A DNA stretch of 64,000 bases from Patescibacteria group bacterium (GTDB taxonomy: Bacteria > Patescibacteriota > Microgenomatia > UBA1400 > MFAQ01). Within the stretch, counting starts at the first letter, position 1; each line of letters starts with the position of its first letter. The notes beneath the pieces are model-generated. The model saw only the letters and a program-made list of their open reading frames with translations. It did no database searches and had not been told where the DNA came from. Both the position numbers and the translations under genes were made by a program. The stretch is taken from NCBI GenBank assembly GCA_943355005.1, contig CALRDV010000001.1:15410-79409 (forward strand), read 5' to 3'. Shown here in pieces: positions 1 to 64,000 of this stretch.

Positions 1-353
1 ACAAAAAGAAAAAGGAGATGGTAGATAAGAGGAATGAAGCCGACTCTTTAATCATTCAAACTCGAAAAGTTCTTAAAGATGCAGGGGATAAATTTGGAGC
101 CGATGCTGCAAAGGAAATGTCTAACTCTCTAGATGAGCTGGAAAAAGAAGTTAAAAATGAGGCAGCTACTTTGGAGTCTCTCGATGCCAAATTAAAAGTC
201 TCAACTGAATTAGTTCAGAAACACGCCGAAGCCCTTTACAAGGCTGCTGCCGAAAAAGACAAAACAACTGAAGCGAAAACCGATTCATCACAGCCAGCGG
301 ACTCGTCCGCCGAAGCCTCTGCGAAGGCGGAAGAAGGAGAGGTTGTCGAATAA
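1..353 (+). CDS. dnaK: Hsp70 chaperone DnaK, C-terminal fragment (gene begins upstream of window)
   Basis: Frame is open from nt 1 (KKKKE precedes the listed Met). ...NEADSLIIQTRKVL...ELVQKH... plus an Ala/Glu-rich acidic tail matches the DnaK lid/C-terminus. A J-domain gene follows. Confidence 0.8.
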   Translation, partial: KKKKEMVDKRNEADSLIIQTRKVLKDAGDKFGADAAKEMSNSLDELEKEVKNEAATLESLDAKLKVSTELVQKHAEALYKAAAEKDKTTEAKTDSSQPADSSAEASAKAEEGEVVE

Positions 354-364
354 TTAATTCCTTG

Positions 365-390
365 TAGGGGCATTGCGCACAATGCCCCTA
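365..390 (+). other. GC-rich hairpin (11-bp stem TAGGGGCATTG/CAATGCCCCTA) in the dnaK-dnaJ spacer, no U-tract
   Basis: Perfect inverted repeat 365-375/380-390 with a 4-nt loop, directly after the dnaK stop. Confidence 0.5.
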
Positions 391-450
391 CAATAGACAA
401 TATCCTTTGTCTCCCGCCATGGCTGGACCATCTCAATCAAAACAAACACC

Positions 451-1311
451 ATGTCCACTACAAGAGATCTCTACGATATTTTAGGATTACAGAAAACCGC
501 TAGCGCGGCGGAGATTAAATCTGCCTATCGTAAGCTGGCTCTCAAGTGGCACCCGGACAGAAATAAAGAGAAGGACGCCACCGAAAAATTTAAGGAAATC
601 AACGAAGCTTACGAGATTTTAAGTAGTCCAGAGAAGAAATCTAAATACGACCAATTTGGTCACGCCGCCTTCGGCGGCGGTACCGGCTACAATCCGAATG
701 GTGGGGCTTCCGGTAATCCTTTTTCTTCATATTATTCCACCGGTGGCAATATAAATTTTGAGGATCTCTTTGGTGGTCAAGGAGGTTTCTCCGACCCTTT
801 TGATATTTTCAGCTCTTTCTTTGGAGGAAATGCCGGCGGTGGTCGAAGGCCGGCAAAGCCTCACTACACTTTGAAGCTTGAGTTTATGGACGCAGTCAAC
901 GGTATCGAGAAAACTATAGTTCACGAAGGTAAACAATATACAGTCAAAGTCCCCGCCGGTATCGAAGAGGGGAACCGTATTCGTTATAACGAGTTCGACG
1001 TTAGTTTTCAGATTAAAACTAGCCCAATTTTCAAGAGACAGGGCTACGATGTCATAGTTAATCACGAAATACCTTTTACCTTGGCTATTTTGGGTGGAGA
1101 GATTGAGGTGCCAACATTGGAAGGAAACACCAAACTTCGCATCCGCCCCGGGACTCAGCCCGAATCAGTTCTCAGGTTGACCGGTAAAGGGATTAAACAT
1201 CTTCAGACCAATCGCCACGGCGATCTCTACATCCGATTCGTCATCAAAATCCCATCAAAAATTTCCTCTAAGCAAAAAGACCTCCTCCAAAAATTCGAAG
1301 AACTCTCCTGA
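451..1311 (+). CDS. dnaJ: DnaJ-family co-chaperone (J domain + G/F region + C-terminal domains, no CxxCxGxG zinc-finger domain; CbpA-like type II)
   Basis: N-terminal DLYDILGL...YRKLALKWHPDRN...KFKEINEAYEILS J-domain with HPD motif. Gly/Phe-rich linker. No Cys-repeat zinc finger. Confidence 0.85.
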   Translation: MSTTRDLYDILGLQKTASAAEIKSAYRKLALKWHPDRNKEKDATEKFKEINEAYEILSSPEKKSKYDQFGHAAFGGGTGYNPNGGASGNPFSSYYSTGGNINFEDLFGGQGGFSDPFDIFSSFFGGNAGGGRRPAKPHYTLKLEFMDAVNGIEKTIVHEGKQYTVKVPAGIEEGNRIRYNEFDVSFQIKTSPIFKRQGYDVIVNHEIPFTLAILGGEIEVPTLEGNTKLRIRPGTQPESVLRLTGKGIKHLQTNRHGDLYIRFVIKIPSKISSKQKDLLQKFEELS

Positions 1312-1330
1312 CAATTTATAAATTTTTTGC

Positions 1331-1362
1331 CATAAAAAATCCTCGAACAAAAGTTCGAGGAT
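1331..1362 (-). terminator. Rho-independent terminator for the minus-strand gene 1375-1800
   Basis: Hairpin ATCCTCGAAC-aaaa-GTTCGAGGAT (1339-1362) followed on the minus strand by a U-run (plus-strand AAAAA 1334-1338). Confidence 0.6.
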
Positions 1363-1374
1363 TCACTTCTCTGG

Positions 1375-1800
1375 TTATTGCTTGTCTTTGAGGGTAAAAA
1401 AGAACGGAACCAGACACATCAATTCCCACACGGTCATCTTATCTGTCCAGTCGCTCAATACAGTATCGCGCACGATTGTTGCCAGTTTCTCACCTCGTAG
1501 ACCAAGACATGCCATGCTCATGAACATTGCCATGCCAATATTCGCGGGTAGTCCTGGAGTATACATCTTTACCCATTCTCGAACTGAATCTCGAGCAAAG
1601 TTTGGACCATATCGAGTCTTCATTGCCGCGGTCATAAAAGCGACTACATTGTCATCGTTGGCTGGCAAATCTATGGTATTTTCACCTGCAGCCACAAAAT
1701 CCTCGATGCAAGCAAGCACCTTCGTGCGCGACGCGATGTCAATGTCAGGGAATTGAAGATCGAAACGTTCCATGAATTTTGAAATATGTTCTTGTGCCAT
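1375..1800 (-). CDS. hypothetical protein (141 aa)
   Basis: Clean ORF convergent with dnaJ. No recognisable motif. Confidence 0.5.
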   Translation of the reverse strand: MAQEHISKFMERFDLQFPDIDIASRTKVLACIEDFVAAGENTIDLPANDDNVVAFMTAAMKTRYGPNFARDSVREWVKMYTPGLPANIGMAMFMSMACLGLRGEKLATIVRDTVLSDWTDKMTVWELMCLVPFFFTLKDKQ

Positions 1801-1991
1801 TGTTTCCTCCGGGAAGCGTTAGATTTGATGTATATTCTACCACACCCAAGCCCAAAAGTCAAACATTATAGGGTTCAGACAGGTTCTTGGGCAAAAGCCA
1901 TAGTTTTGTACTATAATAAGCAAGAATTAGTAAAGTTATTTATGGGCGGCGTAGGTCGTCCTTTTTACTAAATACTATAATTAAAATTATT

Positions 1992-2025
1992 GTCATTCCC
2001 GACCTGATCGGGAATCTATAAAAAT
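1992..2025 (+). repeat. Hairpin repeat GTCATTCCCGACCTGATCGGGAATC + TATAAAAAT box, 13 bp upstream of nusA ATG
   Basis: 8-bp stem ATTCCCGA/TCGGGAAT, loop CCTGA. Same element recurs upstream of rnj, rpoC, rpsG, rplX, adk. Confidence 0.9.
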
Positions 2026-2037
2026 AAGTTCAACAAA

Positions 2038-3243
2038 ATGGATACACAAACCCTTACCGCCCGTACCGAATTTGCCGCTGCTATCAATCAAATCTGCTCC
2101 GAACGTGGCATTTCCCCTGAAATCGTTTTAAACGCTATTAACGGTGCCTTGGTAGCCTCATTCAAGAAGGATTACCCTGAGCAAGCTCTCAAATTTGAGG
2201 AAGAGGAGCTCATTGTCTCCGCCGATGTAGACTCAGAAAACGGTCAATTCCGCCTCTTTGTTGGCAAGGAAGACGCAAAGAAGAAAGATCTGAAGGAAAT
2301 TACCCCTCCAGGATTTGGACGAATCGCCGCCCAAGCCGCCAAGCAAGTCATCCTCCAAACCATCCGCGAAGCCGAGCGTGAGGCTGTTCTCTCTGAATAC
2401 ACCGACCACTTGGGTGAAGTTATGACCGGTATGGTCCAGCGTATGGACGGTCGCAGTGTCGTCATCGATCTTGGCCGTGGTCAAGCAGTCATGCCTCCCG
2501 AAGAGCAAGTTCGCACCGAATTCTATCGTCTTAACTCTCGTGTCAGTGTCTATCTAAAAGAAATTACCGAAACGGTCAAAGGCAAGCAGATTATCTGTTC
2601 CAGAGCCGACGACAGATTACTCGCTGGACTTTTCCAGAGAGAAGTTCCTGAAGTTAGTTCCGGCGCCGTCCTCATCAAAGCCATTGCTCGCGAGCCGGGT
2701 TCCCGCTCAAAAGTTGCCGTTGAGTCCACTCAAGCAGGTGTTGATCCTGTCGGTTCTTGTGTCGGCCAAAAAGGCGTCCGCGTCCAAGCCGTCATCAATG
2801 ATCTAAACAACGAAAAAATCGACATTATTCAATGGTCTGAAGATAAAGATAAATTTATTAAATCTGCCTTAGCTCCCGCAGAAGGACTAAGTATCTCCTT
2901 CGATCGCAGATCCGGCGAAACTACCATTACTGTTCCTGCAGATCAGCTTTCTTTAGCAATTGGCCGAGGTGGTCAAAACGTCAAGCTTGCTGCTAAGCTC
3001 ACAGGCACTAAACTTCGTATTGTTTCCGAACAAGCTTCTCCTGAGTCGGCCATCGTCGTCACAGGCACCGAAGAATACGAAATCGATCAGCTCGACTTGG
3101 AAACCAAAGCCAGAAACACTTTGGTCGAAGCCGGACTCACTCACATTGAAGATCTTACAGAAGAAAAGTTGGACTCGGTCAAAGGCATCGGCCCCAAAAC
3201 TCTTGAGAAAATCAAGATCCAGCTCGCTTCATACAAAAGCTAA
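2038..3243 (+). CDS. nusA: transcription termination/antitermination factor NusA
   Basis: 401 aa, N-terminal NusA domain, S1 and KH regions (…GQKGVRVQAV…), followed by infB. Confidence 0.9.
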   Translation: MDTQTLTARTEFAAAINQICSERGISPEIVLNAINGALVASFKKDYPEQALKFEEEELIVSADVDSENGQFRLFVGKEDAKKKDLKEITPPGFGRIAAQAAKQVILQTIREAEREAVLSEYTDHLGEVMTGMVQRMDGRSVVIDLGRGQAVMPPEEQVRTEFYRLNSRVSVYLKEITETVKGKQIICSRADDRLLAGLFQREVPEVSSGAVLIKAIAREPGSRSKVAVESTQAGVDPVGSCVGQKGVRVQAVINDLNNEKIDIIQWSEDKDKFIKSALAPAEGLSISFDRRSGETTITVPADQLSLAIGRGGQNVKLAAKLTGTKLRIVSEQASPESAIVVTGTEEYEIDQLDLETKARNTLVEAGLTHIEDLTEEKLDSVKGIGPKTLEKIKIQLASYKS

Positions 3244-3252
3244 TTAAATCCT

Positions 3253-4728
3253 ATGTCAGAAAACATTTCGGCCACAAGACCGCCTGTGGTTACTATTCTT
3301 GGGCATGTAGACCATGGCAAGACATCACTTTTGGATCGTATCCGCCACGCTCAAGTAGCCGCCGGTGAAATTGGTGGTATCACTCAAGCCATAGGTGCAT
3401 ATCAAATCGAGCATAAAGGTCAAAAAATTACATTTATTGACACTCCTGGTCATGCCGCTTTTTCTGCCATGCGACGTCGAGGTGGTCAGGCAGCTGATGT
3501 TGCCATTCTTCTTGTCGCCGCCGACGACTCGGTCATGCCCCAAACAATTGAATCCATTGAACATATAAAAGCCGCCGGTATTCCTTTTGTCGTTGCTGTT
3601 AATAAGGTTGATTTGCCTGGGGTAAATCCCGATCGAGTTAAAACGGATTTGGCCAATAATGGCGTCTATGTCGAGGGCTACGGCGGTAATATTCCTTTGA
3701 TAAACATTTCTGCGAAGTCAGGTTCTGGCGTGGATGACCTTCTTGAAATTATTTTACTTTTAGCTGAACTTGAAGAGTTAAAAGATAATTCATCTGAATC
3801 TCCATCAACCGCTCTGGTTATCGAATCTTCCTTACACCCACAAATTGGTCCTCTTGCTACTCTTTTGGTTAAGTCCGGAGTCTTCAAAAAAAACAGCAAC
3901 TTATTTTTTGGAAAAAAAAATATCGGAAAAATTCGTTCCATGATCGATTACACTGGTAAAGCTATTCCTCAAGCCGGTCCATCCACTCCATTCCAGGTGA
4001 TTGGGCTCTCCGATGTTCCTAGTGTGGGAGATATTCTTACCGACATTTCTGTCATCCCGAGCGTAGTCGAGGGATCTCACTCCACCCCGTCATTGCGAGG
4101 AGGCGAAGGCGACGTGGCAATCCAGGATAACTCGGAAGTAACTCCGGGAGTAGTGATTGAGACCAAGCCAATGTCCGAAAGACCAACCATTTTATTAAAA
4201 GCCGACGTCCAAGGTTCTTTGGAAGCTATCTTGGGAGCCATCAAAGATCAAGCCAATATTGTTTACTCTGCAGTCGGAAATATTTCCGACACAGATATTC
4301 AGACAGCTTACGCCGCAGGTGCCGAGATTCTTGGTTTTAATGTCCGCATTTCCAGCTCAGTTACCAAGCTAGCCGAAATTGAAAAGGTTAAATTCACCAA
4401 TTTCCGTATCATCTATCAGCTCTTTGATTATTTAAAGGATCTTCAGGCGAAAAAAACCATTGCCCAAGGTCCAAAAATTATAGAAACCGGTCAAGCTACA
4501 GTTCTTAAAGTATTCAATTTTGGCGGGACAATGGTTTATGGTTGTTTGGTTACTTCGGGCAAAATAAAATTTGGAGACAAAATTCAAAACTCTCGAATTT
4601 CTACCCTAAAAATAAATAAAGCCGATGTTTCCGAAGCCAAAAAGGATCAAGAGTTTGGGGCCACTTTGACACCCTCTATTGACTTTAAGCCCGGTGATAT
4701 AATGACGGCTACTACTATAGAAGCCTAA
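3253..4728 (+). CDS. infB: translation initiation factor IF-2 (short form lacking the N-terminal domains)
   Basis: [17 protein letters not shown]1 motif, DTPGH, NKVD. 491 aa, so the N-terminal region typical of bacterial IF2 is absent. Confidence 0.92.
   Translation: MSENISATRPPVVTILGHVDHGKTSLLDRIRHAQVAAGEIGGITQAIGAYQIEHKGQKITFIDTPGHAAFSAMRRRGGQAADVAILLVAADDSVMPQTIESIEHIKAAGIPFVVAVNKVDLPGVNPDRVKTDLANNGVYVEGYGGNIPLINISAKSGSGVDDLLEIILLLAELEELKDNSSESPSTALVIESSLHPQIGPLATLLVKSGVFKKNSNLFFGKKNIGKIRSMIDYTGKAIPQAGPSTPFQVIGLSDVPSVGDILTDISVIPSVVEGSHSTPSLRGGEGDVAIQDNSEVTPGVVIETKPMSERPTILLKADVQGSLEAILGAIKDQANIVYSAVGNISDTDIQTAYAAGAEILGFNVRISSSVTKLAEIEKVKFTNFRIIYQLFDYLKDLQAKKTIAQGPKIIETGQATVLKVFNFGGTMVYGCLVTSGKIKFGDKIQNSRISTLKINKADVSEAKKDQEFGATLTPSIDFKPGDIMTATTIEA
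4051..4126 (+). repeat. Two adjacent hairpin-repeat elements embedded in-frame in infB (encode SVIPSVVEGSHSTPSLRGGEGDVAIQ)
   Basis: GTCATCCCGAGCGTAGTCGAGGGATCTCACTCC + CCCCGTCATTGCGAGG...GTGGCAATCCAGG. The same modules occur intergenically elsewhere. The insertion lies in the IF2 linker preceding the conserved ILLKADVQGS. Confidence 0.8.
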
Positions 4729-4730
4729 CT

Positions 4731-5696
4731 ATGGACGATCAAAATCAATTTTCCTCATCCAAAAAACTGATCCAGTCAGCCAGCTCGTTAATTGTTGCTC
4801 TTCCGCCGGATCCTTCTTCTGATATTGTTTCTGCTGGACTAAGTCTTCATCTTTCTTTTATCGCTTCAGGTAAGAAATCTCAAATCGGCTGCGGTACTCA
4901 AGTTCATGTCGATCCTAAACTGGTCGGAGCTCAGGAGATTGCTGATAGTATCGGAGCCAAAAATCTAGTCATTTCCTTTGATTATCACGAAGATGATTTG
5001 GAAAAAGTGGACTACGATGTCCGCCCCGATGGTAAGTTCTATCTTATGATCAAGCCAAAAGCCGGTGCCCCCACCCCTGATGTCAGCAACGTCAAATATT
5101 CCTACTCCGGCGCCTCAGCAGACCTGGTCATAACTCTAGGCATTAATTCTCTTGAAGAACTCGGCAAGATTTATGCCGATGAAAAAAACTTCTTAGATGA
5201 AGCCAAAATCCTTAGTTTAAATATCACTCCTAGGCCGGTGCAATTCACCAAAAATCTCCTTCATCAGTCAGCCAATTCTTTTTCCGAGCTGGTTTCCGAA
5301 CTCGTTGAGAAAACAGAGCTGAAAATTTCCGGAGATTCAGCCAAAAATCTACTTAGCTCTATTTACGAAGAAACCAAAAGTTTGACCAGTCCAAAGATGA
5401 CCGCTAACACTTTTTCTTCCATTTCCTTCCTTATGAGGAATGGAGCCAGGCTTCCAAATCAGCAAGCCTTTGTTCCTAGATTTTCCCAACCAACTTTCTT
5501 TGAAGCCCCTCACGCCCCCTCTGTCATTCCGACCGAAGTGGAGGAATCTCAAACCACCAACATAAGTGACGACGACAACGTTCCCATGCCCCAGGAGGAG
5601 AACAAGCCCTACGTCATTCCTCCATCGAACCTGCCAAACCAGAACGTCCCAAATGACTGGACCAAGCCCAAAATCTTCCGCGCTGGCGACCTCTAA
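4731..5696 (+). CDS. hypothetical protein, possibly degenerate DHH/NrnA-like phosphoesterase (catalytic DHH motif not conserved)
   Basis: N-terminal LIVALPPDPSSDIVSAGL resembles DHH motif I (hxxPDxDxxGS). Later DLVITLG and LMIKPKAG sit where DHH would be. Pro-rich C-terminus. Occupies the rbfA/nrnA slot after infB. Confidence 0.35.
   Translation: MDDQNQFSSSKKLIQSASSLIVALPPDPSSDIVSAGLSLHLSFIASGKKSQIGCGTQVHVDPKLVGAQEIADSIGAKNLVISFDYHEDDLEKVDYDVRPDGKFYLMIKPKAGAPTPDVSNVKYSYSGASADLVITLGINSLEELGKIYADEKNFLDEAKILSLNITPRPVQFTKNLLHQSANSFSELVSELVEKTELKISGDSAKNLLSSIYEETKSLTSPKMTANTFSSISFLMRNGARLPNQQAFVPRFSQPTFFEAPHAPSVIPTEVEESQTTNISDDDNVPMPQEENKPYVIPPSNLPNQNVPNDWTKPKIFRAGDL
5523..5550 (+). repeat. Hairpin repeat (GTCATTCCGACCGAAGTGGAGGAATCTC) in-frame inside CDS 4731-5696 (encodes VIPTEVEES)
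   Basis: Same family termini GTCATTCC...GGAATC. Read in the same frame (GTC ATT CCG = VIP) as the infB copy. Confidence 0.7.
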
Positions 5697-5713
5697 GTGC
5701 TAATATGTAGTAT

Positions 5714-6703
5714 ATGCCATTTACAGAACCTGTTCCATCTACAGAAATACCAGCAGACGATTCTCTAGAAATTCTCCATGAAAGAGGTAGTCTAGATGAA
5801 CGCAAGATAGTATTCAACGGTTTTGGTTCTCTGGATGCTCCATTTCATGGACTACCTAAAACAGAAAGATTGGAAGTAACTCTTGCCGCAAATGCAATCG
5901 TAGAGCTAGCTACATTTTTTACTGAAAAATCCTTTGAGGTTACCCCTGCCATGATTATGTCCAGAAATACACTTCCTTCAGGCGAGGTGGAAAACTGGGA
6001 CAGTTTGACCAAACAACTTGAGACTATAGATCCCCAGAAACGTGTAATTCCTGAAATTGTAGCTTCGATGAAGAGCAAGATGGCACAACTGTTATCCTCC
6101 CAGCCAGCCACCAGTGGAAGTGAAATTTCTAAGCTATTGATGGATAGGGATAAGATTGTAGAGACCCAGAGGACATCTTCTGTTATTACTCCGGATATGT
6201 GTCGTTTGGTAGGTGATACTATGGCTCTAATCACCTTTGGGCGTTTACCTCAAGAAAGTCTAAGAGATATCATACAATCAGATTCTCCAAAAGATTCTGA
6301 AGAACAAATACTTGAGATTATGGACATCATTGAAAATGTCAACTTTGAGGATTCAAATGAAGTTTATTTGAAATTATTAATAAACGGTCGCTTGCCAAAA
6401 ACCTTAAAATCTATTCAAGAAAGTGCAGATTCTGTTGACTTAAACACAACGCCGGACTTTCGTGCTGCCTCCTGGTTTCTCGCCGAAGTAAGGCTAAAAT
6501 ACAAAGATAAACAGTTTACCCCGAAGCAGTGGTCGGATTATCTAGGTGAGGTAAATAAGGCCGTTATGGATGCCAGATTAGCCCGCATGAGTAAGCCATT
6601 AATTATTTGCGGTGATGTTTCACAAAAAATGAGTCTAGACGAGGGATATGCCTTCTTAATGGCCAACTATCTCTATGGCAAAGAGCAAAAACTAGTTAAT
6701 TAG
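5714..6703 (+). CDS. hypothetical protein (329 aa) occupying the truB/ribF position before rpsO
   Basis: Clean ORF. Only weak local resemblance (GFGSLDAPFHGL) to the TruB GHxGTLDPxAxG motif. Not a confident assignment. Confidence 0.5.
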   Translation: MPFTEPVPSTEIPADDSLEILHERGSLDERKIVFNGFGSLDAPFHGLPKTERLEVTLAANAIVELATFFTEKSFEVTPAMIMSRNTLPSGEVENWDSLTKQLETIDPQKRVIPEIVASMKSKMAQLLSSQPATSGSEISKLLMDRDKIVETQRTSSVITPDMCRLVGDTMALITFGRLPQESLRDIIQSDSPKDSEEQILEIMDIIENVNFEDSNEVYLKLLINGRLPKTLKSIQESADSVDLNTTPDFRAASWFLAEVRLKYKDKQFTPKQWSDYLGEVNKAVMDARLARMSKPLIICGDVSQKMSLDEGYAFLMANYLYGKEQKLVN

Positions 6704-6761
6704 CCCTTCTCAGTTATGCCTGTTGGCAAATCTGCTCCTATCTGCTACAATACCGATTGAT

Positions 6762-7049
6762 ATGGCTCTTAAATCAGACAAAAAAATCGACATCATTAAG
6801 AAATTCTCCGCCAGTCCAAAAGACACTGGTTCTCCTCGTGTGCAGGTAGCACTCCTAACTTCTCAAATCGAGGAGCTCACCGGCCACCTTAAGGTCCACA
6901 AGAAGGATCACCACTCCCGCCGAGGTCTTCTCAAGATCATCTCCAAGCGCCGACGCCTTCTCAACTACCTCAGTAAATCCAATCCTACCGACTATTTAGA
7001 CATCACCAAGTCACTTAAAATTACAAGCCAGTTGCGCTCAGCCGAATAA
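6762..7049 (+). CDS. rpsO: 30S ribosomal protein S15
   Basis: MALKSDKK...VQVALLTSQIEELTGHLKVHKKDHHSRRGLLK. ATG at 6762 is preferred over the TTG at 6723. TACAAT lies about 16 nt upstream. Confidence 0.9.
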   Translation: MALKSDKKIDIIKKFSASPKDTGSPRVQVALLTSQIEELTGHLKVHKKDHHSRRGLLKIISKRRRLLNYLSKSNPTDYLDITKSLKITSQLRSAE

Positions 7050-7179
7050 TTGTCTCTCGTATTAAGCGGGGATATATAGACATTTGAGGAGTAAATAGAG
7101 CACATCCCGAGCGTGGGGTATCTTCTCTTTTCTTCTCAAGTCACGGTGGAGCCAGCTATATTCAGAAAGGAAACCGGAT

Positions 7180-9396
7180 ATGACCTATCCATCCACCACC
7201 ATTGTTCTCAATGGTAAAACCATTATTATCGAGACCGGCCATTTTGGCGCTCAAGCTTCAGGTTCCGTCACTGTTCGTTGCGGAGACACTGTCGTTATCG
7301 CTTCCGTCGTTGCTTCCAAAAAGATCAAAGAAGGTATTGATTACTTCCCTTTATCTCTTGAATACCAGGAGAAATTTTATGCGGGTGGAGTCATCAGTTC
7401 CAGCCGCTTCATCAAACGTGAAGGTCGACCTTCCGAAAACGAAATTCTTACCGGCCGCGTCATAGACCGTTCGTTAAGACCTCTTTTTGACCAAGGCTCC
7501 AGAAATGAAGTCCAAATCATGGTTTCTCCGCTTTCCTACGATGGATCCGAAGAGCCTGAAATCTTGGCTGTCATTGCTGCTTCCGCTGCTGTTTCTGTCT
7601 CTGATTACCCATGGGCCGGTCCTGTCGGTGCTGTCCGAGTCGGAATGGACGCCAATGGTGAGTACATAGTGAACCCCACCGTTGAACAGAAAAAAGCTTC
7701 TCCTCTAGATTTGGTAATTTCCGGTCCTAAGGGTGGTATTTCCATGGTCGAGTCCGGAGCCAACGAAGTTTCCGAAGAAAAAATGATTGGTGCTTTGAGA
7801 TTTGCCGCGGAACATGTAGACACAATTGCCGATGCCATTGCTACTTTTGCCAAAGAGAATGGTAAAAAGAAACGTGAAATCGTCATTGCAGGTGTCGATG
7901 AAGCCGTCAAAAAGATTGTTGAAGAAGAATTTAAAAATGTTGAAGAAATATTAGTCAACGAAGCCAAGAAAACCGGAACTCAAGTTTCCGAAATCACCAG
8001 AGCTATTGCTACTAAATATCCCGACCTCGACCCTAATCAAATCAATGAAGTCGCCGATAGTATGCTTCGTGTCTTGGCCAGATCACAAATATTAGATAAA
8101 AATATTCGTGCCGATGGTCGCGAAGTCGAAGAAATCCGCAAGGTCAATATTGAAGTTGGTCTTCTTCCTCGTACTCACGGTTCTGCATTCTTCCAGCGAG
8201 GTCTTACCCATGTACTGTCTGTCGTCACTTTAGCTTCACCTGCCAGAGCTATGACTATCGATGGTATGAAAGGTGAAGAAATTCGCCGCTACTTCCATCA
8301 CTACAATATGCCTGGCTTCGCTTCCGGAGAAACAGGACGCCCAGGTACCGGCCGACGTGAAATTGGTCACGGCGCTTTAGCCGAAAGAGCTATCGTCCCC
8401 ATGCTTCCTGACGCTGCCACTTTCCCTTACACTATCCGTGTCGTTTCCGAAGTCATGTCCAGTAATGGTTCCACTTCTCAAGCTTCCGTCTGCGGTTCCA
8501 CTCTTTCATTGATGGACGCCGGAGTTCCTCTCAAGAAACCAGTTGCCGGAGTTGCCATGGGTCTTATTACCGAAGGTGATAAATACGTTACTCTTACTGA
8601 CATCAGTGGTTTTGAAGATCACTTTGGTGACATGGACTTCAAAGTTGCCGGCACTGTCGACGGTATTACCGCTCTTCAGATGGACTGTAAAGTCACTGGT
8701 GTTAACGCAGAAATTCTTGTCAAAGCTTTGGATCAAGCCAAACGTGGCCGTCTAAAACTTCTGGACATCATGAACGAAACACTTTCGGCACCACGTCCTA
8801 AACTTTCTCAATATGCTCCAAGAATTACTTCTACGAAGATTCCTCAGCTAAAGATTGGTGAAATAATTGGACCGGGGGGCAAGATGATCCGCCAAATTCA
8901 AGAAGATTTTGAATGTGAAATTGACATCCAAGAAGATGGCACTGTCACTGTCACCGGCAATGATCAAGCCAAAGTTGATGGAGCCATTGCTTACATCGAT
9001 TCTATGGTTGCCGAAGCTGAAGTTGGCAAGACTTACAACGGAACCGTTGTTCGTATCGAAGCCTTTGGTGCTTTTGTAAATATTATCCCCGGTAAAGATG
9101 GTCTTGTTCATGTTAGCCAAGTCCACCCTGATACTTTCCGAGCCATGAAAATGGGGGACAAAGTCAAAGTCAAATGCTACGAAATCGATTCCATGGGCAG
9201 AGTCAATCTGACGATGCTGGAAGAAGGTGAGTCCCCAATCAGAGCCGAAAGACCCGCAGGTGGTTCAGGCTTTGGTGGTGGTCAGCCTTCCGGCGGTCGA
9301 AGTTTCGGGGGTGGCGATAGAGATGGTAGAGGTGGCGACAGCCGTCCTCCTCGCGCTGGTCGTCCAACCTTCAGCAAATTCCGCGACACCCGCTAA
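7180..9396 (+). CDS. pnp: polyribonucleotide nucleotidyltransferase (PNPase) with Gly/Arg-rich C-terminal tail
   Basis: Two RNase-PH domains, KH and S1 (…GKMIRQIQEDFECEIDI…; …GTVVRIEAFGAFVNI…). Tail GGSGFGGGQPSGGRSFGGGDRDGRGGDSR. Confidence 0.95.
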   Translation: MTYPSTTIVLNGKTIIIETGHFGAQASGSVTVRCGDTVVIASVVASKKIKEGIDYFPLSLEYQEKFYAGGVISSSRFIKREGRPSENEILTGRVIDRSLRPLFDQGSRNEVQIMVSPLSYDGSEEPEILAVIAASAAVSVSDYPWAGPVGAVRVGMDANGEYIVNPTVEQKKASPLDLVISGPKGGISMVESGANEVSEEKMIGALRFAAEHVDTIADAIATFAKENGKKKREIVIAGVDEAVKKIVEEEFKNVEEILVNEAKKTGTQVSEITRAIATKYPDLDPNQINEVADSMLRVLARSQILDKNIRADGREVEEIRKVNIEVGLLPRTHGSAFFQRGLTHVLSVVTLASPARAMTIDGMKGEEIRRYFHHYNMPGFASGETGRPGTGRREIGHGALAERAIVPMLPDAATFPYTIRVVSEVMSSNGSTSQASVCGSTLSLMDAGVPLKKPVAGVAMGLITEGDKYVTLTDISGFEDHFGDMDFKVAGTVDGITALQMDCKVTGVNAEILVKALDQAKRGRLKLLDIMNETLSAPRPKLSQYAPRITSTKIPQLKIGEIIGPGGKMIRQIQEDFECEIDIQEDGTVTVTGNDQAKVDGAIAYIDSMVAEAEVGKTYNGTVVRIEAFGAFVNIIPGKDGLVHVSQVHPDTFRAMKMGDKVKVKCYEIDSMGRVNLTMLEEGESPIRAERPAGGSGFGGGQPSGGRSFGGGDRDGRGGDSRPPRAGRPTFSKFRDTR

Positions 9397-9420
9397 CCGC
9401 CGTCATTGCAAAAGCCGTAT

Positions 9421-9449
9421 AAAATCCCCATAACCGGGGATTTTTTTAT
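9421..9449 (+). terminator. Rho-independent terminator after pnp
   Basis: AATCCCC-ataacc-GGGGATT followed by TTTTTTT. Confidence 0.8.
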
Positions 9450-9451
9450 TT

Positions 9452-9766
9452 ATGTTATATTTATTTATGGCCAAAAAAACATCGATACTTAACAAGAAAG
9501 TAAACAATGGATTGTTTGTATTAATTGTTTCATTTGTTATCATTCTTGGTATACTTTTGGTCGCCATGAAAGCGTCGGCTCCGGGGTCAATCACTCCAAA
9601 TGCACCTGAAAGTCAGCCGAAGGCCTATGAGAGAAAGTCTGTAGGGAAACCAACACCACCTAAGAGCACTTACAAATGCACTCCTCAAAACTGCCCAGCA
9701 CCTCAGTTCTATTGTTACAATTCAACAAATTGTTTAAGTAGTACTCCGGTAAAAGTTCTTAAATAA
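9452..9766 (+). CDS. small membrane-anchored/secreted Cys-rich protein (start may be the ATG at 9467)
   Basis: Hydrophobic segment LFVLIVSFVIILGILLVAM, then a Pro/Thr-rich region with 5 Cys (KCTPQNCPAPQFYCYNSTNC). Own terminator downstream. Confidence 0.5.
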   Translation: MLYLFMAKKTSILNKKVNNGLFVLIVSFVIILGILLVAMKASAPGSITPNAPESQPKAYERKSVGKPTPPKSTYKCTPQNCPAPQFYCYNSTNCLSSTPVKVLK

Positions 9767-9791
9767 AATAGCCTCGCTAATTAAGTAAAAA

Positions 9792-9822
9792 ATAATCCCA
9801 CAAACTGTGGGATTATTTTTTA
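9792..9822 (+). terminator. Rho-independent terminator
   Basis: AATCCCACA-aact-GTGGGATT + TTTTTT. Confidence 0.8.
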
Positions 9823-9824
9823 TA

Positions 9825-9830
9825 TATAAT
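9825..9830 (+). promoter_or_regulatory. -10 box TATAAT 8 nt upstream of the ATG at 9839 (near-leaderless transcript)
   Basis: Terminator T-tract abuts TATATATAAT. No SD. Downstream ATCCAGA resembles the cassette-promoter consensus. Confidence 0.5.
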
Positions 9831-9838
9831 GAATCCAG

Positions 9839-10912
9839 ATGGATAACTCTGCCCCCGCCCAAACAACAAATTCTGCCGCCAAAAGCGATCTGGAAGTCCT
9901 GACAAAAAAACTTGAAGGTGTAGAGATGCCACCGGAACTGAAGGAGAAAGCTTTATCTATGATTGCTCGTTTGGAAAGAATGTTTTCTCAGGGTTTTTAT
10001 TCAGAAGAATTCGAAAAGGTTTCTCATTATATCGAGTGGATTGTAAAAGTCCCTTGGAGCAAGCGTGTAGATAAGCCAATCGATTTGGTTGCCATTAAAG
10101 ATTCCATGGATAAGAGTCACTACGGTATGGATATAGTTAAAGAAAGAATCATCGAATACATGGCCGTTCTCAAACTCCGCCAATCTCGCAATCTTGGTGT
10201 TGCTCGCGCTCCCATCATTTGTCTAGTAGGTCTTGTCGGTACCGGGAAAACCACCTTTGCTTACGCTCTCTCGGAAGCTCTAGGCCGCCCCATCGCCCGT
10301 ATTCCTTTTGGAGGTCTAGGTAGTGCTCGCGATCTTCGTGGTGAGTCCCGTCTCCACATCGAAGCTGAGCCGGGCTACATTGCTCGTGCTCTGTGCGACT
10401 CAGGTGTCAAAAATCCCATTATACTTCTGGATGAAATCGACCGTGTTACGGAAGAAGCACGCATGGATATCATGGGTGTGCTTGTCGAAGTTCTAGATCC
10501 AAGTCAAAACAATCGCTATCTGGATCACTTTATCGACTATCCCATCGATCTCTCCGAAGTCATGTTCATCGCCACGGCTAATAACACAGGCAACCTTGCA
10601 ACTGCTGTTATGGACCGTCTTGAGCCCATTCAAATGCCTTCTTACACAGATGAGGAAAAAACTCACATTGCTCAGAACTACCTACTACCCAAGGCTCTTG
10701 AGGCTGCCGGCATGGATCCTGCGACCATTTCCATCGACCCTTCTCTCTGGCCCACCCTTATCCGCCCTCTCGGTTACGATGCGGGTATTCGTACTCTAAA
10801 TCGTACGATTGAGGGAGCAGTCCGTAAGGTTGCCTCCATGATTGTTACCGGACAAGCTCAAACCGTCCACCTCACCCCGGACAACATCAAAGGCTTCCTC
10901 CCCAAGTGGTAA
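9839..10912 (+). CDS. Lon-like AAA+ ATPase module without N-terminal LON domain and without S16 protease domain
   Basis: Colinear with the Lon helical linker + AAA+ region: ...HYGMDIVKERIIEYMAV..., Walker A GLVGTGKTT, Walker B ILLDEIDR, sensor/lid ...AGIRTLNR.... Ends right after the AAA+ lid. No DGPSAG/Ser-Lys dyad region downstream. Confidence 0.75.
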   Translation: MDNSAPAQTTNSAAKSDLEVLTKKLEGVEMPPELKEKALSMIARLERMFSQGFYSEEFEKVSHYIEWIVKVPWSKRVDKPIDLVAIKDSMDKSHYGMDIVKERIIEYMAVLKLRQSRNLGVARAPIICLVGLVGTGKTTFAYALSEALGRPIARIPFGGLGSARDLRGESRLHIEAEPGYIARALCDSGVKNPIILLDEIDRVTEEARMDIMGVLVEVLDPSQNNRYLDHFIDYPIDLSEVMFIATANNTGNLATAVMDRLEPIQMPSYTDEEKTHIAQNYLLPKALEAAGMDPATISIDPSLWPTLIRPLGYDAGIRTLNRTIEGAVRKVASMIVTGQAQTVHLTPDNIKGFLPKW

Positions 10913-11062
10913 GGAGATATTTCTGGTAAATTAAAATATCCTTTCAGGAGATTTTAATTTACAATATTAAAAATATCTCCGATTGCCGAGCATGTTTCGT
11001 AACGAACCATGCACAGGCGGGACTGTGTTTGAGATAGAGAAAAAAATAAATATGCATTACCT

Positions 11063-11398
11063 ATGAACCGATTTTTCATCTATTTAGTCATTCTCGGGCT
11101 TACTCTTTTCACCTCTATTGGAGACTCCTTTCTCAAGCGGGCAGGAAGTGGAAATACTTTCATCAACTGGAGATTGTTTATATCAGGCTTTATCATCTAC
11201 ACAATTACCACTTTTGTGTGGTTCTTTATTTACAAAAACGTCAAGTTCTCTATCGCCGGCTCGGCATACGGCGTTTTTACTGCACTTGTCTTTGCTGTTA
11301 TTGGCGTTTTTTATTTTAAAGAGTCTATTACTTCTATAGAAATAGTCGGTATCTTCTTAGCCATCACTTCCATTCTCATCCTCGGACGCTTCAACTAA
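11063..11398 (+). CDS. 4-TM SMR/EamA(ArnE)-like small membrane transporter
   Basis: 111 aa, four hydrophobic helices, general SMR/EamA-like hydrophobic architecture. Confidence 0.6.
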   Translation: MNRFFIYLVILGLTLFTSIGDSFLKRAGSGNTFINWRLFISGFIIYTITTFVWFFIYKNVKFSIAGSAYGVFTALVFAVIGVFYFKESITSIEIVGIFLAITSILILGRFN

Positions 11399-11414
11399 TT
11401 TCCTAACCACGAAT

Positions 11415-11442
11415 GTCATTCCGGGCTTGACCCGGAATCCAG
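11415..11442 (+). repeat. Hairpin repeat variant GTCATTCCGGGCTTGACCCGGAATCCAG
   Basis: Stem ATTCCGGG/CCCGGAAT with compensatory changes relative to the ATTCCCGA/TCGGGAAT copies. Confidence 0.85.
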
Positions 11443-11447
11443 AGTCA

Positions 11448-12845
11448 CTAAATACTCTCCAAGAACTCCAACATTTTTCTCTCCAGAACTTCAGCTCGCT
11501 TTTTATTCTTGCCAAAAATGATGTAAGACAAATATCCATCATGGAGCAGATTGGAAGAACAAATTACCAGACCTTCTCTTGTCTTTCTCGAGAACAATAT
11601 TGGCTCCATTAGCTTATGTAGTTTTTTGAAAGTCGTATTCTTCTTATTCGGCAAGGTATGCATGTTCTCACAAAGAACATACGACTTCTTAGTAAAATCT
11701 CTTCCGGCCAGCTCAATCGCCGCGTTATACATATGCGTTCCGCCTGTTACACGGACATTGGACTCATTTACAAATATCTCTCCATTTTTTCCGGCAATGT
11801 AATCAATATCAAAATATCCCCGGTAACCATCTGCCGAATACTGTTCGCCGATTAAATACCCAATATCTGTAATTCTTGAAGCTACTCTCTTTGGTAGAGT
11901 TTCTTCTCCTATCTCTATTCCGGCAAAAACTCCCTGCCTGTCTACTCTCATTCCACAGTAATACAAGAATTTTACTTCGCCATTTTTCTTAATCATGAAC
12001 TCGGAGTTTGGAAAGCCACCTCCGATTCTTGGATTCGGCTGAACCAGTGACTCAACCACAATCGGAAATTTTTCCCAATATGCATCTCTGCGTAATATCT
12101 CAATTATTTTTTTCTCGCACTCGGCAAACTTTTTTGGCAGCTCGCCCTTTCTGAATATTAGAACTCCTGCTCCTGAATGCCCTTTGTTTGTCTTGATTAC
12201 CACTCCACCTTCCTTGATATATTTATTGGCAGCTATGCCGGCAGTATCGATAATTCCGGAACTGATGACTCCGTTTGGCATTTTCATATCAGACCTCATT
12301 GCTCCATTTATCTGAGTTAGTTGTCTGATCCCCGACTTACTCCCGTAAAAATTTACCGTCCAAGCATCGGACTCTTCCGGCGCCAAAGGTGTCCGCACCT
12401 CCACTCCCTTATCTCTAAGTGTCTTGATTAGGTACAAGAATTCCGGCGAGGTTGAATAGGAAGTAATCGAAAGTCTTTTGTATTTTTTCTTCATCCCCAC
12501 CAGTTTCGCCATAATATCCTCATCTTCCAAAATATCTTCACATAGTTTTCCGGTGTGGTTCTTGGTCACAAAGATTTCCAAGTCTCGGACTTCACAGAGC
12601 TTCTTGAAATATTCCACGAAGAGGGGATCGATGGGTTTGGGGGCAATGAAAGTAAATTCAAACTCTTCCGCCATGGAGAACAAATCTTTGTCGGTCAGAT
12701 TAGCATTCTCATCTATCTCCCATTTTTGCAGTTTCTTGTCTCCGTAAGCTTCGATAAAAGGCCACACATCCTCCGAACAGTTAAATATTCGGATTACTCT
12801 TTCTCTCTTCTTTCCTCCAGGCTTATCAGTTTTTATGTTTTTCAT
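11448..12845 (-). CDS. ATP-grasp superfamily ligase with ~190-aa N-terminal Rossmann-like pre-ATP-grasp region
   Basis: C-terminal half: GGVVIKTNKGHSGAGV (ATP-binding Lys), ...GYFDIDYI...VNESNVRVTGGTH (Mg-binding E/N). Confidence 0.6.
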   Translation of the reverse strand: MKNIKTDKPGGKKRERVIRIFNCSEDVWPFIEAYGDKKLQKWEIDENANLTDKDLFSMAEEFEFTFIAPKPIDPLFVEYFKKLCEVRDLEIFVTKNHTGKLCEDILEDEDIMAKLVGMKKKYKRLSITSYSTSPEFLYLIKTLRDKGVEVRTPLAPEESDAWTVNFYGSKSGIRQLTQINGAMRSDMKMPNGVISSGIIDTAGIAANKYIKEGGVVIKTNKGHSGAGVLIFRKGELPKKFAECEKKIIEILRRDAYWEKFPIVVESLVQPNPRIGGGFPNSEFMIKKNGEVKFLYYCGMRVDRQGVFAGIEIGEETLPKRVASRITDIGYLIGEQYSADGYRGYFDIDYIAGKNGEIFVNESNVRVTGGTHMYNAAIELAGRDFTKKSYVLCENMHTLPNKKNTTFKKLHKLMEPILFSRKTREGLVICSSNLLHDGYLSYIIFGKNKKRAEVLERKMLEFLESI

Positions 12846-12853
12846 TTTATCTT

Positions 12854-12887
12854 GTCATTCCCGACCTGATCGGGAATCTATATAAAT
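12854..12887 (+). repeat. Hairpin repeat GTCATTCCCGACCTGATCGGGAATC + TATATAAAT
   Basis: Identical core to the 1992 copy. Confidence 0.9.
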
Positions 12888-12939
12888 TATTCTAATTTCT
12901 CTATAAGTGTACTCGTCTCATCTCATTTGTAAAGTCACA

Positions 12940-12975
12940 AATTAAACCAAATAAAAACCCCGCCTTTCGGCGGGG
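12940..12975 (-). terminator. Rho-independent terminator ending the minus-strand 3-gene unit (14355 to 12985)
   Basis: CCCCGCC-tttc-GGCGGGG. On the minus strand it is followed by TTTTTATTTGGTTT. Confidence 0.75.
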
Positions 12976-12984
12976 TTTGTAAAA

Positions 12985-13239
12985 CTAAATCATAGCTATG
13001 AGATTGAGTACGACGAGGAATGCGAGGAAAAACCCCGCTCCACCTTTTGCTTCCGGATCTGCGGGAAGAAGTAGAATCACTACGGCAACGACTATCGCCG
13101 CAGTATATCCCATTCCCAGCGGAAGTAACCAGCACATGGCAATAAGTACACCGTAGACTGTTACTCCTGTTTTCCCTCCAATCGCCGCAGCCGCCCCGAA
13201 TATCACTAAAAGTAATATCACTACGATAGTCAAGTCCAT
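12985..13239 (-). CDS. small hydrophobic membrane protein (84 aa)
   Basis: Almost entirely hydrophobic, 2-3 TM. Preferred over the overlapping 12935-13261 frame. Confidence 0.5.
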   Translation of the reverse strand: MDLTIVVILLLVIFGAAAAIGGKTGVTVYGVLIAMCWLLPLGMGYTAAIVVAVVILLLPADPEAKGGAGFFLAFLVVLNLIAMI

Positions 13240-13271
13240 GTTTACCTCCTTTGTTTTTCACATAGCTATTT

Positions 13272-13904
13272 CTAACGATATGAGTATGAGTGAATGGTCG
13301 TGAACACTGGATTAGTTACCAGTTGCAGATCAGGATTGGCCAGCAAATTGGTCTCAAAGGAATAAAGTGTCAAACCATACTCAGCCGCTTTGATCTTTGC
13401 CTCTTTTGCGAACGCTTGAAAAACCTCCTCAGAAGTGAAAGTGCTCTCGCAGAAATCTTGGTCAATTGAGGCAATTCCAAGCTCGGCAAGAGAGCTACAT
13501 TTATAAGCGACCAGATCTCCTTTGACGGGAACGAGAAGAACACTTCTGTACACACCAGACACCGCAACGTTCATCCTCGCCACCGTGGTAATGGTGATAG
13601 ATACACCGTCTTCACTTCTGGATACAATCTCGCCTATACGCACAGAATACCCATCTCCATCGTAAGTTGTACCGATGCCGAAGGAGTACTTGTAGGCTTC
13701 TCCACCGACAGTGAAGATACTAATGGATTCTGTATTGTAGTAAGAACTGTCCAGAGGCCAGACAACCTCGCTCTGTACGTGCTGGAATGTTCTTGTCTGA
13801 GGAACTATATTTGCCGAAATTAGTAAATAAAGTGCAAGTATAAGTCCCAGCACAATCACTAAAAAGAATGTGCTTAGTAAAGCATTCTGTTTCTTAGTCA
13901 TCAT
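13272..13904 (-). CDS. hypothetical signal-anchored protein (210 aa)
   Basis: N-terminal TM LLSTFFLVIVLGLILALYLLI, then a soluble domain. Confidence 0.55.
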   Translation of the reverse strand: MMTKKQNALLSTFFLVIVLGLILALYLLISANIVPQTRTFQHVQSEVVWPLDSSYYNTESISIFTVGGEAYKYSFGIGTTYDGDGYSVRIGEIVSRSEDGVSITITTVARMNVAVSGVYRSVLLVPVKGDLVAYKCSSLAELGIASIDQDFCESTFTSEEVFQAFAKEAKIKAAEYGLTLYSFETNLLANPDLQLVTNPVFTTIHSYSYR

Positions 13905-13923
13905 ATCTCCACTTCTGTTGAAC

Positions 13924-14355
13924 TTATTTTGTATTTCTGATCACAATGGTGAAATCACTTTTGCTATCAACGCTAAACCACCAAGTGTTTTCACAACTGG
14001 TAGCCAATATATCTGCAGGTACCTCTTCAAGGAATTCGGCTTCAATATTGTCTCCCAAAGCAATTCCAACATAGTATTCCCCAGCAGACTGAGTTTCTTC
14101 TCTGCTGGAACGCTCAGGTATGAAGCCTGAAATAGGCGGTGTCACAGAAAAGTTATCAAGCGAGTAGTACACAAGCTTGAAATCTCCAGGATTTTGCTCC
14201 GGAAAACAAGGCAAACTATCGGACTCCGACGGCTCACTCGTTTCAGTGAGGGTGATTGACTCTCTTCTGTCTTGCCATCGCTGAAGAAACATTCCAGCAA
14301 GCATGGAAAACGTGATAACCAGCAACAAACCAAAAATACGATCAGATTTAGACAT
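13924..14355 (-). CDS. hypothetical signal-anchored protein (143 aa)
   Basis: N-terminal TM IFGLLLVITFSMLAGMFL, then an acidic domain. Confidence 0.55.
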   Translation of the reverse strand: MSKSDRIFGLLLVITFSMLAGMFLQRWQDRRESITLTETSEPSESDSLPCFPEQNPGDFKLVYYSLDNFSVTPPISGFIPERSSREETQSAGEYYVGIALGDNIEAEFLEEVPADILATSCENTWWFSVDSKSDFTIVIRNTK

Positions 14356-14430
14356 TTTATCTCCTCTTGAATTTGATGTGAACGTACTAAAAACTTAGGA
14401 GTATTATCCTATAGCTAATCAATGTTTGCT

Positions 14431-14483
14431 GGACAAATGGTGGACAGTTTTAGGACAGAACTTGGGCTCATCGACCACCATTT
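14431..14483. promoter_or_regulatory. Candidate operator: three direct repeats GGACA(A/G) at 11-bp spacing (14431, 14442, 14453) plus inverted repeat AAATGGTGG/CCACCATTT (14435-14443 / 14475-14483)
   Basis: In the divergent intergenic region between the membrane-protein unit and the wHTH-containing gene at 14516. Helical phasing is typical of OmpR/PhoB-family binding sites. Confidence 0.45.
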
Positions 14484-14515
14484 CCTCCACTCTTCGGACG
14501 TGCTAACATCCATAT

Positions 14516-15493
14516 ATGGATTTAGAACAGCACCCTCTTTATCAGGAATTTGTCTTGGCACTAGAGAATAGCTACAAGAAGAACAGCAATCTCCTAATTG
14601 TTACCGTGCCAGGAATAGGTACCTCCCACTTTATTAAAAAGTTCATTGAAGGCGATACTTCAGGAAAATTTCAGCATATCAAAGACGACTCTTCCGAACT
14701 TAAAGAATTTAACATTCTCGATCTCAATTTTGAGAAAAATCATGAAGCATTTCAGTTGGCTACCCAATATTTCAAAAAAGCAAAGCTCTCACAAAAATTT
14801 GCCTTAGTTGTAAACACCCCCTCTATTTTAAAAACCGATTCTTACCTTCAATCTAATCTGGCTAATCATATTTACAACACCTATTACTTTAAAACATTAG
14901 GTAAAAATATTATTAAAGTCATATCAAAATTGACAGGTATGAATCTAAGTTTAGACCAGGAGGCTAAAATCTACTCGTACTCAGGTGGACTAAGTCACCT
15001 TACCAAGAGTCTTATTATTAACTCCGATTTGTTGAATAAGTCGGTCGCTGAACTTATCGACGAACCTGTTATTATTAACCCTCTTCTTCCGACTATTAGG
15101 GTAATTTCTCAGTGCAACACAGAGGTCCTAAACAAACTTGAAATCACCCAAAACAGTATTTTTATAAGCGAGATTCTTAAAACATATTTTTCCCTTCACC
15201 CTATCAACTTGCCACCACAAATTGTAGTAAACAAAGATCTATCTTTTACTGAGGATGGAATTCCATCAGAACATAAGTTGATTAAAATTGAAAAACAAAT
15301 AATCGAGATGGCATCTAAAGATGATGGTGTAATTCTTAAGGAGAAAATTGCTGATCTAAAATGGGGTGATGGTAGTTATGATGATTTTTCAGATCAAGCA
15401 ATAGGTAAAACCATGCAAAGACTCGGTAGGAAACTTAAAAAGCATCAGCTAATTATCTTGCCAAAAGTTGGCTATAAGATTGTAAAAATATGA
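14516..15493 (+). CDS. HprK-like pseudo-P-loop domain protein with C-terminal OmpR/PhoB-type winged-helix DNA-binding domain
   Basis: N-terminal LLIVTVPGIGTSHFIKKFIEG aligns to the HprK Walker A (vLitGeSGvGKSEtAleLikrG) but Lys is replaced by Thr. C-terminal ...WGDGSYDDFSDQAIGKTMQRLGRKLKK..ILPKVGYKIV matches Trans_reg_C. Confidence 0.5.
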   Translation: MDLEQHPLYQEFVLALENSYKKNSNLLIVTVPGIGTSHFIKKFIEGDTSGKFQHIKDDSSELKEFNILDLNFEKNHEAFQLATQYFKKAKLSQKFALVVNTPSILKTDSYLQSNLANHIYNTYYFKTLGKNIIKVISKLTGMNLSLDQEAKIYSYSGGLSHLTKSLIINSDLLNKSVAELIDEPVIINPLLPTIRVISQCNTEVLNKLEITQNSIFISEILKTYFSLHPINLPPQIVVNKDLSFTEDGIPSEHKLIKIEKQIIEMASKDDGVILKEKIADLKWGDGSYDDFSDQAIGKTMQRLGRKLKKHQLIILPKVGYKIVKI

Positions 15494-16542
15494 GCCCCGG
15501 CGCTGAACCTCAGTTCCAATTGGTAAAGAGTGGTCTTGGTGAAGGTTTTATTCATCCGGATACAGTTCTCGGAGAAAAATCCATTCAAATGCTTGATTAT
15601 GGTGAGATAGCCAAAGGAATTAATTTTCAGTTGACACAATATCCTGACGGTGACAATCTTGTATGGATAGCCAGAATGTACGAAGGAGAGGATGAGCTAA
15701 AAAATCAGCTTGGAAAAATTGGAAGCAACATTGAAAAACAATCCCTCACTGAAATTCAAAATGAAAGATTGGTTTACTGTCTTTCCGAGCTGAACCTACC
15801 ATTATTCTTGGCAGTACATCTTGCTTTAAATCGCCCAAATATCGATGTTAGAAAATTCTCCAATCCAAACAAAACAGATTTTATTATTGTCACTGGGGAT
15901 TCGAGGTCCGGAAAATCAACTCTCGTGTCTGCTATGTCTCTCAAGTTTCCTGACAAAGTAGAGGGTTATTCCTTGGAATTTTTTACTTCAAATTCTGGAT
16001 TAACATATTCGAATTATTTCAAATCAGAAGGACTTAATGAAGATTCTGAGCCGGCCGAAATTTTATCAGCTGTAAGCCGTTTTAGGTCCATGACTAAAGA
16101 GGAAAGGAGTTCATACAACTCTCAAGACGAAGCTGTCGAAAACGCCAATCTCTCTCAAATATTAGATGGTCTACTCGAAAAATGTTTGCGAGGAGATTCA
16201 AAGTTAATTCTAATTGAAAGTCCCGGAGCCAGAGACGATACCACAGTACAAATAACTCACCTCATTAGAGAATCCCTCGAAGTCGAGCTTCGAATTTTTC
16301 AAGCGAAACCAACAGTAGATTCTTTATTATTGTCGACCCAAGGTGACACTTTTGAGATTTTGACTGACGAAAATGGTCAGGTTTCTCCTCGCCCTTGTTT
16401 GTGGTTACAAACTGAAGGACCCGGCCTGGATATATACAATTTGGATGATGTTACTAATTTGATTCATGAGTACAACGATAAGGTTCAGATCGAGGCTAAA
16501 AAGCTCAGAGAGAGTATCGTAAATAAGCTTCAAAATCCCTAG
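15490..16542 (+). CDS. P-loop NTPase/kinase, HprK-like Walker A (GDSRSGKST)
   Basis: FIIVTGDSRSGKSTLVSAM. 4-bp ATGA overlap with the upstream gene (translationally coupled pair). Confidence 0.5.
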   Translation: MSPGAEPQFQLVKSGLGEGFIHPDTVLGEKSIQMLDYGEIAKGINFQLTQYPDGDNLVWIARMYEGEDELKNQLGKIGSNIEKQSLTEIQNERLVYCLSELNLPLFLAVHLALNRPNIDVRKFSNPNKTDFIIVTGDSRSGKSTLVSAMSLKFPDKVEGYSLEFFTSNSGLTYSNYFKSEGLNEDSEPAEILSAVSRFRSMTKEERSSYNSQDEAVENANLSQILDGLLEKCLRGDSKLILIESPGARDDTTVQITHLIRESLEVELRIFQAKPTVDSLLLSTQGDTFEILTDENGQVSPRPCLWLQTEGPGLDIYNLDDVTNLIHEYNDKVQIEAKKLRESIVNKLQNP

Positions 16543-16695
16543 CATGCTATAATTACCACCAGTCCACGGAATCGTTGTCCAGTGATATGAGAGTTTATAT
16601 AGAATCAGTTAGATTTTAACCTCCAGTCAGAGAAACTTTACCCGTAAATTAGGATTTTGGCGCCTTTCCTCGCCCAAACTGAATAAGACAATCAT

Positions 16696-16729
16696 GTCAT
16701 TCCCGACCTGATCGGGAATCTATAAAAAT
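16696..16729 (+). repeat. Hairpin repeat GTCATTCCCGACCTGATCGGGAATC + TATAAAAAT, ~60 bp upstream of rnj
   Basis: Identical core. Confidence 0.9.
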
Positions 16730-16788
16730 AGTTACTGTTGATTCTCATTCAGTTACAATATTATTAGGAAAATTAATTACAAAAAATT

Positions 16789-18444
16789 ATGTCTCAACTT
16801 AAGTTGATTCCTCTCGGTGGTGTTGGTAGTGCAACTAAAAACATGTACGTTTACGAATTTGGTGATGACCAGCTGGTCATCGACTGCGGTATGGGTTTCC
16901 CTCAAAGCAGTGATCTGGGTGTGGATTCCGTCATTCCCGATATTAGTTATCTGGAAAAATCCGGTAAACATTTACTCGGTATTGTCCTTACCCATCCTCA
17001 CATGGATCATATTGGCGGTCTTCCTTACATCCTTCCTCGTCTCAAAGACGTCGAAGTTTTTGGTGGCAAGCTTGCTATCGCCATGGCCGAGCTCCGAGTT
17101 CGCGAATTTGGAATTACCAATCGTATGACCCCGGTCGAAGGCTCACTAGACCTTGGACCCTTCCATATCGAATTCATACACTCCACTCATTCGGTTCCAA
17201 ACTGTTTTCATTTAGTCATCAAGACTCCGGCCGGTACCGTTTATCATGGTGCTGACTACAAGTTCGATCTAACCCCTATCGATAATCTTCCACCCGATAT
17301 GGCCGGAATGGCCGCTGCCGGAACTGCCGGTGTCGATCTTATGTTCACCGACTGTTTGGGAATTGAGAAATCGGGCTACTGTCCATCAGAAAGAACTTTA
17401 ATGAAAGCTATAGACGATGAAATTAGAAATACTCAAGGTAAGGTTATCTTTACCGGCATGTCTTCTTCAATTTCTCGTTTCCAGATTGCCATCGAGGCTT
17501 CTATTAAGCATCACCGTCGAGTCGCCATTATTGGTCGCTCGGTAGAACAGAATATCGAAGCCGCCATTAAAACCGGTTTCTTAAAAGTTCCCGCCGGAAC
17601 TTTTATCAAGCCGCAGCAAATCGCCGGACTTCAGGCCAAAGAAGTTACGATGCTTGTTTCCGGTTCACAAGGTCAGTCTGGTTCCGCTATGCATCGCTTG
17701 GCTAACAATGAACACCGCTTGGCTCGTCTGAAGAAAGGTGACAAAGTCATCATTAGTTCGAATGCAATTCCGGGTACCGGCAACGATGCCGATATCTTTG
17801 ATCTCATGGACACTCTCTACAAAAATAGTATCGATGTTATCTACTCAGGCACTTCAGAGAACCTTCACGTTTCCGGCCACGGCTATCGAGGTGATATGGC
17901 TCTCTTGGCTCGCTTAGTTCGTCCCAAATACATTATCCCAATTGGTGGAGATCTCCGTCACATGATGCTTTACAAAAATAGTTTGGCCAAAGATCTTAAT
18001 CACAACAGAGATAACGTCTTTGTCCTCTCAGAAGGACAGTCTGTCATTCTTGAAGATCACGTCGTCAAAGAAGGTCCCAAGTTCGAGACCAAAAATATTT
18101 ATGTTGATGGTCTGGGTATTGGAGATGTCGGTACTGTCGTTCTCCGTGATCGTCAGGTTATGTCCGAAGACGGTATTCTTATCGCCATCGTTCCTGTCAA
18201 ACGGGAAAACTCTCAAGTCACCGGTGACGTCGAAGTTATTTCTCGAGGCTTTGTCTACCAGAAAGAATCTCAAGATCTTATTCGCGACGCCCGCAATCAA
18301 GTCCAGCTTTGTTTCAAAGACAACAAGGGACCTGTCACTGACTGGGGCTTCTTACGCAAGAAGATAGAAGGCCAGCTGGAGAAGTTCGCTTTCGAACACA
18401 CCCAGCGCAGGCCACTTGTTATAGCGATTTTGATCGAGGTATAA
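16789..18444 (+). CDS. rnj: ribonuclease J (metallo-beta-lactamase/beta-CASP)
   Basis: HPHMDHIGG motif. 551 aa with beta-CASP and C-terminal domain. Confidence 0.9.
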   Translation: MSQLKLIPLGGVGSATKNMYVYEFGDDQLVIDCGMGFPQSSDLGVDSVIPDISYLEKSGKHLLGIVLTHPHMDHIGGLPYILPRLKDVEVFGGKLAIAMAELRVREFGITNRMTPVEGSLDLGPFHIEFIHSTHSVPNCFHLVIKTPAGTVYHGADYKFDLTPIDNLPPDMAGMAAAGTAGVDLMFTDCLGIEKSGYCPSERTLMKAIDDEIRNTQGKVIFTGMSSSISRFQIAIEASIKHHRRVAIIGRSVEQNIEAAIKTGFLKVPAGTFIKPQQIAGLQAKEVTMLVSGSQGQSGSAMHRLANNEHRLARLKKGDKVIISSNAIPGTGNDADIFDLMDTLYKNSIDVIYSGTSENLHVSGHGYRGDMALLARLVRPKYIIPIGGDLRHMMLYKNSLAKDLNHNRDNVFVLSEGQSVILEDHVVKEGPKFETKNIYVDGLGIGDVGTVVLRDRQVMSEDGILIAIVPVKRENSQVTGDVEVISRGFVYQKESQDLIRDARNQVQLCFKDNKGPVTDWGFLRKKIEGQLEKFAFEHTQRRPLVIAILIEV

Positions 18445-18467
18445 AACAAATAAATCCCTCAAAATTT

Positions 18468-18728
18468 GTGATTAATTTTATTTTTTCATTTATTTTAGGG
18501 GTTTTATCAGCGATTGTTTACGAACTCGTTGCGAGAATAATAGGAATCTATATTTTTCGGAAGGAAGCATTGGTAATAAATGGGTACAAGCTTCACCACT
18601 CTTTGTATGGATTGCTATCGTTTGCGTTGTTGGGAATAACAAAAAAACCATTCTATTTTGGTTTTGGATTAGGAATAATATTCCAACATACAATTACTGA
18701 CGGATTTTTCTTTATTAGTAGGGTTTAA
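18468..18728 (+). CDS. small membrane protein (86 aa)
   Basis: Three hydrophobic helices. Confidence 0.45.
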   Translation: MINFIFSFILGVLSAIVYELVARIIGIYIFRKEALVINGYKLHHSLYGLLSFALLGITKKPFYFGFGLGIIFQHTITDGFFFISRV

Positions 18729-18732
18729 TGGT

Positions 18733-18760
18733 GTCATTCCGGACCTGATCCGGAATCCAG
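18733..18760 (+). repeat. Hairpin repeat variant GTCATTCCGGACCTGATCCGGAATCCAG
   Basis: Stem ATTCCGGA/TCCGGAAT (compensatory). Confidence 0.85.
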
Positions 18761-18762
18761 TA

Positions 18763-19023
18763 CTACATAAATTCAGATAAATCATCCCATTCTGGATTCA
18801 TCTTTTCAATTGCATCTAGCTTCCATTTTCTCTTCCAATTCTTCAATTGTTTTTCTCTCGCAATTGCCTCCATTGCTGATTCATACTCCTCAAAATATAC
18901 CAAGTCGTGTACAGAATATCTTTTAGTAAAACCATCAACGATATCAGACTTATGTATGGAAATTCTAGTAGCTAAGTTATATGTAACTCCCACATAAAGT
19001 GTTCCATTTCTATGATTCGTCAA
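18763..19023 (-). CDS. GIY-YIG nuclease-domain protein. The annotated start is TTG; the conserved KKYFVYILTN N-terminus lies in-frame upstream (to 19053) with no ATG/GTG
   Basis: ...NGTLYVGVTYNLATRISIHKS...REKQLKNWKRKWK. The upstream in-frame codons encode DINTKKYFVYI. Either a nonstandard start or a decaying gene. Confidence 0.6.
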   Translation of the reverse strand: MTNHRNGTLYVGVTYNLATRISIHKSDIVDGFTKRYSVHDLVYFEEYESAMEAIAREKQLKNWKRKWKLDAIEKMNPEWDDLSEFM

Positions 19024-19064
19024 TATGTATACAAAATATTTCTTCGTGTTTATATCTTATTATT

Positions 19065-19340
19065 TTTTCTGGATTCCGGGTCAAGCCCGGAATGACAATT
19101 AGAATTTGTTTGTTCAAAATATTACCCGTCATGCCGGACCTGATCCGGCATCCAGTAGTTTAAGTATTCAATACGAACTTACGTTTTCTGGATTCCGGGT
19201 CAAGCCCGGTATGACAATTAGAATTTGTTTGTTCAAAATATTACCCGTCATGCCGGACCTGATCCGGCATCCAGTAGGTTAAGTATTCAATACTAACTTA
19301 CGTTTTCTGGATTCCGGGTCAAGCCCGGAATGACAATGAG
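19065..19340. mobile_element. MITE-like composite element, 119-bp unit tandemly repeated 2.3 times
   Basis: Each unit holds CTGGATTCCGGGTCAAGCCCGGAATGAC ... GTCATGCCGGACCTGATCCGGCATCCAG, i.e. 28-bp imperfect terminal inverted repeats that are themselves members of the hairpin family. Units are ~97% identical (period 19065/19184/19303). Confidence 0.8.
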
Positions 19341-19367
19341 CACATTAGATATATAATGAATTCACAT

Positions 19368-21518
19368 ATGGCTCGTAAAAAAGGTCGCCGCTCCAAACCA
19401 TACTCAGTAAGTCTTAAGAAAGACACAATCAATTCCATTCTGGCTGTCGTCCTCATGGGCATTGGTGGGCTCATTGCTATCTCTTTTTCTCAGCAAGGCG
19501 ACATCCTTATTAAGATAAACGAAATTGGCAGTCAGCTCATGGGCTGGCCGTTACTTTTTTTACCCTTCATCTTTATCGTAGGTGGCTTGATCATTACTCA
19601 TGTCAAACTTGCCATTGCCTCCACCAATGTCTTACTTGGCAGTGTTATCACAATGATTTCTCTAGAGGGTTTATTTGGCGCCGGCTCCATAGGGGCAGGG
19701 CTGAAAGATTCCCTCGTCTCTCTCGTTTCACTTCCGGGAGCCATCCTCTTTTATTTCATCGGTGTCGTCATTGGTTTGTTTGTCCTCTTTGAAACTTCCA
19801 TTGAAGATCTGCTGGTTCTGATCCAAAATCTTTTTGGAGGAATTACCGGTACTTTGGGTAAGATAAAAGGCTTTCCTCTTAAGGGTGGCGCTCCTTCGTT
19901 TCTCAATAAATCGACTGGAGGAGTCAAGATCACCGGTGGTGATCAGCTTCTTACTCCCGCTCCCCTGGCGACAGCTATGGCTGCTCCCGTAAAAATAATC
20001 AACAAAGAATTAAATTCGAACCGCAATGCTCAAACTGCTATGGAGACGAAGAAGCTTCCGGATGGTGCCACTTCCGGTATTTGGCATTTCCCTCCCGTCA
20101 GTTTGTTATCCGACCAGAAAATCGGCAAAGCCGATCGTGGTGATATCAAAAAGAATATTGAAGTTATCCAAAACACCTTGGGTTCATTTGGTATTCAGTG
20201 TAAGGTTACCGAAGTTCATCAAGGTCCTGCCGTTACACAATACGCCTTAGCCATTACTGCCGGTACCAAGCTTTCCAAAATCAGTGCTCTTCAATCAGAC
20301 TTGGCTCTGGCTCTCGCTGCTCCTCAAGGTCAAATTCGTATCGAAGCTCCTATCCCGGGTCGTGATCTTGTCGGTGTCGAAATTCCGAACCGTTCGCTGG
20401 AATTTGTTTCTCTTCGCGACATGCTTACCGACAAAGCCATGCAAGAAAGTCGCTCAAAGACAGCCATTTCTCTTGGTCTGGACGTTTCCGGTCAGCCCGT
20501 AATTGCAGATATCAACAAAATGCCTCACTTACTCATCGCCGGTACTACCGGTTCAGGAAAATCTGTTTTGATCAATGCAATTATTTCCTCCATTCTTTTT
20601 CGCGCTTCTCCGGAAGAAGTTAAATTTATCATGGTCGATCCAAAGCGTGTCGAACTCACTCCATACAACGATATTCCTCATTTATTGACTCCCGTCATTA
20701 CTGATGTAGGTAAAGTGGTCAATGCTTTGAAATGGGCCGCCGCCGAAATGGATCGCCGATATCGATTGTTCGAAGAAATGTCCGTCAAAAATATTGCCGG
20801 TTACAACGAGCTCAGCGGATTCCAAGCTATGCCATACATCATTATCATTGTGGATGAGATGGCGGACATCATGATGTCCAAGAATGCCGGCGAAGTAGAA
20901 GAAAATATTGTCCGCTTGGCTCAGATGGCTCGAGCCGTAGGTATACATCTTGTACTGGCTACCCAGAGGCCTTCAGTAAATGTCTTGACCGGTATTATCA
21001 AAGCCAATATCCCGGCCCGTATTTCTTTCCAGGTTACTTCGATGATTGATTCTCGCGTTATTATCGATACTCCGGGTGCAGAGAAACTTCTGGGAAAGGG
21101 AGACATGCTTTACATTCCTCCAGATACCGCCAAACCTAAACGTATTCAAGGTGCTTTTGTATCAGACAAAGAAATCAAAAATCTTATCGACTACATCCGA
21201 AGTTCGGGAGTTCAACCTCAGTTGGATGAATCCATTGTCAAAGATAAAGGTGGAAAACAGACTTTAAGCTCCGGGGGTACTAACATGGGACCCGTCGATG
21301 AAAAATTTGAAGAAGCCGCACACCTTTGTATTGCTGAAGGAAAAGGATCTGCTTCCCTGCTTCAGCGCCGTTTGGAAATCGGTTATGCTCGTGCAGCTCG
21401 CATACTAGATCAGTTGGAAGAGGCCGGTGTTCTTGCTCACGCCGAAGGGAATAAGCCTCGTGAAGTCGTTGTCGGAAGTTTGAGTGAAATCTTTCCGGAC
21501 GGCGAAGAAAATTCATAA
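19368..21518 (+). CDS. ftsK: DNA translocase FtsK/SpoIIIE (probable leaderless start at 19368; alternative ATG at 19356 overlaps the -10)
   Basis: N-terminal TM helices, motor domain AGTTGSGKSV / IIIVDEMAD, C-terminal gamma winged helix. TATAAT at 19352-19357. Confidence 0.9.
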   Translation: MARKKGRRSKPYSVSLKKDTINSILAVVLMGIGGLIAISFSQQGDILIKINEIGSQLMGWPLLFLPFIFIVGGLIITHVKLAIASTNVLLGSVITMISLEGLFGAGSIGAGLKDSLVSLVSLPGAILFYFIGVVIGLFVLFETSIEDLLVLIQNLFGGITGTLGKIKGFPLKGGAPSFLNKSTGGVKITGGDQLLTPAPLATAMAAPVKIINKELNSNRNAQTAMETKKLPDGATSGIWHFPPVSLLSDQKIGKADRGDIKKNIEVIQNTLGSFGIQCKVTEVHQGPAVTQYALAITAGTKLSKISALQSDLALALAAPQGQIRIEAPIPGRDLVGVEIPNRSLEFVSLRDMLTDKAMQESRSKTAISLGLDVSGQPVIADINKMPHLLIAGTTGSGKSVLINAIISSILFRASPEEVKFIMVDPKRVELTPYNDIPHLLTPVITDVGKVVNALKWAAAEMDRRYRLFEEMSVKNIAGYNELSGFQAMPYIIIIVDEMADIMMSKNAGEVEENIVRLAQMARAVGIHLVLATQRPSVNVLTGIIKANIPARISFQVTSMIDSRVIIDTPGAEKLLGKGDMLYIPPDTAKPKRIQGAFVSDKEIKNLIDYIRSSGVQPQLDESIVKDKGGKQTLSSGGTNMGPVDEKFEEAAHLCIAEGKGSASLLQRRLEIGYARAARILDQLEEAGVLAHAEGNKPREVVVGSLSEIFPDGEENS

Positions 21519-21521
21519 GCC

Positions 21522-22139
21522 ATGAAGACCGTTGGTCAGATTATCAAAGGAGCCCGTCAAAAGAGAAGTCTTTCTGTAGACCAGCTATCATCTCTGACCA
21601 AAATTGATTCCAAATACATAGATGCTCTGGAGCTAGACCGTTACGACGATCTTCCATCGGAAACTTTTGCCAAAGGTTTTATTAGAAATCTGAGTCTTAG
21701 ACTAGACTTGAACCCAAATGAATTAATCGCCATATTCAGACGGGATTTTCGTCAGCCGGACCGAGCAGGTGTAAAAGTAATTCATCGAAAAACACTTTCC
21801 GGTATTCCTTCTCAGGTTCTTCCTTTTGTTATTGGAGGTCTGGTTTTTGTGATTTATCTAATTTTCCAATTCCGAGCCATTCTTACTCCACCAAAACTGG
21901 AAATCCTCAAACCATCAAGTGGCTCTGTCTTAGTTTCACCCATTGAGATCGAAGGAGATACCTCTATAGACGCCAATATTTTTATTGGCGAAGATACTCA
22001 AGTAAAGCCGGACACGGAAGGTCATTTCTTTGCCAGAATAAATCTGCCGGTAGGGGAGACAACTTTAGACATCAAAGCCACCAACCGTTTCTCTCGTACC
22101 ACCGAGAAAAAAATCTCCGTCACCATCATCTCTAAGTAA
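21522..22139 (+). CDS. rodZ: RodZ-like protein (N-terminal XRE-type HTH, TM, C-terminal DUF4115-like domain)
   Basis: MKTVGQIIKGARQKRSLSVDQLSSLTKI (HTH), TM VLPFVIGGLVFVIYLIF, C-terminal beta-rich domain. Confidence 0.6.
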   Translation: MKTVGQIIKGARQKRSLSVDQLSSLTKIDSKYIDALELDRYDDLPSETFAKGFIRNLSLRLDLNPNELIAIFRRDFRQPDRAGVKVIHRKTLSGIPSQVLPFVIGGLVFVIYLIFQFRAILTPPKLEILKPSSGSVLVSPIEIEGDTSIDANIFIGEDTQVKPDTEGHFFARINLPVGETTLDIKATNRFSRTTEKKISVTIISK

Positions 22140-22157
22140 ATCTGCTATATTTACTTA

Positions 22158-22460
22158 ATGACCCTTCCTCAAATTATTTCCATGATTTCTACCATTCTTC
22201 TGACCTCAGTTGCTTTCATCATTGGAATCCAGCTAATTTACATTCTTAAAGAAATAAAATACTCCCTAACTAAAGTTAACCAAACCATCGACACCGTCTC
22301 CGACACTGTCGAGAAGATTTCCCAGCCTGCCATTGGCTTCTTCGCAATCCTAGAAGGATTTAAAGAGAGTGGCAAAATTATCGACGCCATTTCTGGATTA
22401 CTAGGCAAAGACAAACCAAAACCACCGGTCGATATCGACGCATATGACAACTCCATCTGA
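22158..22460 (+). CDS. small membrane protein (TM + coiled region)
   Basis: 100 aa, N-terminal TM. Confidence 0.45.
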   Translation: MTLPQIISMISTILLTSVAFIIGIQLIYILKEIKYSLTKVNQTIDTVSDTVEKISQPAIGFFAILEGFKESGKIIDAISGLLGKDKPKPPVDIDAYDNSI

Positions 22461-22836
22461 TAAACCAAAGCAAGACGGTTCTTTTTCTTCCTTTACTGTG
22501 GGAGTAGCTCTTGGTGTCATGGGAGCCTTACTCTTTGGCACTGAGGAGGGTCGCAGCATCGTCAAAAAAGTCATCAGCGCCGTACCGGAGAAGTATAAAC
22601 GCCCCATTCCCACTTCCCTTCGCAATTTAGTCAACCCTCCCACACCGTCATTGCGAGGTACTCCGTGGCAATCTAGCTTATCAACCACCCCCGTCATCCC
22701 CACAGAAGAAACTCAGCACCACACCACTTTCGCATACAGCAGTCCCTTTGGCGAAGCAATCGCTGGCGAAGCTCCGCCTCCTCCTGCTCCCCACGTCCGG
22801 CCCACCCTCTCCGAACCCTTCCACCCGAATTCCTAA
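22444..22836 (+). CDS. YtxH/DUF948-like membrane protein with Pro-rich tail containing an in-frame hairpin repeat
   Basis: FTVGVALGVMGALLFGTEEGRSIVKK resembles the YtxH motif. The tail carries PSLRGTPWQSSL, encoded by a repeat element. Confidence 0.45.
   Translation: MTTPSDKPKQDGSFSSFTVGVALGVMGALLFGTEEGRSIVKKVISAVPEKYKRPIPTSLRNLVNPPTPSLRGTPWQSSLSTTPVIPTEETQHHTTFAYSSPFGEAIAGEAPPPPAPHVRPTLSEPFHPNS
22647..22677 (+). repeat. Hairpin repeat GTCATTGCGAGGTACTCCGTGGCAATCTAGC inside CDS 22444-22836
   Basis: Encodes PSLRG..., the same peptide as the infB-embedded copy (TPSLRGGEG). Confidence 0.75.
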
Positions 22837-22841
22837 TAATC

Positions 22842-22903
22842 GTCATTCCGACCGAACGAAGTGAGTGGAGAAATCTCCCTCCACCCGTCATTGCGGGGTT
22901 TGG
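22842..22903 (+). repeat. Two adjacent hairpin-family elements (GTCATTCCGACCGAACGAAGTGAGTGGAGAAATCTCCCTCC; CCGTCATTGCGGGG...)
   Basis: Shared modules CTCCCTCCACCC + CGTCATTGCG seen at 4078, 43815, 44706. Confidence 0.75.
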
Positions 22904-23044
22904 ATATTTTTACGTTTAACGATTCATCCCTCGAGGATTAATTGTTAAACAAAGTTATAAAAAATATCCAAACATGCCGTAGCCAATTTCGTAACGAACT
23001 TGGCTAGGCCGGGTATACATCGGCCGTGGCAATCCAGGCAATCT

Positions 23045-23072
23045 GTCATTCCGGGCTTGACCCGGAATCCAT
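23045..23072 (+). repeat. Hairpin repeat GTCATTCCGGGCTTGACCCGGAATCCAT
   Basis: Same as the 11415 copy. Preceded by CCGTGGCAATCCAGGCAATCT fragments. Confidence 0.85.
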
Positions 23073-23090
23073 CCCCGCATTCACGCCAAC

Positions 23091-23125
23091 AAAAAGTCCC
23101 GCCTCACGGCGGGACTGTTTTTTTA
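23091..23125. terminator. Bidirectional rho-independent terminator
   Basis: AAAAA-GTCCCGCC-tcac-GGCGGGAC-TGTTTTTTT, with A/T runs on both sides. Sits between a plus-strand region and the minus-strand gene ending at 23123. Confidence 0.8.
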
Positions 23126-23578
23126 TCTGACTTCCCAAATTTGACCTTCCGGCCAAACAATTTCGAAACCTTTCTTTTCTCTCACGACCCAGAAGGATCC
23201 TGCTTCCAGTTTGACGGAGATACCTTGTCCGGCACTCACTTTTCTGTTGATATTCTGATGCCGATCGTTGATTGAAAGTAATCTATCTGGGGTAATCTTA
23301 AGATCCACAATTCTGCCGTTTCTCCAGATTTCAAGCGGCATACTATCCAGATGGATCTTAATCCCTCTTGCTGGGTCATACCCGCTCCACCGTCTTCGCA
23401 GCGCCATGGAATTACTCGCGTGGACAGCAATGGCCATAGCAATAATTCCAAATAATACTACCGTTGTCCAATCCAGCCAGGCCAATGCCTTAACGGGCTG
23501 TAGCCACGCCATCAAAAAAGGAAAACCGGTTCCCAATACCAAAATCAAGGGGATCAGGATTTGTCGATATTTGCTCAT
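23123..23578 (-). CDS. membrane protein, possibly bacterial PH-domain (YdbS-like)
   Basis: Two N-terminal TM helices then a ~90-aa soluble beta-rich domain. Fold assignment is a guess. Confidence 0.4.
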   Translation of the reverse strand: MSKYRQILIPLILVLGTGFPFLMAWLQPVKALAWLDWTTVVLFGIIAMAIAVHASNSMALRRRWSGYDPARGIKIHLDSMPLEIWRNGRIVDLKITPDRLLSINDRHQNINRKVSAGQGISVKLEAGSFWVVREKKGFEIVWPEGQIWEVR

Positions 23579-23646
23579 TCTAGCCTCCAGTTCAAATTTG
23601 AATTTACCCCATAATTATATCACCCCGTGCCTGAAGGAATTTTTTT

Positions 23647-23844
23647 ATGAAACTAGTTGCTGGAACGTATGCCTTCGTCTTTATGATCGTTGTTTTGCTT
23701 GCCTTTGCTTTTGTTGTGCCATCCATAAAGGCTCAACAGATCGCAGGTTGCCAAACTTTGCAATCCGGGCTCAGCCAGTTTAACCCACAGCAAAACATGC
23801 AATATCCACCAATGACCGCACGACTCCGTATCCTTGCTATATAA
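23647..23844 (+). CDS. small secreted peptide (signal peptide + ~40-aa mature region)
   Basis: MKLVAGTYAFVFMIVVLLAFAFVVPSIKA | QQ... Confidence 0.35.
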   Translation: MKLVAGTYAFVFMIVVLLAFAFVVPSIKAQQIAGCQTLQSGLSQFNPQQNMQYPPMTARLRILAI

Positions 23845-23855
23845 TTTGACTGAAC

Positions 23856-25691
23856 ATGACCATCAACGAAATTAGACAAAAATATTTTGACTTTATGGTG
23901 GCGCGCGGCCATCAAATAATCCCCTCCAGCCCACTTGTGCCCGAAGGCGACGCCACTACTCTTTTTACTTCCGCTGGCATGCAGCCCATGATGCCGTATT
24001 TGTTGGGCCAAAAACACCCCCTAGGCACTCGTCTAGCCGATAGTCAAAAGTGTTTCCGTTCTCAAGATATAGAAGAAGTTGGGGACAACCGTCATACCAC
24101 TTTTTTTGAAATGCTGGGCAACTGGTCACTCGGTGATTATTTCAAGAAAGAACAGCTAGAATATTTCTTCCGTTTTCTGACGGACAAGAAAGACGGTCTC
24201 GGGCTCGACCCTAATCGCTTATCCGTTTCTGTTTTTGCCGGTGGCGATGGTGTAGACAAAGATGAAGAAGCTATCAGTATCTGGAAAAATCTCTTTGCTA
24301 AAACAGGCATCAATGCCAAAGAAGGTCACCAAATCTTCGCTTACCCAGCCAAGAAAAATTGGTGGTCTCGTTCCGGTACCCCGGACAAAATGCCCGTCGG
24401 TGAACCTGGTGGTCCGGACAGTGAAGTTTTTTTTGATTTTGGTGAAGACAGAAAACTACACGAAAACTCTCCTTTCAAAAATGAACCCTGCCACATCAAC
24501 TGTGACTGCGGTCGCTACCTTGAGATTGGGAACTCGGTCTTTATGCAATACGTCAAGCTAGCCGATGGAAGTCTAAAGGAATTACCCCAAAAGAATATTG
24601 ACTTCGGTGGTGGACTCGTCCGTCTCGCTGCTGCCGTAAACGACGATCCCGATATTTTTAAAACCGATATTTATTTCCCCGTCATCAACGAAATAGAAAA
24701 AATTTCCGGACACTCATATGAAATCGCCGATCACCAGCCTTCTATGCGAATCATCGCCGATCACTTAACCGCTGCTACTTTCTTGATTAAAGATAGTGTG
24801 TTCCCCAGCAACAAAGCTCAGGGCTACGTCCTCCGCCGCCTTCTTCGTCGAGCCGCCGTCAAGCTGCACTTCCTCATGGGCAGTCGCGAAGGTATTACTC
24901 AGCTGGCCGGCATCACCACTTCGATTGTCGATATTTATAAATCCATTTATTTTGCCGGTGACGACACTATCTATGTTCAAAGTGCCATTGCTCAAGAAAT
25001 TGGAAAATTTGAAAAATCTCTGGATAAAGGTATCAAAGAACTGGAAAAGAAAGCCGACGTTTCCGGTAAAGACGCTTTTGATCTTTATCAAAACCACGGT
25101 TTTCCTTTGGAAATCACTATCGAGATTTTGGCTCAGCTCGGTAAACAAGTTGATATTCAGGAGTTTCAGAAAGAATTTGAAAAACATCAGAATGTCAGTC
25201 GCACTTCATCCACCGGCATGTTCAAAGGTGGCTTAGCTGATCAATCTGTAATTGTGACGGCTTATCACACGGCCACTCATTTACTTCACGCCGCTCTTCG
25301 GCAGATTTTAGGAAATCATGTTTCTCAAAAAGGCAGCAATATCACCTCACTCCGACTTCGCTTTGATTTCTCTCATCCGGAAAAAATCTCTGACGAGAAG
25401 ATAGAGGAAATCCAAAGTTTAATCAACGAAAAAATTTCCGAAAAATTAAAAGTTACCAAAGAAGAACTACCGAAGGAAAAAGCTTTGGAGCAGGGAGCTC
25501 TCGCTTTCTTTGGTCAGAAATATCCCGATGTTGTTACGGTTTATACCGTTGGAGACCCCAAAAATTACTTTTCCAAAGAACTTTGCGGTGGTCCACATGT
25601 GGAAAGTTTGTCAGAACTTGCTAAGATAAAGATAGTCAAACAGGAAACTCTCGGCTCAGGCGTGCGCCGTCTTTATTTACAATTTGTTTGA
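23856..25691 (+). CDS. alaS: alanine--tRNA ligase lacking the C-terminal C-Ala/oligomerisation domain (611 aa)
   Basis: ...FTSAGMQP...RSQDIEEVGDNRHTTFFEMLGNWSLGDYFK. Editing-domain HTATHLLH and CGGPHV motifs present. Ends shortly after editing. Confidence 0.9.
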   Translation: MTINEIRQKYFDFMVARGHQIIPSSPLVPEGDATTLFTSAGMQPMMPYLLGQKHPLGTRLADSQKCFRSQDIEEVGDNRHTTFFEMLGNWSLGDYFKKEQLEYFFRFLTDKKDGLGLDPNRLSVSVFAGGDGVDKDEEAISIWKNLFAKTGINAKEGHQIFAYPAKKNWWSRSGTPDKMPVGEPGGPDSEVFFDFGEDRKLHENSPFKNEPCHINCDCGRYLEIGNSVFMQYVKLADGSLKELPQKNIDFGGGLVRLAAAVNDDPDIFKTDIYFPVINEIEKISGHSYEIADHQPSMRIIADHLTAATFLIKDSVFPSNKAQGYVLRRLLRRAAVKLHFLMGSREGITQLAGITTSIVDIYKSIYFAGDDTIYVQSAIAQEIGKFEKSLDKGIKELEKKADVSGKDAFDLYQNHGFPLEITIEILAQLGKQVDIQEFQKEFEKHQNVSRTSSTGMFKGGLADQSVIVTAYHTATHLLHAALRQILGNHVSQKGSNITSLRLRFDFSHPEKISDEKIEEIQSLINEKISEKLKVTKEELPKEKALEQGALAFFGQKYPDVVTVYTVGDPKNYFSKELCGGPHVESLSELAKIKIVKQETLGSGVRRLYLQFV

Positions 25692-25703
25692 CATGCTTAT
25701 CGT

Positions 25704-27875
25704 GTGAACTTAGTAAATTTATTTGGAAATAAAAACAAAACTCCTGAGCCGGAATATTTTCTGGCTCTAGAGATACATGAATCTCTGATTAAGTCCGCCT
25801 TGTGGGAAATTCTCGAAGGTCAGCCCGAGGTGGTAAATGTCGGCTCCTACGAATCGTGGACGGATGAAGAGTCTCTCATCAACGGTGTAGATTCCTCACT
25901 GGACCAAGCCATCAAAGTCATCAAGAGTCAGCCCAAGCGAATTATCTTTGGTCTTCCCGATTCGTGGATGGAGGCAGACAAAATTCATCAAACAAAAACC
26001 AAACTCATCACCCACCTCTGCAAAGAGCTTGGCTTAGATCCCATTGGCGTCGTCACTACCAATCGCGCCGTTGCTCACTATCTAAAAAAGAGAGAAGGCA
26101 TGCCTCCTACAGTTATTCTTCTTGAGGTTTATACCTCCAAGGTTGCTGTCTCTTATGTTTATCTTGGTGAAGTAAAAAATACCGAAGAAGTCGCTCGCTC
26201 GGGAGACTTGGCTCACGATGTCGAAGAAGGTCTCACTCGGATGGACTTACCCAATTATCCCGCCCGTTTTATTCTTACGAATGGCAACAGTCTGGAAGAA
26301 GAATCTCAGCAAATTACCGCTTTTCCTTGGACAGAACGTTTACCGTTTAAACACATCCCCAAAGTCGAAGTTCTTCCAATAGATTTTTCCATTAAATCCA
26401 TCGCTCTCACCGGTGGTGTTGAAGCTGTCCAATTCTTGGGTGTTCCGGTAGTAGACGATGATGTTCCTGTCGCCAGACCCCTGGCCACTGATGATTCAAA
26501 TTTAGTTGTTCCTGTCGAAGCTCCATCTACTATTGAAGAGCTTGGATTTTCTTATGAAGAGACCGACGCCCCCAGGGATATTCCTGCTGCCACACCGATA
26601 GAGGAAGTGCTGGAAGAAAGTAATTTTGAAACAGTAGATAATACCGAGCCGGAATTCGCTTTTTCTGACGATGTTGTCGAGACCGCCCCGAAACCCAAAA
26701 TTGCCATCAAGCTTCCACCTATTCCAAAATTTTCTTTTCCAAAGTTACCCAAATTTCAAGTTTCTTGGCTGGCATTACTAATCCTTCCTGTTTTGTTAGG
26801 TGCAGGATTTGCTACATATTTATTTTTTGGCCAAGCCATGGTTACTATTCATTTTCTTCCTCAGAAAATTAGTAGCCAGATTGGAATTGCCATTGCCGAG
26901 ACTCCCCAGGCCGGCATTCCTACTTTAATCGCTACCAAGAAAACTTTCTCCGGGACAGCCAATGAATCTGTTTCTACCACCGGTACCGCCACCGTAGGTG
27001 ACAAGGCTACGGGTACTATTACGATAGCCAACAAATCCATCGCCCCCATTATTCTAAAGGCGGGAGCTACGATAACCAACGATACAGGAAAATATATTTA
27101 TACCCTCATCAATCCCGTTACTGTTGCTTCAGCCAGCTCCGACCCCATCGATCCTGTCTCCGGCAAAGCCACTGGTGTGCAAGTGACGGCTGTCAAAATT
27201 GGTGCCGAATACAATCTGACAAAGAGCACAATTTTTTCTGTCGACAATTTTTCCAAATCAATCGCCGCCGCCATCGCCGAAACAGACTTTACGGGTGGCA
27301 CTTCTCGCACTGTTAACGCTGTATCCAAGTCAGACCAAGATAAAGTTCTTGGGGTGGCAACGGACAAAATCAAATCACAAGTGAAGACGGATTCTGAAGC
27401 TCAAACCCCGGGTTACATCACTCTACCGCTATCCGATATTCAGTTCACCAAAAAAACTTTCGATCACAACTTAAATGAAGAGGCCACTACTGTTGGTTTA
27501 AATCTAGAAGGCTCCCTCGATGCCTTGGTTTATTCGGAAGACAGTTTGTATACCTTGGTCGCAGAGCAAATCAAAGACCAAATTCCCACAGGCTCCTACA
27601 CTACCAAAGAATCCACTACCATTACTGTCGAGAATCCCACCAAAGCAAACGGACAATATCAGGCTAAGATTACGATTGCCGCTTCCTTATTCCCAAAGAT
27701 AGACGAGGTAAAACTAGCCGGATACATCAAAGGCAAACAAACAAGTAAAGTTAGGCACTTTTTTGAACCCATTGGTGGCTTCCAGTCAGCCGATATTAAG
27801 ATTTATCCACCCATTCCTTTGATTACACAAATTCTCCCCTTGAACAATATTAATTTCGAACTCGTCAGTAATTAA
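25704..27875 (+). CDS. membrane protein: N-terminal FtsA/PilM-like (actin-fold-like, degenerate) cytoplasmic domain, acidic linker, one TM, ~350-aa Thr/Ser-rich extracellular domain (GTG start)
   Basis: YFLALEIHESLIKSALWEI..PEVVNVGSYE and ...IALTGGVEAVQFLG resemble FtsA/PilM phosphate/adenosine motifs. TM VSWLALLILPVLLGAGFATYLFF. Confidence 0.4.
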   Translation: MNLVNLFGNKNKTPEPEYFLALEIHESLIKSALWEILEGQPEVVNVGSYESWTDEESLINGVDSSLDQAIKVIKSQPKRIIFGLPDSWMEADKIHQTKTKLITHLCKELGLDPIGVVTTNRAVAHYLKKREGMPPTVILLEVYTSKVAVSYVYLGEVKNTEEVARSGDLAHDVEEGLTRMDLPNYPARFILTNGNSLEEESQQITAFPWTERLPFKHIPKVEVLPIDFSIKSIALTGGVEAVQFLGVPVVDDDVPVARPLATDDSNLVVPVEAPSTIEELGFSYEETDAPRDIPAATPIEEVLEESNFETVDNTEPEFAFSDDVVETAPKPKIAIKLPPIPKFSFPKLPKFQVSWLALLILPVLLGAGFATYLFFGQAMVTIHFLPQKISSQIGIAIAETPQAGIPTLIATKKTFSGTANESVSTTGTATVGDKATGTITIANKSIAPIILKAGATITNDTGKYIYTLINPVTVASASSDPIDPVSGKATGVQVTAVKIGAEYNLTKSTIFSVDNFSKSIAAAIAETDFTGGTSRTVNAVSKSDQDKVLGVATDKIKSQVKTDSEAQTPGYITLPLSDIQFTKKTFDHNLNEEATTVGLNLEGSLDALVYSEDSLYTLVAEQIKDQIPTGSYTTKESTTITVENPTKANGQYQAKITIAASLFPKIDEVKLAGYIKGKQTSKVRHFFEPIGGFQSADIKIYPPIPLITQILPLNNINFELVSN

Positions 27876-28631
27876 ATGCTCTACAGTTACCGCAAAGCGA
27901 CTCCGGATAATCCACATCCCGGTAGACGCATTCCTAGATATCTAAAAACAATCCCAACTTTGGTTTCTGCGTTGGGCATGGCTATCTTGGCAGGGGTTGC
28001 TTATCCTGTCGTCAGTTATCAGTTCAAAGATTTTAAATTTTTTGATTCCATGGATTCTGGTCTTCTTTCTCCCGTTTATTATGAATCAAAAGCAAGTGAG
28101 AGCGATGGTCCCATCGTCATTAATGGATTGGATTACACCAAAGCCAGTAGCTGGTTCCCCGGTAGTGTCCAAAATGAATTATTTTCTGTACCCAAGCAAG
28201 CTGTTCCCGAAAATGCTCCCAGTCTTTACACAATTTCTATTCCTTCTTTAGGAATTTTTGACGCCGAAGTTGCTCTTAGAGACGAAGACCTTATAAAGCA
28301 TTTAGTTCAGTATCCTCAAACTGCTCTTCCTGGGCAGATTGGAGCGCCTGTCATTTTTGGCCACTCAACCCTTCCTCAGCTTTATGACTCCAAGAATTAT
28401 AAAACTATTTTTTCGACCCTTCCAAAAGTCAAAGAAGGTGCCGATATTTTGGTGAAATATGACAACGTAGAATATACCTACCGTATAAACAAAAAGTTTG
28501 AAGTCAAGCCAAACGAGCTTTGGGTGCTTCGCCAAGACTACTCCAATAAAACAATCAAAGTTATTACCTGCGTCCCACCCGGGACCACCATCCGCCGTCT
28601 CGTAGTCGAAGCCACCCTAATTAAAAATTAA
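27876..28631 (+). CDS. sortase (Cys transpeptidase)
   Basis: N-terminal TM. His in VIFGHST, Cys in KVITCVPPGT (TLxTC), Arg in TTIRRLVVEA. Confidence 0.85.
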   Translation: MLYSYRKATPDNPHPGRRIPRYLKTIPTLVSALGMAILAGVAYPVVSYQFKDFKFFDSMDSGLLSPVYYESKASESDGPIVINGLDYTKASSWFPGSVQNELFSVPKQAVPENAPSLYTISIPSLGIFDAEVALRDEDLIKHLVQYPQTALPGQIGAPVIFGHSTLPQLYDSKNYKTIFSTLPKVKEGADILVKYDNVEYTYRINKKFEVKPNELWVLRQDYSNKTIKVITCVPPGTTIRRLVVEATLIKN

Positions 28632-28636
28632 AAAAT

Positions 28637-29473
28637 ATGAAAACCAAAAAGAAGTCCACACTTTGGGTCGCCTCAGCCGTTCTAGTTATATCGCTTTTTC
28701 TGCTTATTTTTGCAAGTCAAATCCCTCCAAAAAAATCCAGTACCGGTGACGCTCTTTGTCCAGACATCGATTCGTTTGCAGAGAATATAAAAAATAGTCT
28801 AGGTGATAATTACGATATAACTATAAGTGATCCTCCGATTTACGTATCCCAAGTTTTCTTATGGCGAAGAAATAACTCGGAGCCCAAAATTGGCTATCCC
28901 GTTCAACGCTCTCGTACCGTAACTATTTTGTCTCAGAACTCAAAATTGATTTCTTCTTTGTTTGAAAAAGATACAATTAAAGATTTATCAGATTTTGGAT
29001 ATTTATTGCATAGCTTAAACTTTTCGCCTTTTTCAGAATCTGATTTTGTCTCTGGAGGATTGGGAATCTACGGCTTTACCAAAAGGGATCAATATTTTTC
29101 TGTGGAACTCTACGATCAGCCGAATGATGATCGAAGAACTGAAATCTCCGGTACTCTGGTTATCAATTGTGGTGTAGCAAACTCTGAGTACGATCTGCTG
29201 TACGACAAGATCATAAAAACCAAAAAGTACACAACAAACGACACTATCGCCATTTATGAAGTAAAAGATGGAGTTGTAATGCTTAGTGTTGGACTCGTCA
29301 ACTCTGCCGGTGGACATGCCTCCTTTTGGCTGATTACCGACACACAGACAAAACAGTTGATTAAAGGCACCCAAGAAGGACCTATTTGTAGTATTTTTGA
29401 GGATATAAAAGTTGGCAGAGGTTTAGATTGTTTCGACAATAAAACAGAAACTAGTAGGGTCGTCGACTATTAA
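28637..29473 (+). CDS. hypothetical signal-anchored/secreted protein (278 aa)
   Basis: N-terminal hydrophobic anchor. No LPxTG. Confidence 0.55.
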   Translation: MKTKKKSTLWVASAVLVISLFLLIFASQIPPKKSSTGDALCPDIDSFAENIKNSLGDNYDITISDPPIYVSQVFLWRRNNSEPKIGYPVQRSRTVTILSQNSKLISSLFEKDTIKDLSDFGYLLHSLNFSPFSESDFVSGGLGIYGFTKRDQYFSVELYDQPNDDRRTEISGTLVINCGVANSEYDLLYDKIIKTKKYTTNDTIAIYEVKDGVVMLSVGLVNSAGGHASFWLITDTQTKQLIKGTQEGPICSIFEDIKVGRGLDCFDNKTETSRVVDY

Positions 29474-30000
29474 ATTCTGGAGTAAATCCCCGTACTCTGT
29501 CTGACAAAGTTCAGAGTCACTCTTTCCACGGGCATTCCTAACTCTTTGCCATAATTTTCCAGTGAATCAAACCAGTTAATATTGGACTTTATTTCAATAG
29601 GCTCGTCTATAACACAGCAGGGGAATAGGACAAAGTTCTTCTTATATTTATTACACGAATTAATTATTTTTATATTTGACCCGTGAGTATGAAGTCCAAT
29701 TAATAAATCATAATCTTTTGTCATTTCTTCCTGAAAGGGTTCATCAATCCTCTTGACGCTATCCCTATCAGAAATCAACACTCGTTTATCCAGCGAAATA
29801 TCCTTGTATTTTGGGGGTAAAGATTGATGTACCGGATCAATCACTGTTACGTCCCACCCGGCTTGATTAAGTAAGTAGGCAAGCAATCCTTTGCCACCGC
29901 CCACATCGGCCGTTTTACACGGAGCATACGTCTCAGTTAGCCACTTGGCTATGAGCTGAAATCTAAACTGATGAGGATACCTTCGAACTTGCATGGCCAC
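29470..30000 (-). CDS. class I SAM-dependent methyltransferase
   Basis: Motif I DVGGGKGLLAYLL, motif II-like DLLIGLHTHG. Convergent with a 4-bp overlap. Confidence 0.7.
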   Translation of the reverse strand: MAMQVRRYPHQFRFQLIAKWLTETYAPCKTADVGGGKGLLAYLLNQAGWDVTVIDPVHQSLPPKYKDISLDKRVLISDRDSVKRIDEPFQEEMTKDYDLLIGLHTHGSNIKIINSCNKYKKNFVLFPCCVIDEPIEIKSNINWFDSLENYGKELGMPVERVTLNFVRQSTGIYSRI

Positions 30001-30016
30001 TATTTTATATCACTCG

Positions 30017-30116
30017 TCATTGCGAGCGGTAGCGTGGCAATCCAGGTATTGTCATTCCCGACCTGATCGGGAATCCATCCCCTCCAGTCATTCGAGCGGT
30101 AGCGTGGCAATCTACC
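30017..30116 (+). repeat. Cluster of three hairpin-family elements (GTCATTGCGAGCGGTAGCGTGGCAATCCAG / GTCATTCCCGACCTGATCGGGAATC / GTCATTCGAGCGGTAGCGTGGCAATCTACC)
   Basis: Between divergent genes. Copies a and c are ~90% identical. Confidence 0.9.
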
Positions 30117-30122
30117 TGCGAC

Positions 30123-30128
30123 TATAAT
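30123..30128 (+). promoter_or_regulatory. -10 box TATAAT 6 nt upstream of the ruvX ATG (leaderless mRNA), contributed by the repeat flank ...CAATCTACCTGCGACTATAATATCCCC
   Basis: TSS predicted at or next to the A of the ATG at 30135. No SD. Confidence 0.55.
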
Positions 30129-30134
30129 ATCCCC

Positions 30135-30527
30135 ATGCCCATCATTCTCTGTCTCGACCCCGGCACCGCTCACACCGGCATTGCTATCTCCCAAGAGGGG
30201 ATACTCGCCACACCCGTTGCCACTGTCTACGAAAAAGATGTAGACCAGCTAGTCACCAAACTCCTGCCATATTTAAATAAATATAATCCGGACAAAATTG
30301 TCATGGGAGTGCCGGAATATGGTCCCATCGTCAAATTCTCAACGGACCTGAGCGAAAAAATCTACGCGGTTTATCCAAAGGAAATAGTATTCTTCAGAGA
30401 AGACCTCAGCTCTCACACAGCTAGGAATGTGATGAAGGCTCAAGGTAAGACACTTCTGAGGCGCAAGAAAGAAGAACACCAAACCGCCGCCGCCCTCATC
30501 CTCCAAGAATACCTCGACTCTCTCTAG
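30135..30527 (+). CDS. ruvX: YqgF/RuvX-like Holliday-junction resolvase / pre-16S rRNA nuclease
   Basis: ILCLDPGTAHTGIAIS..GILATP. 130 aa. Followed by mltG (conserved yqgF-mltG pairing). Confidence 0.8.
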   Translation: MPIILCLDPGTAHTGIAISQEGILATPVATVYEKDVDQLVTKLLPYLNKYNPDKIVMGVPEYGPIVKFSTDLSEKIYAVYPKEIVFFREDLSSHTARNVMKAQGKTLLRRKKEEHQTAAALILQEYLDSL

Positions 30528-30563
30528 AAATTCCCATTCAGTATAGTTTGATACAATCTAGTT

Positions 30564-30770
30564 ATGTTCAAGAATATAATTGCACCGGTTCAAGCTTGGT
30601 TACTTTCACGAGGCATATGTGTCGGCTGCGGTACACCACTCACTGAAGGCCAAAGTAAATCTTCTCCTAAAGTAAAGGATTGTGATCAAGTCTCCTGTAA
30701 ATGTGGTCGTGTCTTTGTCCACAACCCAAAGACAAACACCTACAGAAGAGCCTTGCTCAGTGAAATATAA
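30564..30770 (+). CDS. small zinc-ribbon-like protein (68 aa)
   Basis: CVGCG ... CKCG Cys pairs. Confidence 0.4.
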   Translation: MFKNIIAPVQAWLLSRGICVGCGTPLTEGQSKSSPKVKDCDQVSCKCGRVFVHNPKTNTYRRALLSEI

Positions 30771-30787
30771 AAAAAATAATTTGAGGT

Positions 30788-31774
30788 ATGTTTAAAAGAC
30801 TATTTACCGCTCTAACCATTCTTGGCATCCTCTTTTTCGCTTGGTACTTCCAGTCTATTCAGCCAGTAACCCGCCTTGATGTGCCCGTTATGGATTTTGA
30901 GATTCAAACCGGTTCCCGTACAGATAAGATTGCCAACGACTTAAGTTCTGCTCGCTTAATCAGGTCTAGAGTCGCCTTTAAACTTACCGTCATCCGAATG
31001 GGTATCGCAAATCGAATCCAGGCCGGCTACTTCAAGTTATCGCCGAGTATGAGCACCACTGAGCTTGCCGAAACTCTCACCCATGCCTATGCCAAACAAG
31101 TCCGTGTCACCATCCCTGAGGGTCTAAGAAGTGAAGAGATAAACTCTATTTTAGAAAAATCATTTGGCCAAGTAAAAGATAATCAATATAATTCTGCCGA
31201 TTTTGCCCAGCTTACCAAGGGTCAGGATGGAAATTTATTTCCCGATACTTATGATTTTTCACCCAAGACAACAGCTAGTACAGTTATCAGTCGAATGCAG
31301 TCACGTTTTCATGACGTAATTGTCGATTTGGGCATTATGGAGGATCAGCTTTCCAAAACAATGATAATTGCTTCACTTCTCGAGAGGGAGGCTGCCAATT
31401 CATCAGAAATGCCACTGGTTGCCGGTGTTATAAAAAACCGTCTCGAAATCGGGATGGGTTTGCAAATAGACGCCACTGTTCAATATGCTTTGGGCAGTCA
31501 GCAGTGCAAAAAACTCGATTGTGAGTGGTGGAAAAAGAATTTGACCAGGGAAGATTTAAAGTTGAACTCTCCATTTAATACATATCTGCATGTAGGACTT
31601 CCCCCGGCACCCATTTCAAACCCCGGTAAGGATGCTTTATCTGCTGCCAAAAATCCGGCCAAAACCACTGCAATTTACTACTTGCACGATACCAGTGGCA
31701 AGATTCATCTAGCCGATACTCTCGAACAGCACAACCAGAACGTCTGCACCTACCTCAAAAAAGACTGCAAATAA
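30788..31774 (+). CDS. mltG: endolytic murein transglycosylase MltG (YceG family)
   Basis: N-terminal TM, ...LLEREAANSSEMPLVAGVIKNRLEIGMGLQIDATVQYAL..., FNTYLHVGLPPAPISNPG. Confidence 0.85.
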   Translation: MFKRLFTALTILGILFFAWYFQSIQPVTRLDVPVMDFEIQTGSRTDKIANDLSSARLIRSRVAFKLTVIRMGIANRIQAGYFKLSPSMSTTELAETLTHAYAKQVRVTIPEGLRSEEINSILEKSFGQVKDNQYNSADFAQLTKGQDGNLFPDTYDFSPKTTASTVISRMQSRFHDVIVDLGIMEDQLSKTMIIASLLEREAANSSEMPLVAGVIKNRLEIGMGLQIDATVQYALGSQQCKKLDCEWWKKNLTREDLKLNSPFNTYLHVGLPPAPISNPGKDALSAAKNPAKTTAIYYLHDTSGKIHLADTLEQHNQNVCTYLKKDCK

Positions 31775-31780
31775 AAAAAT

Positions 31781-31808
31781 AAGCAGCACAATGCTGCTTA
31801 TTATTTAT
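31781..31808 (+). terminator. Rho-independent terminator after mltG
   Basis: AAGCAGC-acaat-GCTGCTT + ATTATTTAT. Confidence 0.75.
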
Positions 31809-32051
31809 GACTTCTTTGAAGCTTCTCGCGTGCAAATTCCACAAAATCAGGTGTACATATTAGCAGCGTCAATACAATTAAAGCTGCTATTGGATCAATA
31901 CCCTTGGCTACAAAAAAAAGGACAACACTGGTTTGTCAAAGACAAACATCAGCACCATCCCGGTTCTAAGGATAATTGATAACCAAAAACGATGTTTTTT
32001 ACTCAAAGTAACCTCCTATGGTCCAATCGTCCGATTATACCAAACTCCGAG

Positions 32052-32080
32052 TTGACACACGCGTAATCAGCCATTATACT
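32052..32080 (+). promoter_or_regulatory. sigma70-type promoter TTGACA-N17-TATACT upstream of rpoB
   Basis: Perfect -35 (32052-32057), 17-bp spacer, -10 TATACT (32075-32080). ~95-nt leader to the rpoB ATG at 32179. Confidence 0.65.
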
Positions 32081-32178
32081 TACAGAACTGCTTGAAACTT
32101 GGCTGGGCCTTTTGCCAGTCAGGTTTTTGTATGTTGTCCATTGTTATTTACTCCTGCCTAAAAATTCAAAAAAACCGG

Positions 32179-35100
32179 ATGATTAAACAAAAAAAACGCG
32201 AAGATTGGGGTAACATTACCTCAAAGTTACCAGAATCTAACTTAGCCAAAACTCAGCTAGACTCATACAAACAATTTCTCGAAGAAGGCATCCGTGAATC
32301 ACTACTAGAACTTAACCCCATCAGAGACTTTACCGGTAAGGTTTTTGAATTCGAATTTTTAAGTAATCGTGTTGGACTTCCTAAGTTCTCCCCCAAGCTC
32401 GCCATCGAAAAAGGTGTTACTTTTGAAGCTCCTCTTTGGGCTACCGTCAAACTTACCAACCTCCACACCAAAGCCACTCAACAGCAAGAAATTTTCCTTG
32501 GGGATATTCCCATGATGACCTCCATTGGTACTTTTATCATCAATGGTGTTGAGCGCGTCGTCGTCAACCAGCTCGTCCGTTCTCCGGGAGCCTACTTTAC
32601 CCGTGAAGTCGATCCGCACTCCGGTCGAGCTCTTCACCAGGCCGAAGTTCGTCCCATGCGAGGTTCCTGGCTCGAATTTATCGTTAGTCGCAATGACTAT
32701 ATTTCCGTCCGCATCGACCGTCACCGCAAAGTTTCCGCTACCACCCTTATCCGCGCCCTCGGCTACTCGACCAACGAAGAGATTTTGGCTTTATTTGCCG
32801 ATGTTGATACCGACAAAGAACACCGATACATCGCTTCTACTTTACTAAAAGACAACAGTACTACTACCGAAGAAGCTATTCTCGATTTCTACCAGAAAGT
32901 TCGTCCGGGAGAGCCTGCTGTTTTAGATAACGCCAAAGCTCTGCTTCATCAGATGTTTTTTGATGCCCGTCGCTACAATTTAGGCTTAGTCGGTCGCTAC
33001 AAGATGAACCGCAAGCTCAGTATCTCTACTCCGATAGACAAACAGCACATCACTTTAAGTAACGATGACTTCATTGGTTCTATCAAATATTTAATTGGTT
33101 TACAAAATGGATTGGGAAAAGTCGACGATATTGATCACTTGGCCAACCGCCGTCTTCGCTGTGTTGGTGAGCTGGTAAATCAGACCTCATTCAAAGCCGG
33201 GCTTCTACGTTTAGAGCGCTCTATCAAGGAAAAAATGTCATTGGCTAAGCCGGACGAGCTTCCAACGCCCGCCGCTTTCGTAAATCCTAGACCTATTATT
33301 TCTGCCATTACTGAATTCTTCCGCCGAAATAGACTTTCTTCCATCTTGGATCAAGTCAATCCTCTCTCTGAGGTCGACAACTTAAGACGTATTTCCGTTA
33401 TGGGACCTGGTGGCATTACTCGAGAGCGCGCCAGTTTCTCCATGCGTGATATTCATTCTTCTCAATACTCCCGTATCTGTCCGGTTAGAAGTCCTGAGGG
33501 TCCAAACATTGGTTTGGTTACTTATCTGGCTCTCTATTCTCAAATTAATCCTTACGGTTTCTTGGAAGCTCCTTATCTCAGAGTCACCAAAGTCGAAAAA
33601 GGTGGCAAGACTACCTTTAAGATCGGTGATGAAGTTGTTTATCTAGCCGCTGATGATGAAGAAGATGCTTACATTACCCACGCCGGTATTGGCCGAGATG
33701 GTGATGTCATTACTCAGGCCTGGGTTCCTGTCCGCTATCGTGGTAAATTCAGTGAAGTTGATATTGATAAAGTTCAATACATCGACGTAATTCCAAGACA
33801 GGTCATTGGTACTTCTGCAGCCTTAATTCCTTTTGTTCAGCAAGACGAAGGTACTCGTGCTCTCATGGGTACCCACCATCTTACTCAAGCCCTTCCTTTG
33901 GTCAGACCTGAAGCTCCTATTGTTGGTACTGGTATGGAAGATGTCACAGCTCGAGGCATGGGTTGGGTTGTTAGTTCTGCTTTCGACGGAGAAGTTATCT
34001 CTGTAGACGGTAATCACATCAGTCTTAAGCTTTCAGCCAAAGACGCTGCTACCGCTGTTCACGAGATTTCCCCTTACGACTACGGTTTTGTCGAACTAAA
34101 CAAAGATATTGTTACTTACAATCTACGTAAATATCACAACTCTTCCCAAGATACCTGTTACAACCAGCATCCTATGGTCGACGTCGGAGATAAAATCCAC
34201 AAAGGTGATGTCATCATCAATGGACCTGCTTCCGAAAATGGCGAACTGGCACTCGGTCAAAATCTTTTAATTGCCTACGCCGCTTTTGAAGGTCTTGGTT
34301 ACGAAGATGCTATCGTCGTTTCCGATCGCTGTGTCCGCGAAGATCTTTTATCTTCTGTGCATATTCATGAACACACTTGTGATGTCATGGACACCAAACT
34401 CGGTGCCGAAGAACTTACTCGAGATATCCCGAATGTTGCTGAAGCCGATCTGAGAAATCTAGGTCAAGACGGTGTTATCGCTATTGGCTCAGTCGTAGGA
34501 CCCAATGATATTCTTATCGGTAAAATCGCTCCTAAGGGAGAGACAGAGCTCACTGCCGAAGAAAGACTCTTGAGAGCTATCTTTGGAGAGAAAGCCCGCG
34601 AAGTTCGAGATACCTCACTACGTATGCCTCATGGTGACCAAGGTGTCGTCGTTTCTGTCCGCATGCTCAGTCGAGAAGCCGGGGACGAGCTTGATGCAGG
34701 TGTCATTACCCAAATCAAGATCAAAGTCGCTCAGCTCCGCAAAATCACTGTCGGTGATAAAGTAGCCGGACGTCATGGTAACAAAGGTGTTATCTCCAAG
34801 ATCGTTTCCGATGCTGACATGCCTCACTTGGCCGATGGACGCCCAATTGACATCATCATTTCCCCACTTTCGGTTCTGGCTCGTATGAACTTAGGTCAGC
34901 TCTTGGAAGCTCAGCTGGCTTTAGCCGGTGAGAAGCTAAATCGCCGCTACTCTGTTCCTGTCTTTGAAAACGTTTCCGAAGAGCAAATTGCCGCCGAGCT
35001 TACCTCAGCCGGTCTTCCTATCACAGGCAAGGCCCAGCTCTTTGATGGACGCACAGGTGAACCTTTCGACCAAGAAACTGCCGTTGGCGTCGGTTACATC

Positions 35101-35628
35101 ATCAAGCTCAATCACATGGTTGAGGACAAGACCCATGCCCGCTCAATTGGACCTTACAGTTTAGTTACCCAGCAGCCTCTTGGAGGCAAGGCTCAAATGG
35201 GAGGTCAGCGTTTGGGAGAAATGGAAGTTTGGGCTCTCGAAGCACACAAAGCCGCCTACTCACTCCAGGAAATGCTTACGCTTAAATCAGACGACGTCGT
35301 GGGACGTTCCAAAGCTTTTGAAGCCATTGTAAAGGGTGAAACCATCCCAATGTCCTCAATTCCTGAATCTTTCAAGGTTTTGGTCAAGGAGTTAAATTCA
35401 CTTTGTCTAGCCGTCGTTCCTACCGGACAAGTCATAGCCGCTGTTGAAGAGCCGATGCCGGTCAAACCCGAAATCGCCGCTGAGATTGACGCCGCTACTT
35501 CGATGTCAGACGAACTCAAAGCTTCTACTTTTGAAGAAGAAGACGAGAATGGTGAAGAAATCGTCGAAGAGATGACTGAGGAATCAGCCGAAGCAGGAGA
35601 TTTAGCACCGGATTTAGAAAATCAGTAA
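32179..35628 (+). CDS. rpoB: DNA-directed RNA polymerase subunit beta
   Basis: MIKQKKREDWG... onward. Conserved blocks throughout. Start chosen at the internal Met of the longer ORF. Confidence 0.95.
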   Translation: MIKQKKREDWGNITSKLPESNLAKTQLDSYKQFLEEGIRESLLELNPIRDFTGKVFEFEFLSNRVGLPKFSPKLAIEKGVTFEAPLWATVKLTNLHTKATQQQEIFLGDIPMMTSIGTFIINGVERVVVNQLVRSPGAYFTREVDPHSGRALHQAEVRPMRGSWLEFIVSRNDYISVRIDRHRKVSATTLIRALGYSTNEEILALFADVDTDKEHRYIASTLLKDNSTTTEEAILDFYQKVRPGEPAVLDNAKALLHQMFFDARRYNLGLVGRYKMNRKLSISTPIDKQHITLSNDDFIGSIKYLIGLQNGLGKVDDIDHLANRRLRCVGELVNQTSFKAGLLRLERSIKEKMSLAKPDELPTPAAFVNPRPIISAITEFFRRNRLSSILDQVNPLSEVDNLRRISVMGPGGITRERASFSMRDIHSSQYSRICPVRSPEGPNIGLVTYLALYSQINPYGFLEAPYLRVTKVEKGGKTTFKIGDEVVYLAADDEEDAYITHAGIGRDGDVITQAWVPVRYRGKFSEVDIDKVQYIDVIPRQVIGTSAALIPFVQQDEGTRALMGTHHLTQALPLVRPEAPIVGTGMEDVTARGMGWVVSSAFDGEVISVDGNHISLKLSAKDAATAVHEISPYDYGFVELNKDIVTYNLRKYHNSSQDTCYNQHPMVDVGDKIHKGDVIINGPASENGELALGQNLLIAYAAFEGLGYEDAIVVSDRCVREDLLSSVHIHEHTCDVMDTKLGAEELTRDIPNVAEADLRNLGQDGVIAIGSVVGPNDILIGKIAPKGETELTAEERLLRAIFGEKAREVRDTSLRMPHGDQGVVVSVRMLSREAGDELDAGVITQIKIKVAQLRKITVGDKVAGRHGNKGVISKIVSDADMPHLADGRPIDIIISPLSVLARMNLGQLLEAQLALAGEKLNRRYSVPVFENVSEEQIAAELTSAGLPITGKAQLFDGRTGEPFDQETAVGVGYIIKLNHMVEDKTHARSIGPYSLVTQQPLGGKAQMGGQRLGEMEVWALEAHKAAYSLQEMLTLKSDDVVGRSKAFEAIVKGETIPMSSIPESFKVLVKELNSLCLAVVPTGQVIAAVEEPMPVKPEIAAEIDAATSMSDELKASTFEEEDENGEEIVEEMTEESAEAGDLAPDLENQ

Positions 35629-35642
35629 TCATATTAACCACT

Positions 35643-35667
35643 GTCATTCCCGACCTGATCGGGAACC
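35643..35667 (+). repeat. Hairpin repeat GTCATTCCCGACCTGATCGGGAACC + TATACAAAT, 28 bp upstream of rpoC
   Basis: Same family. Confidence 0.9.
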
Positions 35668-35695
35668 TATACAAATAACCTAACAACACCCAAAC

Positions 35696-38600
35696 ATGAA
35701 CAACATTGTCGATTTCTCAGGTTTGCAGATCAGACTCGCCAGTCCCGAGGATATTCGTAGCTGGTCATATGGTCTGGTAACCAAGCCGGAAACTATTAAC
35801 TACCGTACACAGAAACCTGAAAAAGATGGTTTGTTCTGCGAGCGCATTTTCGGACCTACCAAGGACTGGGAATGTTACTGCGGCAAATACAAACGAGTCC
35901 GTTTCAAAGGTATTGTTTGTGACAAGTGTGGAGTCGAAGTTACCCTTAGTCGTGTCCGCCGAGAACGCATGGGTCACATCGAACTTTCTGCTCCGGTTGC
36001 TCATGTTTGGTTCTTTAAAGGTGCTCCGAGCAAGCTTTCTCTTCTCTTGGATATTTCTCCCAAAGCTCTTACCTCAGTCATTTACTTCAGTAAATACTTA
36101 GTCATGGGTGTCAACGAAGAAGGTCGCGAAGTTGCCTTGGAAAACGTCAAGACTCAAATGGAAACCAAGATGAATGATGTTCGTACCAATTTTGACAAAC
36201 AAATTGAGGACATTAAGTCTCAAGGAGAAAAAGAAGTTGCTGACATCAAAAAGAAAGTTAAAGTCAAAGATGAGCTAGAACTAAAAACAGAAGATATTAA
36301 AGTTCAATATAAACAAAAAGTCGCTTCACTCCGTGAACAAATGGTTGTTGAGTTGGCTTTTACCGAAGAAATCTACGGCAAGCTCGGTACCTTGGTAGAA
36401 AAAATTCAAGTGAACTCTCTCGTCTCCGATTCCGAATTTGCCAAGTTGGAGGAATACAGACTTACCGATTGGATTGAAGCCGGCATGGGCTCCGAAGCTT
36501 TACTAGAGGCCCTTGGAAAAGTTAATCTCGAAGAGTTGGCAGCCAAGCTCAAAGTTGATCTTAATAGTCCCTCTGAAGCCAAGAAGCTTCGTGCTACCAA
36601 ACGACTTCAAGTCGTCCGTGGTTTAGCCGATTCCAAAATTAAACCTGAATGGATGATTGTGAAGACTCTTCCTGTAATCCCCCCAGATCTCCGTCCTATG
36701 GTTCAGCTTTCCGGTGGCCGTTTCGCCGCCTCTGACCTAAATGATCTTTATCGCCGTGTCATCAACCGCAACAATCGTCTAAAACATCTTATCGATCTTG
36801 GTGCTCCTGAGATTATTTTGAGAAATGAAAAACGCATGCTTCAAGAAGCTGTCGATTCTTTGATCGATTCTTCCCAAGCCCGTTCCACTCGCAGATCCAG
36901 AACCGGTAAAACTCTTAAATCTCTCTCGGACATGCTTCGAGGCAAACAAGGACGTTTCCGCCAAAATCTTCTTGGAAAACGCGTTGACTACTCCGGTCGT
37001 TCCGTTATCGTCGTCGGACCCGAGCTTAAACTTAATCAATGTGGTCTTCCGAAAGATATGGCTCTTGAAATGTTCAAACCATTCGTTCTTCACGAGCTTA
37101 TAAAGCAGGACATGGCTCCCAATGTTAAAGCCGCCAAAGCTTTAATTGAAAAGAGACAGCCCGAAGTTTTCGATATTCTCGAAAAAATCACCAAGAAGCA
37201 TCCTGTTCTTCTAAACCGCGCTCCGACCCTACACAAACTTTCTATTCAAGCTTTCTGGCCAGTTCTTGTCGACGGCGCTGCTATTAGATTGCATCCGGTT
37301 GTCTGTGGAGGTTTCAATGCTGACTTCGATGGAGATCAGATGGCTGTTCACGTCCCGCTTACCAAGAAAGCCATTATGGAAGCCAAGAAACACATGCTTC
37401 CTATGTACAACTTGGTCAAGCCTTCAGCCGGTAATCCTGTCTCCATTCCGGATTCCAAAGAAATGGCTATCGGTGTTTACTACTTAACTTCCATCGACAC
37501 CAAGCTATCCATGTACCCGAGTCCATTCTCTTCACCCACCGAAGCCATTACGGCTCATGGTGCCGGTCTTTTGAATGCTCGTCAGCCCATCATGGTTCGC
37601 ATGCTCCCAACCGATACCAAATTATTCGAAACGACTGTTGGTCGTATTATCTTCAATAAAATCCTTCCTAAGAAGTGGGGTTTTGTGAACCACAATCTTC
37701 CTCGTAAAGAAATCTCCGCCATGTTCCATCGCGCTATTAAAGAGCTCGATTTACGACGTGTTGTTAGATTAATCGACGCTGTCAAAGATATTGGTTTTGA
37801 TTACTCCACTACTTCCGGTCTGTCTTTCGCTATCTCCGATAACGAAATGTATTCAGGCAAAGATGCTTTCATCGAAGCAGGAAACGTCAAGGCAAAAGAA
37901 ATCGAAGAAAACTACAACTCAGGTCTAATCACCAACGAAGAAAGACGTAAGCTGACTATCCAAATGTGGATGGACACTGCCGATGAGCTCGCTGAACTAA
38001 CCTGGCAAGAATTCTCCGAAGATAATCCGGTCCGCTTGATTATCGACACAGGCATGGGACGTATTACGAAGAACACCATCAAACAGCTCTCTGCTATGAG
38101 AGGTATCGGTGTGGATCCTCTCGGTAACATGGTCGAATTACCTACCAAAGGAAACTTCCGCCAAGGACTTTCTATCTTCGAATATGTAAACTCAATTCGA
38201 GGTTCCAGAAAAGGTCTTACTGATACTGCTCTTCGTACCGCTGATGCGGGTTACCTTACTCGTCGCTTAGTCGATGTCAGTCATGATGCTATTTTGAGAG
38301 CCGAAGACTGCGGAACCGACGAATTTGTAACCATCGCTGTCGATGATAGTCGTGGCAAAATCTTCGAAAAGAGAATTAATTCTCGCTACGCCGCCAAGAA
38401 AGTCATGAATCCTGAAACTCACAAGATGATTGTCGATGCCGGTGAAGTAATTACCGAAGAAATCGCCGCCGAAATCACCAAAGTAGGTGTCAAAGAAGTC
38501 GAAGTCCGCTCACCTCTTACTTGTAAGATGAGATTTGGTCTTTGTATCAAGTGTTACGGCAACAGTATGGCCTCAAACGCTCCCGCTGTTATCGGAGACC

Positions 38601-39403
38601 CTGTTGGTGTTACCGCCGCTCAATCCATTGGAGAGCCTGGTACACAGCTAACCATGCGTACCAAACACTCTGGAGGTGTCGCCGGTGTTGACGTTACTCA
38701 AGGTCTGCCTCGTGTTACCGAACTTTTCGAAGTTCGTCAGCCGAAGCTTGTTGCTCCTATAGCCGAGATTTCAGGCAAGGTTAAAGTTGTCGAAACCGAC
38801 AATGGAAACTTAGTCACCATTACTCCTACAGGCAAGAAAGAAGATCGCAAAGAGTATCTAATTGCTCTGGCTATGCCTCTCAAGGTCGAAGATGGCGATG
38901 TTATCGCTGTTGGAACTCAATTAGCTGCCGGTGGAGTCGATATCAAGGAACTTCTCAAGATCAAAGGCTTAAGAGCTGCTCAGAACTACCTCATTGGAGA
39001 GATTCAGGCCATCTACGAGTCCCAAGGTATTGGTATTCACGACAAACACTTTGAAGTCATCGTCCGCAAGATGTGTGACTACGTCCGCATTGACTCTCTC
39101 GGAGACTCTAGTTTGGTCGCCGGTGATGTCATTAGTCGAGGCAGTTACGAAATGGCTAACGAAGGTGTTATTGCTCAAGGAGGCGAACCTGCTACCGCTA
39201 CAAACCTCATCTTGGGTACCATCCGTGCCGCTTTGCACACTGATTCGTGGCTCTCTGCTGCATCCTTCCAAGATACCACCAGTGTCCTCACCGACGCTGC
39301 TACACAAGGTAAGATCGATCACTTGGTAGGCATGAAAGAGAACGTTATTATTGGTCGCTTGGTTCCTACTAGTAAGTTGCGTGCCAGAATAGAGAATATC
39401 TGA
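35696..39403 (+). CDS. rpoC: DNA-directed RNA polymerase subunit beta'
   Basis: Zn-binding [30 protein letters not shown] catalytic motif. 1235 aa. Confidence 0.95.
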
Positions 39404-39422
39404 TAAAATACACGAGCTAACT

Positions 39423-39845
39423 ATGCCTACAACTAACCAACTAATCAAAAACGGCCGACACAACAGTGTTCGCAAAATTAAAACTACAGCTTTACGCAAA
39501 AGTTTTAACTCCGTCAAACGTCACATGGTCGCTACCATGAGTCCACAAAAAGCCGGTGTCTGTCTTCAAGTAAAGACTATGACTCCCAAGAAGCCTAACT
39601 CCGCTCTGCGTAAGATTGCCCGTGTGCGTCTTTCTAACAAGCAGGAAGTTACCGCTTACATCATGGGTGAAGGTCACAATCTTGCTGAGCACAGCATCGT
39701 CATGATTCGTGGCGGTCGTGTCCGAGATCTTCCTGGTGTTAAGTATCACATTGTTCGAGGTAAGCTCGATACCGGTGGTATCGATAAACGCCGCACTTCC
39801 AGAAGTAAATACGGTACCAAACGTCCTTCAAAAGCTAAAAAGTAA
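39423..39845 (+). CDS. rpsL: 30S ribosomal protein S12
   Basis: [12 protein letters not shown]...[10 protein letters not shown]. Confidence 0.95.
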
Positions 39846-39865
39846 AGAAAAAAACAACCTAACAT

Positions 39866-39899
39866 GTCATTCCCGACCTGATCGGGAATCCATAAAAAT
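39866..39899 (+). repeat. Hairpin repeat GTCATTCCCGACCTGATCGGGAATC + CATAAAAAT, between rpsL and rpsG
   Basis: Same family. Confidence 0.9.
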
Positions 39900-39907
39900 A
39901 AAACAAT

Positions 39908-40384
39908 ATGAGATCAAAGAAAACCCCAGCCAAAACTATTAAACTCGACGCAGTCTTCGGTGACGCTCTTGTTCACAAGATGATCACTGGTGTTATGCAA
40001 GACGGACGCAAGTCGGTCGCTGCCAAACAAGTTTACAAAGCAATTGATCTCGTTGCAGAGCAATCCAAGAAAGACGGTATTGAATTCTTAAACGAAGCTT
40101 TGAATAACATTAAGCCAACCATCGAAGTCCGTTCCCGCCGAGTCGGAGGTGCCTCTTACCAGGTTCCTACCCCTATCCGTCCGGAAAGACGTGATTCCCT
40201 CGCTATCCGTTGGCTCATCAATGCCGCCAAGGCTCGAGGCTCCAATCCTTACCGAACTTTAGCTGACAAGCTCGCTGCCGAAATCATGGAAGCTCATGAA
40301 AATGCCGGAAATGCCATCAAAAAGAAACTAGACACTCACAAAATGGCCGAAGCCAATAAAGCCTTTGCACACTTCCGCTGGTAG
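39908..40384 (+). CDS. rpsG: 30S ribosomal protein S7
   Basis: 158 aa, ...EVRSRRVGGASYQVP..., KMAEANKAFAHFRW. Confidence 0.95.
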   Translation: MRSKKTPAKTIKLDAVFGDALVHKMITGVMQDGRKSVAAKQVYKAIDLVAEQSKKDGIEFLNEALNNIKPTIEVRSRRVGGASYQVPTPIRPERRDSLAIRWLINAAKARGSNPYRTLADKLAAEIMEAHENAGNAIKKKLDTHKMAEANKAFAHFRW

Positions 40385-40391
40385 TCCCTCC

Positions 40392-40433
40392 CAGAGGAGT
40401 CTCCTTGTAGGTAATCCTGCGAGGAGACTCCTC
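40392..40433 (+). other. Long hairpin (11-bp stem GAGGAGTCTCC / GGAGACTCCTC) directly after the rpsG stop
   Basis: No U-tract. Followed 20 nt later by a canonical terminator. Confidence 0.5.
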
Positions 40434-40450
40434 ACATTGGTCCCTATCCC

Positions 40451-40480
40451 AAAAACTCCCGCTTCAGGCGGGATTTTTGG
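40451..40480 (+). terminator. Rho-independent terminator after rpsG (start of island A)
   Basis: CTCCCGC-ttca-GGCGGGA-TTTTTGG. Confidence 0.8.
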
Positions 40481-40497
40481 TATTATAAGACAATATG

Positions 40498-40506
40498 TGA
40501 TATAAT
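40498..40506 (+). promoter_or_regulatory. extended -10 TGaTATAAT + ATCTCC (cassette promoter)
   Basis: T-tract of the upstream terminator abuts the -10. Consensus with other cassettes: TATAATATCCCAGAAC. Confidence 0.5.
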
Positions 40507-40547
40507 ATCTCCAAAGCACATTATCTTAATCTCGATTGGAGGCTATT

Positions 40548-40817
40548 TTGGAAAATAAATTGATTCTTATGCTGGACGAGGGCACTATTGGTCTTATTCT
40601 GCCCGGAGATAAGTTGTTGGTAATCGAATGCAACACAGTTGCCAGCATGGGAAGAATTCCTGAAGATAAGTACTTTATTCACCCCAAAGATTTGGCAAGT
40701 CTCCCTGCGGAAGTTAAAATAGCCATCAACGCCGTATGTGTATCGCATGGCATAACTTCACCTTTTGAGAGGTTTGTCGCAGAATCTTCCGTCAGAAGTC
40801 CAGGATCCTACGATTGA
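40548..40817 (+). CDS. cassette A1: hypothetical small protein (start TTG 40548 after GGAGG; alternatives 40536/40569)
   Basis: GGAGG at 40538-40542, 5 nt before the TTG. Confidence 0.45.
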   Translation: MENKLILMLDEGTIGLILPGDKLLVIECNTVASMGRIPEDKYFIHPKDLASLPAEVKIAINAVCVSHGITSPFERFVAESSVRSPGSYD

Positions 40818-40823
40818 TAAAAT

Positions 40824-40850
40824 AGCACCCTCATCTAGAGGGTGTTTTTA
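40824..40850 (+). terminator. Rho-independent terminator
   Basis: CACCCTC-atcta-GAGGGTG-TTTTT. Immediately followed by TATAAT 40855-40860 + ATCCCAT. Confidence 0.8.
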
Positions 40851-40907
40851 TTGGTATAATATCCCATATAAGTATTGCACGTTCATTCTAAAACCAAGGA
40901 GGTTTCC

Positions 40908-41474
40908 ATGGGAATATTTCAAGGTCATCAAGTTTTGGCTCTTGTTGTTGATATTTTTTGGCCGCTCATTACGGCCATTTCAATTAGGTTTTTAACGAAA
41001 GCTCATACAAGACCAAATCGTAGATTGATGTATTGGGAGCTACCCATTATTTACATTATCATTTTGTTTCTTCCCAACTCGGTATACGCCATGTTGGAAT
41101 TGAAACATTTGTTGATGGTAGATACGGTAGCGGATATTCCAAACATCTGGTCCTTTATTGTTTTTGGCGGAATCTCTCTATTTGGATATCTGGTGACTCT
41201 TTATCAGAATATTCTAATTGCGAATTTTTTTACCAAAACTAAAACAGGCCACATGAAAGCATTTGCTCTTCTATCGATTGTCGGTGGTTTTGGTGGTGTT
41301 GCGGGTCTGTTAAATTTTAATAGTTACGAGGGAATTCTGACCCCACAGGTTTTGTATCTCATTACTAAGATGATTTTTCACCACCCGGTACTGATCGTTC
41401 TTGGAATTGGTGTTTCGGTGTTTATCTTTTTATCTACAGTTTTAGTGCGTCGCATTCAAAAGCCTTCCTCTTAA
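40908..41474 (+). CDS. cassette A2: polytopic membrane protein (188 aa, ~6 TM)
   Basis: SD AAGGAGG at 40896-40902, 5 nt before the ATG. The ORF-track N-extension is discarded. Confidence 0.6.
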   Translation: MGIFQGHQVLALVVDIFWPLITAISIRFLTKAHTRPNRRLMYWELPIIYIIILFLPNSVYAMLELKHLLMVDTVADIPNIWSFIVFGGISLFGYLVTLYQNILIANFFTKTKTGHMKAFALLSIVGGFGGVAGLLNFNSYEGILTPQVLYLITKMIFHHPVLIVLGIGVSVFIFLSTVLVRRIQKPSS

Positions 41475-41491
41475 CAGGAAGGTTTTTTTAT
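41463..41491 (+). terminator. Rho-independent terminator (stop codon in loop)
   Basis: CCTTCC-tcttaaca-GGAAGG-TTTTTTT. Confidence 0.8.
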
Positions 41492-41611
41492 TCCAAGATA
41501 TATCTATACTACAAATAAAATAGGTAGTATATTAATGTCTCTGGAGGAAAAATATAGAATCTACTTGTGTAGTTAAACTTTGTTTCCAAATGTTCTTTAA
41601 AAAGGAGATTA

Positions 41612-42184
41612 ATGAAAAAGACATTTTCTTTTGTGATGATTTCTGTATGTGCAACTCTGCTCATTTCCTGTACCGCAGTATTTTCTTCACTTGGCTACGT
41701 TCCCAGAGCAGATCTGGACGCCGCCACTAAGCAAGTTAGTGATTTAAATACCAAGCTGACTACGGCAAATACCGAGATCGAGAAGTTGAAGACCGGTAAT
41801 GCCGAGAAAGATGTAAAACTCACGGACTATCAAAGCCAAATAACCGAAGCCCAGTCCGACCTTACCAAGATTAAAAATCAGCTTTCTCAATCGGACCTCA
41901 CGCTCGAAGATTGGAAATCACTTCAGTGCGAACAAGACTGGGATATGCTTTGGTACAAAGCCATTTTCAGCTGGCCTCTCACGGATTATTCCAACCTGCC
42001 GGACTACTTTCATTACTATATTGCAGTGACTCAGTGGTCCACCGATCCAAAATGGCAATTGGACGATTCGAAGGCTTTTTCGGTTGTCCTTTTCGATCGG
42101 GATAACGATCAATCCATGGCGATTGACACGGTCAATGACTGTGTGATCTTGAATCCGGATGTGTTCGATTTTTTAGAAAAATAG
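41612..42184 (+). CDS. cassette A3: lipoprotein (lipobox LLISC) with coiled-coil region
   Basis: MKKTFSFVMISVCATLLISC. SD AAGGAG 5 nt upstream. Confidence 0.65.
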   Translation: MKKTFSFVMISVCATLLISCTAVFSSLGYVPRADLDAATKQVSDLNTKLTTANTEIEKLKTGNAEKDVKLTDYQSQITEAQSDLTKIKNQLSQSDLTLEDWKSLQCEQDWDMLWYKAIFSWPLTDYSNLPDYFHYYIAVTQWSTDPKWQLDDSKAFSVVLFDRDNDQSMAIDTVNDCVILNPDVFDFLEK

Positions 42185-42223
42185 ACACGGTGCAAGCCAA
42201 AGCTCCTTCACCCTAATCCATTA

Positions 42224-42250
42224 TCGGCCGCTCACGCGGCCGGTTTTTTA
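42224..42250 (+). terminator. Rho-independent terminator
   Basis: GGCCGC-tcac-GCGGCC-GGTTTTTT. Followed by GAGATAATCACCCCAG, a promoter-like sequence. Confidence 0.8.
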
Positions 42251-42304
42251 TATGAGATAATCACCCCAGTACTTTGACTAAATCTTTTTGTTTAAGGAGA
42301 TCTC

Positions 42305-43765
42305 ATGAAACCCAGTCTCAAATTGCTAGATCACGATCTTGTATTGCGGGTTGTTCGCGAAGCCTTTTCGTTGCTTATGAAGCCGGGAATTAAAGTTCAG
42401 AACTTGGAAGCCCGCCAATTACTTACCTCTGCCGGTGCCACAGTAAACGAAGAAACTCAGGTTGTTCAAATTCCTGAATATGTCGTTCGTCTGGCGCTGA
42501 ACTCGGTTCCTTCAGAATTTTGGCTTTATGATCTGGCCGGGAAACCTACTGTTCACTACGGTGGAGACTCAGTCCACTTTGATCCGGGTTCTTCCGGCAT
42601 CAATATTCTGGATCCGGAAACTCTTGAACATCGTGAAGCTACAACTGCTGACTTGATTCGAATTATCAAAGTCGCCGAAGGTATTCCTCAGTACGACGCC
42701 CAGTCCACTGCCGTCGTCTGTAGCGATGTCCCCCAGGAGATTCAGGATTTGTATCGACTTTATCTCGTCCTTCTTCACTCATCCAAGCCAATTGTTACCG
42801 GCGCATTTTCTAACAAGAACATCGGCAACATGATTGAGATGCTCGCTATCATGTCCGGCAGTGCCGGAAATCTTCGGCGTTATCCTCGAGCTGTCTTTGA
42901 TGTTTGTCCGTCTCCTCCTCTCATCTGGTCAAACTTTGGTGCCGGCAATCTCATGGCTCTCGCTCGAGCCGGTGTTCCGGCCGAAATGATTTCGATGCCC
43001 ATCGCCGGTGCCGCTGCTCCCGTAACCCTTATCGGTTCCGTTGTTCAGCACACGGCCGAGTCGCTCGCCGGCATCGTCATTCATCAGCTGGCCTATCCCG
43101 GTTCTCCCATTGTCTGGGGCGGAGCTCCTGCCATTATGGACATGCGCAAGGGTAGCACTCCCATGGGTGCCATCGAGACTGCCATGATCGATTGTTCATA
43201 CGCCCAGGTTGGTAAATATCTTGGTGTTCCTACCCACACTTATTTGGGAGGAAGTGACGCCAAGTCGGTCGACGCTCAAGCCGGGCTCGAAGGAGCCATG
43301 TCCATTCTCATCGGCGCCCTCAGTGGTGTCAATATGATTTCCGGCGCCGGCATGATCGACTCACTTCTTTGCATGAGTCCGGAAAAGCTGGTTATTGATG
43401 CCGAATCCATTGCTATGGCTCGTCGCATGCTAGTAGGAATGAAAACACCCACAGACACTTTGGCTACCGGATTTTACGAAGGAGTCAATTTTAAAGGCGG
43501 AGATTTCCTTAAGCAGCGCATCACCATGCAACTTTTCCAGCAGGAGCAAAATCTTCCCGGTCGCGTCATCGATCGAGGCTCCACTCGCGAATGGAAAAAT
43601 TCGGGTAAATTGGACACATTTGGCCGGGCCAAGCTCGAAGTCAAAAAGCTTGTGGCTTCGTACCAATATCCAGACCTAAATCTCGCTCGCGAAGCTGCCT
43701 TGCACCACTTTGTCCGCAATCTGGCCAAAAAAGCCGGCGTGACCAATCTCCCGACTCTCGAATAA
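42305..43765 (+). CDS. cassette A4: MttB-superfamily (trimethylamine/glycine-betaine:corrinoid) methyltransferase homolog, no in-frame amber
   Basis: 486 aa. Matches MttB-family blocks: ...HTAESLAGIVIHQLAYPGSPIVWGGAP...GSDAKSVDAQAGLEGAMS...SGAGMIDS...SPEKLVIDAE... SD AAGGAGA. Confidence 0.65.
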   Translation: MKPSLKLLDHDLVLRVVREAFSLLMKPGIKVQNLEARQLLTSAGATVNEETQVVQIPEYVVRLALNSVPSEFWLYDLAGKPTVHYGGDSVHFDPGSSGINILDPETLEHREATTADLIRIIKVAEGIPQYDAQSTAVVCSDVPQEIQDLYRLYLVLLHSSKPIVTGAFSNKNIGNMIEMLAIMSGSAGNLRRYPRAVFDVCPSPPLIWSNFGAGNLMALARAGVPAEMISMPIAGAAAPVTLIGSVVQHTAESLAGIVIHQLAYPGSPIVWGGAPAIMDMRKGSTPMGAIETAMIDCSYAQVGKYLGVPTHTYLGGSDAKSVDAQAGLEGAMSILIGALSGVNMISGAGMIDSLLCMSPEKLVIDAESIAMARRMLVGMKTPTDTLATGFYEGVNFKGGDFLKQRITMQLFQQEQNLPGRVIDRGSTREWKNSGKLDTFGRAKLEVKKLVASYQYPDLNLAREAALHHFVRNLAKKAGVTNLPTLE

Positions 43766-43771
43766 TCATCT

Positions 43772-43804
43772 GTCATTGCGAGCGCTGCGCGGCAATCTAC
43801 CTGC
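43772..43804 (+). repeat. Hairpin repeat GTCATTGCGAGCGCTGCGCGGCAATCTACCTGC
   Basis: Same GTCATTGCGAG...GGCAATCTACCTGC family as 30017/30087. Confidence 0.85.
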
Positions 43805-43821
43805 TATAAAACTTCTCCCTC

Positions 43822-43850
43822 CACCCCGTCTAAACAGCGGGGTTTTTATT
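43822..43850 (+). terminator. Rho-independent terminator
   Basis: CCCCG-tctaaacag-CGGGG-TTTTTATT. Confidence 0.75.
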
Positions 43851-43930
43851 GGCCTATAGTTGATTTACACCCCAGTTTTTGATAGAATACCCCAAAGTTT
43901 AACTCTTTAATAACTAAATGGAGGTGACCC

Positions 43931-44296
43931 GTGTGGCACTCGATTATGCGCTTTTTTAAGTCTTTCGGGAAAAAACCGGTTCAAAAAAAAGATAACGTAG
44001 TTCTTGTGAACATCGATTATCAGCCGGATTTTTTCTTCCTTCCCACTCATTTTTCCGGCAACGACCCGATCAGACAAATTTCAGAACGGGATCTGGATCT
44101 TTTGCTCAGATGGTACTCAGGTGTTCCCTCAACTCCCGATCCGATTTGGGATGCAATTATGCGAGGTGATGAGGAGCGCCCTTTACCGGCAGTTACCGAC
44201 CTGAACCAAGCTATACAAGACATGGAGACAATGTGGCTGAACAAGGGAAATCTCCCTGACGCAGAAATATTCAAAGCCTTCAAACCGGAGATCTAA
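43931..44296 (+). CDS. cassette A5: hypothetical protein (121 aa, GTG start after GGAGGTGA)
   Basis: SD GGAGGT 6 nt upstream. Confidence 0.5.
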   Translation: MWHSIMRFFKSFGKKPVQKKDNVVLVNIDYQPDFFFLPTHFSGNDPIRQISERDLDLLLRWYSGVPSTPDPIWDAIMRGDEERPLPAVTDLNQAIQDMETMWLNKGNLPDAEIFKAFKPEI

Positions 44297-44297
44297 A

Positions 44298-44648
44298 ATG
44301 GATACCGAAGATGTTCTTATACTTCTGGCATTATTATTACTGCTCGTTATCGTTTTCTTGGTAATTGGATTGGGGACCCAAAGTTCCCCCGGTGTAGAAA
44401 AGCTTCCTAATGGACAAATTTTTGTCCCTGACGGTGCAACTCTTCGAGAGTATAACTCCCTGTCAAAAATGTTTTACTCAATCACCCCTCAAGGGGACAC
44501 TGTCACTATCAATCTTATAGTTGATATGAAAGTTAAGCTCTGTGACCCCAATTGCACTAAAGAAGTTTGGACAGGCTTTATTAGTTGGACCTTCGAAAAA
44601 GTCCCGGGAGGCATAAACGTCACCCCTCCATTTGCTTCTGTTCCCTAG
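44298..44648 (+). CDS. cassette A6: signal-anchored small protein (116 aa)
   Basis: Starts 1 nt after the A5 stop. TM LILLALLLLLVIVFLVIGL. Confidence 0.5.
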   Translation: MDTEDVLILLALLLLLVIVFLVIGLGTQSSPGVEKLPNGQIFVPDGATLREYNSLSKMFYSITPQGDTVTINLIVDMKVKLCDPNCTKEVWTGFISWTFEKVPGGINVTPPFASVP

Positions 44649-44671
44649 CTTTAGCCTCGCCTTCACCATCC

Positions 44672-44713
44672 GTCATTGCGAATCTCGTACTCGAGCTGTG
44701 GCAATCTCACTCC
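44672..44713 (+). repeat. Hairpin repeat GTCATTGCGAATCTCGTACTCGAGCTGTGGCAATCTCACTCC
   Basis: Near-identical to the 62948 copy. Contains the nested palindrome CTCGtaCTCGAG. Confidence 0.85.
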
Positions 44714-44716
44714 ACC

Positions 44717-44746
44717 CACCCCGTCTAACCAACGGGGTTTTATTTT
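44717..44746 (+). terminator. Rho-independent terminator
   Basis: CCCCG-tctaaccaa-CGGGG-TTTTATTTTATT. Confidence 0.75.
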
Positions 44747-44747
44747 A

Positions 44748-45041
44748 TTAACACATATCGGCCACCATCGGCATCACCTCAATGCACGGCGTTCCCCAGC
44801 TATGATTCTTCAGAATAAATTCATGTATATCTGTCAATTTAATTTTGGTCGTCTTCAAACTAATCAAAACCACTTCTTCCCCCGAAGCCCCCTTCGGTCC
44901 CGGATACATAAGGAATGTGGGTGTAATCTTCGCCGTGCCACACAGTTCTTTATCCAGCATCTCTTTACAAAGTTTCTCTGCCTCTTTCTTGGTCGGGCAG
45001 GGGATATTGATAACCACCGGATCCATATCACTTATATTCAT
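44748..45041 (-). CDS. cutA: CutA1-like divalent-cation tolerance protein (PII-like fold)
   Basis: ...CGTAKITPTFLMYPGP..EEVVLISLKTT....HSWGTPCIEVMPM parallels the CutA pattern (C..i.p.i.siY.WkG...EeevllllKT...HpYEvPEiialpi). Confidence 0.55.
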   Translation of the reverse strand: MNISDMDPVVINIPCPTKKEAEKLCKEMLDKELCGTAKITPTFLMYPGPKGASGEEVVLISLKTTKIKLTDIHEFILKNHSWGTPCIEVMPMVADMC

Positions 45042-45193
45042 ACCTGTATTTTTTCACCAAGGTCTTTAATAAGCAATCTTTTTATACATGGCGTCATTCG
45101 AGTGATTATGGTAAAATTAGCCTCGTGAATAACTCTCCTTCAGTGGGGAGGTTTAATTCGTCAAAATAATTAATCAATAACCAATAACCAAAA

Positions 45194-47317
45194 ATGGCCG
45201 CTCCTACAGGAAAAAAAGTCCCTCTAGACCGTGTTAGAAACACCGGTATTATCGCTCATATCGACGCAGGTAAAACCACAACCACAGAACGAATTCTTTT
45301 TTACACCGGTAAGTCCTACAAAATTGGTGATATTGACGAAGGCAACACCCAGATGGACTGGATGGAGCAAGAGAAGGAACGCGGCATAACCATCGTTTCC
45401 GCTGCTACCACCGCTTTCTGGACTCCTGTACTTCCTAATGCCCGCTTCAAAGAAGAGCACCGCTTCAACATCATCGATACTCCGGGTCACGTCGACTTTA
45501 CCGCCGAAGTTGAGCGCTCTCTCCGCGTTCTAGATGGGGGAGTCATCGTCTTGGATGCCGGTTCAGGTGTTCAGTCTCAAACTGAAACTGTCTGGCGCCA
45601 AGCAGACAAGTACAAAGTTCCTCGTATTGCTTTCATCAATAAAATGGACGTTTTGGGTGCCGACTACATGGCTACCATCAATGACGTTCATGAGAAGCTA
45701 GGTGCCAAGACTGCTGTCATGGCTCTACCTCTCGGTGTCGAAAACACTTTCCGTGGCATTATTATGCTTTTGGAAAGACAGACCATCATTTGGAAAGGTG
45801 ATGAGACAGGCGCTCTCTACGAAGTTACCGAAGGCTTCCCTGAAGACATGAAAGACGAATGCGAGCTCGAGCGCGCTAAGCTCATCGAGTCCATCGTTGA
45901 ATTTGACGAAGTTCTGATGGGTGAGTACCTCGAAGGCAAAGAGCCTTCTATGGACGCTCTCAAAGCCGCTCTCCGCGTCGCTACCTGTGCCAATCAAATC
46001 GTGCCTGTCTTCCCTGGTTCCTCACTCCGCAACAAAGGTGTTCAGCCTCTTCTTGATGCTGTCGTCGACTTCCTCCCTTCACCTCTCGACAAGCCAACCA
46101 TCACCGGTACCGATCCTGAAACCAACGAAGAAGTCACCCGCAAGGCTGATCCTTCTGAGCCTTTTTCAGGCTTAGCTTTCAAAATTCAAGCCGATCCTCA
46201 TGTGGGTAAGCTCACCTACGTCCGTGTATACTCCGGCAAAATTGCTTCAGGCTCATTTGTCTACAACGCCAGTAAAGGCGAAAGAGAGCGTTTGGGACGC
46301 CTCATGCTTATGCATGCGAACACCCGAGAAGAAGTCGCCGAGGCTACCGCGGGTGAAATCGTCGGTGTCGTAGGTTTAAAAATGACCAAAACAGGTGATA
46401 CTCTCTGTGACGAAAACCATCAGCTGGTTCTCGAATCCATCAACTTCCCTGATCCTGTTATCTCTCTGGCTATCGAGCCGAAGACCAAAGCCGATCAAGA
46501 AAAGCTTGATCTCGCTCTAAGTCGTTTAGCCGAAGAAGATCCTACCTTCAGAATCAAAACCGACCACGAAACCGGTCAAACTGTCATCTCAGGCATGGGT
46601 GAGCTTCACCTTGAAATCTTGGTTGATCGTTTACGCCGTGAATTCAAAGTCGATGCTTCTACCGGTGCTCCTCAGGTCGCTTACCGTGAAACCGTTACCA
46701 AAACCGCTCAAGGCGAAGGTAAATTCATCCGTCAGTCGGGTGGACGCGGTCAATACGGTCACTGTATTCTTATTGTTACTCCCAAGTCTAGAGGCGAAGG
46801 GTTTACCTTCACCAACAAGGTCGTTGGAGGCTCTATTCCTAAAGAATTCATCGGACCTATCGAAAAAGGTGTCCGCGAAGCTTTGGACAATGGCTTAATT
46901 GCCGGTTTCCCCATGGTTGATCTCGATGTCGCTGTTATAGATGGAAGTTACCACGACGTTGACTCTTCCGAAATGTCCTTCAAGATTGCCGGTTCTATGG
47001 CTCTTCAAGACGCCGTCAAGAATGCTTCACCTGTCATCCTCGAGCCCATTATGAAGGTTGAAGTCACTACTCCTGAAGCCAACATGGGTGACATCATTGG
47101 TGATCTTTCCAGTCGCAGAGCTCAAATTGGTGGCACCGCCCAGCGTGGAAATGCCCGCGTTATAACTGCTACAGTGCCCCTTTCCGAGCTTTCCGCTTAC
47201 TCGACTGCTATCCGTTCTCTCACCGCGGGACGTGCCAACTACTATATGGAGCCTTCCCATTATCAAGACCTTCCTGCTAGCTTGGCCGCAAAGCTATTGA
47301 AATCTCCGACGAACTAG
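45194..47317 (+). CDS. fusA: elongation factor G
   Basis: [24 protein letters not shown]...[13 protein letters not shown]. Confidence 0.95.
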
Positions 47318-47384
47318 CGTAAAATCTGCTAAAATAAATAGTCCCAAAAAAGCAATTACAAAATAATTATAAAAATAAAATAAA

Positions 47385-48560
47385 ATGGCAACATTCCAAA
47401 GAACCAAGCCCCACGTTAATATTGGCACCATCGGTCACGTCGATCACGGCAAGACCACATTAACCGCCGCTATTACCACCACTTTAGCTGGACAAGGTCT
47501 AGCCGAAGCTCTTCCTTTTGATCAAATCGATAAATCTCCTGAAGAGAGAGAGCGCGGAGTTACAATTCAAATTTCCCACGTTCCTTACGAAACCAAGAAA
47601 CGTCACTACGCTCACATCGACTGTCCGGGTCACCGCGATTACATCAAGAACATGATTACTGGTGCCGCCCAGATGGATGGTGCTATTCTAGTCGTCGCCG
47701 CTACCGATGGTCCTATGCCTCAAACCAACGAGCACTTGCTCTTGGCCAAACAGGTCAACGTTCCTCGCTTAGTCGTCGCTTTAAACAAATGTGACGCTGT
47801 TTCAGATCCTGAGCTCATTGAGCTCGTCGAGATGGAAATTCGCGAGAAATTGGTTAAATACGGTTTTGAAGAGAACACTCCTATTGTCCGCGTCTCCGCT
47901 CTAAAAGCTCTCGAAGGCGACAAAGAAGCCCAAGCTCAAATCATGACTCTCATGGACACAGTTGACGAATGGATTCCAGATCCAGTTCGCGAACTCGACA
48001 AGCCTTTCCTTATGCCTGTTGAAGATGTTTTCTCAATCAAAGGTCGCGGCACTGTCGTTACCGGACGTATTGAGACCGGAGTCATCAAGGTTGGTGAAGA
48101 AATCGAAATTGTCGGTATCAAAGACACTGCTAAATCAGTTGTCACCGGAGTCGAGATGTTCCACCAGCAGCTAGAACAAGGTCAAGCAGGCGACAACGTC
48201 GGTCTACTTCTCCGCGGAATTGAAAAAGATGACGTCCAAAGAGGACAAGTCTTAGCCAAAACCGGTTCCATCAAACCTCACACCAAGTTCGAAGCCGAAG
48301 CTTATATCTTAGGCAAAGACGAAGGTGGTCGCCACACTCCTATGTTCACTGGTTACAAACCTCAGTTCTTCATCCGAACCACTGACGTTACCGGAGAAGT
48401 GAAGCTCGCCGAAGGTGTAGAGATGATCATGCCTGGTGACAACGCCAAAATGACCGTTGAACTCATTCAACCAATTGCTATGACTGAAGGCCAGAAATTC
48501 GCTATCCGCGAAGGTGGACTCACAGTTGGAGCAGGTGTTATTACCAAGATTATCGCTTAA
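47385..48560 (+). CDS. tuf: elongation factor Tu
   Basis: [20 protein letters not shown]...[26 protein letters not shown]. Confidence 0.97.
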
Positions 48561-48602
48561 AGTTTCAATAGAAATTAGCACCTTTATTCTTCTTAACAAT
48601 AT

Positions 48603-48914
48603 ATGACAGACCAACCACGCATTCGCGTCAAGCTAAAATCATTTGACCATCGTGTCATTGACGAGGCCGCCAAGAAAATTATTCAGGCCGCATTGGTCTC
48701 AGGCGCCCAGGTGGTTGGTCCTGTCCCATTGCCAACAAAGAAGAAGGTTATCATTGTGACGGCTTCGCCTCACACCGATAAAGATTCTCGTGAACAATTC
48801 GCCATTCTTACACACAAGAGGTTGATTGATATCGTTAATCCAACTAACAAAACCATTGACTCACTTCAGCATCTGGATCTTCCTGCCGGTGTCGGCATCG
48901 AGATTAAGATGTAA
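48603..48914 (+). CDS. rpsJ: 30S ribosomal protein S10
   Basis: [14 protein letters not shown]... 103 aa. Confidence 0.95.
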
Positions 48915-49092
48915 TTTATGTCGAAAACTTTAAATTATTAAAAAACTGCCCTACCGATTTTCGATAACTCGAATTTCGCAAGGCATTTTTTATAGGGATA
49001 AACCCCTTTATTAACAAGCGAAGCGAGAGAAGTGAAAAAACAAATTTTCATTTCCGAGCAAGCGAAGTAAATACAAAGTATTAAAAAACAAC

Positions 49093-49656
49093 ATGTTAAA
49101 TCAAGTATACGCAAACAAAAAGAGCATGACTCAAGCCTTCGTCCAAGGCAAGCGGATCCCCTTGACCGTCCTCACGGTTTCTCCTCACGTGGTCGTTACC
49201 AACAAAACCGTCGATAGAGATGGCTACTCCGCTGTAGTACTTTCTGTTGGCCCCAAAAAACTTCACGAGGTTCTTACCGAAGAAGTTTTAGATCCAAAAT
49301 CAGAAATAAATCTTTCCGAACTTTTGGTTCCAGGCACCATCATTGACGCCATGTCCAAATCCAAAGGTAAAGGTACGTCCGGTGTTATGAAACGCTGGGG
49401 TTTCTCAGGTGGTCCTCGTACTCATGGTCAGTCCGACAGAGGCCGTGCTCCTGGTTCCATTGGTAGAGGTACTACTCCGGGTCGTGTTCTTCCCGGTAAA
49501 CACATGGCAGGTCGCATGGGAAACGCCAACACTTACATCAAAAATCTTAAAGTTCATTCCTACGATCCAGCTACCGGCATTCTTCAAATCACCGGATGCA
49601 TCCCTGGTGGACGCAATGCTGTTACTTTGATTACCATCAGTAAGCTCAATAAATAA
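49093..49656 (+). CDS. rplC: 50S ribosomal protein L3
   Basis: Position and conserved ...GKGTSGVMKRWGFSGGPRTHGQS.... 178-bp spacer after rpsJ. Confidence 0.93.
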   Translation: MLNQVYANKKSMTQAFVQGKRIPLTVLTVSPHVVVTNKTVDRDGYSAVVLSVGPKKLHEVLTEEVLDPKSEINLSELLVPGTIIDAMSKSKGKGTSGVMKRWGFSGGPRTHGQSDRGRAPGSIGRGTTPGRVLPGKHMAGRMGNANTYIKNLKVHSYDPATGILQITGCIPGGRNAVTLITISKLNK

Positions 49657-49657
49657 T

Positions 49658-50257
49658 ATGGCTACCAAAAAAGTAACAACCACTACCACTCAGGATCTCT
49701 CCGTCTTCAATATCGAAGTCAGTCCTTCTTTAATTGCTCAAGCTATTCATGTCTATCAGGAAAACGCCCACCGTGGAGTTTCCAAAGTTAAGACTCGAGG
49801 CGAGATCAACAAGACCAAGAAAAAAGTTTACAAACAAAAAGGTACCGGTGGCGCCCGCCACGGTGCTCGCTCCGCCCCGATTTACGTTGGTGGAGGTGTT
49901 GTGTTTGGACCATCCGGTATCAAATCTGCTCCTAAATCCTTAAATCAAAAGATGAAAGTGAAAGCTTTAATCGGCACTCTTTCTCTCTATCAGAAAGAAA
50001 ATCGTTTGGCCATGGTCGACACTTCCGAGATCAAAGACATGTCCACTAAATCTGCTTTGAAAGTTCTAGGAAAAGAAAACTCCGCCTTTGTTTACTACTC
50101 CGAGTCCCCAGACTTCTTAAAAGCTATCAGCAATCTTGAAAATGTTATCTTACTTTCTGCCAGAAGACTCAATGCCTTCAGTGTAGCCAGTTCACCAAAG
50201 CTTTTCTTGACTTCATCTGCTTACGAACATTTAGTAAGTCGCCTAAAACTCAAATAA
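49658..50257 (+). CDS. rplD: 50S ribosomal protein L4
   Basis: ...KGTGGARHGARSAPIYVGGGVVFGP... Confidence 0.93.
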   Translation: MATKKVTTTTTQDLSVFNIEVSPSLIAQAIHVYQENAHRGVSKVKTRGEINKTKKKVYKQKGTGGARHGARSAPIYVGGGVVFGPSGIKSAPKSLNQKMKVKALIGTLSLYQKENRLAMVDTSEIKDMSTKSALKVLGKENSAFVYYSESPDFLKAISNLENVILLSARRLNAFSVASSPKLFLTSSAYEHLVSRLKLK

Positions 50258-50258
50258 C

Positions 50259-50567
50259 ATGTCTACACCATTAATCCACCAAAACACCATCATCAAGCCG
50301 GTCGTCACCGAAAAAAGTTATGCCTTGGCTGCTATGGATAAATATGTTTTTCAAGTTGCTCCTTCGGCCAGCAAATATCAAATCAAGAAGGCTATCCAAG
50401 ATCTTTTTAAAGTTGACGTCCTTTCTATCAACACTATCAAGCATGCCGCACGTAAGATTCGTTCGACCAAGACTGGTCGTCACATCACTTTACCTGTCAG
50501 CAAAAAAGCGATCGTTCACATCAAAAAGGGTCAAAAAATTGAAATTTTTAACGCTCTGAAAGCATAA
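50259..50567 (+). CDS. rplW: 50S ribosomal protein L23
   Basis: IIKPVVTEKSY...YVFQVAPSASKYQIKKAIQDLFKVDV. Confidence 0.93.
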   Translation: MSTPLIHQNTIIKPVVTEKSYALAAMDKYVFQVAPSASKYQIKKAIQDLFKVDVLSINTIKHAARKIRSTKTGRHITLPVSKKAIVHIKKGQKIEIFNALKA

Positions 50568-50572
50568 TCACT

Positions 50573-51328
50573 ATGAAAACTACACCTAAACGACTCTTAT
50601 CTCACAATCCAAAGTCCTCAGGACGCAACTTTTCTGGTAAAATAACGGTTCGACATCAAGGTGGCCGCGAGAAGAGATTTCTCCGTCACATCGATTGGAA
50701 ACGTAGCTCAGCTCTCACTGCCAAGGTTGACTCTATTCAGTACGATCCCAATCGTACCGCCGATATTGCCCTTTTAGTCTACGCCAATGGAGTCAAGGAT
50801 TTTATCCTCGCCCCACAAAATTTGAAAGTTGGAGATGTTATTGTTTCTTCGGAAACTGCCGAAATTAAAATCGGTAACTGTCTTCCTCTCAAAAATATTC
50901 CTATCGGCATTGAAATTCACAACTTGGAAATCACTCCCGGAAAAGGAGCTCAGATGGTTCGCAGTGCCGGCAATACCGCTACTGTCCAAAGTAAAGAAGG
51001 TAACGTTGTTATCGTCAAGCTTCCATCCGGCGAAATCCGTCAGTTCGACGGCAAATGCCGAGCCACCATTGGTGCCTTGAGTAATCCTCATCACAAAGAA
51101 GAAATTCTAGGAAAAGCAGGCCGCGCCCGTCACAAAGGTATTCGACCCACTGTTCGAGGTGTCGCTCAGGATCCACGTTCACACCCACACGGTGGTGGAG
51201 AAGGTCGTTCCGGTATTGGTATGAAATCACCGAAATCTCCTTGGGGTAAACGCACTCTCGGTAAGCGTACTCGAGATCGCAAAAAATACAGTAATAAAAC
51301 TATTATCAAACACCGTTACGCAAAATAA
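50573..51328 (+). CDS. rplB: 50S ribosomal protein L2
   Basis: ...RGVAQDPRSHPHGGGEGRSGIG... Confidence 0.95.
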   Translation: MKTTPKRLLSHNPKSSGRNFSGKITVRHQGGREKRFLRHIDWKRSSALTAKVDSIQYDPNRTADIALLVYANGVKDFILAPQNLKVGDVIVSSETAEIKIGNCLPLKNIPIGIEIHNLEITPGKGAQMVRSAGNTATVQSKEGNVVIVKLPSGEIRQFDGKCRATIGALSNPHHKEEILGKAGRARHKGIRPTVRGVAQDPRSHPHGGGEGRSGIGMKSPKSPWGKRTLGKRTRDRKKYSNKTIIKHRYAK

Positions 51329-51343
51329 TTTAATTAAATCATC

Positions 51344-51628
51344 ATGTCCAGAAGTTCAATCAAAGGACCATACGTCTACGAGAAGCTCATCGCTAAGATC
51401 GAGAAGCTCAAGGCTGCCGGTAAAAAAGAACCCATCAAAACTTGGGCTCGTAACAGTCAAATTCCCCCGGAATTTGTTGGCTACACTTTCGCTATTCACA
51501 ATGGCAAAGTCTTTAAAGAAGTTTTTATTACCGAAGACATGGTTGGTCACCGCTTGGGAGAGTTTTCCCTTACCCGCACCTTCCGTGGACATGGACGTAT
51601 CGTTAAGAGAACTCTAACCAAAACCTAA
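51344..51628 (+). CDS. rpsS: 30S ribosomal protein S19
   Basis: [11 protein letters not shown]...[33 protein letters not shown]. Confidence 0.95.
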
Positions 51629-51634
51629 AGCACT

Positions 51635-52078
51635 ATGGCCACTAAAAACACAAAACAACTCGTCATCGCCAAAGCTCAACACGTTCTTTCTTCACCGAGA
51701 AAAACGAACTTGGTTCTCAAAGCCATTGTTGGCCGTAATGCTCAATTGGCCATCAAACAGCTCACTGTTACTTCCAAAAGAGCTGCCAAGCCTATCATTC
51801 AATTGATTAAGCAAGCCATTGGTAATGCTGTTTCACAGTTCCAAGCTTCACCCGACAAACTAATTATTGATTCCGCTTTTGCTACCAAAGGTCGTGTTCT
51901 CAAACGCGCTCACATCGGAGGTCGAGGCAAAACCAAACCTTACGAAAGAACCACTTCTCATTTAACCCTCACTGTCCGCATTCCAGCTGCTAAGGTCGTC
52001 GCTCTCCCGAAACCTGCTGAGGCCAAAGTTGAAGAAGTCGCTAAAAAAGTTGTCAAAACTACCAAAAAATCTAAATAA
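51635..52078 (+). CDS. rplV: 50S ribosomal protein L22 with ~35-aa Lys/Ala-rich C-terminal extension
   Basis: ...SPRKTNLVLKAIVGRNAQLAIKQL... 147 aa vs ~110 typical. Confidence 0.9.
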   Translation: MATKNTKQLVIAKAQHVLSSPRKTNLVLKAIVGRNAQLAIKQLTVTSKRAAKPIIQLIKQAIGNAVSQFQASPDKLIIDSAFATKGRVLKRAHIGGRGKTKPYERTTSHLTLTVRIPAAKVVALPKPAEAKVEEVAKKVVKTTKKSK

Positions 52079-52080
52079 TC

Positions 52081-52734
52081 ATGGGAAAAAAAGTCAATCC
52101 AATAGCCTTCAGAACCGGTTACATCTTCCCAACCAAGTCAATCTGGTTTGCGAATTTCAGAACCTACGCTAAGTTTGTCCTCGAGGACAATACTATTCGA
52201 CGTTTCTTGGAGAACAAGCTAAAACTTGCCGGTATTACCAGTATTGAGATCAAACGCTCCATCAATTCTGTTGATATCTTTATGAACGTTTCCCGTCCCG
52301 GTGTTGTCATCGGTCGAGGTGGTTCTTCACTTGAAATACTCAAAAAAGATCTTGAAAAATTACTCAAAATTAATCCTAAGGCCAAAAACGCCGTCAAGAT
52401 TAATCTTCACCCCCTAGAAATCAAGAATCCCGAAATGAACTCCGCCATTATCGCCGATCGTCTCGCCGGTCAGCTCGAACACCGTTATCCTTTCCGCCGC
52501 GCTGCCAACCAGGCTATCGAAAAAGTCATGGCTGCCGGAGCCAAGGGTGTCAAACTCGTCTTCGCCGGTCGTATTGATGGAGCCGAAATTGCCAGAGTTG
52601 AAAAATTCAAACAAGGTCGAATCCCTACTCAAACATTACGCGCCAACATTGACTACGTCGAGAAGAGAGCTCTTACTCGCTCAGGCTATGTCGGTATTAA
52701 AGTTTGGATTTATTCAGGCGATATCATCAGTTAA
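52081..52734 (+). CDS. rpsC: 30S ribosomal protein S3
   Basis: MGKKVNPIAFR... KH domain ...VVIGRGGSSLEIL... Confidence 0.95.
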   Translation: MGKKVNPIAFRTGYIFPTKSIWFANFRTYAKFVLEDNTIRRFLENKLKLAGITSIEIKRSINSVDIFMNVSRPGVVIGRGGSSLEILKKDLEKLLKINPKAKNAVKINLHPLEIKNPEMNSAIIADRLAGQLEHRYPFRRAANQAIEKVMAAGAKGVKLVFAGRIDGAEIARVEKFKQGRIPTQTLRANIDYVEKRALTRSGYVGIKVWIYSGDIIS

Positions 52735-52755
52735 TCCAAAAAATACAAAAAGAAT

Positions 52756-53169
52756 ATGTTACAACCAGCTAGACGCAAATATAGAAAAGAATTTAGAGGT
52801 AGTATGGGTGGAGTTGCTACTCGCACCAACGAGCTTTCTTATGGAGAATTCGGCATCAAAACCCTAGAGAGTGGTTGGCTTTCCGCCAACGAAATTGAAT
52901 CCGCCCGTCGTACTATTACTCACCACACGAAACGTGTCGGAAAATTCTTCTTAAGAGTCTTCCCTCACAAGCCAATTGGTCACAAGACCCCTGGTGCTCG
53001 TATGGGTTCGGGCAAATCCGACGTCAGTGGTTACGTAGCGGTTGCCAAACCGGGTCAAATTCTCATGGAGCTCTCAGGAGTTACTAGAGAAGTCGCCATG
53101 GAAGCCATTCGTTTAGCTGGACACAAACTCTCTGTTAAAACTAAGTTTATCGAAAAAGAAAATGCCTAA
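52756..53169 (+). CDS. rplP: 50S ribosomal protein L16
   Basis: MLQPARRKYRKEFRG...FPHKPIGHKTPGARMGSGKS. Confidence 0.95.
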   Translation: MLQPARRKYRKEFRGSMGGVATRTNELSYGEFGIKTLESGWLSANEIESARRTITHHTKRVGKFFLRVFPHKPIGHKTPGARMGSGKSDVSGYVAVAKPGQILMELSGVTREVAMEAIRLAGHKLSVKTKFIEKENA

Positions 53170-53323
53170 AACAAAAACCACCGAAAACACCTTGACTCTT
53201 GATGAGTTAAAAATTAAATTGTCCAACATAAAGTTAAATATCCGTTCCGGACAAGAAAAAAATACCAACGCTCATAAGCAGACCAAAGTTCAAATTGCTC
53301 AATTGTTAAGCAAAACCAAATAA
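53162..53323 (+). CDS. rpmC: 50S ribosomal protein L29 (53 aa, below the ORF-track size cut-off)
   Basis: ATG at 53162 overlapping the rplP stop. MPKTKTTENTLTLDELKIKLSNIKLNIRSGQEKNTNAHKQTKVQIAQLLSKTK. Canonical position between L16 and S17. Confidence 0.8.
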   Translation: MPKTKTTENTLTLDELKIKLSNIKLNIRSGQEKNTNAHKQTKVQIAQLLSKTK

Positions 53324-53324
53324 T

Positions 53325-53549
53325 ATGAAACACCTACTCGGAACAGTCAAAAGTGACAAAAATCTAAAAACAGCGATCGTCGATGTCATTAGTTTTAAAG
53401 TTCACCCTAAATATCTCAAGAGAACCAAGGTCAACAAATCTTTTGCTGCTCACAACGAACTAGGTGCCAAAGTTGGTAACCGCGTCCGCATCGAAGAAAC
53501 CCGACCAATTAGCAAAACCAAACGCTGGATAATCACAAAAATAATATGA
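53325..53549 (+). CDS. rpsQ: 30S ribosomal protein S17
   Basis: [18 protein letters not shown]...[27 protein letters not shown]. Confidence 0.95.
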
Positions 53550-53920
53550 TACAACTACGATCCGTCCTAAAAGTAGCCGATAATTCCGGTGCCAAATTGA
53601 TCAAAGTCATTCTTGTTCATGGTGGTTCACGCCGCCGTTTTGGATACATCGGTGACATCGTCACTGCCGCCGTTGAAGGTTCAGATGCCAGTGGTGCTGT
53701 AAAAGACAAGCAAGTTGTCAAAGCTGTCATCGTCCGTACTCGCAAAGAAACCCGCCGCGACGATGGTACCTACGTCCGTTTCGATGACAATGCTGCCGTT
53801 ATTATTGATTCCATCGCTGGTAAGCAGCCTTTGGGTACTCGTATCTTCGGACCTGTCGCTCGTGAGGTCAAAGATGCCGGGTTTGCCAAAATCGCTTCAT
53901 TAGCACCAGAAGTGGTATAA
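53546..53920 (+). CDS. rplN: 50S ribosomal protein L14
   Basis: [17 protein letters not shown]... ATGA overlap with rpsQ. Confidence 0.95.
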
Positions 53921-53930
53921 CAACAACCTT

Positions 53931-53964
53931 GTCATTCCCGACCTGATCGGGAATCTATATAAAT
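53931..53964 (+). repeat. Hairpin repeat GTCATTCCCGACCTGATCGGGAATC + TATATAAAT inside the spc operon, 20 bp upstream of rplX
   Basis: Identical core. Confidence 0.9.
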
Positions 53965-53974
53965 AAAAAAGACC

Positions 53975-54298
53975 ATGTTTAAATTTAAAACCAACGACAC
54001 AGTTCAAATCACCGCCGGCAAAGACAAAGGTCGTACAGGTAAGGTCATCAAAGTCCTTCCAGCCGATCAAAAAGTCTTAGTCGAAGGTATTAACCTGTAC
54101 AAAAAACACATCAAGCCCAAAGGCAATGAGCCCGGCACCATTTTGACTCTCCCCAGAGCCATTTCCGTCGCCTCCATCGCTCTCGTTTGCCCCTCATGTG
54201 GCAAGCCCACCCGCGTCGGCTTTGATGCATCCCAGACCCCTAAAGTTAGAGTCTGTCACAAATGTCGCCAGATTATCAGTTCTGTATCCACAAAATGA
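53975..54298 (+). CDS. rplX: 50S ribosomal protein L24 with C-terminal 4-Cys (zinc-ribbon-like) segment
   Basis: KFKTNDTVQITAGKDKGRTGKV (KOW), then CPSCGKPTRVGFDASQTPKVRVCHKCRQ. Confidence 0.9.
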   Translation: MFKFKTNDTVQITAGKDKGRTGKVIKVLPADQKVLVEGINLYKKHIKPKGNEPGTILTLPRAISVASIALVCPSCGKPTRVGFDASQTPKVRVCHKCRQIISSVSTK

Positions 54299-54849
54299 CA
54301 CAAACTCTTAAAGAAAAATATCTAAAAGAAATTCGACCTACTCTTCAAAAAGAGTTGAAGATCGATTCTGTAATGGCCGTTCCAAAAATTGAAAAAATTA
54401 CGGTGAACACCAGTTCCCGAGATTTCAAAACCGATAAGGAACTATTAGCGAAGACTAAGGCCTGGTTAGCTACCATCACCGGTCAAGCTCCTTTAGAGAC
54501 CAAGTCTCGTTCCAGTATCGCCGCTTTTAATCTTCGAGAAGGTGAAGTTGTCGGTCTCAAAGTCACTTTGAGAGGCAATCGTATGTACGATTTTCTTCAG
54601 AAATTAACCTCTATCGTCTTACCTCGTCTTAAAGATTTTCAGGGCGTCTCCCGCACTACTTTCGATAAGAATGGTAATTACACCCTCGGTTTCCCCGAAC
54701 AAATAGTGTTTCCTGAAGTGGAATATGATAAAATCGGGAGGATTCAAGGGCTGGAGATAACTATTTCTACGAGCGCGAAGGATCCTCAAACATCGTTTAA
54801 ACTTCTCTTGGCTCTAGGCATGCCTTTTACCAAAGAAGAAACCAAGTAA
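54295..54849 (+). CDS. rplE: 50S ribosomal protein L5
   Basis: MTQTLKEKYLKEIRPTLQKEL... ATGA overlap with rplX. The upstream extension of the ORF track is discarded. Confidence 0.93.
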   Translation: MTQTLKEKYLKEIRPTLQKELKIDSVMAVPKIEKITVNTSSRDFKTDKELLAKTKAWLATITGQAPLETKSRSSIAAFNLREGEVVGLKVTLRGNRMYDFLQKLTSIVLPRLKDFQGVSRTTFDKNGNYTLGFPEQIVFPEVEYDKIGRIQGLEITISTSAKDPQTSFKLLLALGMPFTKEETK

Positions 54850-54855
54850 CAACTA

Positions 54856-55041
54856 ATGGCCAAAAAAAGCAAAATCGCTAAATCATTAAAACTCAAAGGT
54901 CACTCGACCAGAGATCATCGTCGATGCCAGTTATGTGGCCGCCCTCGTGGCGTCATCCGCATTTTTGGACTCTGTCGTCTCTGCTTCCGGGAAATGGCTC
55001 ACAGGGGAGAACTCCCAGGTGTATTTAAAATGTCAAAATAA
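54856..55041 (+). CDS. rpsN: 30S ribosomal protein S14, zinc-binding type Z (61 aa)
   Basis: [20 protein letters not shown]. Confidence 0.95.
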
Positions 55042-55042
55042 T

Positions 55043-55432
55043 ATGGATACTACAGCAGACTTTCTAACCATCATCAGAAACGGCTACATGGCCAAAAAAG
55101 ATACCGTTACCGTTGATTCTTCCAAGATGAGACTTGAATTGGTTAAGATTTTAAAATCCGAAGCCTTCATCCAAGATTACACTATCGAAGAAGCCAAGCC
55201 GGTCAACAAAATCACGATTACTCTTCGTTATTTCGAAAAAGGTCTCGCTGCTGTCACCGGCATCAAGAAAGTCAGTAAATCCAGTGTCCGCATTTATTCT
55301 GCACACAACGAAATCCCTAAGGTTCTATCCGGAGCCGGTACGACAATTATTTCTACTTCCGCTGGTCTTATGACCGGCAAAGCCGCTCGAGAGAAACATC
55401 TCGGAGGCGAAGTTATCTGCCAAATTTGGTAA
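55043..55432 (+). CDS. rpsH: 30S ribosomal protein S8
   Basis: MDTTADFLTIIRNGYMAKKDTV... Start at ATG 55043. Confidence 0.93.
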   Translation: MDTTADFLTIIRNGYMAKKDTVTVDSSKMRLELVKILKSEAFIQDYTIEEAKPVNKITITLRYFEKGLAAVTGIKKVSKSSVRIYSAHNEIPKVLSGAGTTIISTSAGLMTGKAAREKHLGGEVICQIW

Positions 55433-55439
55433 AAAACAT

Positions 55440-55988
55440 ATGAGCCGCATTGGACGCAAACCGCTACATCTACCAACTTCCGTAACTTTCGAGAAAACGG
55501 AAACCACTTTGAAGTTCACTGGACCTAAGGGTACTTTGGAATCAGTTCTTCCTAAAGGAATTGAGATTGAAGTCAAAGACAATGTCATCAGCTTTACCCG
55601 AACCAGCGACGTTCCCTCTGTTCGAGCTCTTCATGGTCTCGCTCGACGCTTGGCACAGAACGCCATTACCGGTGTCACTGAAGGCTTTACCAAAGATTTA
55701 CAGCTTGTAGGTACCGGTTATCGCGTGGCTCCACATGCCGACGGTCTTTCACTTTCGGTTGGCTATTCTCACCCCGTCATCTTCAAAAAAGTTCCCGGAG
55801 TAACCATTACCACTGAAGGTCAAGATAAAATCAAAATCACAGGTATAGACAAACAGCTCGTCGGCCAAGTTTCCGCCAACATCCGCGCCGTCAGAAAACC
55901 TGAACCTTACAAAGGCAAAGGTATCCGCTATTCAGACGAAGTCATCCTTAAGAAACAAGGTAAGACTGCTACTAAGACTGCCGCCTAA
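55440..55988 (+). CDS. rplF: 50S ribosomal protein L6
   Basis: MSRIGRKPLHLPTSVTFEK... Confidence 0.95.
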   Translation: MSRIGRKPLHLPTSVTFEKTETTLKFTGPKGTLESVLPKGIEIEVKDNVISFTRTSDVPSVRALHGLARRLAQNAITGVTEGFTKDLQLVGTGYRVAPHADGLSLSVGYSHPVIFKKVPGVTITTEGQDKIKITGIDKQLVGQVSANIRAVRKPEPYKGKGIRYSDEVILKKQGKTATKTAA

Positions 55989-55993
55989 AACAT

Positions 55994-56338
55994 ATGAACA
56001 AATTTTTAACCGCCCAACAATCCAGAGCCAATCGCATTCGTGCTAAGCTTCTTGCTACCACGACAAGACCACGCTTAACTGTCGATCGTTCCAACTCCAA
56101 CATCTTTGCTCAAATCCTTGATCAAAGTGGCAAGGTCATTGTCGCTCTTGGTTCTCAAGGGATGAAAGATTTCAAAGGCACCAAAACTGAAATGGCAAGT
56201 GTCGTTGGTAAAAAGCTTGGCGAAATGGCAAAAGATAAAAAAGTTTCCACTGTCGTTTTCGATCGTGGTTCCTACCGTTTCCATGGCCGCGTCAAAGCTT
56301 TAGCTGAAGGCGTTCGCGAATCAGGCATTAAATTCTAA
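55994..56338 (+). CDS. rplR: 50S ribosomal protein L18
   Basis: ...RPRLTVDRSNSNIFAQILD... 114 aa. Confidence 0.93.
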   Translation: MNKFLTAQQSRANRIRAKLLATTTRPRLTVDRSNSNIFAQILDQSGKVIVALGSQGMKDFKGTKTEMASVVGKKLGEMAKDKKVSTVVFDRGSYRFHGRVKALAEGVRESGIKF

Positions 56339-56361
56339 TCACTAAACAAAAAACAAAAAAC

Positions 56362-56880
56362 ATGGCATACGCAGGTAACACAAATAATTCTAATAGAGGC
56401 GGCGGTCGACCGGCTCCCGAAGGTTTCGAGCAAGTTCTCGAGATTCGACGTGTGAGTAAGAAGACCCAAGGTGGTACAAATGTGTCATTCTCGGCTCTAG
56501 TTGTTACCGGAGACAAAAAAGGTAAAGTCGGTCTTGGTTTGGCCAAAGCCCCGAACGTTGCCGATGCTATCAAAAAAGCTATCCGTCTTAGTAATCGCGA
56601 TCTGGTCCAGGTTCCTTTAGTTGACGGTACCATTCCTTACGAAACTAAATCCAAATACGGCGCTTCCAAAGTTCTTTTCCGACCCGCTCCCAAAGGCACA
56701 GGCATCATTGCCGGTTCCTCAGTCCGAGCCGTCGTCGAAGCTGCCGGAGTTACCGACATTGTTTGTAAGGTTCTAGGAACCAACAATAAGACCAGTAACG
56801 CCCGTGCTACTTTCAAAGCCCTTAAACAAATCGAAGTTCTAGCCAAGAAATATCAAATGCTTAAAGCCGCCCGCGCTTAA
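56362..56880 (+). CDS. rpsE: 30S ribosomal protein S5
   Basis: ...EIRRVSKKTQGGTNVSFSALVVTGDKKGKVGLGLAKA... Confidence 0.95.
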   Translation: MAYAGNTNNSNRGGGRPAPEGFEQVLEIRRVSKKTQGGTNVSFSALVVTGDKKGKVGLGLAKAPNVADAIKKAIRLSNRDLVQVPLVDGTIPYETKSKYGASKVLFRPAPKGTGIIAGSSVRAVVEAAGVTDIVCKVLGTNNKTSNARATFKALKQIEVLAKKYQMLKAARA

Positions 56881-56894
56881 AACCAATAAAACCT

Positions 56895-57344
56895 ATGATG
56901 TTACTTTCAAACCTCCCCAAGCTTTCCAAAACCCCCAAGAAGAGACTCGGTCGTGGCTTCGGCTCCGGCGTCGGTGGTCACACTGTCGGTCGTGGTCAAA
57001 AAGGTCAAAAGACCCGTGGCGTCATGCCTCTTTGGTTCGAAGGTGGACAGCTCCCTTTGGTTCGACGTACTCCTTTCATCAAAGGTAAACACCGCTTCCA
57101 GGTCATCAAGCTCCAGCCCATTACCGTCAACTTCGATCGTTTGGACAAGTTTGAAGCCAATTCCGTCATTGATCCTCTTTTCTTAGCTACAGCCCTCAAG
57201 GTCAGCGAGAAAGAAGCCAAACGTGGCTTCAAGATCATCGCGACAGGTAAGCTCACCAAAGCCCTTCAGGTGGCCGTTCCAGCCTCTGCAGGCGCCATCA
57301 AAGCCATAGAAGCAGCCGGCGGCAAAGTCCTCACCTCCAAGTAA
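56895..57344 (+). CDS. rplO: 50S ribosomal protein L15 (no rpmD/L30 between rpsE and rplO)
   Basis: LSKTPKKRLGRGFGSGVGGHTVGRGQKGQKTRG. Confidence 0.95.
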   Translation: MMLLSNLPKLSKTPKKRLGRGFGSGVGGHTVGRGQKGQKTRGVMPLWFEGGQLPLVRRTPFIKGKHRFQVIKLQPITVNFDRLDKFEANSVIDPLFLATALKVSEKEAKRGFKIIATGKLTKALQVAVPASAGAIKAIEAAGGKVLTSK

Positions 57345-57396
57345 TTCTAAAAGGCTAGTTGAGCCTGTTTATAGTATTGAACTATAGGAAATTTTG

Positions 57397-57405
57397 TGAT
57401 ATAAT
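57397..57405 (+). promoter_or_regulatory. extended -10 TGaTATAAT (cassette B1 promoter)
   Basis: GTGATATAATCCACG. Same word as the island A promoter at 40498. Confidence 0.5.
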
Positions 57406-57451
57406 CCACGCATCGTTTAGAACGCCCACATTCACAAAAAAGGAGGGCATC

Positions 57452-58168
57452 ATGCCCAGTTATGTCGAAAAATTTCGCTTAGACCATCTAATATCCATGC
57501 TCAGACAGGCTCGTGGAGATATTTTTGCCATCATCTCGGCAATCGCCGAGTATGAGCTTTGGCACCAGGACTACCTTGAGCGCAATGCTCAGGCCGCTTC
57601 CGTACGGAAGCAGTATCTTCAAGGTTTCGAAGAAGATATGGCTCAGTTGACCCGTGCCGACTTTCAGCACCCCACGGCGGGGACTCACGCCGTAGATGGC
57701 CAATTGGCTGTTGGTGGAGAGTCTGAACTTGATGGGTTTGATCTTCTCCAGCCAATTAAGGGTGATCGTGTTCCGAATCCAGATTACCCGGAATCCTGCA
57801 GTATTGGGTCAGATGGATGGACGGCAGCTGCGTTTTCGGGGCGGACTCCTCGTATCGTCCCATTCGATTCCGAGAACGATGATGTGTGGGAGATGGAGGA
57901 GCCAGCTGAAGATGTAGATTGGGACGAGCTTGCCTTTGTCTTTAGGCAGGTTGGTTTCGACACAAGACAGCTGTACGGCATCACCAACATCTCTGATATC
58001 CATATCGATTATCATCGGCGCGGTCTCGCTGTACTCCCAAAGGGCGCACGTCACAATTCACCTCTCGGTCGCGAAACCTGGGAAGATCGGTTTGTCGCTG
58101 AGATACGTGAAAGCGCATCGAAAAACAACTGGCACCCCTGGCTGATCGGCACCAACTTGTTCGAATGA
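57452..58168 (+). CDS. cassette B1: hypothetical acidic protein (238 aa)
   Basis: SD AAGGAGGG 57440-57447, 4 nt before the ATG. The ORF-track N-extension is discarded. Confidence 0.6.
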   Translation: MPSYVEKFRLDHLISMLRQARGDIFAIISAIAEYELWHQDYLERNAQAASVRKQYLQGFEEDMAQLTRADFQHPTAGTHAVDGQLAVGGESELDGFDLLQPIKGDRVPNPDYPESCSIGSDGWTAAAFSGRTPRIVPFDSENDDVWEMEEPAEDVDWDELAFVFRQVGFDTRQLYGITNISDIHIDYHRRGLAVLPKGARHNSPLGRETWEDRFVAEIRESASKNNWHPWLIGTNLFE

Positions 58169-58175
58169 TCCCAAA

Positions 58176-58205
58176 CCACACCCTAACCGGTGTGGTTTTT
58201 ATTTT
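58176..58205 (+). terminator. Rho-independent terminator
   Basis: CCACACC-ctaacc-GGTGTGG-TTTTTATTTT. Followed by TATAAT (58211-58216) ATCCTAGAACATT. Confidence 0.8.
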
Positions 58206-58260
58206 AGTAGTATAATATCCTAGAACATTGTAATTCTATCTATTGCTTAGGAGGCAACTT

Positions 58261-58683
58261 ATGTTTAGTTTAAGTCTGTTGGGAACGGCCACAGACAATC
58301 ATTCGGCTTACCTGGTTCGACCAGGAATGATGAACGGCGCCTTACATTTCTTTCATGAAATTAAGTGGGTCGAGTTCGAAGGGCTGAGGGTGAACGGAGA
58401 TTGGGGACAAGCCAGGTTTGTTTCTTCGAATATTGTCGGCAGTCATATCTATCAGCTGACCGAATTAACATCCGAAGATCCGGAGAAGCTCGAGATGACC
58501 GAGTTCCACATCGCCATCCACTTCTCATCCGCCACCCCCCAAGAAGCCTCTGAGGCTATATTGGACTGGGCAATTCACTCTGGCGCCAGTGAAGGCGCCA
58601 CCATTGAACCGGCCAACGCAGAAGGAACCAAATGGTTCATATGTTTACCGGCATTGTTCAAGTTCAGTCTCGAGATCGTCTAA
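58261..58683 (+). CDS. cassette B2: hypothetical protein (140 aa), possibly VOC/glyoxalase-like fold
   Basis: SD AGGAGG 58249-58254. The VOC resemblance (…GTKWFICLP..FKFSLEIV) is weak. Confidence 0.55.
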   Translation: MFSLSLLGTATDNHSAYLVRPGMMNGALHFFHEIKWVEFEGLRVNGDWGQARFVSSNIVGSHIYQLTELTSEDPEKLEMTEFHIAIHFSSATPQEASEAILDWAIHSGASEGATIEPANAEGTKWFICLPALFKFSLEIV

Positions 58684-58686
58684 TTC

Positions 58687-58718
58687 AAATCCACTCTATA
58701 TAGGGTGGATTTTTATTT
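58687..58718 (+). terminator. Rho-independent terminator
   Basis: ATCCAC-tctatatagg-GTGGAT-TTTTATTTT. Followed by TATAAT (58726-58731) ACCCCAGAACGTT. Confidence 0.8.
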
Positions 58719-58778
58719 TCTGATGTATAATACCCCAGAACGTTTCTAGAAAAACAACACTTTGAAATCGGAGGAAAT

Positions 58779-59162
58779 ATGAGCTTTACACCCCAAAATG
58801 CTTTAGGGAAAGCAAATTCTAATTTACAGGGAACCGAATTTTTTCTTGGAGCCAAAAGAGCACTCGGTGAAAAATTTACTAAAGCCGATGTCTTTATCCT
58901 CCTTATTGCACGAATTAAGGAAATTTTAAGCTTTAAGGATGGTCGGGATGAAAAATGGCTGGGCATGTTAAAAGATGCAATCAATCAAAACATGACCTCG
59001 GCGCTGAAGGAATATTTATCAAATCAGATAGAATATCTTCGAACATCCAATCCTGATTACGAAATATTGATCTTGACTCCTGCACTTGTAAGCCTTTCTT
59101 TTAGTTCAAATTTAGATCCATATCTTCTTCTCGGACTAGAAGAGTTCTACAAAACCCTCTAG
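58779..59162 (+). CDS. cassette B3: hypothetical protein (127 aa)
   Basis: SD GGAGG 6 nt upstream. Confidence 0.55.
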   Translation: MSFTPQNALGKANSNLQGTEFFLGAKRALGEKFTKADVFILLIARIKEILSFKDGRDEKWLGMLKDAINQNMTSALKEYLSNQIEYLRTSNPDYEILILTPALVSLSFSSNLDPYLLLGLEEFYKTL

Positions 59163-59167
59163 GCACT

Positions 59168-59196
59168 CGCCCACCTTCACCGGTGGGTTTTTTATT
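59168..59196 (+). terminator. Rho-independent terminator
   Basis: CCCACC-ttcacc-GGTGGG-TTTTTTATT. Followed by TATAAT (59205-59210) ATCCCAGAACATT. Confidence 0.8.
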
Positions 59197-59242
59197 ATGG
59201 GTGTTATAATATCCCAGAACATTAAATTAAGGAGGTTAGATA

Positions 59243-59611
59243 ATGGAAACCATAGAAACGATCCAATTTGTTATTGAGCTCATTGGCAGTGTATTTAAGA
59301 TTGTTCAGATGGCAATTCATCTGGTTTTTGTCGGCATCGTTACTCTATTCCGTCCCGGTTCCGATAAAGAGTGGCGCCAGGCATGGATGTGGGTTGTCTT
59401 CCCGGTATTTTTTGTGGGAGGCTTCGGCATCCTCGTCTCATGGTTAATCCACTACATATTTGCTTTGCTGGGATTTACTCTTCTGGGTTGGATTCTGATA
59501 TTGATCTGGCTATTTTACTTTTGGGTTGGTGAGCCATTTATGTATATTACCTACCCGGAGTATGAAATTAACCGCGAGGAGAAATCTCATTGGATCGACA
59601 CCGGCGAATAA
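59243..59611 (+). CDS. cassette B4: small membrane protein (122 aa, 3 TM)
   Basis: SD AAGGAGG. Co-transcribed with B5 (no terminator between them). Confidence 0.55.
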   Translation: METIETIQFVIELIGSVFKIVQMAIHLVFVGIVTLFRPGSDKEWRQAWMWVVFPVFFVGGFGILVSWLIHYIFALLGFTLLGWILILIWLFYFWVGEPFMYITYPEYEINREEKSHWIDTGE

Positions 59612-59627
59612 ATCTCTGGAGGTAAAA

Positions 59628-60074
59628 ATGTTCAAATCTCTTAGTGAACAGATCGACGATGCACTTGCAAACCTTACGATACTTGAACTTCGTATCGGTC
59701 ACGCACGTCAATCTGGGACAATGCTTACGAAAGAAAAATTGTTTGAGTACTTGATGGCCTGGGCTAATTATCGTAATTTCTTTGCTCTTTCGCATTACCG
59801 CCATGAATCAAAATGGAGTGGCATTATTCTCGATTGCCAAGCAAAGATCATGACCCAACAGTTAAAGGACTTTCTCAAAGAAATCAAAGATAATCTCGAA
59901 GCTCGCATCCCACCTACCGAAAGAATCGTTTTGGGGTACAAACCAATCGATGTTCTTCACCCTCTCCCGGCCGCCATTTCCGTTAGCAACATACTAGTTG
60001 AAAACGAAAAGCTATTTACGACTTTGCCACTCCTACTGTTGGCACTTATCGAAATATCTGACTCCAACACATAG
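59628..60074 (+). CDS. cassette B5: hypothetical protein (148 aa)
   Basis: SD GGAGGT 59618-59623. Internal start chosen from the longer ORF 59526. Confidence 0.5.
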   Translation: MFKSLSEQIDDALANLTILELRIGHARQSGTMLTKEKLFEYLMAWANYRNFFALSHYRHESKWSGIILDCQAKIMTQQLKDFLKEIKDNLEARIPPTERIVLGYKPIDVLHPLPAAISVSNILVENEKLFTTLPLLLLALIEISDSNT

Positions 60075-60100
60075 CCCACCACCCGGTGGGTTTTTTTGTT
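60073..60100 (+). terminator. Rho-independent terminator
   Basis: CCCACC-accc-GGTGGG-TTTTTTT. Followed by TACAAT (60100-60105). Confidence 0.8.
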
Positions 60101-60138
60101 ACAATTTCAGTGAACTTTCAAATTTAGATTGGAGACAC

Positions 60139-60483
60139 ATGATTACTCATGTCAAAATTAGAGCACCTTTCGACCACGTTGACGGACAGACTTTTTATGT
60201 CACACCGGAATTAAAAGAAAAAATATTTATTCTTGGTGCAACTCTCGTGCTTGATCACAACAATTTTTGTATGATTACGCCTGAGGGTGAAGTGGTAAGA
60301 ACAAAGTGGACCGTAGTCGAAGTTATTTCCGACAGACCTACCGGCTACAATGATCGCAAAATGGTTCGAGATATCGTAGGTGGCTTAATAGCTGTTAGTT
60401 CCATCGGACGAGCTTCTTGGGGACAAATATCTATAAAATTCTTTGAAGGGTTGGTTTTTTTCAACGAAGAAGAGGTTGTTTAG
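60139..60483 (+). CDS. cassette B6: hypothetical protein (114 aa)
   Basis: SD GGAGA 5 nt upstream. Internal start of ORF 59998. Confidence 0.5.
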   Translation: MITHVKIRAPFDHVDGQTFYVTPELKEKIFILGATLVLDHNNFCMITPEGEVVRTKWTVVEVISDRPTGYNDRKMVRDIVGGLIAVSSIGRASWGQISIKFFEGLVFFNEEEVV

Positions 60484-60492
60484 TGAGATTAC

Positions 60493-60521
60493 AAACCCAC
60501 AATTATCTGTGGGTTTTTTTA
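60493..60521 (+). terminator. Rho-independent terminator
   Basis: ACCCACA-attatc-TGTGGGT-TTTTTTT. Followed by TATAAT 60522-60527. Confidence 0.8.
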
Positions 60522-60535
60522 TATAATATCGCCTG

Positions 60536-60859
60536 GTGTTCAAAAACGAAACTATTTTTACCAAAGCGGTACTAACTGCCAAAAATCATATTGCCCGGTC
60601 AGAGGAGGGATTTCTTCTCTTGTCTAAAGATCGGTCATTGTCTGAAATGTCCACTCCCATCACAGGTCTTACATCTGAGGAAACCTTGGAAAGAAGAACT
60701 GACTTTTTAGAATTTATTAATCAAATGAATGAAGATGGTCTCAGAAATCATTTAGCTATGGTTGAACACCAAATAGACGTTGCCCTTAGTCGGCCAATTC
60801 AAGGAACTTCCGAACTGTATTGGCAGAGAATTGTTATACTGGATAGACTAGCCTCTTAA
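60536..60859 (+). CDS. cassette B7: hypothetical protein (107 aa; GTG start 9 nt after the -10, probably leaderless; start uncertain)
   Basis: No SD. TATAAT 60522-60527. Confidence 0.4.
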   Translation: MFKNETIFTKAVLTAKNHIARSEEGFLLLSKDRSLSEMSTPITGLTSEETLERRTDFLEFINQMNEDGLRNHLAMVEHQIDVALSRPIQGTSELYWQRIVILDRLAS

Positions 60860-60907
60860 AGGAAAACTTCTAAAGTAAGTTTGAACTGATAGAATAGTAC
60901 TCACGAT

Positions 60908-62188
60908 ATGAATAATATATTAGCTCCTCTGCGTGCCTTGTTCAAAATTAAAGACCTCCGTAACCGTATTCTTTTTACAGCCGGAGTTATTTTATTATTC
61001 CGTTTGGTCGCCCACATTCCTACACCTGGCATAAATTTAGACGCTCTCAAGAATCTTTTTAATAGTTCTGCTTTTCTTTCTCTTTTGGACGTATTCTCAG
61101 GCGGAACCTTGACGAATTTTTCCGTCATGGCTCTCGGACTGAACCCTTATATCAACGCCTCCATTATCATGCAAATGCTTGGCATGGTAGTTCCGTCTTT
61201 GGAAGCGCTCCAGAAAGAAGGGGACTATGGTCGCCAAAAAATTAATCAATACACACGTCTACTTACCATTCCCCTAAGTTTCCTTCAGGGCATCGCTCTA
61301 ATTTTTCTACTTCGCAACCAGGGGCTTACGACCACAGCAGACCCTCTTAAGCTGGCCTCAATTGTCTTCACTCTAGCCGCCGGCACCTCATTCCTCATTT
61401 GGCTTGGCGAACAGCTAAATGAATACGGTGTTGGAAATGGAATTAGTCTGATTATCTTTGTCGGTATCGTTAGTCGTCTCCCGGTCGCCGCCGCACAGAC
61501 AATTGCCACCATCGATCCTTCCAAAATATTTGTATACCTCATCTTCTTATTCTTTGCCATTGCTTCGATCTACGCTATCGTTCGCGTTGGTGAAGCTGTC
61601 CGCGAAGTTCCCATTCAGTCCGCCCGCCGTGGAGCTTCCTTTACCTCTACTGTCGGCAATCATTTGCCACTCAAGCTCAATCAAGCCGGCGTCATCCCAA
61701 TCATCTTTGCCGTTTCCTTTATGTTAATTCCAAATTTACTAGGTCGGGTCTTTGCCTCATCCACTCAACCATTTTTATCCGGTTTTTCTCACACAGTAAC
61801 TACTTATTTGGCGCCCGATACCATTCTATATAATGCCCTCTATTTTGGCCTTGTTGTTGCCTTCTGTTATTTTTATACCGCCGTTGTCTTCAATCCGGAA
61901 AAAATCGCCAAAGATCTTCGTTCTTCCGGTTCCTTTATTCCCGGAGTCCGTCCTGGTCCCAATACTGTCGACTACTTAAACTTTGTTTTAAATCGCATTA
62001 CTTTAGTCGGAGCTTCCTTCTTAGGTTTAGTCGCCATCTTCCCTTCAATCGTTTCAGGTATGACAGGGATTGCTGGACTAGCTATTGGTGGTACAGGCAT
62101 TCTCATCGTCGTCTCGGTCGTTCTGGAAATTTTGAAAACAGTGAACTCTCAGCTCTACATGTACAGTTACGACAAATTTTTAGATTAA
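60908..62188 (+). CDS. secY: preprotein translocase subunit SecY
   Basis: 10 TM. ...[14 protein letters not shown]..., 426 aa. Confidence 0.95.
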
Positions 62189-62193
62189 CTTTC

Positions 62194-62226
62194 GTCATTC
62201 CGACCGTAGTGGAGGAATCTCACTCC
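62194..62226 (+). repeat. Hairpin repeat GTCATTCCGACCGTAGTGGAGGAATCTCACTCC right after the secY stop
   Basis: Same as the 5523 and 22842 copies. Confidence 0.85.
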
Positions 62227-62249
62227 AAATATTAAAATTTTAATTAAGT

Positions 62250-62283
62250 GTCATTCCCGACCTGATCGGGAATCTATATAAAT
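62250..62283 (+). repeat. Hairpin repeat GTCATTCCCGACCTGATCGGGAATC + TATATAAAT, 10 bp upstream of adk
   Basis: Identical core. Confidence 0.9.
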
Positions 62284-62292
62284 TAATTCACT

Positions 62293-62862
62293 ATGAACAT
62301 AATCATTCTCGGACCCCAAGGGTCAGGCAAAGGCACACAGGCAAAGTTATTAGCCGAAAAATACGGCTTAACGAATATTTCTTCAGGTAAACTCCTCCGT
62401 GAATTTGCCAAAGGCGACTCTGAGAAAGCCAAGCTGATTGCCGATCTTCTCACTACCGGGGCACTTCTTCCTTTCGACACTGTCATGGAAGTCATTGAAC
62501 CCGCTATGGTTGGATCCAAATCTGGCTTTATTCTGGACGGTAGTCCAAGAGATCTTATGCAAGCCGAATATCTTGATTGGTTTTTGGGCGAGCGCCACAT
62601 TACTATTGATAAAGTCATTCATATCGATATTCCTCGTGAGGAAAGTTTAAATCGGCTGGCCAAAAGAGCCATCACTGAAAATCGTTCCGACGATACCCCG
62701 GATGCTATTCACGAAAGATTGGATATTTACGAGAAAGATACTATGCCTGTCATAGACTACTATCGCAAGCAAGGCAAAATGATCGATGTCGACGGCGTTG
62801 GTGAAGTCCCAGAGATTTTTAACGCCATCATCTCCAAGCTCGAAGTGTCATCCCGAGCGTAG
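62293..62862 (+). CDS. adk: adenylate kinase. Last five codons and stop (VSSRA*) are supplied by a hairpin repeat
   Basis: IIILGPQGSGKGTQAK P-loop. No zinc-lid Cys. Element GTCATCCCGAGCGTAG overlaps 62847-62862. Confidence 0.93.
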   Translation: MNIIILGPQGSGKGTQAKLLAEKYGLTNISSGKLLREFAKGDSEKAKLIADLLTTGALLPFDTVMEVIEPAMVGSKSGFILDGSPRDLMQAEYLDWFLGERHITIDKVIHIDIPREESLNRLAKRAITENRSDDTPDAIHERLDIYEKDTMPVIDYYRKQGKMIDVDGVGEVPEIFNAIISKLEVSSRA

Positions 62863-62980
62863 TTCCATAGATACCCCGAAGAGGGTACGAGGGATCTCAC
62901 GCTATTGTCATTCCGGGCTTGACCCGGAATCCAGTCATTAATTATCCGTCATTGCGAATGTACTCATGTGGCAATCTAGG
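62847..62980 (+). repeat. Three contiguous hairpin-family elements (62847-62902, 62907-62934, 62948-62980)
   Basis: GTCATCCCGAGCGTAG...GGGATCTCACGC; GTCATTCCGGGCTTGACCCGGAATCCAG; GTCATTGCGAATGTACTCATGTGGCAATCTAGG. Confidence 0.9.
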
Positions 62981-63004
62981 CAATTTAAGCATAAAATATC
63001 GTCA

Positions 63005-63751
63005 ATGACAAAACTTCAAGCCATGACCGAAGGCGGTGCCCGTTTGGGGTGGATCAAAGGCCAGTTGGAAAAAATGGTTCAGGCCGGAGTTACTCCCTTG
63101 GAAATTGACGCCGAATGTTTCCGATTAATTAAAGAAGGCGGAGACAAGCCTAATTTCTCTATGGAGCCGGGCTATAAACACTCGACTTGTATAAATGTAA
63201 ACGAAGGTATGGTTCACGGCATCCCGGGTAAAACCCCCTTCAAAAAAGGCGACGTCGTCAAGGTCGATCTAGGTCTCATGCACGAAGGTTTTCACTTGGA
63301 CTCTTCTATTACCGTCGCAATCCCACCCGTTAAACCTGAAGTAGCCAGATTCCTCGAAGTCAGCCAACGCTCCCTCGCCGCCGCCATTTTTATGGCGAAC
63401 CCTGGGAACACCGTCTATGACCTTGGTCTAGCTATGCAGACCGTTGTCGAAGCTGAAGGCTACAATGTGGTCCGCGATCTCACCGGCCACGGCATCGGCC
63501 GCAAGCTTCACATGGAGCCATATATTCCTTGTTTTGCGGATAAATCAAGCAAAAAGGATATCTTAGCTGTCGATCAAACCGTAGCTATCGAAGCCATGGT
63601 CTCCATGGGCGATTATCATCTAGTCGAAGACACCGATGGCTGGACGCTCTCTACCCAAGACGGTTCTATCACCGCCATGTACGAGGAAACCGTCTATATC
63701 ACCGCCCAAGGCCCCAAAATCCTCACAGCCACAAATAAAAGAAAGTTATAG
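63005..63751 (+). CDS. map: type I methionine aminopeptidase
   Basis: ...DVVKVDLG...HGIGRKLHMEP..., Asp/His/Glu metal-ligand positions present. Start at ATG 63005 (the ORF-track extension runs through a repeat element). Confidence 0.88.
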   Translation: MTKLQAMTEGGARLGWIKGQLEKMVQAGVTPLEIDAECFRLIKEGGDKPNFSMEPGYKHSTCINVNEGMVHGIPGKTPFKKGDVVKVDLGLMHEGFHLDSSITVAIPPVKPEVARFLEVSQRSLAAAIFMANPGNTVYDLGLAMQTVVEAEGYNVVRDLTGHGIGRKLHMEPYIPCFADKSSKKDILAVDQTVAIEAMVSMGDYHLVEDTDGWTLSTQDGSITAMYEETVYITAQGPKILTATNKRKL

Positions 63752-63850
63752 TACTTGCCCACCGACCACGGCATCGTCCGAAAGTGAAAAGTGCTAGAAT
63801 ATTGCGAATCATTCCTTAAAAATCCAACAATTTTCTCATTGGAGGAGAAA

Positions 63851-64000
63851 TGCTCAAAAATATTAATCTTCGACCCGGAATCTGCGGCAATTGTGGCGCC
63901 AAAACAGAAGGGAGTAATTTAGGCACCCTTTGCGGAAAATGTTCTGATTTTCATCTTTTCAGTCTGGAGAATGTTAAGCTTGTCTACAAACTCCTTCCTA
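63851..64000 (+). CDS. partial ORF (5' end only) with CxxC...CxxC zinc-ribbon motif; not IF-1-like
   Basis: GGAGGA SD then ATG. MLKNINLRPGICGNCGAKTEGSNLGTLCGKCSDF... truncated by the window end. Confidence 0.35.

Follow-up and report, generated by a model that had tools for sequence, protein, structure and literature searches.

A probable lineage-specific hotspot of moron-like transcription units between rplO and secY in Candidatus Collierbacteria

The window analysed here is a stretch of 64,000 nucleotides from Candidatus Collierbacteria, a lineage of tiny candidate-phylum bacteria. An earlier note on this DNA had described an island of small genes wedged between rplO and secY. Indeed, the gap between rplO (L15; an ORF at 56895..57344) and secY (60908..62188) spans positions 57345-60907 and contains seven ORFs of 107-238 aa, g1 to g7, located like both border genes on the plus strand. 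Homology with all relatives breaks off at the rplO stop codon and restarts at 60855-60887, i.e. 20-50 nt 5' of secY. The layout of the array was identical across two independent assemblies.

The first gene, g1 (57452-58168; 238 aa), encodes an acidic protein (pI 4.7) that is nearly an orphan and has a poor AF2 model. Among 1.84 billion proteins it has just one further representative, P0007 (33% identity), which also sits in an rplO-secY gap and is followed there by a homologue of g2; a distant relationship links g1 to an acidic island family. The product of g2 (58261-58683; 140 aa) is, by its predicted fold, an enzyme-like VOC (glyoxalase / fosfomycin- or bleomycin-resistance) protein, with four invariant H/E/H/E residues spaced as in glyoxalase I. 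Its likeness to the VOC (glyoxalase I / FosX / bleomycin-resistance) superfamily lies in this predicted fold and spacing, whereas no member in Pfam, NCBIfam or PDB matched it at sequence level. Hence, the earlier statement that the products have no recognisable domains holds for sequence comparison but not for the fold of g2.

The next four genes are orphans, without homologues in 110 related loci. The protein encoded by g3 (58779-59162; 127 aa) is a distant paralogue of that of g5 (59628-60074; 148 aa; BLASTP, 28% identity, E = 2e-7), and g5 matched only itself in a search among 5.8 billion clusters. Two membrane proteins had been proposed, but only g4 (59243-59611; 122 aa) is clearly a small membrane protein by hydropathy, with windows covering residues 7-102; a family search of g4 gave no significant match. 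The genes g4 and g5 form a bicistronic junction, 16 nt apart without a terminator between them, and g5 has its own SD. The searches found no homologue of g6 (60139-60483; 114 aa) either. The last gene, g7 (60536-60859; 107 aa), starts with GTG here and with ATG in relatives, shares 82-83% amino-acid identity with L001 and L097, and was missed by the gene caller in the second assembly. Substitution patterns indicate that g2 (pN 0.24-0.28, pS saturated) and g7 (dN/dS 0.07-0.15) are real genes. Pfam, PADLOC and PHROG searches yielded no matches, and the only assignable proteins are enzyme-like (VOC fold, DUF2284, M28-like peptidase, methyltransferase, Rieske). The island products are heterogeneous accessory proteins: apart from the VOC-fold g2 and the membrane protein g4, they are lineage-restricted orphans.

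All regulatory features described below are predicted from sequence and lie on the plus strand. Behind rplO there is only a weak hairpin (57352..57366; AGGCTAGTTGAGCCT, then GTTTAT). With a stem of just 5 bp, it probably lets part of the transcription of the ribosomal-protein operon pass. The g1 promoter (57377..57405) reads TTGAAC-17-TATAAT with TG before the -10 box (10/12 matches). Signature terminator 1 at the end of g1 (58173..58203; CCACACC-loop-GGTGTGG, then TTTTT; dG -14.7) is followed by the promoter-leader module of g2 (58211..58235; TATAATATCCTAGAACATTGTAATT). Terminator 2 at the end of g2 (58687..58717; hairpin and T-run) is followed by the module of g3 (58726..58750), which begins TATAATACCCCAGAACGTT, and terminator 3 at the end of g3 (59169..59194; CCCACC-TTCA-CCGGTGGG, then T6) by that of the g4-g5 bicistron (59205..59229; TGT-TATAAT-ATCCCAGAACATTAAATT). 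Terminator 5 (60073..60099) overlaps the g5 stop codon and precedes a diverged module for g6 (60100..60124; TGT-TACAAT-TTCAGTGAACTTTCAAATT, copy TACAATTTCAGTGAACTTTCAAATT; PWM score 34.3). Terminator 6 at the end of g6 (60493..60519; CCCACA-loop-TGTGGG, then T7) is followed by the g7 -10 box (TATAAT, 60520..60525). The g7 mRNA is probably leaderless because the start codon lies only 8-10 nt past this box; the same geometry is kept in three genomes, with an ATG start in L001 and L097, which supports the -10 assignment. No hairpin was found at the g7|secY junction, where secY has its own extended -10 promoter (60887..60895; TGATAGAAT), 12 nt before the ATG and without an SD. The secY -10 box is also present in L006, L011, L109 and L111.

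The three motif positions reported before (58211, 58726 and 59205) were all exact, and these three copies of the 19-nt motif were its sole matches at up to three mismatches in the 64 kb (expected 0.00). The g6 module at 60100 is a fourth copy, in diverged form. Other parts of the earlier description need adjustment. A terminator running into a -10 box occurs at five junctions but at only 5/7 gene ends, the absence of a -35 box applies to the other modules but not to g1, and the strong SD ascribed to most units is lacking in g7, where AGGAGGG at ~60604 is internal. Strong hairpin plus T-run sites are concentrated in the island, which holds 5 of the 15 on the plus strand in 5.5% of the window length; these five span 58173-98, 58687-712, 59169-88, 60073-92 and 60493-516.

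We compared the locus with those of related genomes. In all 25 Collierbacteria-like loci with both flanking genes, rplO and secY were separated by a gap of 556-6340 bp. In contrast, the gap was at most 214 bp in 32 of 33 loci from other candidate-phylum lineages, where the two genes are contiguous. Gene content is variable: it differs by species, with 17 families and 31 singletons. Tandem paralogues are frequent in the gaps, and IS200-like and DDE transposases occupy two of them. The same genes at the same site were found in a few relatives for g1, g2 and g7, and in none for g3-g6.

The junctions between genes recur across these gaps. The signature hairpin, CCACCC-loop-GGGTGG followed by a T-run, had 39 copies in 76 kb of gap DNA and none in 506 kb of flanks. 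It sits 8-23 nt past stop codons, with a dG of -12 to -17 kcal/mol, and is fused to a -35-less promoter with the conserved leader AGAACATTCAAATT. Matches to the module PWM numbered 24 in gaps, with one weak match outside and none on the minus strand, and the leader motif occurred 13 times in gaps and never outside. Among the 24 modules, T at -3 was present in 22 and G at -2 in 15, and the canonical TGn occurred in only 2 of the 5 modules of the window. Modules lie upstream of at least 10 unrelated families, but with 127 gap genes the full module precedes only about one in five. Judged by sequence comparison, conservation is higher at the junctions than in the genes between them. These results bear out the claim of modular units with a repeated terminator-promoter-SD junction, which is locus-specific when gaps are compared with flanks of 10 kb and with the 64 kb of this window. 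The core of -10 box plus AYCCCA also turns up beyond the island, with 22 copies outside gaps and three elsewhere in the window. Moreover, the exact promoter-leader was found at no fewer than three non-gap metagenome sites (L090, L096, L100/L101), which implies a lineage-level regulatory element rather than one of this locus only. In sequence, the stem and loop of the hairpin are more conserved than termination needs, an excess that our model leaves unexplained.

Island protein identity correlated with SecY identity (r = 0.66-0.93), at far lower levels (means of 33-61% versus 82-91% for SecY). One fast family, for instance, had 55% identity at a SecY identity of 92% and 24% at 80%. This pattern implies mostly vertical inheritance with fast evolution, in which genes diverge, duplicate and are lost, and speaks against the capture of cassettes. 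Between L110 and L111, identity is 99.9% as far as a breakpoint within a gene, past which the two diverge. The main route of change would be vertical descent with rapid protein divergence, tandem duplication and loss, with additional contributions from homologous recombination among strains and from the occasional insertion of an IS element or a metabolic gene. Purifying selection may preserve the junction module, or its copies may be homogenised.

On balance, the island is probably the local form of a lineage-specific hotspot in the spc operon, where moron-like units that are transcribed autonomously stand in tandem at the rplO|secY junction. In phages, morons are independent transcription units inserted into a conserved operon between two neighbouring genes (Cumby, Davidson and Maxwell 2012, PMC3594210). 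Like the island units, they have their own predicted promoter and factor-independent terminator, sit between genes that are adjacent in relatives, and have accessory functions while the flanking operon remains undisturbed. In contrast to morons, the host of the island is a cellular ribosomal-protein operon and not a phage, its units are arrayed (up to ~9) with one signature junction sequence in common, and descent is mostly vertical instead of by horizontal spread. Chromosomal gene-flux hotspots (flexible genomic islets) likewise have a fixed insertion point between highly conserved bordering genes, a content that differs among genomes, and occasional insertions of IS elements. The island shares the fixed, bordered site, the variable content and the occasional IS, but is located in the operon that is most conserved among bacteria, turns over mainly by in-situ divergence and duplication, and carries a conserved locus-specific regulatory junction.

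The array might instead encode conflict proteins (orphan immunity, effectors, anti-phage or anti-host) that diverge by an arms race, which would be compatible with the unit architecture. In its favour, the proteins are small, evolve rapidly, are restricted to the lineage and have tandem paralogues, and the VOC fold includes toxin- and antibiotic-binding resistance proteins. Furthermore, the repetitive intergenic sequences, long one-orientation arrays and small fast-evolving genes resemble rAID-1, the recombinase-associated orphan immunity arrays of Bacteroidales (Ross et al., bioRxiv 10.1101/471110), although the island lacks an XerD-family recombinase, immunity-gene homology and a mobile-element context, and its site is fixed within the spc operon. 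We consider this explanation unlikely, given that PADLOC, Pfam immunity/toxin families and PHROGs gave no match, no toxin gene or secretion system was found nearby, the recognisable members are enzyme-like, and dN/dS is well under 1.

A site-specific cassette system, in which the hairpin, alone or with the leader, serves as an attC-like site and an unlinked recombinase or HUH/Y1 enzyme captures, excises and duplicates cassettes, is quite improbable. It would fit the strictly locus-specific conservation of hairpin stem and loop in unrelated cassettes and between species whose synonymous divergence is saturated, the junction shared by unrelated families, and the IS200-like Y1 transposase directly 3' of one hairpin in L020. 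Integron arrays, too, consist of tandem one-gene modules in a single orientation, with a repeated hairpin element between them and a content that varies among genomes; VOC-fold proteins, here g2, are common integron cassette products (3ghj, 3ey7). However, the island lacks intI, the attI/attC architecture and a common Pc promoter; promoter and terminator come with each unit. The integron-like logic suggested earlier found no support: there was no tyrosine recombinase in any gap or within 10 kb on either side, and in their anatomy the hairpins correspond to plain terminators and not to attC sites. Searches for integrase, attC, phage and defence signatures found none. The lone Y1 gene, present at 1 of 35 loci, is a typical IS that has hairpins of its own at the ends, the families co-diverge with SecY without visible recent transfer, and the sole recombination breakpoint mapped falls within a gene rather than at a module.

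We regard as very unlikely a gene nursery, in which local copies of the ready-made terminator-promoter-SD module bring formerly non-coding or scrambled sequence to expression and g3-g6 were thereby born de novo. Such an origin would account for the lack of homologues of g3-g6, with g5 as the extreme case, and for a regulatory module more conserved than any coding sequence it drives. Yet the divergence observed in the fast family suffices to erase homology without de novo birth, the g3/g5 paralogy points to duplication and divergence, and no non-coding ancestor sequence was identified. Finally, it is extremely improbable that the island is what remains of a prophage or another mobile element which integrated a single time in the ancestor of the Collierbacteria, since the moron-like unit structure (PMC3594210) and uneven GC content of the island (37-52%) are outweighed by a GC3 mostly inside the core-gene range, the absence of PHROG matches, integrase, att repeats, tRNA and repeats flanking the island, and the absence of the motif from genuine viral contexts.

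For the moron-like units favoured here, the sequence suggests the following mode of operation. Each unit would be closed by the signature intrinsic terminator, CCACCC-loop-GGGTGG with a U-run. The T-run leads, often within 2-5 nt, to a predicted -35-less promoter, often of the extended -10 type (T-G-n-TAYAAT, then AYCCCA), with transcription probably starting 6-8 nt past the -10 box. The resulting mRNAs would have a common 5' end, (A)GAACAUUCAAAUU, followed by a strong GGAGG and the start codon. Since the same leader precedes unrelated genes, the units are probably co-regulated, possibly through an operator that overlaps +1 or through a 5'-RNA element. The terminators would shield the accessory genes from one another and from the heavy transcription of the ribosomal-protein genes, the promoters would restart transcription after each terminator, and secY would have gained its own short-leader promoter.

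Island B occupies the 3.56 kb between the end of rplO (position 57344) and the start of secY (position 60908), where seven genes lie on the + strand: g1 (57452-58168, 238 aa), g2 (58261-58683, 140 aa), g3 (58779-59162, 127 aa), g4 (59243-59611, 122 aa), g5 (59628-60074, 148 aa), g6 (60139-60483, 114 aa) and g7 (60536-60859, 107 aa). Genes g4 and g5 form a bicistron with a spacer of 16 nt. A second, independent assembly contains an identical array, and hence misassembly is excluded. Upstream of the island, rpsE and rplO are spaced by 14 nt (56880-56895) and there is no rpmD (L30) gene, the absence of which is common in candidate-phylum bacteria.

The earlier note had given each unit its own terminator. 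This holds for g1, g2, g3, g5 and g6, which are followed by a strong hairpin and a T-run, but not for g7|secY, where a terminator is lacking, for rplO|g1, where it is weak, or within the g4-g5 bicistron. Its statement that -35 boxes are missing has to be withdrawn for g1, for which a complete promoter (TTGAAC-17-TATAAT) is predicted. The three motifs that it quoted are positioned exactly and are the sole matches at up to three mismatches in the 64 kb (0.00 expected), and a scan with a position weight matrix (PWM) of the motif added a fourth, diverged copy at 60100. An own -10 box is predicted for five of the six downstream units. The start of g7 lies 10 nt past a TATAAT box, a geometry that is shared by its homologues in the related loci L001 and L097, which start with ATG and keep the N-terminus. 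This points to g7 being leaderless, with the AGGAGGG at about 60604 internal to the gene. Such leaderless members escape gene callers, which is a warning for annotation. The ORF at 30135-30527, with TATAATATCCCC (30123-30137) 6 nt upstream of its ATG, looks like another leaderless gene of this kind.

No gene arrangement of bacteria is more conserved than the S10-spc-alpha cluster, and the adjacency of rplO and secY serves as a phylogenomic anchor. SecY of the window is 72-96% identical to that of named Collierbacteria MAGs and, judging by these SecY relatives, the window belongs to Candidatus Collierbacteria, which is part of the Microgenomates group (candidate phyla radiation). Each of the 25 Collierbacteria-like loci with both genes has a gap of 556-6340 bp between rplO and secY. 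As the earlier note had supposed, the two genes are contiguous elsewhere, with a gap of 0-214 bp in 32 of 33 loci of other candidate-phylum lineages. The sole exception is L044, a non-Collierbacteria locus of the Patescibacteria group (SecY 48% identical) with a gap of 6.1 kb. At the DNA level, relatives are homologous to the window as far as the rplO stop codon and again from 20-50 nt before the secY ATG. A literature search on Collierbacteria promoters and on hypervariability at rplO/secY found nothing relevant.

The gaps contain 127 genes across 35 loci, nearly all on the + strand, as counted from ORFs that were called mechanically in the relatives. They fall into 17 families and 31 singletons, which bears out the suggestion that content varies between related genomes. 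Tandem paralogues are frequent, gene order is only partly conserved, and the deepest branches have a single gene. The commonest gap family exceeds the gathering threshold of DUF2284 and another that of Peptidase_M28. Other products encoded in some gaps are a Rieske-fusion protein, a membrane protein resembling RnfD, a SAM methyltransferase and transposases of the IS200-like Y1 and DDE types. The IS200-like element (L020 8744-9330; Y1_Tnp, Pfam E = 6.5e-26) has its own end hairpins and sits directly 3' of a signature terminator, and the DDE_Tnp_1 transposase lies in the gap of L105.

Homologues of g2 occur in L004, L005, L108, L109, L110 and L111, and those of g7 in L001 and L097. The single homologue of g1 (P0007, in L110/L111) is also followed there by a homologue of g2. 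Genes g3 and g5 are distant paralogues of each other. No homologues of g3-g6 were found in 110 loci, nor any of g5 among 5.8 billion clusters. Within shared island families, protein identity correlates with SecY identity (r = 0.66-0.93) at a much lower level, 33-61% versus 82-91%. Hence, these families co-diverge with their host, and no pair points to recent transfer when identity is set against that of SecY. In one family, identity is 55% where that of SecY is 92%, and 24% where that of SecY is 80%, which implies that divergence alone can produce apparent orphans. Both g7 and g2 are under purifying selection; dN/dS of g7 is 0.07-0.15, versus 0.02-0.05 for SecY and L15. Compositional foreignness was considered and rejected, as GC3 of the island genes lies mostly inside the range of the core genes. 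Two metagenomic strains, L110 (7748) and L111 (2348), share an island stretch of 1848 bp at 99.9% identity, up to an abrupt break in the 3' end of a gene, beyond which they are unalignable or 72% identical. This mosaic boundary inside a gene implies that homologous recombination also reshuffles the array and that the modules at the unit junctions are not the breakpoints.

None of the seven products scored above any cut-off against Pfam, PHROGs, PADLOC and NCBIfam. The product of g4 is a small polytopic membrane protein. For g1, an AF2 model from a two-sequence alignment reached a pLDDT of 47, too low to be usable, with a confident long N-terminal helix and an unpredictable remainder. The predicted structure of g2 has the paired beta-alpha-beta-beta-beta modules of the VOC fold. 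At the sequence level, Pfam scans of each family member and a profile search of PDB sequences matched neither Glyoxalase-type models nor any solved VOC protein. All five members of the g2 family have H14, E68, H83 and E138, a candidate metal-binding H/E/H/E tetrad whose spacing resembles that of H5/E56/H74/E122 in E. coli GlxI.

The junctions between the units share a module composed of a hairpin terminator, a promoter and a leader, with the consensus (A)CCACCC-loop-GGGTGG, T4-6, GT(N), TAYAAT, AYCCCAGAACATTCAAATT, N5-15, GGAGG, N5-8 and a start codon. A PWM seeded on the motif was used to scan 34 loci with a total of about 580 kb. Of the copies recovered, 24 lie inside gaps and one, which is weak, lies outside; the minus strand gave none. 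This PWM was trained on gap instances; the regular expressions for the hairpin and the leader were run uniformly over all DNA, on both strands. The signature hairpin, CCAC(C)C..(G)GGTGG-TTT, occurs 39 times in 76 kb of gap DNA and not once in 506 kb of flanks or in the rest of the window, and the leader RGAACWTTYAMAW 13 times in gaps and never outside; the DNA on which this locus specificity was judged comprises 10 kb flanks and the 64 kb of the window. Within the sampled DNA, the architecture, its conservation and its locus specificity are direct observations. The module stands upstream of at least 10 unrelated protein families and four singletons.

The 3' elements of the units consist of near-perfect GC stems of 6-10 bp with loops of 3-8 nt, plus a T-run. 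In the island, these sites fit the anatomy of intrinsic terminators and would act as such 8-23 nt past the stop codons (predicted dG -12.5 to -17). The signature hairpin is also conserved in its loop sequence and lies 8-23 nt 3' of a stop codon in every case, while the stems of the remaining 16 terminator-like sites of the window are unrelated to it. With T at -3 in 22 of the 24 modules and G at -2 in 15, most modules have a candidate extended -10, which would account for the absent -35. In the window, a canonical TGn is present in two of the five modules (59205 and 60100) and missing from those at 58211, 58726 and 60520; the secY promoter has one as well. The -10 box follows the T-run by 2-5 nt in most relatives, and by 10-11 nt at three window junctions and 2 nt at 60100.

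The shorter core of -10 box plus AYCCCA has 22 copies outside the gaps, and there are window copies at 30123, 40855 and 43883; this predicted core is a general Collierbacteria promoter flavour. Conserved TAdAATAYCCCA promoters were also seen 3' of map in L001, L004, L006 and L007. An exact-match metagenome scan placed the promoter-leader at no fewer than three non-gap sites before other small proteins (L090, L096 and L100/L101), where the signature hairpin was sought and not found. The promoter-leader thus behaves like a regulon signature. In L100 (1673) and L101 (5364), on contigs of 1.09 Mb and 342 kb, it stands before one gene of another tandem series of small membrane proteins, at a different place in a Collierbacteria genome, and this series is likewise without the signature hairpin. 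As for candidate identities of the leader, its dyad AATATCC-CA-GAACATT is symmetric at five of seven positions, too weak for an operator, and a LexA/Cheo-box was rejected because GAAC-N4-GTTC is absent. Rfam gave no family at threshold for the window and Island B. Matches of the motif or hairpin to viral contigs were dismissed as chance, occurring in unrelated AT-rich or GC-rich contexts.

Among known systems, gene-flux hotspots between core genes are a general concept that the units fit; what is distinct here is the site within the spc operon and the signature junction. Phage morons carry their own promoter and terminator and are wedged between adjacent operon genes (PMC3594210). The gap units resemble them in the predicted promoter and terminator around a single gene, and in their insertion between genes that are adjacent (gap ≤214 bp) in 32 of 33 non-Collierbacteria loci. 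In contrast to morons, they are chromosomal, arrayed and mainly vertically inherited; phage or prophage residence finds no PHROG matches, and the island families co-diverge with SecY. The comparison with integrons drawn in the earlier note is apt for the variable cassette content, and fails the tests that define an integron. Integron cassettes are promoterless under a common Pc, whereas the Island B units have their own predicted -10 boxes. The genes called within 10 kb on either side are all ribosomal or translation genes with no match to Phage_integrase that would indicate intI or another tyrosine recombinase, and no tyrosine recombinase came up when the gap ORFs, of the window as well as of relatives, were scanned with Pfam. 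An attC site is an imperfect palindrome of 57-141 nt at the cassette 3' end, with R''/L''-L'/R' boxes and a GTTRRRY core, and by inspection no such core is seen in the Island B-type 3' elements. The rAID-1 arrays also combine repeated intergenic elements with variable content (bioRxiv 10.1101/471110), and repetitive sequences likewise separate the genes of the gaps. However, rAID-1 arrays are headed by an XerD-family recombinase, which gap arrays lack, and a search for immunity-gene homology gave no Pfam/PADLOC match at E ≤1 that passed any cut-off. Lacking a recombinase, attC, a common promoter and immunity homologues, the units are neither integron cassettes nor rAID-1 arrays. REP/RAYT systems can be set aside, since they are genome-wide dispersed intergenic palindromes with a Y1 RAYT gene and the signature hairpin has no copy in the 506 kb of flanks or in the rest of the window.

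We propose that the hairpins would terminate transcription of the ribosomal-protein genes and of each upstream unit, and that the fused -35-less promoters would re-initiate 6-8 nt past the -10 box, giving mRNAs that begin with (A)GAACAUUCAAAUU. The units may have a control element in common in the conserved region from +1 to +15, which would be an operator or a 5'-RNA element, and secY would be transcribed from a TGATAGAAT promoter of its own, with a leader of about 5 nt. Selection or homogenisation would preserve the junction while the proteins drift quickly. We regard as rather improbable the broader reading that the junction of about 55-75 nt (hairpin, T-run, -10 box and AGAACAUUCAAAUU leader) is a new portable regulatory and cassette-boundary element, which unites a regulon, through a factor binding +1 to +15, with local gene duplication and capture, such that rplO|secY is a recombinase-less, integron-like nursery that generates and tries orphans such as g3-g6.

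A second gene island, Island A (40385-45190), interrupts the str operon with about seven genes between rpsG and fusA and follows the same grammar. Its terminators lie at 40457, 40826, 41463, 42224, 43824 and 44719, and its promoters are TATAATATCCCA (40855) and TAGAATACCCCA (43883); its hairpin stems are heterogeneous and the AGAACATTCAAATT leader is missing. The operon that holds Island B is interrupted by additional genes as well. Two genes of 133 and 146 aa lie between map and infA just past the right end of the window (16399-17775 of L113, the same genome). In relatives, the gene 3' of secY encodes 226 aa (L108 4489-5169) or a hydrolase-like protein of 291 aa (L111 4221-5096). The window also contains an intergenic REP-like palindrome, GTCATTCC(C/G)G(A/G)CCTGATC(G/C)GGAATC (GTCATTCCCGACC...), in at least 13 copies in 64 kb (1992, 11415, 12854, 16696, 18733, 19128, 19247, 23045, 30051, 35643, 39866, 53931, 62250, 62907). 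It is common to relatives and often precedes TATAWAAAT, and some copies sit within the operon of ribosomal proteins (rplN|rplX, secY|adk, adk|map). Island B has no copy of this repeat, which differs in sequence from the signature hairpin. Inverted REP-like copies (families D3/D5) make up a tandem of 3 x 119 bp, 93-96% identical, at 19060-19340. A second palindromic repeat type, GTCATTCCGACCGTAGTGGAGGAATCTCA (family D4), has three copies (4050, 5522 and 62193).

A whole candidate-phylum lineage tolerates, and apparently exploits, a fast-evolving accessory array at the rplO-secY junction. Conservation is higher in the non-coding junctions than in the proteins that they serve. This yields a sequence-defined set of promoter, leader and terminator for organisms without a genetic system, whose transcription signals are essentially unmapped, and a natural system for studying how new genes get insulated within a highly expressed operon. 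It also gives access to a tractable collection of orphan proteins restricted to this lineage, which may have a part in the episymbiotic lifestyle.
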